Source of the DNA: Candidatus Parcubacteria bacterium
GTDB lineage: Bacteria; Patescibacteriota; Minisyncoccia; Phycocordibacterales; UBA918
Direction of reading: 5' to 3'
DNA length: 32,145 nucleotides
NCBI GenBank assembly: GCA_046050355.1
Contig: JBJOPW010000014.1
Span: forward strand, 1-32,145
Shown here in pieces: positions 1-32,145 of the stretch (the stretch's first letter is position 1; each line of letters opens with the position of its first letter). The translations under genes and the position numbers were made by a program. Below the pieces are notes generated by a model that made no database searches, had not been told where the DNA came from, and saw only the letters and a list, made by a program, of their open reading frames with translations.

Positions 1-206
1 TGATAGGACTTTTCACCATGCTCCAGATATTCTCTGGAGTTTAGGCTACTTCTAAATATTCGATTCTACGAGAACAATAATAGCAGATTTTACTGCCTAT
101 TTCACTCTATCGCATGTTCGTTGCTTTGCTAAGGCTTAAAAGCGAGTATGTGACGTTTTTCTTAGTCTGCATAGCTATGCACCTCGTGCAGGTCTGTCAT
201 TAATTA

Positions 207-1547
207 ATGATGGAAACACAAGTGATGAACAATTTCGGAGTTAAAACCGACGTACCAAAAGTACCAGTTAAGTATCTACTATATGCTAGGAAATCTACCG
301 AGTCTGATGAAAAACAAGCACTTTCAATTGATTCGCAAGTTAAGGAGATGTTAGCTATTGCTGAACGTGAACAACTGGATATTGTTGAAATCAGACGTGA
401 GTCACATTCTGCAAAAGATTCAGGTCAACGACCTGTCTTTAAAGAAATACTTGAAGATATTAGGCGAGAACGTTTCAATGGAATTATCGTGTGGCATCCA
501 GACAGACTGAGCAGGAATGCAGGCGATCTAGGTTCACTCGTCGATCTTATGGATCAGCATTTATTAAGAGAAATCCGTACTTATGGTCAAACATTTACAA
601 ACACGCCAAGTGAAAAGTTTCTTCTGATGATTCTGTGTTCTCAAGCAAAACTTGAGAATGACAATAAAAGTATCAATGTGAAGCGGGGACTGAAAACAAG
701 GGTTGAAATGGGATTATGGCCAGCACCAGCGCCAACTGGCTACCTCAAAGAAAAACGCATGGATCGAAAGTGCGAGACGTATATCGACCCTGAACGTGGA
801 CATGTTATAAAACAGATGTTTGAGAAAGTAGCCTACGAGAAATGGTCAGGGAGAAAGGTCTATCACTGGCTTAAATTCGATATTAATTTCAAAGCCCTAC
901 CGAGCAAGAAACCACTCAGTCTCGGCAACATATACAAGTTATTGGAAAATCCATTTTACTACGGAGTATTTGAGTACCCGAAGAAATCTGGTAATTGGTA
1001 TAACGGCAAACATCCACCACTGATTGCTAAAGAGCTATTTGACCAGGTGCAGACACAGCTTAAAGGTAATGAGTTAAAAACCAGACAAGAAAAAGAATTT
1101 GCTTTTACTAAGCTCATGACATGCGGACTCTGTGGATCCGGTATCAGTGCTGATGAAAAATACAAAAAACTCAAGGATGGAAGCATTAAAGCCCATATCT
1201 ACTATGGGTGTACCAAAGCGAGAGACAAAAACTGCAAGTGTGGGTATATAGCCGAGACGGACTTAGTTAAACAATTACAAACTCTAATTGACGGAGTGCA
1301 AATTAATGAAACTTCTGTACAGAAGAAGATTGTTTCAGAAGTGACTAGATATAAAAAATTTGAACTATCTCTACTGGGTCAAGATTTAAATTTCGAGATT
1401 GGTGACATTGATATTAAGAGGTATATTAAGTTTTTGCTAAAAGAAGGGTCGGTGGAGGAGAAGCGTGAAATCATGACCTGTTTTCAGTCACAGATTATTT
1501 TAAGTCAAAAGAGGCTGGAGCTTAGTACCGAAATCTCTCACCGTTAA
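207..1547 (+). CDS. Large serine recombinase (resolvase + recombinase + zinc-ribbon domains)
   Basis: YARKST catalytic Ser motif, SAKDSGQRP, DRLSRN, APTGY, NPFYYG, GKHPPLI, and CGLCG...YYGC...C zinc ribbon. Exact start uncertain. Confidence 0.92.
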   Translation: MMETQVMNNFGVKTDVPKVPVKYLLYARKSTESDEKQALSIDSQVKEMLAIAEREQLDIVEIRRESHSAKDSGQRPVFKEILEDIRRERFNGIIVWHPDRLSRNAGDLGSLVDLMDQHLLREIRTYGQTFTNTPSEKFLLMILCSQAKLENDNKSINVKRGLKTRVEMGLWPAPAPTGYLKEKRMDRKCETYIDPERGHVIKQMFEKVAYEKWSGRKVYHWLKFDINFKALPSKKPLSLGNIYKLLENPFYYGVFEYPKKSGNWYNGKHPPLIAKELFDQVQTQLKGNELKTRQEKEFAFTKLMTCGLCGSGISADEKYKKLKDGSIKAHIYYGCTKARDKNCKCGYIAETDLVKQLQTLIDGVQINETSVQKKIVSEVTRYKKFELSLLGQDLNFEIGDIDIKRYIKFLLKEGSVEEKREIMTCFQSQIILSQKRLELSTEISHR

Positions 1548-1563
1548 ATAATGTCACTAATAG

Positions 1564-1602
1564 TTGCGTACTTTAAAGTCATGTAATATAATAAGTTACA
1601 TG
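1564..1602 (+). promoter_or_regulatory. sigma70-type promoter with overlapping Rrf2-type operator
   Basis: TTGCGT(1564-1569)-N17-TATAAT(1587-1592). Inverted repeat CATGTAA-N9-TTACATG (1580-1602) spans the -10 box and the ATG at 1600. Confidence 0.75.
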
Positions 1603-2229
1603 ATAAACAATGTAGGCAATAATTCCGAACATCACCATGGCGATTATTCGCAAAACGTCTTTGATAACCCAGAGATGTTTATTGAGAAATTTGATGGAGC
1701 AGAACGAGATGGATGGCAAAAACCAGATGAGGTTATCAAATCTTTTAATCTTCGTGACGATGCTGTCGTAGTCGATATAGGTGCAGGTACGGGATACTTC
1801 ACTGTCCGATTGGCTGAACAGGTAAGGAACGGCAAAGTTATCTGTTTTGAACAAGCACCTAAAATGGCAGAGTACCTTAAAGACCGAGTGATTGGATTAG
1901 GACTTGCCAATGTAGATGTACAGACGACTGAGCTAGACGGTAGTTTTAAGTTAGAAGAACAAGCTGATCTTATATTCTCAGTGGATGTTTACCACCACCT
2001 TAAAGATCGTATTGTCTACTTCACCAAAGTTTTAGAATCCCTTAAACCAGAAGGTCAGCTTGTGGTGATTGATAGGACGGAAGAAAAAATTGAAGGTCAG
2101 CCTATGGGACATCGGGTGTCTCCCGATAAAGTGAAGGAAGAAATGAAGGAAGTCGGGTTTGAGCTGATCGAGGAATTAGATTTTTTGCTACCCATTCAAT
2201 ATTATCTGGCATTCAAACGCACTGTATAA
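1600..2229 (+). CDS. Class I SAM-dependent methyltransferase
   Basis: VVDIGAGTGYF motif I, DVYHHL, LKPEGQLVVID. Start moved to ATG 1600 because the TTG at 1564 is the -35 box. Confidence 0.9.
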   Translation: MINNVGNNSEHHHGDYSQNVFDNPEMFIEKFDGAERDGWQKPDEVIKSFNLRDDAVVVDIGAGTGYFTVRLAEQVRNGKVICFEQAPKMAEYLKDRVIGLGLANVDVQTTELDGSFKLEEQADLIFSVDVYHHLKDRIVYFTKVLESLKPEGQLVVIDRTEEKIEGQPMGHRVSPDKVKEEMKEVGFELIEELDFLLPIQYYLAFKRTV

Positions 2230-2235
2230 GCATCT

Positions 2236-2673
2236 ATGAAAAAGAGTACTAAATTTTCAGATGTACTACACATTCTTCTCCATATGGCTGGGTCACAGGA
2301 ACCAACAACATCCGAGGACTTAGCAAAAGCAATGCAAACTAATCCCGTGGTAGTTCGCAGGACAATGGCTGGACTGCGCGAACAGGGCTTTGTGCAGTCT
2401 GAGAAAGGGCACGGGGGTGGATGGTCATTGTCTTGTGACCTTAAGAAAGTAACTCTTCTTGATATATACAAAGCAGTGGAATCACCAGCACTATTGGCAA
2501 TAACTAATCGTAATGAAGGTACAGAGTGTCAGATAGAAAAAGCTGTTAATACTGCTACAAGAGAAGCTTTTGACGAAGCGGAAGCATTATTGATAAAGAA
2601 GTTTTATGATGTCACTTTGGCAAAACTCCTTGACATGATTAAGAAAGATTCTCACAAGCACAGTCACGTCTAA
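2236..2673 (+). CDS. Rrf2 family transcriptional regulator (non-Fe-S, YwnA/SifR-like)
   Basis: TSEDLA...TNPVVVRR...GHGGGW..VTLLDIYKAV. Lacks the three-Cys cluster motif of IscR/NsrR. Confidence 0.9.
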   Translation: MKKSTKFSDVLHILLHMAGSQEPTTSEDLAKAMQTNPVVVRRTMAGLREQGFVQSEKGHGGGWSLSCDLKKVTLLDIYKAVESPALLAITNRNEGTECQIEKAVNTATREAFDEAEALLIKKFYDVTLAKLLDMIKKDSHKHSHV

Positions 2674-2713
2674 GAGACATTGAGAGAATTTTCTATGTTA
2701 AAATAAAATTATT

Positions 2714-3037
2714 ATGAACTTGAAACAAATTTATTTTGGCGCATTTGTTATTGGTACCGCTGTCCCTACTTATTTTGCAGTTTCGTTTATGATCCATGAT
2801 GGAGCACTAAATGTACTTGGTTTCATTCGAGATTTGTTTGCCAACTATGCATCAAGTACCTTTTCATCCGACCTACTCATTGCTTCTTTTGTCTTCTGGA
2901 TATTTCTGTGGCATGATGCTAAAGATCGGGAAGTTCCAAGTATTGGATGATTTATGCTATTGAATTTTTGTGTCGGTCTAAGTTCCGCATTACCACTTTA
3001 TTTGTATTTTAGAGAAAAAATAAGTAACATATTATGA
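2714..3037 (+). pseudogene. DUF2834-like membrane protein interrupted by an in-frame TGA at 2948-2950
   Basis: The frame continues past the TGA as FMLLNFCVGLSSALPLYLYFREKISNIL, a family-typical VG.S.ALPLYLY.RE tail, and ends at TGA 3035-3037 overlapping the next ATG. Confidence 0.75.
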
Positions 3038-3219
3038 AAACATTGAAATGCGATTTGTGCGACGTGACAGCAGATGGTGAAACATTTGAAGACTGGATGC
3101 AGGCACTCATGCCACACTACATGCAAGCTCATGCTGATGTAATGAATGATCCAAATAAAACTAAAGAAGACCAGCAAAAATGGATGGTGGAAAACAAGGT
3201 ACGATTTGACGCGGTATAG
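3034..3219 (+). CDS. Small Cys/His protein (DUF1059-like)
   Basis: MKTLKCxxC...H...H pattern; ATGA overlap with the upstream frame. Confidence 0.6.
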   Translation: MKTLKCDLCDVTADGETFEDWMQALMPHYMQAHADVMNDPNKTKEDQQKWMVENKVRFDAV

Positions 3220-3236
3220 AGCACACCTGCGAAAGT

Positions 3237-3271
3237 ACAAAACAAAACACCCTTTGGGTGTTTTGTTTTGT
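3237..3271. terminator. Bidirectional intrinsic terminator
   Basis: Perfect 16-bp inverted repeat ACAAAACAAAACACCC-ttt-GGGTGTTTTGTTTTGT between the converging island operon and tRNA. Confidence 0.85.
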
Positions 3272-3305
3272 CACAGCTATACTAGCGTCTCGTGCTAGCA
3301 CGACT

Positions 3306-3396
3306 TGGCGGAGAGTGAGGGATTCGAACCCTCGAGGGGTGTGAACCCCTGCCACGTTAGCAGTGTGGTGCCTTCGGCCAGCTCAGCCAACTCTCC
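3306..3396 (-). tRNA. tRNA-Ser(GCT)
   Basis: GGAGAGT...anticodon loop CT-GCT-AA, long variable arm AGGGG-TTCACA-CCCCT, GAGGG-TTCGAAT-CCCTC T arm, encoded CCA. Confidence 0.96.
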
Positions 3397-3474
3397 AAAA
3401 TTTGTGTAGTGAGCATACCAGAAAAGTACCGTTTTCCAAAATTATGCTAGGATAACAACTATATTTACCTATAC

Positions 3475-4773
3475 ATGAACCACCAAACTACTTTTTATCA
3501 CGTGCTCGCAAACAACCTCCTCGCCGGTATCACCAATAACCTTGTCTGGTTTGCGCTTACCTTCTGGGTCTATATCGAAACCGAATCAGTACTCGCCACC
3601 TCGTGGATAGCGGGGACCTTTGCTGTTGCGGGCATGTTTGGTGGTTTTGTTTTTGGACCAATTGTCGATCGTGAACGCAAAAAGACCGCGCTTGTGCAAT
3701 CAAGTCTCATGTCGCTTGTTGCCTACTGTATTGGTGCCGCTATTTACTTCACCCATCCAGAGACCACCTGGCAAGAACCCTTCTCCCCGATGCTCTGGAT
3801 ACTGATTTTCGTCCTTATGCTTGGCGTGGTGGCGAACAACCTCCGCATGATTGCCCAGTCGACTATTGTCACCATGCTCTTTGCCGAGAATCGCGATAAA
3901 GCCAACGGGCTCGTTGGCGCCTCGATGGGACTCTCGTTTGCAGTGACCTCAGTATTTAGTGGACTTATCATCGGTTTCTTTGGGATGGGTACGGCAATTA
4001 TAGTAGCAATAAGCGCTACTCTACTAGCCCTCCTGCACCTCGCGTTTATCTCACTGCCCGAAAAAGAAATTGTCCACCTCGAAGAAAAACCCAAACGTAT
4101 CGATATCAAAGGCTCCTACTTCCTCGCCGCCGCCATCCCGGGACTCATCGGTATCATTATCTTTAATACGTTTAACAACTTCCTCGGGGGTGTGTTTATG
4201 GCCTTGATGGATGCCTACGGACTTTCCCTTGTCTCGGTCGAGGCGTGGGGCATTATGTGGGGACTGGTGAGTCTTGCGAGTATTGGTGGGAGTATCTATG
4301 TCAGTCAGCGTGGGGTTGGGGCTCGTCCAATGCGACTCATTATGATACTCAATATGGTGATGTGGGGTGTTTGTCTCATCTTCCCGCTGCAGGCGTCAGT
4401 GCCCCTCCTCGTCGTCGGCATGCTCACCTGGATGCTGTTCTTCCCGGTGATTGAAGCAGCGGAACAAACGGTCATGCAGGCAGTAGTACCATTTGAACAA
4501 CAGGGACGGGTGTTTGGCTTTGCTCAGAGTATTGAAAGTATGGCTACCCCGATCACCACCTTCCTTATCGGACCAATTGCTGCGTTTATCTTTATTCCGT
4601 TTATGACGACCGGTGCTGGTGTTGACCTTATTGGCGACTGGTTCGGTACCGGTGCCAACCGCGGTATGGCGCTCGTTTTTATCCTCGCTGGCCTCCTCGG
4701 TATGATTGCCACCCTGATTGCGTGGGGCTCTCACTCGTACCGATTGTTAAGTCAACATTACGCGGTGCGGTAA
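3475..4773 (+). CDS. MFS transporter (DHA3/macrolide-efflux-like)
   Basis: About 12 hydrophobic segments; GPIVDRERKK motif A-like; VPFEQQGRVFG. Confidence 0.9.
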   Translation: MNHQTTFYHVLANNLLAGITNNLVWFALTFWVYIETESVLATSWIAGTFAVAGMFGGFVFGPIVDRERKKTALVQSSLMSLVAYCIGAAIYFTHPETTWQEPFSPMLWILIFVLMLGVVANNLRMIAQSTIVTMLFAENRDKANGLVGASMGLSFAVTSVFSGLIIGFFGMGTAIIVAISATLLALLHLAFISLPEKEIVHLEEKPKRIDIKGSYFLAAAIPGLIGIIIFNTFNNFLGGVFMALMDAYGLSLVSVEAWGIMWGLVSLASIGGSIYVSQRGVGARPMRLIMILNMVMWGVCLIFPLQASVPLLVVGMLTWMLFFPVIEAAEQTVMQAVVPFEQQGRVFGFAQSIESMATPITTFLIGPIAAFIFIPFMTTGAGVDLIGDWFGTGANRGMALVFILAGLLGMIATLIAWGSHSYRLLSQHYAVR

Positions 4774-4814
4774 AACCAAAAACCACTTCCCGCCGGGAAG
4801 TGGTTTTTGGTTTT
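4772..4814. terminator. Bidirectional intrinsic terminator
   Basis: 20-bp perfect inverted repeat with a gcc loop between convergent genes. Confidence 0.88.
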
Positions 4815-4824
4815 GGATTGAATT

Positions 4825-6075
4825 TTATTTAATCACACTCGCGACCGCTTTCACCAATCCTGGTGTCATCACTGGCGGAATCACCATCTCAGCCGTCGGC
4901 TGCTTTACCAGGCTCGCTATCTTCTTCGCGGCGGCGAGCTTCATTTCATCGGTAATCTTTGTCACACCACGATCAAGGGCGCCACGGAAAATACCGGGGA
5001 ACGCGAGGGAGTTATTCACCTGGTTAGGGTAGTCGCTCCGACCGGTAGCGACCACGTAGGCTCCAGCGCGCTTGGCATCGTCTGGCATGATTTCTGGAAT
5101 CGGATTGGCGAGCGCAAAGACAATTGGCTTTTCGGCCATCTTCTCAATATGGGCTGGTGCAATGGTGCCCGGACCTGAGAGTCCAATGAGCACATCAGCG
5201 CCCGCGACCACACTTTGCACATCACCCTGGAGGCGGTCAGTGTTAGTGGTGAGAGCAAGATCCTTTTTGTACCCAGTAAGGTCCGCGCGTCCTGCATAAA
5301 TAGCCCCTTTACTATCGGTCACAATGATGTGACTGATACCGGCTTTCTTAAGAAGCAGTGTCACTGCGCGCCCTGCGGCACCAGCGCCGACCACGACTAC
5401 CTTCAGATCTTCAAACTTCTTCCCCACCACCTTTGCCGCATTAAGCAGTCCCGCGAGGACTACAATTGCCGTCCCGTGCTGATCATCGTGCATGACCGGA
5501 ATCGAGAGCTCAGCCTTGAGGCGCTCTTCAATCACAAAACAGTGTGGCGCAGCGAAGTCTTCGAGGTTAATCCCGCCAAAGGTCGGCGCAATGGCTTTGA
5601 TGACCTTAATGACTTCCTCTGGGTCCTGCGTATCAAGCACAATTGGGAAGGCGTCGACACCGGCCATCGCTTTGAATATCGCACACTTCCCCTCCATCAC
5701 GGGCAAGGCTGGCACCGCACCGAGGTTTCCGAGACCGAGGATAGCTGAGCCATCAGAGATGACCGCTACCGTATTCTTTTTGATGGTGTATTCGCGTGCT
5801 TCCTTTGGATGCTTGGCGAGGTACGTCGACACAGCACCCACACCAGGACTGTACATGGTACTCCAATCGTCGCGAGTTTCGAGCTTGCCTTTACTCACCA
5901 CCTCAAGCTTCCCTTTGAGTTTTTTGTGGAGGGCGAGCGCCAGCTTGGCGTAGTCTTTTTTCTTGGCCGGTTTTTTGGCAGCGGCTTTTTTGACCACCGG
6001 CTTTACCACCGATTTGGTGGCGGCTTTTTTTGGAGTCGCTTTTTTGGTAACAGGAACTGATTTCTTTGGTGCCAT
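4825..6075 (-). CDS. NAD(P)-dependent malic enzyme (short type, no PTA domain) with Lys/Ala/Pro-rich N-terminal tail
   Basis: YSPGV, VISDGSAILGLGNLG, PVMEGK, GGINLEDF, HDDQHGTAIV, GAGAAG, ALANPIPEI, ATGRSDYPNQVNN. Start placed at ATG 6075; the longer ORF runs through the promoter and repeat. Confidence 0.93.
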   Translation of the reverse strand: MAPKKSVPVTKKATPKKAATKSVVKPVVKKAAAKKPAKKKDYAKLALALHKKLKGKLEVVSKGKLETRDDWSTMYSPGVGAVSTYLAKHPKEAREYTIKKNTVAVISDGSAILGLGNLGAVPALPVMEGKCAIFKAMAGVDAFPIVLDTQDPEEVIKVIKAIAPTFGGINLEDFAAPHCFVIEERLKAELSIPVMHDDQHGTAIVVLAGLLNAAKVVGKKFEDLKVVVVGAGAAGRAVTLLLKKAGISHIIVTDSKGAIYAGRADLTGYKKDLALTTNTDRLQGDVQSVVAGADVLIGLSGPGTIAPAHIEKMAEKPIVFALANPIPEIMPDDAKRAGAYVVATGRSDYPNQVNNSLAFPGIFRGALDRGVTKITDEMKLAAAKKIASLVKQPTAEMVIPPVMTPGLVKAVASVIK

Positions 6076-6132
6076 ACAGAAATGAGTATTTAAAAAAATA
6101 ATGCTCCTAGTATAGCATTGACGGCGTGAGAT

Positions 6133-6244
6133 ACGAAAAAACCCGTCATGAGTCTCTCGGCTACTACAGTAGCGGTACTCATAACAGGTGTGTGGTTCCA
6201 AGCGGTAGCTTGGGGTGGCTCACCCCCTTGTGAGGGACGAGCCG
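6133..6244 (-). repeat. Structured 3'-UTR RNA motif, copy 1 (family A), ending in a terminator
   Basis: 98/112 nt identical to 9208-9319. Three hairpins followed by a U-tract on the minus strand. Confidence 0.88.
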
Positions 6245-6265
6245 GTTGATTGGGAGACGCCCAGG

Positions 6266-7033
6266 TCAGGACGCCGCGGCGGCGCGCTTCTCGTGGCCGG
6301 CGCCGGACGACTTGGTCTCGGCGATGGTCGAAGCGGGCGGAATGCCGATTCCGAAGGCGGACAGGCCGGTGGTCGAGATGTCGACGATGTTGCCGTCTTC
6401 GCCCAGGCGGCCGATGTGGCCCTTGGACACCCAGGTCTGGCCCGATTTCGTCGCTTCCACGGCCAGCACGATGTCCTTGGCGGAGTCCTCGGCAACGATG
6501 AAGACCATCTCCGCGAGAACCACCTTCGTGACATCGAGGAGCGTACCTTCGCCGACCTGCAGATGGTTGCTGAAGATCAGCTCTGCGCCATCACCCGTGC
6601 CGGTCATCTTGCCGAGGTATTCGCCACCGTTGGCCTGCATCAGCTTGATCGCGACGAGACGCGAGTCGATCTTCAGCGCCTTGCCGTTGTCGAGCATCAG
6701 GACGCCGCCCGAGCGGACGGCTTCGAAGTCGAGACCGTTGTCGCCCGACTGCAGTTCAGCCGTCGCAAAGACCATGTTGTCGTCGAGGTCGTAGGTGCCG
6801 AGACCGACGCTCAGGAGCGACGAGTCTTCGCCCGGCTGCATCGCGATGAAACGACCGGATTCGGCGCGGGCGATGAGGTAGTTGCCGACGATGTCGGCCG
6901 GCAGTTCGATCAGGTCGACCTTGATGGAAGCGATGGAATTGTCCAGCGTGTTGGCCGCCACGATCGTGGGAACCGACGACGCCAGGATCAAGGCCATGGT
7001 CGTGGCGACAGTGCGTTTCGAAGTGGTCTTCAT
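6266..7033 (-). CDS. Orphan GC-rich secreted protein (Sec-type signal peptide), cassette A
   Basis: 255 aa; MKTTSKR + hydrophobic stretch + VAA. SD GGGAG 7 nt before ATG. 60-68% GC in sampled lines with mostly G/C-ending codons. Confidence 0.8.
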   Translation of the reverse strand: MKTTSKRTVATTMALILASSVPTIVAANTLDNSIASIKVDLIELPADIVGNYLIARAESGRFIAMQPGEDSSLLSVGLGTYDLDDNMVFATAELQSGDNGLDFEAVRSGGVLMLDNGKALKIDSRLVAIKLMQANGGEYLGKMTGTGDGAELIFSNHLQVGEGTLLDVTKVVLAEMVFIVAEDSAKDIVLAVEATKSGQTWVSKGHIGRLGEDGNIVDISTTGLSAFGIGIPPASTIAETKSSGAGHEKRAAAAS

Positions 7034-7200
7034 TGGGTCTCTCCCGTTGGTTGCTTCAATGATCTTTCACACCTCATCCGTCCGAAGACGGCGGTGTCGT
7101 GCAGAACAAACATCAGTTTGCAGGCACAGGGCGACATTTAATCACATATCAAATACGAATACAAGTGACTTATACCAAACTGCCTATAACCAAATCTCAG

Positions 7201-7321
7201 ATACGAAAAAGGCCATACGAGGGTGCCCATTCGTCTGCCTATGCAGAGGGTACCTTGTATGGACTTGGGTGGAAGCAAATGCTTCCGGGTTGGGAGCGGT
7301 CGAGGGGACCGCTCCCAAACC
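7201..7321 (-). repeat. Structured 3'-UTR RNA motif, copy 3 (family B)
   Basis: Same architecture as family A with different sequence: GGGAGCGGTC/GACCGCTCCC hairpin, GGAAGC-N4-GCTTCC, long stem capped by TCTGC-N4-GCAGA, then TTTTTCGTAT. Confidence 0.75.
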
Positions 7322-7365
7322 TCATGTGCGCTTGGGATGATCACGCGATCTGGCTGACATCGCGG

Positions 7366-7560
7366 TCACGACAGCTTGATGTTGGTGAAGACGGCAGCGC
7401 CCGCGGCTTCCATGTCCAGGCCCAGCGAGGCGTCCTTGTCGGCCGTGATGTGCCCGGTGTCACCGATCTTCGTCTCGACCTTGCCACTCGAACCGCCGCG
7501 CGCCGCATCGACCATGGCATAGGTCCGTCCGCGCAGTGCGCGCATCGTGAGATTTTTCAT
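7366..7560 (-). CDS. Orphan GC-rich 64-aa protein, cassette B
   Basis: GGAGAGGTG just upstream of ATG 7560; promoter TTGCAG-N17-TATAAA; GC3-rich codons. Confidence 0.65.
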   Translation of the reverse strand: MKNLTMRALRGRTYAMVDAARGGSSGKVETKIGDTGHITADKDASLGLDMEAAGAAVFTNIKLS

Positions 7561-7837
7561 TTCACCTCTCCATCCGATTTCTATTGGGGGTACGCCCCGC
7601 AACCACCTCCCTGTATCCGGAGTGGTACTTACCTTTATACTCCGATTAATAAATCTCTGCAAGAAGACAGGGAGCGAGTATGGGTATATTAAAAATCAGC
7701 AAAACGTCTCAGTATTTAAAAAAAATTGGCATTGGAAAAGGCGCGGTGAAGATGTAGAGACATCAGCAGATTCGCGCCTTTACCGATGATAATCTTCGAC
7801 GGGTCGTACGACGCGTCGGTAGACGGTTCGGTGTCGT

Positions 7838-8086
7838 TTAGCAAGGAACCCTCCTGGGGTGTTGACGATAGTCGCGGGGCTGGAACAGTTCCAGTCCGCC
7901 ATCATCATGAAAACGAAGATACTCGTAGCGTCCATCGTCAAGCCGACGACAAACGAGCTGCAGTTCTTCTCGAGCGAACAGCTCGGACTCGTGCACATGC
8001 CAGTAACTGCAGGCTACAGCCAGCAACACCGCTTCGGACAACCGCAGAGGGGGTCCATGGTCGTGTAAAGAACGGAAGTCAAACAT
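7838..8086 (-). CDS. Orphan 82-aa protein, cassette C
   Basis: AAAGGAGG (8093-8100) 6 nt before ATG 8086; possible TTGGTG-N17-TACTAT promoter. Confidence 0.55.
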   Translation of the reverse strand: MFDFRSLHDHGPPLRLSEAVLLAVACSYWHVHESELFAREELQLVCRRLDDGRYEYLRFHDDGGLELFQPRDYRQHPRRVPC

Positions 8087-8190
8087 CTCGGGCCTCCTTT
8101 CTAGGCTCGGGTGGTGACGCATCATGCGGTACCTACTTTTATAGTACAGACAAATATTCCAAACACCAACACCATCGCTGGTTATAAAAC

Positions 8191-8267
8191 AAAAAACCCA
8201 GCCGTAAAGGCTGGTTGTCATACTTTATTCCGGAAGGCAGCGATGCTCGGCATCGCTGCCTTTCGGA
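8191..8267 (-). terminator. Strong 3' hairpin plus intrinsic terminator of cassette D
   Basis: 13-bp perfect stem AAGGCAGCGATGC/GCATCGCTGCCTT (8234-8262), then CCAGCC-N5-GGCTGG with a U-tract on the minus strand. Confidence 0.75.
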
Positions 8268-8287
8268 CACGATCAGATTTCCTTTGG

Positions 8288-8725
8288 TCATACTATCTTC
8301 CCGTTCTTCACCCGAGGACCACGACCCTGACGCCTCGTAGCCGAAGCCGGGGGAGTGTTCAGCCGCTGCCAGAACGGCTCCAGTTTGGGTGGTTCCAAGT
8401 CAGGAAGTGGCATCTCCACCACCTTATGTGACCCGAAAAAAATCTCTGAAACCCCCAGCTGAGCGACAGTATCAACCTCCACCAAGAGCGGCTGGCGGAT
8501 GACCCCGAAGCTGAGACCAGCTGCAGGATCGAGGTCTGGCACTAACAAGCCAAGACCACTCGTAAAGGCGCGGAGAGCGTGCACCTCTTGGTCTGGTGGT
8601 TGCAGAAAGGAACTGCCATCATCCACCACAACAATGACCGCCACTTCATCTCCCTCGCCTGAAAGGCGACTCCGCACCGCCGCAGCAATCGCCGCTGCCG
8701 TAGTGCACACATCGACTCTCTTCAT
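8288..8725 (-). CDS. Orphan ~145-aa protein, cassette D
   Basis: AGGGAGG (8734-8740) 8 nt before ATG 8725; promoter TTGCGT-N17-TATAGT; alternative start 8743. Confidence 0.65.
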   Translation of the reverse strand: MKRVDVCTTAAAIAAAVRSRLSGEGDEVAVIVVVDDGSSFLQPPDQEVHALRAFTSGLGLLVPDLDPAAGLSFGVIRQPLLVEVDTVAQLGVSEIFFGSHKVVEMPLPDLEPPKLEPFWQRLNTPPASATRRQGRGPRVKNGKIV

Positions 8726-8786
8726 CTTTCTAGCCTCCCTCATGCTTTCCTACCGCTACTATACGGACAGGCTACTTAAAACGCAA

Positions 8787-8825
8787 ATACGAAAAAGGCC
8801 ATACGCGGAAGCCCGTTCATCTACC
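8787..8825 (-). repeat. Truncated family-B motif (3' arm only)
   Basis: 33/39 nt identical to 7201-7239; the pairing 5' arm is absent. Confidence 0.75.
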
Positions 8826-8851
8826 AGAGACATTCTCGACACAGAAGCAAC

Positions 8852-9184
8852 CTACTCATGAGTAGAAAAACCCACAAAGTGTATCTGGTGTGTACTAGCC
8901 GTACCTTGTTGTTTGAAGTCTCTAATTGACCCCTCAACTGATACATATCTCTGGATCTTTCCGGTTTCATCGGCAGCTTCAATAATAAGTACCTGCCCCT
9001 TTTCTGTATCTTCGAGTTTGGCACCATACAAGGCACTCTCTTGTAATTCTTTGGTAACTGGTATTTCTACCTGCACTTGTAGATTGTATCGTCCAGGCGG
9101 TAAACCTGCCTTTGATTGTATATAAGCAAACAGTTTCTCATGCGGAGTTAAGACTGACTCAGCAGATACCGGTTTTTCAAACAT
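8852..9184 (-). CDS. Hypothetical protein, AT-rich, leaderless type
   Basis: 110-aa ORF; TG-c-TATAAT 7 nt before ATG; no SD. Confidence 0.7.
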   Translation of the reverse strand: MFEKPVSAESVLTPHEKLFAYIQSKAGLPPGRYNLQVQVEIPVTKELQESALYGAKLEDTEKGQVLIIEAADETGKIQRYVSVEGSIRDFKQQGTASTHQIHFVGFSTHE

Positions 9185-9207
9185 ATACGTAATTATAGCA
9201 AACTCAG

Positions 9208-9319
9208 ACGAAAAAACCCGTCATGAGTCCCTCGGCTACAATAGTAGCAGTACTCATAACAGGTGGATTAATCCAAGCGAATGCTTGGGGTGGCTCACCC
9301 CCTTGTGAGGGGTGAGCCG
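9208..9319 (-). repeat. Structured 3'-UTR RNA motif, copy 2 (family A)
   Basis: 98/112 nt identical to 6133-6244; differences lie in loops and linker or become G-U pairs. Confidence 0.88.
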
Positions 9320-9337
9320 TTGTTGGAACGATCAGGT

Positions 9338-9712
9338 CTACTGCGCCATCATGAGGCGCATCCGGCCGCCGGCTCCGTGTCCAACGAGCTGCTTCAGACC
9401 GGCAGCGAGGCGCGCGACGTGTCCCCCGGCCGCTGAAGCGAAAGTGCGATGCGACTTCGCCGATCCGCCTTCCGGCTGGCGCCGATAGAAATTGTCATCC
9501 ATGTCGCGCCGAAGGACCAGATGATCGCCCATGATCAGTCGACCGGCCGACATCAGCCTGAGGGCGATCGCACCGGCGCCCACGGCGAGCACGATGAGGG
9601 CGACGAGTCCGACATCGAGCCTGAACGAGGCGCTGGCCAGCATCGTGATGAGGAACAGAGGGGCGAGAATCAAAACGGCCGCAGCCGCGAAAAGACGGAA
9701 GTCAAGTTTCAT
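9338..9712 (-). CDS. Orphan GC-rich membrane protein (2 TM), cassette E
   Basis: SD GGGAG 8 nt before ATG 9712; promoter TTGCAC-N17-TATTGT; two hydrophobic N-terminal helices. Confidence 0.72.
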   Translation of the reverse strand: MKLDFRLFAAAAVLILAPLFLITMLASASFRLDVGLVALIVLAVGAGAIALRLMSAGRLIMGDHLVLRRDMDDNFYRRQPEGGSAKSHRTFASAAGGHVARLAAGLKQLVGHGAGGRMRLMMAQ

Positions 9713-9831
9713 CAGTAACACTCCCAGGTTGGTTTCGAAACAGCGACACACCATGTGCCACTCAAAATACAATACGCCCAATTGCCAGAGAGTGCAATAG
9801 GTAGCGGTCTAATTTGCTATACTACTCTCAC

Positions 9832-12096
9832 ATGTCCCCGAACGACCTTCTCACTACTCATTTCCGTGTTGACACCATCCACCAGAAGGCGCTCAAGCGA
9901 CTGGGTATCACCACCGTCTACGATCTCCTCATGCACCTCCCCGCTCGCTACGAGGACGTCAGTGATATTCAATCGGTTGGTGGTCTCGTCAAAGATCAAG
10001 AGGCCATCGTCTTTGGCCAGCTGTCTGGCCTTAAGACCCGTAAAGCCTGGAAGAGCAAACGCCCCATCTCCGAAGGCTACATCGAAGACGGCTCGGCCAA
10101 GATAAAGGTGATGTGGTTCAACCAACCGTACATGGCCAAGATGTACAGCGATGGTATGTATGTGAAGCTGGTTGGCAAAGTAACCGGTAGCGAAGGTAAG
10201 CTCTATATCGCCAACCCCGAAGTCGAAAAACTCGATACCCTCCCCGTCGACCGTCACGACAGTATCTTCAAAGGGAGCGAAATCACCGACGACACCATCT
10301 ACCCGGTCTACCGCGAGACCAAAGGCGTGACGAGCAAGTGGTTCTACCATACGGCGCTCAAGTGTTTTGAGAAGGGCGTGCTTGAAACCCTCCTTGACCC
10401 CATTCCTGAAGCAATACTCACGAAGTACAAACTCCCCAATCTCAAGACCGCCCTCGTCTGGATTCATAGTCCAAAGAAGGCTGAGCACGCGGAGAGTGCT
10501 CGCAAGCGCTTCGCCTTTGAAGAAGTCTTTTATATTCAAGTACAGAAGGCACTTGATCGCGCTGCCGTGAGCGCCGCCACCACGTATCAGGTGAATACCG
10601 ACAAGAAACATCTTGAAGCTTTCACCAGCCGCTTCCCCTTTGCACTGACGCCAGCGCAAGAGACTGCCATCGCGACTATCATCAAAAACTTCACCGATAA
10701 TGTCGCCATGAGTCGCCTCCTTGAGGGAGATGTGGGGAGCGGCAAGACCGCGGTCGCAGCCACTACCGCGTACGCGGTCGCGACCTCACGTCCACCCGAA
10801 GGCCGAAAAAATTATACCACAAAAAACTCAAGTACGAGGCAAGACCTCGAACAAGTACGAGGTCTTGCCTCGTCTGTTGCTGATTTGGAATATGGAAACT
10901 TGCAGGTGGCGTATATGGCACCGACGGAAATTTTGGCCAAGCAACACTTCGAATCATTTATTGAGTACTTCAAACACCTCCCTATCAACATTGGCCTTAT
11001 CACCGGGAGTGGTTGCCAAAAGTTCCCGAGCAAAAGTAACCCAAACAAGCCCACCCCCATCAGCAAAGCCCAGCTCCTGAAGTGGGTCAAAAACGGCGAG
11101 GTACCCATCCTCATCGGTACCCATGCGCTCATCTACAAGAGTGTTGAGTTCAAACACCTCGCCTACGTCATTATCGACGAGCAGCACCGTTTTGGGACCA
11201 ATCAGCGGAAGGCACTTGCGAAGAAAGACGCTCGCATGCCACACCTCCTCTCGATGACTGCGACCCCAATTCCCCGTACGCTCGCGCTCACTATCTACGG
11301 CGACCTTGATATCACGCTCCTTGATCAAATGCCCAAGGGGCGCAAACCCATCATCACCAAAATCATTGGCCCTGGCCAAGCAGCGTCGATGTACGACCAT
11401 GTCCGCAGTGAACTCGAGACCGGTAGACAGGCCTATGTCATCTGTCCACGGATTGAGGAACCTGACCCGGACAAACAAACCGCTTTGATTCTCAAATCCG
11501 TCACCGCTGAAGCGGAGCGCCTTGGTAAAACCGAATTCAAAGACTGGCGCCTCGGGGTACTCCACGGCAAGATGACCCCGGCTGAAAAGGATAAAGTGAT
11601 GGCGAGGTTTGCAGCGCACGAACTTGATATCTTGGTCGCAACGTCGGTAGTTGAAGTCGGCGTGAACGTGCCAAATGCGACGAATATCATCATCGAAGGT
11701 GCTGAACGGTTTGGTCTCTCGCAGCTCCACCAGCTACGTGGCCGTGTTGTGCGTGGAACTCACCAGCCGTACTGCTTTGCGGTGACTGATAGTAAAAGTG
11801 AGAAAACGAAAGAACGCCTTAAGGCACTAGTGACTGCCAAAAATGGATTTGAACTCGCCGAACACGACCTCACCTTCCGCGGTAGCGGCGAACTCTATGG
11901 GGCGAAGCAGTCTGGTCTCTCCGACCTCGGGATGGAAGCGATTAAGAACCTCAAGCTCGTCGAGGCGGCGCGCAACGAAGCCCGCGACCTCGTCGCCCAC
12001 CTTCCCTTCAATCACACCACCCCCGACCTTGCCCGCCACTTCCCCCTCATCGCCGAGCGTGTTGCAAAAATTGGCGAAAGCCTGCATATGGAATGA
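9832..12096 (+). CDS. recG: ATP-dependent DNA helicase RecG
   Basis: Wedge domain (WFNQPY), RLLEGDVGSGKT, MAPTEILAKQH, IIDEQHRFG, MTATPIPRTL, AERFGLSQLHQLRGRV, NGFELAEHDL.FRGSGE. Confidence 0.97.
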   Translation: MSPNDLLTTHFRVDTIHQKALKRLGITTVYDLLMHLPARYEDVSDIQSVGGLVKDQEAIVFGQLSGLKTRKAWKSKRPISEGYIEDGSAKIKVMWFNQPYMAKMYSDGMYVKLVGKVTGSEGKLYIANPEVEKLDTLPVDRHDSIFKGSEITDDTIYPVYRETKGVTSKWFYHTALKCFEKGVLETLLDPIPEAILTKYKLPNLKTALVWIHSPKKAEHAESARKRFAFEEVFYIQVQKALDRAAVSAATTYQVNTDKKHLEAFTSRFPFALTPAQETAIATIIKNFTDNVAMSRLLEGDVGSGKTAVAATTAYAVATSRPPEGRKNYTTKNSSTRQDLEQVRGLASSVADLEYGNLQVAYMAPTEILAKQHFESFIEYFKHLPINIGLITGSGCQKFPSKSNPNKPTPISKAQLLKWVKNGEVPILIGTHALIYKSVEFKHLAYVIIDEQHRFGTNQRKALAKKDARMPHLLSMTATPIPRTLALTIYGDLDITLLDQMPKGRKPIITKIIGPGQAASMYDHVRSELETGRQAYVICPRIEEPDPDKQTALILKSVTAEAERLGKTEFKDWRLGVLHGKMTPAEKDKVMARFAAHELDILVATSVVEVGVNVPNATNIIIEGAERFGLSQLHQLRGRVVRGTHQPYCFAVTDSKSEKTKERLKALVTAKNGFELAEHDLTFRGSGELYGAKQSGLSDLGMEAIKNLKLVEAARNEARDLVAHLPFNHTTPDLARHFPLIAERVAKIGESLHME
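10834..10873. repeat. Palindromic (REP/RPE-like) element inside recG
   Basis: Perfect 16-bp inverted repeat ACGAGGCAAGACCTCG-N8-CGAGGTCTTGCCTCGT. Confidence 0.8.
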
Positions 12097-12147
12097 GCCA
12101 ACGCGGCCGCAGGCCGACTATGGCGAATTTCAGTGAGTTATCCACCC

Positions 12148-12175
12148 TTGCATATATACCCCCCTAGGGTATACT
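12148..12175 (+). promoter_or_regulatory. Promoter with CsoR/RcnR/FrmR-type operator
   Basis: TTGCAT-N16-TATACT enclosing TATACCC-CCCTA-GGGTATA (ATAC-N9-GTAT with a C-tract). Confidence 0.65.
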
Positions 12176-12183
12176 ACGTTCCT

Positions 12184-12813
12184 ATGTCAATCATTGAAAA
12201 TTTGCAGTGGCGCTACGCCACACAGCAGTTTGATACGAGTAAAGAATTACCAGCTGAACAGCTCAGCACCATCCTCGAAGCAGGGAACCTCGCCCCCACC
12301 GCCTATGGTCTCCAGCCATTTCAGCTGGTAGTTGTAGCCGATCAAAGCAAACGTGACGCACTTGTCGAACACGCCTATGGACAGGAACACTTTGCGAAAA
12401 ATAGTGCGCTTGTTATCCTCGCTGCTCGTACTGATATCGACGAAGCGTACATCACCGAGTATGTCGAGCGTACTGCTCGCCTCCGCGGGATGGATGTGGC
12501 ACAGCTTGATGGCTTTAAAGGTATGATGCTTGGCGATATGAATGGCCGCGGTGAAGCCGGCCGTCTCGCCTTTGCACAGCTCCAGGCTTACATCGCTTTA
12601 GGTACCATGATGGCAGCCGCCTCAGAACTCCATGTCGACAACCACGCGATGTCTGGTTTTAACGCAGACGCTTTTGATGAAGTCCTTGGTCTCAAGGCTC
12701 ACAACCTCCACGCCACCGTCGCCCTCGCCCTTGGGCACCGCAGTGCGGATGACGCTTGGCAAAGCTACGCCAAAGTGCGTAAGGATATGAAGGATATCGT
12801 GGTTACTATCTAA
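12184..12813 (+). CDS. Nitroreductase (NfsB-like)
   Basis: LQWRYATQQFD, LAPTAYGLQPF, YIALGTMMAAA, KVRK. Confidence 0.92.
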   Translation: MSIIENLQWRYATQQFDTSKELPAEQLSTILEAGNLAPTAYGLQPFQLVVVADQSKRDALVEHAYGQEHFAKNSALVILAARTDIDEAYITEYVERTARLRGMDVAQLDGFKGMMLGDMNGRGEAGRLAFAQLQAYIALGTMMAAASELHVDNHAMSGFNADAFDEVLGLKAHNLHATVALALGHRSADDAWQSYAKVRKDMKDIVVTI

Positions 12814-12825
12814 GCTAATATCACT

Positions 12826-12869
12826 TCAATAAAAATCAGCCGGCCTACAGCCCGGCTGATTTTTATTGA
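12826..12869. terminator. Intrinsic terminator
   Basis: 18-bp inverted repeat TCAATAAAAATCAGCCGG/CCGGCTGATTTTTATTGA. Confidence 0.85.
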
Positions 12870-12909
12870 GAAACATCTCATTTCGAGGTATAGTAGCACC
12901 CGTACACAT

Positions 12910-12983
12910 CCGCGTGTAGCTCAGTTGGTTAGAGTCTCGAGCTTATACCTCGATGGTCCTTGGTTCAAGTCCAAGCACGCGGA
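12910..12983 (+). tRNA. tRNA-Ile(TAT)
   Basis: Acceptor CCGCGTG/CACGCGG + A73; anticodon arm TCGAG-CT TAT AC-CTCGA (anticodon 12944-12946); T arm CTTGG-TTCAAGT-CCAAG; CCA not encoded. Confidence 0.9.
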
Positions 12984-13637
12984 CTAGAAAGAATCGGAGA
13001 TTACTTTTAGTCCCTGCAATACATATTCTGTGATATCACGCCCAGGCACAATGACATTACAAGTTCCATGTCCTTTTGTTATATACGTTAAATTAGATAG
13101 TCTGGATGTTTTTATATAAGATTTTTTAAAGTGTTTTTTATCAAGATTAATCGCCTCTGACCAATATGCAATTTCTTGCTTCTCAGACATATCAGCATAC
13201 AAATGTAACCGAACATACATCTTCACTTTTGGAATTCCGAGCAATTCAATCCAAGTAATAAAAGCACGTATCATGTTCGGGTCAGTATTTGATAAAGTAG
13301 TTGTATAGTTTTTAGTTTTTCCTCCTTCTGCCCAATAAAGAAAAAACCCAGCAATAAGCATTTCTCTTCTTGAAAGTTTGCCAATTTCCGATTTTACTTT
13401 TGCTGCAACCAAGTCTAGCCGAGCATTTCGCGTTTCCTGTTTCTTGTTTCGTGTTTTTTCAATTCTTACTTGATTAAAATCGCGAAGTTCCCGCAGTCGC
13501 TTATCTGATAGCGGTAAATCTCGTAACCACAAACTAAGCGTACTCTTACTTACTCCAAGTTCGGATTTGATTTGCGAATAACTCATTCCCGATTGTCGCA
13601 TTTTTATTGCTTTGTTTTTGTCTTCAGTTCGAGCCAT
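12984..13637 (-). CDS. HTH + LAGLIDADG-like hypothetical protein (LYWAEG family), AT-rich
   Basis: N-terminal HTH GMSYSQIKSELGVSKSTLSLWL; IAGFFLYWAEGGK helix, SNTDPNMI, YWS, GTC. Confidence 0.75.
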   Translation of the reverse strand: MARTEDKNKAIKMRQSGMSYSQIKSELGVSKSTLSLWLRDLPLSDKRLRELRDFNQVRIEKTRNKKQETRNARLDLVAAKVKSEIGKLSRREMLIAGFFLYWAEGGKTKNYTTTLSNTDPNMIRAFITWIELLGIPKVKMYVRLHLYADMSEKQEIAYWSEAINLDKKHFKKSYIKTSRLSNLTYITKGHGTCNVIVPGRDITEYVLQGLKVISDSF

Positions 13638-13738
13638 AAAGTTCACTACTTACATAAGTAGTATACTATAGTTCATATATTAAAAGACTGTTATAAACAA
13701 AGAATCAATGAATGAATGCATGCTACACTAGCTATATC

Positions 13739-15247
13739 ATGCGTTCATTTGTTCTTCGGCACGGCGTCATTGTCGGCATTGCACTTCTCCTCCTTGGTAC
13801 GAGTTTCTTTTATCTCGTAAGCTTTTTGACCCGTGACCCGCTTGCAGGTCTCACCCTCGCTACCGTCGAAACTGGTATCGTCGAATCTATCGTCTCCGTG
13901 TCTGGTGTCACCCGTAGTCGGAATACTGCCGAACTCGCCTTCCCCACGAGTGGTGTAGTCGCTGCGGTACCAGTCAAAGAGGGTGATCGAGTGGAAGCGG
14001 GTACTATTCTCGCCACCCTCGGAAGTGCCCGGGAAGTCGCCAACCTCGACAAGGCGAGGGCAGACCTTGCTATTGCCGAAGCCAACCTCGAAAGTCTCAT
14101 TCGTGGCGTCCGCCCGGAAGCCCGAGCGGTCACGAGCGCGAGTGTCGAAGCAGCCCGGGCTGAGGTAGAACGTGTCACCAAAGAAACCAACCAGGCGGTC
14201 GACAACGCACGTCGTGCGTTGTACTCAAATAGTCTCGCAACCGAGAGTAATAACCCTTTTGAATCTTCTCCTGCCCCCGTCATCACCGGCACCTACCGCT
14301 GTACCGAGCCTGGGGTGTACACACTTAGGGTATACAACTCCGGAGCTGTGAGTGGTTACTCGCTTGGACTCACCGGACTTGAGACTGGTACGTACTCGGT
14401 TGGAATCGATCAACCAGCTCCCTTTGGTAATTGTGGACTCCAAGCTCAATTTGCTGATAATGAAACCTACCACAACACCACCTGGCAAATTGAAATCCCC
14501 AATACTCGCAGCAGTACGTATATCACCCTTAAAAACGCGCTTGATCTTGCACTCACCAATCGCGACAATGCTATCGCTGCCGCTAACGAAGCCCTCCGTC
14601 TCGCCGAGAAAAAACAATCACTCGAAAACGCCAACCCACTCACTACCGACATCAAAACCGCTGAAGCTCGCGTCGCCCAAGCTCGTGCTGCCTTGACTGA
14701 AATTGGTGCCACTCTGCGAGAGCATTCCATTGTCGCTCCTTTTGCAGGACAAGTAACCGCGGTCGATATCCTTCCAGGCGAAACGGCCCCAACGACACCC
14801 GTCATCACGCTCCTTGCGGCTGATGCCTTTGAAGTAGTGGCCCGGGTTCCGGAGATTGATATTACAAAGATAGCACTTGATCAAACTGCTCGGGTAGTTT
14901 TTGATGCCAAAGCCGATGAAATGAAAACCGGTCGAGTATCGTACATCTCACCCTTACCAACTACTATCGATGGGGTTGCCTACTTTGAGGTAAAAATTGG
15001 TTTTGCTGAAATGCCGGCCTGGCTCCGTGGCGGTCTCAATGCTGATATCGATATTGTCACTGGCGCTAGTAGTGATACGAGCAAAATCCCCACCCGCTAC
15101 CTGATCACCAATGACACTGGTACGTATGTTCGCACGCTCGCCGGCACCACCATTGCTACCACTACCATTGAAGTCCTTTTTAACGGTAACGACGGATACG
15201 TCTCGATTCGCGGCCTCGCCCCTGGTACCACTATCATTGCGCCGTAG
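13739..15247 (+). CDS. Efflux membrane-fusion/adaptor protein (MacA/HlyD-like)
   Basis: N-terminal TM, VKEGDRVEAG lipoyl half, coiled coils, IVAPFAGQV, VPEIDI. Confidence 0.88.
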   Translation: MRSFVLRHGVIVGIALLLLGTSFFYLVSFLTRDPLAGLTLATVETGIVESIVSVSGVTRSRNTAELAFPTSGVVAAVPVKEGDRVEAGTILATLGSAREVANLDKARADLAIAEANLESLIRGVRPEARAVTSASVEAARAEVERVTKETNQAVDNARRALYSNSLATESNNPFESSPAPVITGTYRCTEPGVYTLRVYNSGAVSGYSLGLTGLETGTYSVGIDQPAPFGNCGLQAQFADNETYHNTTWQIEIPNTRSSTYITLKNALDLALTNRDNAIAAANEALRLAEKKQSLENANPLTTDIKTAEARVAQARAALTEIGATLREHSIVAPFAGQVTAVDILPGETAPTTPVITLLAADAFEVVARVPEIDITKIALDQTARVVFDAKADEMKTGRVSYISPLPTTIDGVAYFEVKIGFAEMPAWLRGGLNADIDIVTGASSDTSKIPTRYLITNDTGTYVRTLAGTTIATTTIEVLFNGNDGYVSIRGLAPGTTIIAP

Positions 15248-15256
15248 GTTTTTACT

Positions 15257-16507
15257 ATGCAATCACTCAAAATCGGACTCTTGCTCGGCTGGCGCCAAAT
15301 TCAACGGGCGAGTCTTTGGACGAACCTCCTTATCGTCTTTGTGATGATGCTCACGTTCCTCAACCTCATTGCGGTATCTGGGATTCTTGTTGGTCTCATT
15401 GTTGGTGCCGAAGAAGCGGTTCGTGAAAAATCGTTGGGTGATATGATTATTACTCCCCGTGATGACGAAGATCATATTCTCGAAACCGAACGCTTCGTGC
15501 GCGAACTCTCGGCCTTCCCCGAAGTAGAAGCTTACTCGGTCCGTTACAAAGGCGCTGGGGTGCTCGAAGCCAACTATCAACTGCGACGTGATCTCTCGGG
15601 CGAACGCGATATCGCCAACGTGACCGTAACCGGTATTGATCCAGCCAATGAGGAACGTATGACGGGCTTATCAGATGAGTTAATTGCTGGCGAATACCTC
15701 TCGCCTGATGACGAAGGCAAAATCCTCCTTGGCGCCCTCTACACCAAAGAGTATGCCAGTAACTACGGCGATATTTTTGAAACAGTGGAAGGAGTGTCAG
15801 TGGGTGACACGGTACGCCTCACGAGCGGGTCAATCACTAAAGAATTTATCATCAAAGGTATCGTGCAATCAAAAGTTGACGAAGTCTCACTTAATACCTA
15901 TATCCCCGAGCGAGAGTTCCGCCGACTCTTTAATCGCATCGATCGTAATGCCGACCAAATAGTTGTCCGTCTTGATATCCCGACAGAAAACACCAAATTA
16001 AAAACAGCCATGGTGGCAAGCGGCCTCGATACCCTGGCCAAAATTCAAACCTACGAAGAAGGGGTGCCAAAGTTCCTCACCGATATCAAAAACACCATGA
16101 ATCTCCTCGGTACCTTTATTGGTTCAATTGGACTAGTGGTCGCTTCAATTACTATCTTTATTATTATCTTTATTAATGCGCTGGCTCGCCGACGGTACAT
16201 CGGTATTCTCAAAGGTATTGGTATCGACCGGCGTGCGATCGAATGTGCCTATGTGGTCCAAGCTGGTATTTATGCTCTCCTTGGTTCAGTACTTGGGGTC
16301 ATCGTCACCTACCTCATGCTCGTCCCCTACTTCAAGGCCAATCCAATCAACTTTCCGTTTAGTGACGGTATTCTCGTGGCGCCAATTGAAGAGACTGCCG
16401 TTCGGTTTGTGATACTTCTCATCACGACACTCATCGCCGGCTTCATCCCCGCTCTCATGATTGCTCGGGGCAATACACTTAATGCCATCCTTGGTAGAAA
16501 AAACTAA
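15257..16507 (+). CDS. ABC transporter permease (MacB/FtsX family)
   Basis: 1+3 TM topology with a large external domain; RRRYIGILKGIG. Confidence 0.9.
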   Translation: MQSLKIGLLLGWRQIQRASLWTNLLIVFVMMLTFLNLIAVSGILVGLIVGAEEAVREKSLGDMIITPRDDEDHILETERFVRELSAFPEVEAYSVRYKGAGVLEANYQLRRDLSGERDIANVTVTGIDPANEERMTGLSDELIAGEYLSPDDEGKILLGALYTKEYASNYGDIFETVEGVSVGDTVRLTSGSITKEFIIKGIVQSKVDEVSLNTYIPEREFRRLFNRIDRNADQIVVRLDIPTENTKLKTAMVASGLDTLAKIQTYEEGVPKFLTDIKNTMNLLGTFIGSIGLVVASITIFIIIFINALARRRYIGILKGIGIDRRAIECAYVVQAGIYALLGSVLGVIVTYLMLVPYFKANPINFPFSDGILVAPIEETAVRFVILLITTLIAGFIPALMIARGNTLNAILGRKN

Positions 16508-16511
16508 TCAT

Positions 16512-17213
16512 ATGTCTGAAACTTCATCAAAGCCTCTCATCCTCGGCAGAGCCATCAAGAAGTCATTTGGTAGTGGCGATTTGATCACCCATGTCCTCCG
16601 CGGTATTGATATCACTATTAATGACGGCGAGTTCGTCGCTATTATGGGCAAGTCTGGTGCCGGCAAGTCGACGCTTATGTACCAACTTTCCGTCCTTGAT
16701 GAACCGACGAGTGGCAGTATCGTGGTCGCCGACACCGAAACGACAACTCTCAGCGAAAAAGACCGAACGAACTTTCGTCTTAATACACTCGGGTATGTGT
16801 TCCAAGACTATGCGCTGGTACCCGACCTCTCAGCCGAAGAAAACGTCCTTCTGCCACTCATGATGCGGGGTACTCGTCTTGATGATGCTCGTGATATCGC
16901 ACGTGCCGCCATCGACTCTGTTGGACTCCCAGGCAAGTACAAGAATTTGCCGTCCGAACTCTCTGGTGGTGAGCAACAGCGTATCGCGATAGCCCGCGCA
17001 ATTGCTGGTCGACCAAAGATTCTCTTTGCCGACGAACCAACCGCCAACCTCGACAGTATATCGGGCGAGCAAATCATTGCTCTTCTGACAGCACTTAATC
17101 GTGATCAAGGACAGACCATTGTCATGGTCACCCACGAGCGCGAGTACGCCCAGTCTGCCGACCGCATCATCAATATGGAAGACGGTCGGATTGTCGGTGA
17201 AGACACGCCCTAA
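16512..17213 (+). CDS. ABC transporter ATP-binding protein (MacB/LolD-like)
   Basis: GKSGAGKST, LSGGEQQR, ADEPTANLD, VTHE. Confidence 0.94.
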   Translation: MSETSSKPLILGRAIKKSFGSGDLITHVLRGIDITINDGEFVAIMGKSGAGKSTLMYQLSVLDEPTSGSIVVADTETTTLSEKDRTNFRLNTLGYVFQDYALVPDLSAEENVLLPLMMRGTRLDDARDIARAAIDSVGLPGKYKNLPSELSGGEQQRIAIARAIAGRPKILFADEPTANLDSISGEQIIALLTALNRDQGQTIVMVTHEREYAQSADRIINMEDGRIVGEDTP

Positions 17214-17216
17214 CCA

Positions 17217-17263
17217 CACAAACAAAACCGGCGAGACCTTTGGTCTCGCCGGTTTCGTTTGTG
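17217..17263. terminator. Bidirectional terminator
   Basis: AAACCGGCGAGACC-ttt-GGTCTCGCCGGTTT between convergent genes. Confidence 0.85.
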
Positions 17264-17271
17264 ACTAAGTG

Positions 17272-19326
17272 CTAGCCGATGGCGCTGGTTGGGTCACCCG
17301 CCTTTGCATCCTCATCTCGCTGCTTCTTGTAGATGTCATTGATCGGGACACCTTCGGCTTTGAGGAGCGCTTCGTACTCTTCACGTTCAAGGGTTTCTAC
17401 CTCAGCGAGTCGTACCGAGATATTATCAAGGGCGGCACGATACTTGGTCAAAATATCTTTGGCCTTGGTCATACCCTCCTGCACAATTTTATTAATTTCG
17501 TCGTCAATGGCTTTGGCAATTTGTGGGGAGTAACCACGGTCTTCGGAGAGTCCACCACCAATCAGGCGTCCACCCGTTCCTTCAAAGGCGATTGGGCCTA
17601 GTGTCTCACTCATGCCCCACTTCGTCACCATATCGCGCGCGAGGTTCGCTACGACCTGGAGGTCGTTACTCGGGCCAGTTGTAAGGTCATCAAATACCAT
17701 CTGTTCAGTCACGTAGCCACCGAGAGTCATCGCGATGTCATCAAGGAATTCTTTTTTGCTGTGCATCTTGCGATCTTCGTCAGGGAGCTTCAGGGTATAC
17801 CCAGCCGCCCGACCACGGGAGATAACCGAAATCTTTTGGACCGGATCAGCATATGGCAGCACTGAGGCGACCAGTGCATGCCCTACTTCATGATACGCCG
17901 TCACGAGCTTTTCACGCTTACTCATCACGTGACTCTGTCGCTCTGGACCAAGCATCACCTTTTCAATTGAACGAATAAGGTCAAACTGCCCCACCGTCTT
18001 GCGCGCTTCGCGAGCAGCAAGGATAGCCGCCTCGTTCATGAGTGAGTAAAGCTCAGCCCCCGAGAAGCCTGGAGTGCGTTGCGCAATGATTTCGAGATTT
18101 ACATCATCCTGGAGCTGCTTCTTGCGCGCATGTACCTTGAGGATTTCGACGCGGTCTTTGCGGTCCGGAAGGTCAATGGTGACCCGTCGGTCAAAACGAC
18201 CCGGACGAAGGAGAGCTGGGTCAAGGACGTCAGGACGGTTAGTCGCTGCCATCACAATCACCTTGGCATTTGGTTCAAAGCCATCCATCTCCACGAGGAT
18301 CTGGTTGAGGGTCTGTTCGCGTTCGTCGTTCCCGCCGCCCATACCGGTCCCACGGACACGACCAACGGCATCAATTTCATCCACAAAGATAATCGCCGGT
18401 GCATTCTTCTTCGCCATCTGAAAGAGGTCACGCACACGAGAAGCGCCAACACCGACAAACATCTCCACGAACTCCGAGCCCGAGATACTAAAGAATGGCA
18501 CACCGGCTTCACCCGCAACTGCACGAGCAAGTAGTGTCTTACCGGTACCGGGCGCACCCATCATCATGACCCCTTTTGGAATCTCGGCACCGATATCAAG
18601 AAACTTCTTTGGGTTTTTGAGGAAGTCAACAATTTCTTCGAGCTCTTGCTTCGCTTCTTTGGCACCCGCCACATCTTTGAAGGTCACTTTCTTTGACGTA
18701 TCATTCGGGTCAATCATGCGGGCCTTACTGTTGCCAAACGAGAGCGCTTGCATCCCGGCCCCCTTCACTGAACGAGTGAGGAACCAAATGATGATACCGA
18801 GGAAAAGGAGTGGGAAGAGGAATGGTGCAAACACCGACATCCAGTAGCCAAAGCCAGTCTCGCGCTGGACATCAATAGTGATACCAGCAAGTTGCTCACT
18901 GGTGACACCAAGGTTCGTAAGGGTCTCAGACACCGCGGCGTCGGTCTCACGTTTGGCTTCACCCTCGTTACGGGTTTCGTCTTTGTATGCCACTTCAAGG
19001 AAGGCACCGCGGACAATGATTTCTTTGACCTCACCGGCCTTCACCTGCTCCACTACCTGTGAGAGGGTCAGTTCTTCGGGCTTCTGCTGGTTATCAGCGA
19101 GGTACGAGAAAGCGGCCATGATAAGCACAAGGAAGAGTACAGTCGAGAGGATGTTATTCCAAAAATTGCCGGGACCAACGGGTACCTGTTTGCGGAGATT
19201 ACTCATCTTTTCGCGATTAGTCTTTTTGGCCTTAACATCCGGTTTTTCAGTACTTTCAACTGGAGCAACCGGAGCCTTAGCATTAGTAATTTCTTCGTTT
19301 TTTGGGTCTTTTTCTAAATCAGACAT
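17272..19326 (-). CDS. ftsH: ATP-dependent zinc metalloprotease FtsH
   Basis: Two TMs, [50 protein letters not shown]. Confidence 0.97.
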
Positions 19327-19419
19327 AGTGTCGCCATTATACAGAAAACCCCCCAAATTGCGAGGTAATGTGAAAGGGCGACAGGATTACTTGTCGCCCG
19401 CTTCGATGAGCGCCTCATT

Positions 19420-20325
19420 TTACGCCATCAGCTCATGCCACCACTGCCGTGAACGCTCTATCGCCCGCTCTATCTTTAGAGAATCTTTTTCATACGAAAC
19501 GATAGAGCCATCACCCCAAATGACTGCAGCGTTTTGGTTAGTAGCCAAAAGATGCTCGGCAAAATTTTCGCGGCGTGCATGTCGACGATTGGCGGCATGG
19601 AGGAGTGGTCCGGACATCCGGTGTCGCAAGATCGTATTATTAATAGCGTATTCGAGCAGTGAGGATCGTCGTATCCCTTTGTCCTGATTCATAAGAACAA
19701 GGACGTGTGTCGCGTCCACCGAATCGTACATCGCATCCATCGCATAGGGATACGTCGAGGCACCATCGGCGTAACGCACACCATCAATGTACGCCTTTCG
19801 ACTTACTACTCCTGGAATTGAGATAGAGGCCGCCACCATATCCAGGAATTGTTCGGCACTGGTTGGTGAAAAGAGTCGAGCTTTGGCTGTCGCATACTCC
19901 GAGACTGCTATGAGTAATTGGGTAGGGCTCGTCAATAATTTTTCAAAATCAATCGGCTTACCACTACTCCCTCGCAGCACATGCAAAAAATAATCGATGT
20001 TTACCGTGTTCTTATAATCCCAAGGATGGAGGAACTCTGGTGAACAAGATTCATCTTTGGCCAACGAAGCAATATAGTGGGCACCACCAGACAAAAAATA
20101 CGCGAGGGCGGGCACACCCGAAGAAATACCACTAACCGTAGTGAAGGTCTGCCGGTACCCCAGCTCATCAAATGCAATCAACGCCCCTGCCCCATACACC
20201 CCCTTCATCAAACCTCCCCCACAGATGAGGAGTGGTCGGATATGCTCATGCGGCTCTCCCGCTTCGGCGAGCCGTTTCTTTTCTTTGAGAGCGTCGATGA
20301 CGCTCTGATTACCTTCAAAAATCAT
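19420..20325 (-). CDS. Patatin-like phospholipase
   Basis: GGGLMKG, GISSG nucleophile motif, DGA catalytic Asp motif. Confidence 0.88.
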   Translation of the reverse strand: MIFEGNQSVIDALKEKKRLAEAGEPHEHIRPLLICGGGLMKGVYGAGALIAFDELGYRQTFTTVSGISSGVPALAYFLSGGAHYIASLAKDESCSPEFLHPWDYKNTVNIDYFLHVLRGSSGKPIDFEKLLTSPTQLLIAVSEYATAKARLFSPTSAEQFLDMVAASISIPGVVSRKAYIDGVRYADGASTYPYAMDAMYDSVDATHVLVLMNQDKGIRRSSLLEYAINNTILRHRMSGPLLHAANRRHARRENFAEHLLATNQNAAVIWGDGSIVSYEKDSLKIERAIERSRQWWHELMA

Positions 20326-20380
20326 AGGAAGAGAGATTGCGGTTGTGACTATTTACGACTATAGTATGCCATACATATAT

Positions 20381-20824
20381 ATGAGTTACGCCAATAACAA
20401 ACGGGCCCATTTTGACTTCGACATCCTCGAGACGATTGAGGCGGGTTTGGTATTACTTGGCACCGAAGTGAAGTCTATCCGCAACGGCCGGGTCAAAATC
20501 GATGGGAGCTACATCGTTGTCAAAGACGGCATCGTGCAACTAGTCGGCGCCAACATCCCCGCTTTTCAGCCCAAAAACACCGACAAGTCCTACAACCCGG
20601 ACCGCCCGCGCCAGCTCCTCATAACCCAAAAACAGCTTGAAAAGATTGAACAATTGACCGCCAAGCAAGGTTTGACAGCAGTACCTTTATCATTGTATAA
20701 TAGTGGACGGAATATAAAACTATCTTTTGGTATAGCGAAAGGCAAGAAGAAAGCCGACAAGCGCGAGACTATCAAAGCTCGCGACGTTAAACGAGAGATA
20801 GAACGCACCTTGAAGTCACAATAA
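20381..20824 (+). CDS. smpB: SsrA-binding protein
   Basis: NKRAHFDF, EAGLVLLGTEVKSIR, GKKKADKRE. Confidence 0.96.
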   Translation: MSYANNKRAHFDFDILETIEAGLVLLGTEVKSIRNGRVKIDGSYIVVKDGIVQLVGANIPAFQPKNTDKSYNPDRPRQLLITQKQLEKIEQLTAKQGLTAVPLSLYNSGRNIKLSFGIAKGKKKADKRETIKARDVKREIERTLKSQ

Positions 20825-20890
20825 CTATTTCACTATAGAAAGATGGTAGCCAAACATGGAACCATCCCGACCAGGAAAGACCTGACGGTA

Positions 20891-21076
20891 ATGCAACAAA
20901 AGAAAGGGACGGAATTGTTCAGATCAGTAGAAGAGATGGAAGGGTGGCTCATGGAACTTGCCACTTCTCTTGCCGACCAGTTGAGTGTTGGCGGAATCAA
21001 AATTGACGAGCGGACGGTCTACGAGGCACTGTGTCGCGAATTGACCGTCGGCGACGTCATGAAACTCGCCGGCTAG
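20891..21076 (+). CDS. Orphan small protein (start uncertain)
   Basis: Open frame between smpB and a 3' hairpin; no recognisable motif. Confidence 0.45.
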   Translation: MQQKKGTELFRSVEEMEGWLMELATSLADQLSVGGIKIDERTVYEALCRELTVGDVMKLAG

Positions 21077-21158
21077 CACCGTTGCGAACCCACATCGAGC
21101 AGATGTACGGGTTCGCACCATCTTGCTGTAGTGAAGTAAATCAAAAACGGAGGACAGA

Positions 21159-21428
21159 GTGGCCACAGAAGATCCTGACTACGATGCAGACATCTCCCCG
21201 TCGGTCTTAGGAAAACCGCTGGGTTTTCTCAAACCAAAATCGGCTGCCGATCGGGCGGCAGAGCGGGCGCAGCGTCGAGGTGAACCCCTCCCGCCGCATG
21301 AGCGACCGGGACACATCTGCCAATCGCCGGAAGAAATCCAACGGGCTGGCGCCACCTTCAGGGCATGCACTGCCTTGCGTAATGGCTCCGGTGAACCAGA
21401 CTGGGAACCTCCCGTCACCATGCTCTGA
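21159..21428 (+). CDS. Orphan GC-rich protein with SD-led GTG start
   Basis: GGAGG (21149-21153) 5 nt before GTG; followed by GGGCGGC/GCCGCCC hairpin. Confidence 0.55.
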   Translation: MATEDPDYDADISPSVLGKPLGFLKPKSAADRAAERAQRRGEPLPPHERPGHICQSPEEIQRAGATFRACTALRNGSGEPDWEPPVTML

Positions 21429-21562
21429 GGTCTTGGGCGGCTTGACTGCCGCCCACCTCCCCCACCTTTATTGTGACTGTAATACAATACACGCTCGTGC
21501 GTCATCTGAGTATGAACGCACGGCGTTCCCTCTTTGTACTTAATTGCGATTGAGTAAAAAGA

Positions 21563-21988
21563 GGGGATGCCAGGCATCGACGGAATTGCATCGTCCCCGT
21601 GTGCAGTGCGAGTGCTGCTCGAGATCACTCTGAAAAACTCGAGTACCTGTACGTGCAAAGAATAGCGTACCAAGTCCTTACGCCAACGCGTTTGGATTCG
21701 CTCCCGCTGTAGCGTAACTTACGCACGGTACGTTAAAGGCCTCGCCTCTAACGTACCGAGCCGGACGACGCTCGCTTCCCTCATGTCTCATACGGGAATG
21801 CGGGTGAAATAGCCATGAGGCTCTGACTTTTTATGCCGTTTTCATAAAAAGTTGAATTTCTTAAAACTCGGCGCCTGGTTGTTTTGTCTTCTTTCTAGAC
21901 CAGTCGCTTAAACCAAAAGGAAGTCTACGCACTGTAGACTCACGGTGACATCAATTCTCGGACTGGGGTTCGAATCCCCACATCTCCA
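21563..21988 (+). ncRNA. ssrA: tmRNA
   Basis: 5' GGGGATG pairs with 3' CATCTCC-A including G3-U; T arm TGGGG-TTCGAAT-CCCCA; tag frame 21655-21717 AKNSVPSPYANAFGFAPAVA*; close to smpB. Confidence 0.93.
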
Positions 21989-21992
21989 CATT

Positions 21993-22021
21993 AAGAAAAG
22001 GCCCTAGGGGGGCCTTTTCTT
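21993..22021. terminator. Bidirectional terminator
   Basis: AAGAAAAGGCCC-N5-GGGCCTTTTCTT. Confidence 0.85.
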
Positions 22022-22036
22022 GTATCTTTTCAGGGT

Positions 22037-22438
22037 TTATTTATCCTGCTTCGCAAGAGTGATGAGCTTATCGCGGTGAATCCAGAGGAGGTAGAGGTTA
22101 ATGAGCAACATCACGTTCCCCATGGCGGCGCCAGCAGTGAGGAGACCACCATCGAGCCAGAAGTGGAACCCGACCACATTGAGCGAAATCGGGAGAGCCA
22201 AGAGCGCGCCCACTACCTCGCGGCGAGTCCAGAGGGCATAGATAGCGAAAAGGTGTACCACCGCCATCATATAAAGGATATAGGCAGCGGTGTTGAGTAT
22301 CTCAATAAAGGCAAAAGCTTCGTCAGTATGGTAGAGGTCGCGGGTCGCTGGTGGGAAAATCCCCGTAGCACCAAGGACCGGCATAAGGAGAATCAGACTG
22401 AAGATGACCTTCGCAATGATGTGTAAATATTTTTTCAT
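22037..22438 (-). CDS. DoxX-like membrane protein
   Basis: Four TMs; LPISLNVVGFH motif. Confidence 0.7.
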   Translation of the reverse strand: MKKYLHIIAKVIFSLILLMPVLGATGIFPPATRDLYHTDEAFAFIEILNTAAYILYMMAVVHLFAIYALWTRREVVGALLALPISLNVVGFHFWLDGGLLTAGAAMGNVMLLINLYLLWIHRDKLITLAKQDK

Positions 22439-22448
22439 AGGTGTTGAA

Positions 22449-22850
22449 TTATTTTATTAGTTTAAGTTCTATACTTTCGCTACTTTTATCAAAGATGACT
22501 TTGAAATGTTCAAAGAATCCTTTTTGACCTACTAGTCCATGATGCATCGCTCGCCCAGAAACGTTTGGCATAAAACCAGCTTCGATTGCGTACGGCCAAC
22601 CACCCACTTCGATTTGTATCTTGTGCAAGTAATATACAGACGCTTTACCGCCAACACCAAATACCTCATGGGCTTTCCCTTTGGTAATTTCAATACCCAG
22701 CAGTTCACCAATTTCTGCATGAAATACACAAAGATCTGCGCCCGAATCAACCAAAACTTCGTATCGTACTTTTTTCTCACCACGACAGAGAGTTACTGGT
22801 ATCACTGGTCGAACTACACCTGCACCATACTTCTTGTATGGAAACTTCAT
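22449..22850 (-). CDS. Retropepsin-like aspartyl protease
   Basis: RPVIPV, LVDSGAD, GLVGQKGFF. Confidence 0.85.
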   Translation of the reverse strand: MKFPYKKYGAGVVRPVIPVTLCRGEKKVRYEVLVDSGADLCVFHAEIGELLGIEITKGKAHEVFGVGGKASVYYLHKIQIEVGGWPYAIEAGFMPNVSGRAMHHGLVGQKGFFEHFKVIFDKSSESIELKLIK

Positions 22851-22855
22851 GCTAG

Positions 22856-23044
22856 CTAGCCAATGTAGGCGCTTAAAGTATCGGGAACTCGGGTCAAAAT
22901 TGGCGTCTTGTGACCACCTACATTTGCTTGTTTCATTGCGGTGGCCGCAGTTTTACCACTTCCAACGACGGTTTTTTCATCATCAAGCAGCGCTACCCAA
23001 AGGCCTTTGTACATTTTAAATAAATGTGTCCAATCGTGTGACAT
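22856..23044 (-). CDS. DUF5678-like small protein
   Basis: YKGLWVAL...VVGSG...RVP; promoter TTGACG-N17-TATCCT. Confidence 0.75.
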   Translation of the reverse strand: MSHDWTHLFKMYKGLWVALLDDEKTVVGSGKTAATAMKQANVGGHKTPILTRVPDTLSAYIG

Positions 23045-23153
23045 AGATACATTTAGGATACGCCCACCAGAAGTTATCGTCAATAACAATTTGGGATTAT
23101 TTTGATGTATCGTATGTGCATACATGGAGTTCTCTTGGGTGGCTTACACTGGT

Positions 23154-23636
23154 CTATGACTGCAGCAAAGCTTCGAGTTGATTAAGACCTTGATCAAACC
23201 CTTCCTTCATACCCATCTCCACGAGCGTATTGAGACCTTCGGCACTCGCGGTCGTGAGGACTACCCGTACGAGGGTCTCCTCCCCTTCTTCGGTAAAGGT
23301 AATCTCCCAGTCTGAGCCAGGCAATTCATTGTTGATAGTCCAGTCTTCGTGGGCAAAGGCGTCCTTGGCCTTAAAGGAATCTTCGGGACGGATCTCAGTG
23401 TAGAGATTGATACAGAAGTGGGCATCGCCTTCGGGACCCTGCATCACATAGTGCCAGTGGCCACCATCACGGAATTCAAAATCCTTGGTCACGGCCTTGT
23501 ATGGCGCTGGACCCCACCAGAGGTCGAGGAGTTCGGCGGTGGTGTAGTACGTCCAGACTTTGTGCTTGGGCGCCTTGAAACGGCGCTCGGCAATGAGCTG
23601 GTTTGATTCGGGAATAATAGTATAGATAGTCTTCAT
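23154..23636 (-). CDS. SRPBCC/AHSA1 domain protein
   Basis: ERRFKAPKHKVW...WWGP...GGHWHYVM...GFDQGLNQL. Confidence 0.9.
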   Translation of the reverse strand: MKTIYTIIPESNQLIAERRFKAPKHKVWTYYTTAELLDLWWGPAPYKAVTKDFEFRDGGHWHYVMQGPEGDAHFCINLYTEIRPEDSFKAKDAFAHEDWTINNELPGSDWEITFTEEGEETLVRVVLTTASAEGLNTLVEMGMKEGFDQGLNQLEALLQS

Positions 23637-23646
23637 GGTACGAGGG

Positions 23647-23967
23647 TTATTGTAATAAAGCATCAAGCGCATCAAAGCGTGATTCCCAAATCTTTTGGTA
23701 GTCGGCGAGGGTGCGGGTGGCTACGGCAAGGGCTTTCGGGTTCGCACGAATAATCTGCTGTCTGCCCTGCCGCTTTTTCACAATCAGCCGCGCTGACTCG
23801 AGCACGGTAATATGCTTCGCCACGGCGGCAAAGGTCAGATGCTTGTACGACTCAGCTAGTTCGCCGACCGACTGCGCCTGGCGCAATACCCGACGAAGGA
23901 TATCGCGACGGGTGGCGTCTGCGAGCGAAGCAAAAACTGCATCGACGGTAATGGTATATTCAACCAT
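23647..23967 (-). CDS. ArsR/SmtB family regulator
   Basis: FASLADATRRDIL, SVGELA, KHITVLE, W..RFDAL. Confidence 0.9.
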   Translation of the reverse strand: MVEYTITVDAVFASLADATRRDILRRVLRQAQSVGELAESYKHLTFAAVAKHITVLESARLIVKKRQGRQQIIRANPKALAVATRTLADYQKIWESRFDALDALLQ

Positions 23968-23979
23968 ATGGTTGAATAT
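23956..23979. promoter_or_regulatory. ArsR-type operator over the regulator start codon
   Basis: Perfect 24-bp palindrome ATATTCAACCAT-ATGGTTGAATAT. Confidence 0.8.
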
Positions 23980-24040
23980 TAGCAGAGAGGAAAATACACG
24001 TCAATGGGCCGATGGTATATCTTTTGCTATACTACTCACT

Positions 24041-24394
24041 ATGAAAACATATACCGGTGGCTGCCACTGCCAGAAAGTGCGCTACGAAGTAGATATGGAG
24101 GAATTAGCCGAAGCCATGGCCTGTAACTGCTCTATCTGTAGCAAGCGCGGGTGGTTACTCACCTTTGTACCGTCAACGTCGTTTCGCCTGCTTTCAGGTG
24201 CAGACGAAGTGACCTTGTATCACTTTAATAAGAACAAGATTGATCATATCTTTTGCAAGACCTGTGGGACGGCGTCGTATGGGTCAGGGAGTGATGGCGA
24301 GGGCAATGTCATGATGGCAATCAATGTCCGCTGTCTTGATGATATTGATATCGATGCGATTAAGGTCAATCACGTCGACGGGAAGAATTTCTAG
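24041..24394 (+). CDS. GFA/CENP-V family protein
   Basis: GGCHC, CNCSIC, FCKTCG, INVRCL. Confidence 0.92.
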   Translation: MKTYTGGCHCQKVRYEVDMEELAEAMACNCSICSKRGWLLTFVPSTSFRLLSGADEVTLYHFNKNKIDHIFCKTCGTASYGSGSDGEGNVMMAINVRCLDDIDIDAIKVNHVDGKNF

Positions 24395-24739
24395 CTATTT
24401 GTCTTCCTTCACCCGGCACTTCACCATCTTGGTGATAAGGCTCTTTGGGAGCGGTTTATCATACGGAAAGCGGACACAGCCCTTTGAAGTACTGTAGGGC
24501 GCAAGCTCGGTGGCAAAAGCGTTTATAGCCGATGGGGTCGGATAAAAGCCGAGGTGACCCTTCATCGCGGCGAAGTACACGAGGTCCTTGTTACCAATAA
24601 GCGCCGGCATGCCGTACTTGATGGCTTCGGTAGACTTCGGTGCCGCTGCACTGGTGATAGCATACATTTCTTCGAGCTTCCCTTGTACGTCTTTTCCTTG
24701 CGCTTTGATATAGGCTTTGATTGATGGATACGTTTTCAT
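24395..24739 (-). CDS. DUF1801/YdhG-like protein
   Basis: EAIKYGMP, FAAMKGHLGFYP, SKGCVRFP. Confidence 0.85.
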   Translation of the reverse strand: MKTYPSIKAYIKAQGKDVQGKLEEMYAITSAAAPKSTEAIKYGMPALIGNKDLVYFAAMKGHLGFYPTPSAINAFATELAPYSTSKGCVRFPYDKPLPKSLITKMVKCRVKEDK

Positions 24740-24800
24740 ATCCATAATTATAAAACGGAAAAACAAAAACAGCATTACTTGATGCTGTTTTTGTTTAATT

Positions 24801-24925
24801 ATAAATCTAGCAAATGACTTTAGATTCGAGGCGCCGAGCTGAAATAATGTGAGGCGTATTTTCTATACGATGAACTTTATTTCAGCGAAGGCAACAAAGA
24901 AGATGAGGTTAGTTGGTAGATTTAT
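24801..24925. repeat. Palindromic miniature element (MITE/RPE-like)
   Basis: Terminal IR ATAAATCTA/TAGATTTAT with nested stems GCTGAAATAA/TTATTTCAGC and CGTAT/ATACG. Confidence 0.55.
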
Positions 24926-25170
24926 CCGCGAACCAATTGGACGAGCCAAATAAGAAATACAGCCCCCACCACCGACACCCCGAGACTATAGAGATTGAGT
25001 CCCGTTACTCCCGCTCCACCGAAGAAGCCAAAGAGCCAGCCGCCAACTGATGCACCGACAATACCGACGATAATATTGAGTAATAAACCTTGTGATGCAT
25101 CGGTTTTCATAATCATCGATGCAATCCAGCCTGCTAATCCACCGAGTACGAGCCACGCAATGTATCCCAT
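24922..25170 (-). CDS. GlsB/YeaQ/YmgE family membrane protein
   Basis: WLVLGGLAGWIAS...NIIVGIVGA.VGG...SVVGAV. Confidence 0.92.
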   Translation of the reverse strand: MGYIAWLVLGGLAGWIASMIMKTDASQGLLLNIIVGIVGASVGGWLFGFFGGAGVTGLNLYSLGVSVVGAVFLIWLVQLVRG

Positions 25171-25214
25171 AATGGTTTTGATTTATATAGTAACCTCACG
25201 TAAATTGTATACCT

Positions 25215-25736
25215 CTACCAGTCAGGGCACAATGCCCAGTTACCGACGTCACTCGCTGCGGCAGCACGGGCAACCTCTTTGAAAGTATTGGCGTACGTGT
25301 CGTTTGGCTTGATAGTTAGAGGTGTGGCGAAGCCAGCTTCGATGAGTGTCTCGTTCACAAATACCGTATCTGTCCCCTCACCCACATAGACGTAGCGCAA
25401 GAGGCGGTCGTACTGGTCGCGGTCTTCGGCGTCAGCAACCAGTCGTACGGTCTGATTCTCTACAAGCGTGCGATTGAATTCGGTGGCTTCGTGACTGCCG
25501 CACTCGGGCGCTCCTTCACGCCGCGGCTCGGGAGTATCGATGCCGATATACCGGACCGTCTCCTGGCGGCCTCCCATATTGACGATAATCGTATCACCAT
25601 CAATCACCGACACCACGGTGGCGGTGGTAGTGGTCGCCGGTGGTATGGGTGTCGCGGGAACTAGACCAAATAGCGATACGATAAGCCCGATGAGGGTGGT
25701 GATGAGGTGCATTATGAGACCAGTATCCATAGACAT
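25215..25736 (-). CDS. Thermonuclease (SNase) family protein, membrane-anchored
   Basis: VIDGDT, VRYIGIDTPE, DQYDRLLRYV, G.W. Confidence 0.92.
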   Translation of the reverse strand: MSMDTGLIMHLITTLIGLIVSLFGLVPATPIPPATTTTATVVSVIDGDTIIVNMGGRQETVRYIGIDTPEPRREGAPECGSHEATEFNRTLVENQTVRLVADAEDRDQYDRLLRYVYVGEGTDTVFVNETLIEAGFATPLTIKPNDTYANTFKEVARAAAASDVGNWALCPDW

Positions 25737-25762
25737 GTGTCCTATTATGTCATAATAGAGAG

Positions 25763-26488
25763 ATGAAAAACCACCGTGGCAACATCATCCCCGCGACCTT
25801 AGCAGCCAGCGCTATCCTCGGTGTGATTGCGAGTGTGAGTCTCCTCTTCTTTCGTGATACCCAGACAGCGGCGGTCGGCAACTTCAGTCTAAGTCCCAGC
25901 GCTGCGGTGGTTGATACTGACAACACCGTCACCGTTGATCTCGTGGTCACCACCGACACGAGTGTGAATGCTTTTGGTGGGACCCTCTTTTTTGATGAGG
26001 AAATCCTTGCGGTCGAAAAGATCGACTACAACACCTCGATAGCTGACCTCTGGGCCAAGGCACCGTGGTATGAAAAAGGTTCGGGTACTATCTCCTTTGG
26101 TGGCGGAACCACGAAGCCTGGTGGCTTCATAGGGCAAGGCACTCTCCTCACCATCACCTTTATGGCCCGAACACCCGGCAAAGCGGCGGTCTCAGTACAA
26201 GATATTCAGATCCTTGAACACGATGGGTATGGCACACCACTGACCACTGATACCGAAATTGATAGTGTCCTGACTATTGTCCCCCACACCCCAAGTCATG
26301 AAGAAAAATCGATTGTGATTGTCCGCCCGGAAAATGTCTCAAGCGACCTAAACAACGACGGAACGGTCTCCCTCAAAGATGCGAGTATCATGCTCGGCTA
26401 CCTCACTACCGGCGACCTCCGCGGCGACATCAATGGTGATGGTCGGGTGTCGCTCGCTGACATGAGCACCCTCATGAGTAACTTCTAG
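25763..26488 (+). CDS. Surface protein with cohesin-like domain and C-terminal dockerin
   Basis: N-terminal TM; beta-sandwich VNAF.G.L.FD...ISFGGG...GTLLTITF; duplicated Ca-binding loops DLNNDGTVSLKD and DINGDGRVSLAD. Confidence 0.8.
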   Translation: MKNHRGNIIPATLAASAILGVIASVSLLFFRDTQTAAVGNFSLSPSAAVVDTDNTVTVDLVVTTDTSVNAFGGTLFFDEEILAVEKIDYNTSIADLWAKAPWYEKGSGTISFGGGTTKPGGFIGQGTLLTITFMARTPGKAAVSVQDIQILEHDGYGTPLTTDTEIDSVLTIVPHTPSHEEKSIVIVRPENVSSDLNNDGTVSLKDASIMLGYLTTGDLRGDINGDGRVSLADMSTLMSNF

Positions 26489-27663
26489 ACAGCACCGAAC
26501 GATTCGGTCACCGCAAGGAGTTCGGCTGATTCATTGGTTCGAACAACCGCCGCTAACACCGTCGAACCTTGACTCGAGATAATGCCATCCCGACCAATAG
26601 TCATTTCATTACGATCCTCATCGAGGTCAATCCCAATCGATGTAAGACCGCCTAGTAATAGAGCGCGTAGCTGCGGACTGCGTTCGGCAGCGGTAGCAGT
26701 GAGCACCACGGCATCAAGACCGCCCAAGGCTACCAGGTACGAACCAAGTGTCTTTTGAAAACGATAGACGCACTGCTGAAAGGCAGCAGTCACGGCCTCA
26801 TCTCCCTGTTCGAGCCGCGCGAGGAGGTGGCGAAAATCCGACTCGCCAGTCTGACCGACAAACCCACCGCGGGTCTGGAGGTACGTATGCATATCAAGCG
26901 GCTTCATATGATGGATACGCATGAGCTCGAGCACCACCGCTGGCTCAATGTCCCCCGTGCGTGCGCCCATCATAAGTCCACTGCCCGGGGCAAAGCCCAT
27001 CGTCGTATCGATACTGACGCCGTTCTTAAGTGCACACATGCTCATACCACTTCCCACATGACAAACCACTACCCGATGAGCGGTCGATGGCAGGAGTGTC
27101 GGTAATTGCTTGGCAATAGAAGCGTACGATAAGCCATGGTAACCAAAGCGGTAGAGATCGTGGGTACGCATATCCTCTTGTTCAATCGCCAACGTTCGCG
27201 CATAAGCGGGGATGGTACTATGAAAAGCACTATCGGAGACTCCCACCACCAGAGCGGTTGGCAAGAGACGCAGTGTCTCATCAAGTTCAGCGAGCGTATG
27301 GGGAATATGTAAGGGCGCAAGCACTCGGGCAGCTTCAAGACGATTCCGATATTCAGTATCAACCCGCCGGTGAGTGGTGAAGTAGGTACCCGGCGCAACT
27401 ACCCGTAACCCAACCCGGGTGATGGCTTCGGCACTCGGGAGCAGCTGTTCTGCCACCGCGGTCGAGAGGACGTACGCAAGGGCTGACGTGTACTCGAGTC
27501 CGGTAATACCGGCACAGAGCTGCCCCTGGCCGTTGTGTTCACGACAAACTTCATACTGCTGTTCGTTACGCTCAAAACGGTACGTCGCAACGACTCGCCC
27601 ATCGGTCGTAAGCGTGTATTTTTTTGAGGCAGAACCGGGATTAATGATTAACGTGAATGCCAT
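26485..27663 (-). CDS. ackA: Acetate kinase (divergent)
   Basis: INPGSASKK, LAPLH, DSAFH, GYHGLS, CHVGSG, DTTMGFAP, RTGDIEP. Confidence 0.88.
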   Translation of the reverse strand: MAFTLIINPGSASKKYTLTTDGRVVATYRFERNEQQYEVCREHNGQGQLCAGITGLEYTSALAYVLSTAVAEQLLPSAEAITRVGLRVVAPGTYFTTHRRVDTEYRNRLEAARVLAPLHIPHTLAELDETLRLLPTALVVGVSDSAFHSTIPAYARTLAIEQEDMRTHDLYRFGYHGLSYASIAKQLPTLLPSTAHRVVVCHVGSGMSMCALKNGVSIDTTMGFAPGSGLMMGARTGDIEPAVVLELMRIHHMKPLDMHTYLQTRGGFVGQTGESDFRHLLARLEQGDEAVTAAFQQCVYRFQKTLGSYLVALGGLDAVVLTATAAERSPQLRALLLGGLTSIGIDLDEDRNEMTIGRDGIISSQGSTVLAAVVRTNESAELLAVTESFGAV

Positions 27664-30002
27664 GTCCAGTTAGTAATTTCGAGTGGATCATCCCCATGCT
27701 CAATAATATACGCCCGGTGTGATTCGAGTTTTTCTTGGTAGACATCCTTGAGACGCTTCGCTTCTTGGGCGGTAATCACGCGAGTGTGTTCAGCAATCGC
27801 AAAAGCCTCCATCGCAAGGTGGTAGCGGTCGACATGGTTGCGCACCATCATGTCAAAGGCAGTGGTGGTTGAACCACTCTCTTCGTAGCCATGGACGGTG
27901 AAACGTGATGCGTCTCCCCCGTAGTCAAAAAGAATTTGTTTAATAGTCTGCGGATAGCCGTGGAAGTTGATACGGACCGGCTTGTCTTCGGTAAAGTAAT
28001 CTTCAAATTCGTGACGAAGGACCAGGTGCTTCGAATTGCCCAGTCCACCACCGGAAAGCGCACTGATGTTCACGTAGCGCATGCGGAAAGCGGGAATTTC
28101 ACGGCGAACAATACTGATAGCCGCCAAAGTCTCCTGTGTTGGGTAGTCGCCGGCTGAGGCATAGACCATGTGGGGGTCGCTATCTGACGCAAAGTCCCAA
28201 ATAGCAATACCCATATCGATATCACGCTTGGCCTCGGTGGCTGTTCGCCAAATGGGGAGCGGGCGCTTTTCACAGACCATCACATTGATCTCTCGTTCAC
28301 TATCCATCATGCGAGCAAAAGCAGCGAGCGCGAGATTGGCGTCGGCTGGGAAATAGACGTTGGTGAAATCGCTCTGGCGCTGGAGTACTCCATCGATAAA
28401 GCCAGGGTTCTGGTGGGAAAAGCCGTTGTGCTCTTGGCGCCAGCCGGTAGAGGTGAGGATGTAGTTGAGTGACGCAATGGTGCCGCGCCATGGTACCTGA
28501 CGCGCAATCTTGAGGAACTTCGCGTACTGGTCAGTCATACTCGCGACAATCTGGGCAAAGGCTTCGTATGAGACCAACAGTCCATGACGGCCAGTGAGGA
28601 TGTACCCCTGGAGGAGACCTTGGAGACTATGTTCGGAGAGCATCTCGAGGACTCGTCCATCGCGGGAGATGTCTTTGTCCCAGGGCTTCAATGGCCAAAG
28701 GAACGAACGGGTCGTCGTCTCGAATACGGCGTGGATTTTGTTCGAGTAGGTTTCATCCGGCGACATAAGACGGAGATTACGACGATCAGCATTGAGCGTC
28801 ATGGTGTCGCGGAGGTAAGCACCAATTTTTTCCATACTACTTTCCATCCCGCAGATAGGGTCGTCGAGGTTGCAAGTATTGCCTGAACTGTAGGCACTGG
28901 TGTCTGGGAGTACTAGCTTCTGGTAGTGCGGCTGGCCACCACGGGCGTACGAGGAATTACCCATACGGCGTTCAGGCTTTGGGACCAAAGATTCGATACC
29001 GGCCGTGAAGCCCTGACCACTAAAGAGCTCGTCGAAATGATACGACTGGAGCCACGCCTCAAGCGCATCGCGGTGCGTGCTGTTGGTCTTCGCAAATTCG
29101 GCGATTACCTGGTGTGAAGCATGATTGTCTTCGAGCCGCTTGCCCACGAGCTCAGGAATGCTGTGCCAACCCTTGGGAGTACGGAGGATAATCATCGGCC
29201 AGCGGGGTGGCTGGTGGAGGTTTCCTTCGCGCGCGATATGCTGCGTAAACTGGATAGCTGATACCGCAGTATCAAGCACCTCCATCATGCGCGTATGCAC
29301 ATCCTCTTCGGTATACGCATCGACAATATGTGGCTCGTAGCCGTAGCCAGTAAAGAGGGCGGTTAGCTCTTCGTCACTCATCCGACCAGCAAAAGTCGGA
29401 CCAGAAATTTTGTAGCCATTGAGGTGGAGTATTGGTAAGACGGCGCCGTTGGTGGCCGGATCAAGGAGTTTATTTAAATGCCAAGCGGTGGCAGTAGGGC
29501 CAGTTTCAAATTCACCGTCACCAATCAGGCAGGCAGCAATCAGTGATGGATTATCAAGCACAGCACCATAGGCGGTCGCGAGGGCATACCCCAGTTCCCC
29601 ACCCTCGAGAATCACCCCCGGGGCTTCCGGGTTACTATGACTCGGGAAACCATACGGCCAACTAAACTGCCCCGCGAGGTACGAGAGACCAGCTTCGGTT
29701 CGAGGGATTTTTTCGTAGTACTGACTGAGGGTACCCTCAAGGAAAAGGTTCGCCTGAATGGCAGGAAAACCGTGACCCGGACCAAGCACAAAAAGCATAT
29801 CGAGATCGTGCGCAATAATCGCACGATTGAGGTGGGCGTAGGTAAAATTGATACCAGGGCAAGTCCCCCAGTGACCCAACAGTCGGGTCTTGATATGCTC
29901 CGGCGCCAACGGATCTTCAAGGAGGAAGTTGGCTTGTAAGTAGATTTGAATAGCTGACAAATAATCAGCGGCACGGATGTATTCCAAAAGAGCTTCTCGC
30001 AT
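27648..30002 (-). CDS. xfp: Phosphoketolase (XFP)
   Basis: LLGHWGTCPG, GPGHG, EGGELGY, GDGEFETGP, HLNGYKIS, EMLSEH, QEHNGFSHQNPG. Confidence 0.96.
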   Translation of the reverse strand: MREALLEYIRAADYLSAIQIYLQANFLLEDPLAPEHIKTRLLGHWGTCPGINFTYAHLNRAIIAHDLDMLFVLGPGHGFPAIQANLFLEGTLSQYYEKIPRTEAGLSYLAGQFSWPYGFPSHSNPEAPGVILEGGELGYALATAYGAVLDNPSLIAACLIGDGEFETGPTATAWHLNKLLDPATNGAVLPILHLNGYKISGPTFAGRMSDEELTALFTGYGYEPHIVDAYTEEDVHTRMMEVLDTAVSAIQFTQHIAREGNLHQPPRWPMIILRTPKGWHSIPELVGKRLEDNHASHQVIAEFAKTNSTHRDALEAWLQSYHFDELFSGQGFTAGIESLVPKPERRMGNSSYARGGQPHYQKLVLPDTSAYSSGNTCNLDDPICGMESSMEKIGAYLRDTMTLNADRRNLRLMSPDETYSNKIHAVFETTTRSFLWPLKPWDKDISRDGRVLEMLSEHSLQGLLQGYILTGRHGLLVSYEAFAQIVASMTDQYAKFLKIARQVPWRGTIASLNYILTSTGWRQEHNGFSHQNPGFIDGVLQRQSDFTNVYFPADANLALAAFARMMDSEREINVMVCEKRPLPIWRTATEAKRDIDMGIAIWDFASDSDPHMVYASAGDYPTQETLAAISIVRREIPAFRMRYVNISALSGGGLGNSKHLVLRHEFEDYFTEDKPVRINFHGYPQTIKQILFDYGGDASRFTVHGYEESGSTTTAFDMMVRNHVDRYHLAMEAFAIAEHTRVITAQEAKRLKDVYQEKLESHRAYIIEHGDDPLEITNWTWHSR

Positions 30003-30105
30003 ACAGAGGTAGTATACCAGTCACGCTGATGGCAGTAGTTGTTTTACTGTTCACAAAATCGAGAGTAGAGCACAGAACATATCCTATGGTATACTCTCTC
30101 GCGCT

Positions 30106-30513
30106 ATGAAAAAAACAGACACGCTTGTCGTAAAACGCGGCACCCATGGACTCGGACTCTTTACCACGGCCCCAATTACGAAAGGGGCACGCATCATCGA
30201 ATACACCGGTGAAAAAATTACCGCGGACGAGGCTAATCGACGGGGTGGTCAATACCTGTTTGAAATCAACGACAATTTTACGATTGATGGACGGGGTCGC
30301 AAAAACACCGCTCGCTATATCAACCACTCGTGCCGCCCGAACTGTTATCCGGAAATTGACGAAGACGAAGAGCATATCTACATCTACGCCAAGCGAGCTA
30401 TCAAGCCAGAGGAGGAACTCACCTACGACTACGGCAAAGAGTTTTGGAACGAATATATCAAACCAAAACAATGTCGTTGTGACAAATGCACTAAGGCAAG
30501 GGTAAAAGCCTAA
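30106..30513 (+). CDS. SET-domain lysine methyltransferase with post-SET
   Basis: HGLGLF, IEYTGE, ARYINHSCRPN, EELTYDYG, CRCDKC. Confidence 0.93.
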   Translation: MKKTDTLVVKRGTHGLGLFTTAPITKGARIIEYTGEKITADEANRRGGQYLFEINDNFTIDGRGRKNTARYINHSCRPNCYPEIDEDEEHIYIYAKRAIKPEEELTYDYGKEFWNEYIKPKQCRCDKCTKARVKA

Positions 30514-30550
30514 ACCAAAAACTCCTCACCTACGATTAGAGTGAGTAGTT

Positions 30551-31177
30551 TTAGGAAGTGGGGGCAGGGAGTTCACTTGGTGTGGGAGTACCTGGTGTGC
30601 CACTATCCCCCTCAACGGCGTCTCCAGTACCTTCGCTACTATTCTCAGTAGCTCCAGTATCGGAACTTGTGGCAGTGGTAGTAGCTGGTGTTTCAGGGAC
30701 TGGTGGAGGTGTCGGCGTATCAGCGGGTGTAAGTCCACCGTTTGGACGTACATCGCTACTTTGGACCGGGACGGTAATGGTACTCTCACCTTCACGTACT
30801 TCACCACGATTGATTCGTTCGTTACGCTCGTTGACGACGGCGACCACATCAATCTGACCATTATCACTCATCCCAATGGTAACACCAGCACCACAAAGAA
30901 GAAGGACAGTACTAAGTGTCCACATGAGTGAACGACGACTGCGCGAAACAGCCCGACGCTGTTCGCGGATTGGGGTGGGAGCACGACGAGCTGGTTCGCT
31001 ACGAATAGCTTCGGCCGGTGCGGTCTCTACCGCTGACTCAGCACGTTTGCGCGGGGCGCGGGGGGCGCGTGGGGCCGGCGCTTCACCGTCAGGAACAGTC
31101 ACCACTCGCTTGCGAGGCGCGCGTTTTTTGGGGGCTAGCGTTTCTTCTTCGGTTGTCGTTGTTCGCGCACGCGGCAT
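30551..31177 (-). CDS. Single-TM low-complexity protein (basic N-terminus, Pro/Thr/acidic C-terminus)
   Basis: APKKRAPRKR / APRAPRAPRKR repeats, one TM, SDNGQIDV; TAGAAT 8 nt before ATG 31177. Confidence 0.75.
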   Translation of the reverse strand: MPRARTTTTEEETLAPKKRAPRKRVVTVPDGEAPAPRAPRAPRKRAESAVETAPAEAIRSEPARRAPTPIREQRRAVSRSRRSLMWTLSTVLLLCGAGVTIGMSDNGQIDVVAVVNERNERINRGEVREGESTITVPVQSSDVRPNGGLTPADTPTPPPVPETPATTTATSSDTGATENSSEGTGDAVEGDSGTPGTPTPSELPAPTS

Positions 31178-31213
31178 GTCAAGATATTCTAGCATTTGTT
31201 ACACTAGATACAT

Positions 31214-32020
31214 ATGCTCGGAACCCTTCTTATCAACATCTTTCTTTTTGCGCTCATTATCTTCACGATGTCGACACTCATCTTCTTATATTCGGCATAC
31301 AAAGAGGATATGAGTGTGATGGATATAGCGTATGGGCCATTATTTGCTATTGGTGCCTGGTTCGCCATCATCATTACTGATGGCTATTATCCCCTCACCC
31401 TTCTCGTCGCGAGCCTTATCACACTCTGGGCACTGCGACTTGGCGTCCGTATTTGGCGAAAGAATCATGGTAAGCCCGAAGACGCCCGCTACGCCGCTTG
31501 GCGCCAAGCCTGGATGCGACAGGGTCGTCAGTACTTCCTCAGGCGGAGTTACCTCCAAGTTAATTTGTTTCAGGGTCTCATTATCTGCATCATTGCGCTC
31601 CCGTTTATCGTTACCCTCTCAGCTGGCGACGTGCACGGCACCTGGCAAACCGCAGTTGGTGCTCTCCTCATGCTCTTTGGGCTCGGGTACGAAACCACGG
31701 CCGACTGGCAACTCGATCGTTTCTTGGCGCGTAAGCGCGCTGGCGCTGAGCTTGCACCAATTATGACAACCGGGCTCTTTCACTACAGTCGCCGACCAAA
31801 CTACTTTGGCGAGGTCTTAATCTGGGTCGGGCTCGCCACCATGGCCTTTCCTCTTCCCTACGGAGTGTGGGCGCTACTGAGTCCTCTCCTTATCTGGTAC
31901 ATCGTAACCCGTGTCACCGGACCAATGCTTGAAAAAATCTTTCTCGAGAAATACCCCCTCGACTACCGTGCGTATATGGATCGTACGAATTACTTTATTC
32001 CCGGAAAGCCAAAGTCCTAA
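31214..32020 (+). CDS. DUF1295 / steroid 5-alpha-reductase-like membrane protein
   Basis: MDIAYG, WALRLG, EDARY, ADWQL, GLFHYSRRPNYFGE, RTNYFIP. Confidence 0.92.
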   Translation: MLGTLLINIFLFALIIFTMSTLIFLYSAYKEDMSVMDIAYGPLFAIGAWFAIIITDGYYPLTLLVASLITLWALRLGVRIWRKNHGKPEDARYAAWRQAWMRQGRQYFLRRSYLQVNLFQGLIICIIALPFIVTLSAGDVHGTWQTAVGALLMLFGLGYETTADWQLDRFLARKRAGAELAPIMTTGLFHYSRRPNYFGEVLIWVGLATMAFPLPYGVWALLSPLLIWYIVTRVTGPMLEKIFLEKYPLDYRAYMDRTNYFIPGKPKS

Positions 32021-32145
32021 CTGAACCACCCTCGCCTCAAGGCGAGGGGTTCTTCGTGGCTTCAAGCACGGACTGAAGTCCTCTCGTTTGTTACGCACTG
32101 AGTACGGTGAAGTTGTCACCACGTTTTTCAGCGTCATCATCTTGG
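32021..32145 (-). mobile_element. Probable right end of an IS200/IS605-family element with the last codons of an ORF (32091-32144)
   Basis: Minus strand reads QDDDAEKRGDNFTVLSA*, then GGACTTCAGTCC and subterminal hairpin CCCTCGCCT-tg-AGGCGAGGG, ending GGTTCAG immediately after the DUF1295 stop. Confidence 0.5.

Follow-up and report, generated by a model that had tools for sequence, protein, structure and literature searches.

Gene array between recG and the malic-enzyme gene

The stretch of DNA analysed here (hereafter the window; 32,145 nucleotides of a Candidatus Parcubacteria bacterium with a 0.94-Mb genome, G000) contains six stand-alone genes, A, B, C, D, D′ and E, all on the minus strand of the gap that separates a divergently transcribed recG from a malic-enzyme gene (Table 1). 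ATG codons that an earlier note on this DNA had placed at 7033, 7560, 8086, 8725 and 9712 open five of them (255, 64, 82, 145 and 124 amino acids); the strand, the sixth cassette D′ and the occurrence of the same class of gene elsewhere in the genome and the genus were absent from that note, whose observation is real and also broader than stated.

Table 1 Features of the recG–malic gap and its flanks (positions in the window)
Feature	Position	Strand	Description
Malic-enzyme gene	4825..6075	-	Pfam malic and Malic_M; conserved downstream hotspot flank
T1 3′ element, copy 1 (downstream of A)	6125..6262	-	three hairpins then U run
Cassette A ORF, 255 aa	6266..7033	-	N-terminal signal-like hydrophobic stretch; GC1/2/3 = 0.60/0.44/0.86
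Cassette A promoter and 5′ UTR module	7034..7215	-	hairpin; SD GGGAG at 7041-7045
T2 3′ element of cassette B	7190..7365	-	hairpins then CCUUUUUCG tail; z -5.16
Cassette B ORF, 64 aa	7366..7560	-	SD GGAGAGGTG at 7563-7571; GC3 0.83
Cassette C 3′ end	7700..7837	-	hairpin and U8 run; z -4.93
Cassette C ORF, 82 aa	7838..8086	-	SD AAAGGAGG at 8093-8100
Cassette D 3′ element	8190..8287	-	long hairpin, terminator hairpin and U run; z -5.95
Cassette D ORF, 145 aa	8288..8725	-	SD AGGGAGG at 8734-8740; GC3 0.59
Cassette D′ 3′ end	8775..8851	-	common T2-type tail (repeat D3)
Cassette D′ ORF, 110 aa	8852..9184	-	AT-rich, GC3 0.33; without SD
T1 3′ element, copy 2 (downstream of E)	9200..9337	-	z -6.24; 88% identical to copy 1
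Cassette E ORF, 124 aa	9338..9712	-	hydrophobic N-terminal segments; SD GGGAG at 9721-9725; GC3 0.75
recG	9814..12096	+	Pfam RecG_wedge, DEAD and Helicase_C; conserved divergent hotspot flank

The gap is a genus-wide insertion hotspot. The malic-enzyme gene adjoins recG throughout the genus (recG itself being present in 55 of 60 genomes), and the distance between them, computed by hand in the 39 relatives in which this was possible, ranges from approximately zero (<100 bp) to 3.7 kb, with a gene content that differs among genomes from nothing up to six genes. None of the six array proteins has a Pfam hit, so that no recombinase or mobility gene was recognized within the array, as the earlier note had said of integrases and transposases. 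The nearest recombinase is a serine recombinase at 207–1547 (4.7 kb away and the only one in the first 16.5 kb); MFS and malic-enzyme genes stand between the array and both this gene and a tRNA at 3309–3396, and neither a mobility gene nor a tRNA lies directly at the hotspot border. Likewise, neither an origin of transfer nor border repeats nor genes for secretion were found in linkage with the array.

Cassettes A, B and E are GC-rich, as had been noted (GC 0.63–0.64 and GC3 0.75–0.86, versus a GC3 of 0.487 for core genes), and no strong bias is seen in C and D (GC3 0.56 and 0.59). The 3′ ends of A to E are strongly structured (z −4.6 to −6.2 relative to shuffled sequences; for T1 copy 1, −56.9 kcal/mol and z −4.60), and the 3′ end of the added cassette D′ folds no better than its shuffles (z +0.18). 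Five of the six cassettes have the hallmark of intrinsic terminators, a GC-rich hairpin with a U run after it; a strict terminator scan detects a single site on the minus strand, that of cassette D (8198–8214). The six cassettes have elements of four types, which fold into terminators of several hairpins plus U runs and, where repeated, are common to only two cassettes within the window: T1 is a 112-nt repeat (copy 1 being 88% identical to 9208–9319) that is conserved in L003, G025 and G007, and T2 has a 48-nt module in common with 8778–8825 and two places in L003. By contrast with the N17-spaced sigma-70-like promoters previously ascribed to most cassettes, a strict scan of 5900–9950 for TTGACA-N17-TATAAT (≥9/12 consensus positions overall and ≥4/6 in each hexamer) found no promoter, and inspection by eye showed no more than −10-like boxes and weak −35 hexamers of the TTG type. 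These boxes look native (that is, of the carrier's type) rather than foreign. Cassette D′ apparently has the native, leaderless format, as its TATAAT (9192–9197) ends 7 nt before the ATG, in agreement with the genome-wide −10 peak described below.

Shine–Dalgarno motifs and the organism's own translation system

A GGAG-type Shine–Dalgarno (SD) motif, sought about 4–11 nt before the start, lies 6–8 nt ahead of the ATG in five of the six cassettes, and the motifs reported earlier for A to E were all found (Table 1). This enrichment extends across the hotspot: when one uniform rule (rule R) was applied alike to cassette-strand, opposite-strand and core ORFs, 26 of 33 cassette-strand ORFs from 22 gaps (20 gaps having been fetched) were GGAG-led, versus 83/857 core ORFs (Fisher p = 2e-19) and none of 41 opposite-strand gap ORFs, with control 4-mers at 9–18% in the same count. 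Counted by family, 17 of 22 cassette families are GGAG-led, spread over 15 of the 22 loci.

The ribosome of the carrier offers no canonical partner for this motif. Its 16S rRNA tail reads GGATTAATTCCAAT..., as in 11/11 genus loci, and the CCUCC core is missing from the tail in G000, in all 11 genus loci and in 5/5 loci from other families of the order (16 loci read, that is, the full-length ones holding the 3′ end among 30 fetched). Core genes correspondingly show no SD use: GGAG, GAGG or AGGA occurs at −18 to −4 in 7.5% of 854 ORFs (≥100 aa) versus 9.2% at random positions, so that what had been observed for a few housekeeping genes holds genome-wide, and with operon-internal genes included the GGAG frequency (83/857) falls within the 6–12% of control motifs. 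Core genes instead look largely leaderless, with TATA enriched 5.6-fold at −20 to −4, T at −1 in 55% and a −10 hexamer peak at −15 to −12 in 83 of 853 ORFs. As far as the available parts of two papers go, several candidate phyla radiation (CPR) groups are listed as having neither CCUCC nor SD use (PLoS One 2024, PMC10783764), and a Parcubacteria subgroup that lost the anti-SD motif overlaps the group lacking uL1 (RNA 2022, PMC9297842), a protein that is also missing from G000. The background state of G000 matches the known one of SD-scarce CPR lineages without CCUCC; for genomes of this kind, the same parts of these papers make no mention of accessory genes that form an SD-led class.

Two further measurements bear on which ribosome the leaders suit. 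For GGAA, which would pair perfectly with the carrier's UUCC tail, the count is 3 of 33 cassette ORFs, with no enrichment; as GGAG is enriched and GGAA is not, the motifs fit a canonical CCUCC tail rather than the carrier's own. Leader–tail duplexes also reach −7.6 to −12.3 kcal/mol with the canonical tail, versus −3.8 to −7.4 kcal/mol with the organism's own. In the genome-wide comparison of SD motif and GC3 that had been proposed, the two are associated even among the 850 core ORFs (GGAG in 6/21 with GC3 ≥0.65, versus 75/829 below; p = 0.01).

Conserved modules, diverging proteins and related genes

Compared with L003, the UTR modules of the window are 82–92% identical, and the proteins are 53% (A), 68% (B; dN 0.20, dS 0.17), 68% (D) and 38% (E) identical, cassette C being absent from L003 (a gap in the alignment). 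The flanking proteins are 93–94% identical, with synonymous sites of their genes near saturation (dS 1.1–1.2). For cassette A, the 5′ module is 90% identical to L003 and 92% to G007, with A proteins at most 53% identical, and the G025 copy of the protein is only 24% identical, though the modules around it are ~90% identical; the copy in G007 has one in-frame stop. E-like genes occupy the same position in L003, G025, G007 and G031. All four cassettes common with L003 retain GGAG, and cassette A does so in four genomes. Motif and UTRs look conserved rather than decaying, which is odd for sequences expected to have no use in this organism and flanked by genes with near-saturated synonymous sites, unless the cassettes postdate the divergence of the species.

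The proteins are orphans. Cassette A has homologues in only 4 clusters by word search and 10 representative clusters by profile, the contexts seen belong to relatives of this organism only, and the family was not found in 300 other genomes of the order save for one marginal match (E = 8.8e-4). The protein evolves fast; its model (AF2 pLDDT 82.7) suggests an all-beta structure, and the predicted fold has no match in the PDB. For D, only 5 clusters (66–71% identity) were found among 5.8 billion proteins. The cassettes have no nucleotide match in 50,697 phage and 72,556 plasmid records and no PHROG match better than E = 0.065, and the protein, phage and plasmid searches yielded no syntenic high-GC or phage DNA that might represent a donor.

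Approximately 11 further genes of G000 combine a leader, GGAG and high GC3, mostly with a hairpin-plus-T-run terminator, and about half of them have a clear TTGAC-type −35 and a −10 box; the two that were followed across the genus are sporadic (full-length matches in 1/60 and 2/60 genomes). Contig C4 additionally carries a GC3-rich, ICE-like region with a coupling protein, a relaxase and DUF3768. Some genes of this class appear to encode sorting signals of other cell types. A PEP-CTERM motif (PF07589, E = 1.6e-7 and 1.1e-4) occurs in hotspot cassettes of G062 and G026 (3 homologue clusters for the protein), and exosortase (PF09721) was found in none of three genomes (G000, G062 and G026), but this search detected only 1 of 14 controls. 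Other GGAG-led genes have, by eye, twin-arginine-like and lipobox-like signals, and no TatC, TatA, Lgt or LspA was found in G000; AAGGAG and an RR-x-FL motif are retained together in three orthologues (58–71% identity). The idea that cassette proteins are mostly secreted was rejected because N-terminal hydrophobic stretches are not enriched (10/29 cassette proteins versus 258/850, p = 0.68).

Origin and role of the cassettes

We regard it as probable, if only just, that these genes are horizontally acquired, fast-diversifying accessory cassettes in a foreign format. Repeated capture into a cassette scaffold, which the earlier note had offered as an alternative, fits best given the genus-wide hotspot, the UTR modules common to cassettes and the faster divergence of ORFs than of UTRs. 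The array would then consist of six accessory genes, each independently transcribed, inserted at the recG–malic hotspot, five of them in the foreign format (that is, a canonical SD of GGAG type on a leadered mRNA, a complex hairpin-plus-U terminator and, in A, B and E, strongly GC-rich third codon positions). We infer that their source may have been GC-richer, SD-using bacteria, directly or through a mobile gene pool in common with them, and that they may have arrived as whole expression units, as phage morons do. As promoter/5′ UTR and terminator modules held in common would provide homology for recombination, ORFs could be swapped, or diverge, inside a conserved scaffold. Several observations sit uneasily with this reading: no donor was found and the families seen occur in this lineage alone, UTRs and GGAG are conserved, the promoters look native, C and D have modest GC3, and the array holds no mobility gene.

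Among known systems, chromosomal integration hotspots or flexible genomic islets resemble the array in their conserved core flanks (here recG and malic enzyme), variable content, atypical composition and orphan cargo. The array differs in having no integrase, transposase or adjacent tRNA, in a cargo of self-contained promoter–leader–ORF–terminator units with common UTR modules, and in a carrier ribosome without a partner sequence for the cargo's SD. Phage morons sit between phage genes as autonomous promoter–gene–terminator units whose composition deviates; the cassettes are likewise independent transcription units with terminators, most of them deviating in composition, but their flanks are housekeeping genes with no phage genes nearby, and neither PHROG nor the phage records gave a convincing match.

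A possible but unlikely alternative is that the cassettes form a native second expression class, in which a leaderless, SD-less core coexists with leadered accessory genes that depend on GGAG. The motif would be read by weak GGAG:UUCC pairing with a G–U pair, by another rRNA site or by a protein, and a recombination hotspot with biased gene conversion, or else mRNA selection, would account for the high GC3. Such a class would account for the maintenance of GGAG and whole UTR modules between species with a flank dS of ~1.2, the motif being kept genus-wide in most cassette families, and for the lineage-confined families and native-looking −10 boxes. It is difficult to reconcile with the preference for GGAG over GGAA, the weak duplexes with the carrier's tail and the lack of GGAG enrichment in native genes, operon-internal ones included; furthermore, PEP-CTERM, Tat-like and lipobox-like signals without the corresponding machinery suggest that the genes originated in a different type of cell.

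The earlier note had interpreted the array as tuned for a different ribosome and codon pool and as possibly encoding mRNA delivered to a host as an effector. The first part stands, on the basis of the GGAG and GGAA counts and the duplex energies, and the second is unsupported, as no linked export device was found and ordinary horizontal transfer accounts for the same features. In a wider form, the cassettes would be nucleic acid formatted for a partner cell, delivered as mRNA or DNA and translated on partner ribosomes with a canonical anti-SD. Canonical SD motifs, GC3-rich codons and stable 3′ structures would all suit a cell other than the carrier, as would, for the wider class, the conserved sorting signals that the carrier has no machinery to process. 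We nevertheless consider such delivery very unlikely, given that plain horizontal transfer leaves all of these features, that nothing resembling a transfer or secretion system is linked to the array, that the −10 boxes are of the carrier's own type and that one copy of A is interrupted by a stop codon. We know of no precedent for host-directed expression cassettes delivered as mRNA or DNA. The T-DNA genes of Agrobacterium have a format that serves their expression in the recipient, and the cassettes resemble them in that genes in one organism have expression signals suited to another; unlike T-DNA, the array shows neither border repeats nor a linked system for transfer, nor any sign that transfer occurs.

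Still less probable is an integron-like, site-specific cassette array: short co-oriented ORFs bounded by repeated structured elements, with content varying among relatives, recall integrons, but neither the array nor its immediate neighbourhood contains an intI-type tyrosine recombinase or other integrase, the elements resemble terminators made of several hairpins with U runs rather than attC-like single imperfect hairpins, no attC recurs at every 3′ end (each repeat being common to two cassettes only), and a −10-like box and a terminator belong to each cassette separately in place of a single common promoter. The array is not an assembly artefact, and the chance of a chimera or high-GC contamination, which the sharp composition shift at the cassette borders might suggest, is minute, as L002, L003 and many genomes of the genus show the same architecture and flanks, contig depth is uniform and a single contig of run X3 covers 4500–8814.

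Returning to horizontally acquired cassettes as the preferred reading, translation in this cell would proceed without canonical SD pairing, as it presumably does for leadered and operon-internal native genes. With A predicted to be all-beta and exported, and E to be a membrane protein, the cassette proteins probably have a part in interactions with other cells or mobile elements.

The cassette array between recG and the malic-enzyme gene

The source genome (G000; 939,894 bp in 17 contigs, GC ~48%), of which the window is an entire contig (C14), carries six minus-strand cassettes, A, B, C, D, D' and E, between recG and the malic-enzyme gene. The five start codons named in an earlier note are confirmed as ATGs on the minus strand, and all of the Shine–Dalgarno (SD) strings quoted there were found, with the GGAG core 6-8 nt ahead of the ATG; the sixth cassette, D', was absent from that list. 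For comparison with the GC at third codon positions (GC3) of the cassettes, core GC3 is 0.487 (850 core ORFs of G000), and the GC of cassette A by codon position 1/2/3 (0.60/0.44/0.86) indicates a genuine coding frame of the high-GC type.

Features of the window, with the array in minus-strand order followed by elements outside it
Feature	Coordinates	Strand	GC3	Remark
recG	9814-12096	+		divergent flank, first in minus-strand order
Cassette E ORF	9338-9712	-	0.75	
Cassette D' ORF	8852-9184	-	0.33	
Cassette D ORF	8288-8725	-	0.59	
Cassette C ORF	7838-8086	-	0.56	
Cassette B ORF	7366-7560	-	0.83	
Cassette A ORF	6266-7033	-	0.86	
Malic-enzyme gene	4825-6075	-		last in minus-strand order
Large serine recombinase	207-1547			
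Methyltransferase	1564-2229			
Rrf2 regulator	2236-2673			
tRNA	3309-3396	-		
tmRNA	21563-21991			Rfam, 104.6 bits

The RNA 3' of five of the six ORFs folds with z scores of -4.6 to -6.2 relative to shuffles and has U runs at its end, D' being the exception (z +0.18). Two 3' modules are repeated within the array (that is, T1, a 112-nt three-hairpin element with copies after A and after E that are 88% identical, and T2, a 48-nt tail found after B and after D'), and the rest of the G000 genome holds no further copy of either. Across four genomes, the five T1 copies compared all retain the three hairpins, and one base pair is compensatory. A strict promoter scan of the array returned no site; by eye, a -10-like box stands in front of each cassette, with a TTG-type -35 at 17 nt in some. 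One RNA run (X4) gave no contig over the window, a result that carries no weight for or against expression. Ahead of cassette B (7600-7660, minus strand), an inverted repeat, CGGAGT...ACTCCG, flanks the -10-like box TATAAA, and the corresponding box of cassette C, together with its downstream bases, is near-identical (TATAAAAGTAGGTACC versus TATAAAGGTAAGTACC); the two may share a common operator or promoter module. Rfam recovered only the tmRNA and one tRNA at gathering scores across the window, and the array gave sub-threshold chance matches only.

Elsewhere in the window, genes for a large serine recombinase, a methyltransferase and an Rrf2 regulator adjoin the tRNA gene, and positions 207-3396, where the contig begins, may represent a small integrated element. 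The malic enzyme (window 4825-6201; 6950-8200 in the metagenome locus L003) has a lysine/alanine-rich N-terminal extension of ~45 residues ahead of its Pfam domain, which is less conserved than the remainder of the protein.

A canonical SD format in an SD-less genome

The single 16S gene of G000 has the 3' end ...GGATTAATTCCAAT..., without a CCUCC core. Among the full-length loci from which 16S tails were read (16 of 30 fetched), 11/11 genus loci in which the 3' end is covered carry the same tail, and 5/5 from the order's other families end differently, all of them CCUCC-less. SD-like 4-mers precede 7.5% of 854 G000 ORFs (>=100 aa) versus 9.2% of random positions, so that the SD-less background guessed at in the earlier note is borne out, both upstream of genes and in the 16S. 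Ahead of the same 854 ORFs, TATA is 5.6-fold enriched at -20..-4 and T occupies -1 in 55%. A -10 hexamer peaks at -15..-12, and many G000 genes therefore look leaderless. Ribosomal protein uL1 was not found in G000 by a search that matched 14/14 control genomes. In two published studies, the anti-SD motif is described as missing in a Parcubacteria subgroup that overlaps the uL1-less group (PMC9297842), and several CPR groups as SD-scarce and without CCUCC (PMC10783764); the G000 background is consistent with this published anti-SD loss in CPR. In the 16S gene (C5:49441-50899 in G000; loci L005-L019), the tail just past helix 45 can pair with the bases after it (genus version, TCCAATTGGA), and both halves of this pairing co-vary in the order's other families (TTCC..GGAA, TTCA..TGAA); a conserved stem is thereby suggested at or slightly past the 16S 3' end, in the usual anti-SD position.

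The array is one case of a hotspot found across the genus. Of 60 sampled genus genomes, 55 encode recG and 52 the malic enzyme, and the two genes are neighbours wherever a single contig carries both (39 relatives; distances by hand), separated by gaps of <100 bp to 3.7 kb, that of G000 being the largest. We applied one uniform rule (GGAG ending 4-11 nt ahead of a possible start codon among codons 1-40; ORFs >=50 aa with GC3 >=0.58 and above GC2) to 20 fetched gaps, the window and L003. By this rule, 26/33 cassette-strand ORFs are GGAG-led versus 83/857 G000 core ORFs (Fisher p = 2e-19) and 0/41 opposite-strand ORFs within the gaps; unrelated control 4-mers score 9-18%. As cassette ORFs share ancestry, families were also counted, and the motif leads 17/22 families and occurs in 15/22 loci. 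GGAA, the perfect pair for the UUCC of the genome's own tail, leads only 3/33 cassette-strand ORFs, and the duplexes formed by cassette leaders have energies of -7.6 to -12.3 kcal/mol when the tail is canonical and of -3.8 to -7.4 kcal/mol when it is the genome's own (core means, -4.25 and -3.22 kcal/mol, respectively). The cassette motif is thus canonical and unadapted to this ribosome. Two hotspot cassettes of relatives (L046 of G019, 920-1444, and L048 of G029, 200-691) encode cold-shock-domain proteins, one of them with two such stretches.

The format extends beyond the hotspot. About 11 further G000 genes combine a leader, GGAG and raised GC3, most with a hairpin-plus-T-run terminator and about half with a clear TTGAC-type -35 and -10 box; two such scattered genes checked across the genus are sporadic (full-length in 1/60 and 2/60 genomes). 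Contig C4 holds an ICE-like stretch (C4:14001-34000; L054) with GC3 of 0.72-0.77 that encodes two coupling-protein-like ATPases, a relaxase, an HTH protein, DUF3768, a type III restriction-modification system and an SNF2 helicase. Some GGAG-led genes have, by eye, twin-arginine-like and lipobox-like signal peptides. An MDRR-x-FL...A-x-AC signal, which resembles a twin-arginine signal combined with a lipobox, occurs on GGAG-led accessory genes of five genus members (C6:28108-28638 of G000; L062, L063, L064 and L065), where it precedes two mature proteins unrelated to each other, and the RR-x-FL motif and AAGGAG are retained in three orthologues of 58-71% identity; searches of G000 found no TatC, TatA, Lgt or LspA. 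PEP-CTERM proteins are encoded in hotspot cassettes of G062 (L041, 250-840) and G026 (L049, 259-915), and no exosortase was found in G000, G062 or G026 with a search that matched only 1/14 control genomes. The proposition that most cassette proteins are secreted does not hold (N-terminal hydrophobic stretches in 10/29 cassette versus 258/850 core proteins).

Rapid divergence of the cassette ORFs

L003, from a related species, is syntenic with the array (recG, E', two-gene cassette F, G, D, B, A, malic enzyme). Relative to the window, its flanking proteins are 93-94% identical (dS 1.12-1.19, dN 0.04) and its promoter/leader and terminator modules 82-92% identical, whereas the cassette proteins share only 53% (A), 68% (B), 68% (D) and 38% (E) identity, with dN of 0.20-0.70; in G025, the protein in the A position is 24% identical to A between modules of ~90% identity. 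The ORFs therefore change far faster than their surrounding scaffold, through either diversifying selection or allele replacement by recombination via the conserved modules. For A, B and D, the lower dS (0.17-0.56 versus ~1.15 for the flanks) is ambiguous, as high GC3 lowers the saturation level. Low-depth alternative contigs end exactly at module edges (6182, 7624 and 8826; each a single contig, depth 2.9-5.1), a weak hint both of recombination via modules and of variant cassettes within the population. A recent exchange of the block with L003 through the flanks is unsupported, flank identity being flat at ~0.80-0.87 with no gradient towards the array. In G007, the gene in the A position has an in-frame stop.

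No usable match to any of the six cassette proteins came from Pfam, PHROGs (best E = 0.065), PADLOC or NCBIfam. Cassette D has only five close clusters, and its ESM Atlas scores (<=0.80) are at noise level. The A family is small, with proteins of 240-260 aa in 10 representative clusters by profile, one homologue being labelled Pacebacteria; in 300 other genomes of the order it gave one marginal match and no other. The predicted structure of A, for which pLDDT rose from 36.7 with 5 sequences to 82.7 with 13, is a confident, all-beta model with no Foldseek match in the PDB at E <= 0.001 (TM-scores <=0.18).

Origin and significance of the cassettes

The most economical reading is that the hotspot captures foreign expression units: it would gather them as whole units, comparable to phage morons, from a gene pool of GC-richer, SD-using bacteria, with an occasional native-format gene such as D' sitting alongside. 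Very large databases show no donor, be it in profile searches of genome contigs with the A alignment, in phage and plasmid DNA, or with the Tat-like protein (only two CPR MAGs), and neither the GGAG nor the UTR modules nor the Tat-like motif seem to be decaying; they look conserved. Two other readings are therefore worth keeping. The first is that initiation follows a native, GGAG-dependent route, against which the rarity of GGAA and the SD-less native genes both argue. The second, which we regard as very improbable, is that the cassettes are units for a partner bacterium, handed over as mRNA or DNA and translated and sorted there; the canonical SD that the carrier ribosome cannot pair, the GC3-rich codons, the protected 3' ends and the Tat-like, lipobox-like and PEP-CTERM signals kept by the wider class, whose machinery the carrier lacks, would all fit it. 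Of the interpretation in the earlier note, the formatting for another ribosome (canonical GGAG, not GGAA) holds and capture into a scaffold fits, but mRNA export is unsupported. An integron can be dismissed, as no integrase lies in or next to the array and the cassettes have their own -10-like boxes and terminators, and so can an assembly chimera, given the same architecture between the same flanks in relatives and the even contig depth.

Anti-SD loss in some CPR lineages has already been published (PMC9297842, PMC10783764); in the literature as available to us, we found no account of a systematic, self-contained accessory class with canonical SDs and high GC3 in anti-SD-less genomes. The pattern recurs systematically, was not expected and lends itself to direct testing. 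Should the class be imported, its format would be a built-in marker of foreign genes and may fingerprint the donors or hosts of Parcubacteria as GC-rich cells that possess Tat, lipoprotein and exosortase systems; if GGAG works in this cell, it would represent a new way of start-site choice; and if the cassettes are used in a partner cell, they would constitute a novel kind of bacterium–bacterium interaction. In every case, the recG-to-malic-enzyme locus provides a defined, comparable site at which to track gene flux in an uncultured lineage.

What the first reader, a model, noticed from the sequence alone, without database searches (positions are those of the whole stretch)
6133..9319. Apparently undescribed ~112-120 nt three-hairpin 3'-UTR RNA motif shared by unrelated cassette genes, with covariation
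Seen: copies 6133-6244 and 9208-9319 are 98/112 identical, yet the genes upstream are unrelated. Ten of the 14 differences fall in two tetraloops and a linker, two in an internal loop, and two become G-U pairs only on the minus (sense) strand. Copy 7201-7321 differs in sequence but keeps the layout. P1 is a GC hairpin. P2 is xxAAGC-N4-GCTTxx, with outer pairs switching CC/GG to GG/CC. P3 is a long stem capped by a 5-bp/4-nt hairpin (GCTAC/GTAGC versus TCTGC/GCAGA) followed by unpaired CGAR, then a U-tract and CGT(AT)CT. This is more than a terminator needs; ordinary terminators here are single perfect hairpins. Inference: a protein-binding zip-code for export, packaging or stability, or a cassette recombination/retro-priming site.
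Basis: partly seen in the sequence, partly recalled or inferred. Interest (0 to 1): 0.88.

Follow-up and report, generated by a model that had tools for sequence, protein, structure and literature searches.

The report
Shared three-hairpin terminator after variable genes
A roughly 120-base stretch that folds into three hairpins and ends in a run of U sits behind three unrelated, unusually GC-rich small genes in a variable island of a tiny Patescibacteria genome; it is a real, undescribed, lineage-specific element, but it most likely works as a compound transcription terminator and RNA-end protector rather than as something exotic.

Summary
Copies 6133-6244 and 9208-9319 are 88% identical over 112 nt. 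A covariance model built from four close copies finds the divergent copy 7198-7330 at 42 bits, E 2.6e-11. No Rfam family matches at gathering score or at E<=5. On 14 copies, 93.3% of pair cells are paired against 70.8% when shuffled, and 29 of 35 pairs change on both sides.

The element lies in a variable island between the malic-enzyme and recG genes, always just after an orphan ORF with very high GC3. It is rare: 8 of 128 genomes of the genus, six of 22 metagenome loci, and none of 13 viral loci.

Best reading (0.6): a modular hairpin-cluster intrinsic terminator and 3'-end protector in a genome with no Rho found. It belongs to a conserved non-coding frame around fast-changing ORF bodies. 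P2 is itself the terminator in sister loci and is missing in others.

The zip-code, attC-like and retro-priming readings have no direct support. No RNA data were available. Interest is moderate.

The parts
6128..6256 (-). Copy A, whole element (box CUCCCAA 6250-6256; P1 6217-6243; P2 6198-6213; P3 6141-6189 with apical hairpin 6160-6173 and CGA bulge 6157-6159; U6 6136-6141; CGUAUCU 6129-6135)
   Evidence: (149.4 bits)
9203..9331 (-). Copy B, whole element (P1 9292-9318; P2 9273-9288; P3 9216-9264 with apical hairpin 9235-9248; U6 9211-9216; CGU 9208-9210)
   Evidence: (145.8 bits)
7198..7330 (-). Copy C, divergent element (P1 7288-7321; P2 GGAAGC-AUUU-GCUUCC 7271-7286; P3 7209-7266 with apical hairpin 7234-7247 and CGA 7231-7233; U5 7206-7210; CGUAUCU 7199-7205)
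   Evidence: 42.4 bits with a model that excluded it; 100.1 bits with R2
8778..8825 (-). Truncated copy: 3' arm of a copy-C-type P3, U-tract and CGUAUUU only; does not fold
   Evidence: D3 (81% to 7192-7239), (z -0.06), table 7 (contigs of run X2 match 8785-8826 and then continue as a full copy-C-like P3 arm)
6266..7033 (-). Upstream ORF of copy A: 255 aa, signal-peptide-like N-terminus (by eye), GC3 0.86, the highest of 857 ORFs of the genome; orphan
   Evidence: 5 proteins found; found in 1 of 401 genomes of the class, the window's own
7366..7560 (-). Upstream ORF of copy C: 64 aa, GC3 0.82, no Pfam family; conserved in metagenome locus L140 (77% nt)
9338..9712 (-). Upstream ORF of copy B: 124 aa, hydrophobic N-terminal half (by eye), GC3 0.75, no Pfam family; about 41% identical homologues in G007 and G025
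7034..7197 (-). Promoter-like region and about 125-nt 5' leader of ORF 6266-7033. It is 80-89% identical in 4 other loci, with a long near-invariant stretch, although the ORF bodies behind it differ
4825..6075 (-). Malic enzyme gene, conserved left border of the variable island
9814..12096 (+). recG, conserved right border of the variable island

Best explanation
The element is a lineage-specific, modular cluster of RNA hairpins at the 3' end of the mRNAs of a few orphan, very GC3-rich genes. P3 plus its U-tract is the intrinsic terminator. It stops transcription before the next gene's promoter region, in a genome where no Rho was found. P1 and P2, stacked 3 and 8 nt upstream, reinforce termination and shield the 3' end from the 3'-to-5' exonucleases the genome encodes (inferred). 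The modules are interchangeable. P2 followed by a T-run is the terminator in sister loci, P2 is missing in others, and P1 and P3 occur in several sequence versions. The element also belongs to a conserved non-coding frame (promoter region and 5' leader, C-terminal tail, 3' element) around ORF bodies that are swapped or diverge extremely fast between related genomes. It therefore probably also serves as a homology anchor for that exchange (inferred, less certain).
For: Structure: folds with z -5.4 to -7.4. The same hairpins are predicted de novo. On 14 copies 93.3% of cells are paired against 70.8 +/- 1.3 shuffled and at most 47.7% when partners are slid; 29 of 35 pairs change on both sides. 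Strand and terminator: a run of at least 4 T follows P3 in all 14 rows. G-U cells number 28 against 7 A-C cells on the sense strand. All 11 copies with a recognisable upstream ORF lie 3' of it on its strand. P1 starts about 19-44 nt after the stop codon. Context: no Rho RNA-binding domain in a 99.97% complete genome. An RNB-family exonuclease and a PNPase-like ORF are present. Modularity: CCAAGC-N4-GCTTGG occurs at 27 sites in 24 of 128 genus genomes against 8 control sites in 7. In at least 9 of the 24 loci inspected a run of 5 or more T follows the stem within about 10 nt. Three loci (G077, G142, G151) have a GC-rich P1 just upstream and no P3. Hairpin clusters are reported as the commoner termination unit (abstract of PMC8355165). 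Frame: between the window and G007 or G025 the element is 84-87% identical and the 5' leader 80-89%. The ORF body between them has no detectable DNA similarity. The proteins fall into two families that hhalign relates only weakly (probability 36%).
Against: No RNA evidence: no RNA run holds the locus, so 3' ends and stability are untested. The simple terminator scan does not flag P3, because its 'loop' is a structured 23-nt insert. The copy-C type carries A-C mismatches on the sense strand, has no G-U there, and folds better on the plus strand. That does not fit pure RNA-level selection on the sense strand. A plain terminator does not explain three conserved features: the P3 cap (CUrC-N4-GyAG followed by a 3'-side CGA bulge), the CGUAUCU box after the U-tract, and the CUCCCAA box before P1. 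These are kept between copies that share little else. The covariation alignment was fitted to the model and its sequences are related, so the shuffle figures overstate significance. In the MAFFT-only subset only 5 of 31 pairs show compensatory change.
Confidence: 0.6

Rival explanations
1. A specific protein- or RNA-recognition element in the 3' UTR (localisation, regulated stability, or a 3'-UTR-derived small RNA). The conserved P3 cap with its CGA bulge, or the CUCCCAA box, would be the recognition site, and termination would be incidental.
For: Sequence, not only pairing, is conserved in the P3 cap and bulge (CUrC-N4-GyAG-(a/c)YGA) in copy-A and copy-C types and in G095, which otherwise differ. 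The CGUAUCU and CUCCCAA boxes are conserved. The element is as conserved as, or more conserved than, the neighbouring malic-enzyme coding sequence (81-88% vs 69-90%). Upstream ORFs look secreted or membrane-bound (by eye; sequences).
Against: No candidate binding protein was identified. G093 and G111 copies lack the cap motif. Loops and linkers, where an sRNA seed would sit, are the most variable parts. Only 3 copies per genome. No RNA data.
Confidence: 0.15
2. A DNA-level recombination site: cassettes (ORF plus element) are inserted or exchanged by a site-specific or structure-specific recombinase that acts on the hairpins as single-stranded or cruciform DNA, as at integron attC sites.
For: The island is a variable array of co-oriented small ORFs between conserved genes. 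Copy B shares only the element itself with copy A, with sharp borders (YCCAA ... CGU). A truncated copy breaks at the P3 apex, and contigs of co-occurring strains diverge at 8822-8826 and at 6248 and 6310. Copy C folds better on the other strand. Hairpin covariation is equally expected for DNA palindromes.
Against: No RYYYAAC...GTTRRRY pair on either strand in 5900-9900. The two PF00589 matches of the genome lie on other contigs. The architecture is three tandem hairpins, not one bipartite hairpin. A T-run follows on one strand only, in all 14 rows. The cassettes appear to carry their own -10-like boxes (by eye), unlike integron cassettes. The G-U excess lies on the sense strand. Contig-level breakpoints may come from other strains or species.
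Confidence: 0.12
3. No selected function beyond an ordinary terminator: a local duplication or gene conversion of one 3' UTR within the island, with hairpins kept only because any terminator needs them.
For: Only three copies and a remnant, all within 3.2 kb. The element is restricted to 8 of 128 genomes of the genus. Two copies are 88% identical.
Against: P1 and P2 keep pairing through compensatory changes in copies with entirely different stem sequences (10 of 11 P1 pairs and 6 of 6 P2 pairs change on both sides). The element is conserved across species at the level of the housekeeping neighbour. The same P1-ACC-P2 layout follows a GC3-0.92 ORF at a different locus in G151 and a GC3-0.78 ORF in G142.
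Confidence: 0.1
4. A retro-priming or retrohoming signal used by the genome's reverse transcriptase.
For: The genome encodes an RT, and high-GC3 ORFs include its target gene.
Against: The RT sits in a canonical DGR on contig C11 with its own TR/VR pair (122 nt, 18 mismatches, 14 at template adenines). BLAST of C11:1-3000 against the genome finds nothing in the island. The three ORF ends share no repeat with any template.
Confidence: 0.02

Closest known systems
Hairpin-cluster intrinsic terminators (Gupta and Pal 2021, PMC8355165; abstract and outline read)
   Same: Two or more hairpins less than 15 nt apart, close behind the stop codon on the gene's strand. Here the gaps are 3 and 8 nt and the last hairpin is followed by a U-tract.
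   Different: Those clusters are gene-specific. Here one cluster is conserved in sequence behind unrelated genes and across species. Its last hairpin carries a conserved apical hairpin and a 3'-side CGA bulge.
REP/BIME and similar intergenic stem-loop repeats that stabilise upstream mRNA (recalled, not from a call)
   Same: Repeated extragenic hairpins at 3' ends of unrelated genes. The proposed role is a barrier to 3'-to-5' exonucleases.
   Different: REP-type repeats occur in tens to hundreds of copies genome-wide. This element has 3 copies and a remnant, all in one island. No REP-associated transposase was sought.
Integron attC sites (features recalled, tested)
   Same: A structured element at the 3' end of each of several co-oriented promoter-proximal small ORFs in a variable array.
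   Different: No R''/R' core sites. No integrase on the contig. Three tandem hairpins plus a U-tract instead of one bipartite hairpin. The cassettes seem to have their own promoter-like boxes (by eye).
FinO/ProQ-type recognition of terminator hairpins and their flanks (PMC12001967; search listing and start of abstract only)
   Same: Sequence around an intrinsic terminator hairpin can be a specific protein-binding site, which would fit the conserved boxes around P3.
   Different: No FinO-domain protein was sought or found here. This is an analogy only.
Expression loci with conserved flanks and exchangeable coding cassettes, such as antigenic-variation loci (recalled)
   Same: Conserved promoter-leader and 3' end, with the coding body replaced or hyper-diverged between close relatives.
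   Different: No silent donor cassettes were seen in the genome. Variation is seen between genomes and strains, not shown within one cell line.

Membership tests
Intrinsic (Rho-independent) terminator | Stable GC-containing RNA stem-loop on the gene's strand downstream of the stop codon | tested here: met
   P3 has a 13-bp lower stem in copies A and B. Whole-element folds give z -5.4 to -7.4. Position and strand are read.
Intrinsic (Rho-independent) terminator | U-tract immediately 3' of the stem | tested here: met
   U6, U6 and U5 in the three window copies. A run of at least 4 T follows P3 in 14 of 14 aligned copies.
Intrinsic (Rho-independent) terminator | Simple hairpin with a short loop (3-8 nt), as used by consensus scanners | tested here: not met
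   The scan of 5900-9950 lists 7 terminator-like sites, none at a P3. The P3 stem encloses a 23-nt structured insert.
Intrinsic (Rho-independent) terminator | Transcript 3' ends map to the U-tract | not testable with these tools
   No RNA run holds the locus. Only contigs could be laid.
Hairpin-cluster termination unit (PMC8355165) | Two or more hairpins less than 15 nt apart, within about 80 nt of the stop codon | tested here: met
   P1-P2 gap 3 nt and P2-P3 gap 8 nt. P1 starts about 19-44 nt after the stop. The definition is from the abstract.
Any Rfam 15 family | Covariance-model match at gathering score | tested here: not met
   The window gives only tmRNA and one tRNA. At E<=5 on 6000-9900 there are four weak hits, none on an element. 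Relatives' loci give only tRNAs.
Integron attC | R'' (RYYYAAC) and R' (GTTRRRY) core sites bounding a 57-141-nt imperfect palindrome | tested here: not met
   The regex on both strands gives 0 matches in 5900-9900 and 2 in the whole window. The consensus was recalled.
Integron attC | Adjacent integron integrase (tyrosine recombinase) | tested here: not met
   PF00589 matches only on contigs C8 and C4, not on C14. Integrase-less arrays exist, so this test is weak.
REP/BIME/MITE-like interspersed repeat | Many dispersed copies per genome | tested here: not met
   BLAST and the covariance model find only the 3 copies, plus a remnant, in 940 kb.
DGR target-site element (VR/IMH with downstream hairpin) | The upstream ORF end is a variable repeat matching a template repeat | tested here: not met
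   The only TR (C11:2438-2559) matches only its own VR.

The most novel reading that the evidence does not exclude
The malic-recG island is a dedicated expression site for exchangeable surface or secreted proteins of an episymbiotic Patescibacterium. A conserved promoter-leader and the three-hairpin 3' element bracket ORF bodies that are swapped between strains by recombination in these flanks. Frequent recombination (GC-biased gene conversion) would explain the extreme GC3. The conserved P3 cap with its CGA bulge and the CGUAUCU box would be recognised by a dedicated protein that couples RNA 3'-end formation with cassette exchange or with the fate of the mRNA.
Probability: 0.2. Interest if true: 0.75.

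Novelty: new variant of a known kind. Interest (0 to 1): 0.42.

Why it matters
Non-coding RNA biology of Patescibacteria is almost unexplored. My three literature searches listed nothing on structured 3' elements or variable islands in this group. This is a clean, covariation-supported 3' element that is better conserved than the genes it follows. It marks a hot spot where orphan, extremely GC3-rich, probably exported proteins turn over between close relatives. Such proteins are candidates for host interaction in organisms thought to live attached to other cells. If the element is only a compound terminator, it is still a useful part for annotating gene ends in Rho-less ultra-small genomes, and a ready-made insulator for the emerging genetics of this group. 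If its conserved cap and boxes are recognised by a protein or recombinase, it would be a new handle on how these reduced genomes vary their surface.

Tried and rejected
- Expression: the look-up of sequencing runs listed no RNA holder. Read laying gave contigs only, and the one RNA run had next to none of the stretch.
Only 3 carry the motif: L043 among the 100 scanned with R1, and L122 and L128 among the 18 scanned with R2. The rest are chance hits in GC-rich genomes.
- Viral origin: 0 of 13 viral loci matching the DNA pattern carry the motif. No viral relative of ORF family A or of ORF 9338-9712 was found.
- Degenerate P3-cap pattern CTRCNNNNGYAGMYGA across the genus: hits in 119 of 128 genomes with many control hits, too loose to say anything.
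- The weak model hits G130 (24.7 bits) and C2:65090-65192 (E 0.032) look like ordinary terminators or chance. I do not count them as members, so 8 of 128 includes one doubtful genome.
- Other high-GC3 ORFs of the genome (13 inspected) do not carry the element, so it is not a general mark of GC-rich genes.
- K-turn reading of the CGA bulge: rejected by eye against a recalled consensus, because no GA lies on the opposite strand next to the cap helix.
- SECIS or read-through reading: copy B follows TAG and an in-frame TGA two codons later.
- The CGUAUCU box as a -35 element of the next promoter: spacing to the -10-like box varies from 9 to 17 nt (by eye). The promoter scan found 0 sigma-70-type sites.
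- ESM Atlas for ORF 6266-7033: no family, and the model has low confidence.
- Family A against family B by hhalign: probability 36%, undecided.
Full report
**What is there.** The window is contig C14 of a 940-kb, 17-contig genome of about 48% GC. A locus from a related genome that carries the same motif (L043) bears a record title naming a 'Candidatus Paceibacteria bacterium' MAG. Between the malic-enzyme gene (4825-6075, minus) and recG (9814-12096, plus) lie six small minus-strand ORFs without any Pfam family. Three of them (6266-7033, 7366-7560, 9338-9712) are each followed by the element, 19-44 nt after the stop codon.

**Check of the observation.** Copies 6133-6244 and 9208-9319 are a 112-nt direct repeat at 88% identity. 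Folded as minus-strand RNA, all three copies give P1 (a GC hairpin), P2 (xxAAGC-N4-GCUUxx) and a long P3 with an apical 5-bp hairpin. A U5-6 run and CGU(AUCU) follow. Energies lie 5.4 to 7.4 SD below shuffles.

A covariance model (R1) built from four close copies, without copy 7201, finds copy 7201 full-length on the same strand at 42.4 bits, E 2.6e-11. RNAalifold on a plain MAFFT alignment of eight copies predicts the same helices. A fourth, truncated copy (8778-8825) keeps only the 3' arm of P3, the U-tract and CGUAU, and does not fold.

**Known families.** Rfam 15 gives only a tmRNA (21563-21991) and a tRNA (3309-3396) in the window at gathering score. In 6000-9900 at E<=5 there are four weak hits, none on an element. 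Three full-text searches listed no paper on such an element in Patescibacteria.

**Distribution.**
- In the window's own genome, BLAST and R1 find only these copies.
- In the genus, R1 finds matches in 6 of 128 genomes. The broader model R2 (built from 14 copies) finds 8 of 128, counting the window's genome and one doubtful hit, G130.
Three of them carry the motif.
- A pattern scan of metagenome contigs returned 22 loci, six with strong matches and one of these with a second, copy-C-type element.
- None of 13 viral loci that matched the pattern carries the motif.

The element is therefore real but confined to a small clade.

**Covariation.** On the 14-row model-fitted alignment A5, 93.3% of 464 pair cells are standard pairs, against 70.8 +/- 1.3% after shuffling and at most 47.7% when partners are slid. 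Twenty-nine of 35 pairs show changes on both sides: 10 of 11 in P1, 6 of 6 in P2, 11 of 13 in P3 and 2 of 5 in the cap.

Two caveats apply. The alignment was fitted to the structure and the rows are related. In the MAFFT-only subset of close copies, only 5 of 31 pairs are compensatory.

On the sense strand there are 28 G-U cells and 7 A-C cells. However, 27 of the 28 G-U cells are in copy-A-type rows and many are inherited. The copy-C-type rows have A-C and no G-U, and copy C folds better on the plus strand (-68.3 vs -59.1 kcal/mol). Strand evidence therefore rests mainly on the T-run, which follows P3 in all 14 rows on the sense strand only.

**Context.** The malic-island-recG arrangement is syntenic in G007, G025, G093 and G111. 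The island content varies. Between the window and G007 or G025:
- the element is 84-87% identical;
- the 164-nt promoter-like region and 5' leader of ORF 6266-7033 is 80-89% identical;
- the ORF body between them has no detectable DNA similarity.

The leader contains a long near-invariant stretch across five genomes. The proteins at this position fall into two families: family A (the window's ORF and four metagenomic proteins at 45-53% identity) and family B (G025, G007, G093). They share only a C-terminal tail by BLASTP and are related only weakly by hhalign (probability 36%). Family A was found in none of 400 other genomes sampled from the class and has no viral relative.

**GC3.** ORF 6266-7033 has the highest GC3 of 857 ORFs of the genome: 0.86 against a mean of 0.49, SD 0.09. 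The other two element-bearing ORFs have 0.82 and 0.75. Across genomes, 9 of 11 ORFs upstream of an element have GC3 of at least 0.73. One is a GC3-0.92 ORF in G151 at a different locus, upstream of a different housekeeping gene. Thirteen other high-GC3 ORFs of the window's genome do not carry the element.

**Modularity.** The stem CCAAGC-N4-GCTTGG occurs at 27 sites in 24 of 128 genus genomes, against 8 sites in 7 genomes for the reversed control. Among the 24 loci inspected, at least 9 have a run of five or more T within about 10 nt after the stem. These are plain terminators, some behind tRNA genes. In G077, G142 and G151 a GC-rich P1 sits just before P2 and there is no P3.

The G007 and G025 orthologues of copy C lack P2 altogether. 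G093 and G111 have other P3 sequences without the cap motif. A second class of 3' elements in the G007 and G025 islands begins with a GC hairpin and a P2-like CCAAGCC-UCU-GGCUUG, then continues into a different U-tract hairpin. Other island genes have their own one- or two-hairpin ends.

The 'motif' is therefore one combination drawn from a pool of terminator-type hairpins. Three features are conserved beyond pairing: the P3 cap (CUrC-N4-GyAG) with a 3'-side (a/c)YGA bulge, the CGUAUCU box after the U-tract, and a CUCCCAA box before P1.

**Mechanism.** No Rho RNA-binding domain is found in this 99.97% complete genome, whereas the control search finds it in 9 of 14 reference genomes. An RNB-family exonuclease and a PNPase-like ORF are present. 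Clusters of closely spaced hairpins after stop codons are reported as the commoner form of intrinsic termination unit (abstract of PMC8355165).

I therefore read the element as a compound intrinsic terminator. P3 plus the U-tract releases the transcript before the next gene's -10-like box (seen by eye; the consensus scan finds no sigma-70-type promoter). P1 and P2 back this up and protect the 3' end. This step is inferred, because no RNA data exist.

The element also lies at the edges of the segments that differ between genomes. Contigs of co-occurring strains match short pieces around the elements and then diverge: at 6248 and 6310, and at 8822-8826, where they continue as an intact copy-C-type P3 arm. 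This fits exchange of ORF bodies through the conserved flanks, but such contig ends may also come from other organisms.

**Rivals.**
- An attC-like site is not supported. There are no core-site pairs, no recombinase gene on the contig, and the architecture is different.
- Retro-priming is close to excluded. The only RT is part of a canonical DGR on contig C11, with TR 2438-2559 and VR 2918-3039 and 14 of 18 mismatches at template adenines. It has no similarity to the island.
- A dedicated protein-binding function of the cap and boxes cannot be tested here and is the main open point.

**Verdict.** It is best classed as a new, clade-specific variant of a known kind, the hairpin-cluster terminator and 3'-end stabiliser. 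Its more interesting side is the conserved non-coding frame around hyper-variable, extremely GC3-rich orphan genes.

Noticed in passing
own genome contig C11:987-3719 (not in the window): A complete diversity-generating retroelement. RT ORF 987-2036 (minus), template repeat 2438-2559, and variable repeat 2918-3039 at the 3' end of a 266-aa ORF with GC3 0.79. The repeats are 122 nt with 18 mismatches, 14 of them at template adenines.
   Followed up: partly
window 1-331 and own genome C11:1-332: The start of the window is 88.6% identical, in reverse orientation, to the start of contig C11. This is either a repeated segment or two diverged copies at contig ends.
   Followed up: no
window 7034-7197 (minus): The promoter-like region and 5' leader of ORF 6266-7033 is nearly invariant over about 60 nt in five genomes. 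It contains a conserved hairpin (CACGACACCGCCGUCUUCGGACGGAUGAGGUGUG) and a variable hairpin with compensatory changes. It may be a regulatory leader in its own right.
   Followed up: partly
window 6266-6340 (minus) and loci L015, L016, L017, L178, L201: ORFs upstream of the element share a C-terminal tail (...GAGH-D/E/G...R...A-A/S) even when the rest of the protein is not alignable. Conservation therefore runs from the last 10-25 codons into the 3' element.
   Followed up: partly
L015:4945-5090, L015:5545-5690, L016:8790-8930, L016:9690-9835 (minus): A second class of conserved 3' elements in the islands of G007 and G025: a GC hairpin, a P2-like CCAAGCC-UCU-GGCUUG that can pair locally or with a distal CCAGAGG, then a long U-tract hairpin (z -3.9 to -7.6). 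The alternative pairing looks switch-like.
   Followed up: partly
genus genomes, loci L180-L203: CCAAGC-N4-GCTTGG is a recurrent terminator stem in this genus: 27 sites in 24 of 128 genomes against 8 control sites in 7. Some sites lie directly behind tRNA genes.
   Followed up: partly
window 6250-6256, 9320-9326 (minus) versus 7040-7050 and 9722-9732: The box CUCCCAA (UUCCAA in copy B) just 5' of P1 is complementary to the Shine-Dalgarno-like (U)GGGAG of the cassette mRNAs. Possible 3'-5' pairing was not tested.
   Followed up: no
window 9185-9200 (minus): ORF 8852-9184 starts only about 7 nt after a TATAAT box (GCTATAATTACGTATATG), so it may be a leaderless mRNA. This low-GC3 (0.33) ORF sits where a copy-C-type element is truncated.
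   Followed up: no
window 21563-21991 and 3309-3396: A tmRNA gene (104.6 bits) and a tRNA gene (47.8 bits) are the only Rfam matches in the window.
   Followed up: no
own genome: No Rho RNA-binding domain (PF07497) was detected in a 99.97% complete genome. RNB (C6:46168-47154) and a two-RNase_PH-domain PNPase-like ORF (C9:29113-30453) are present.
   Followed up: partly
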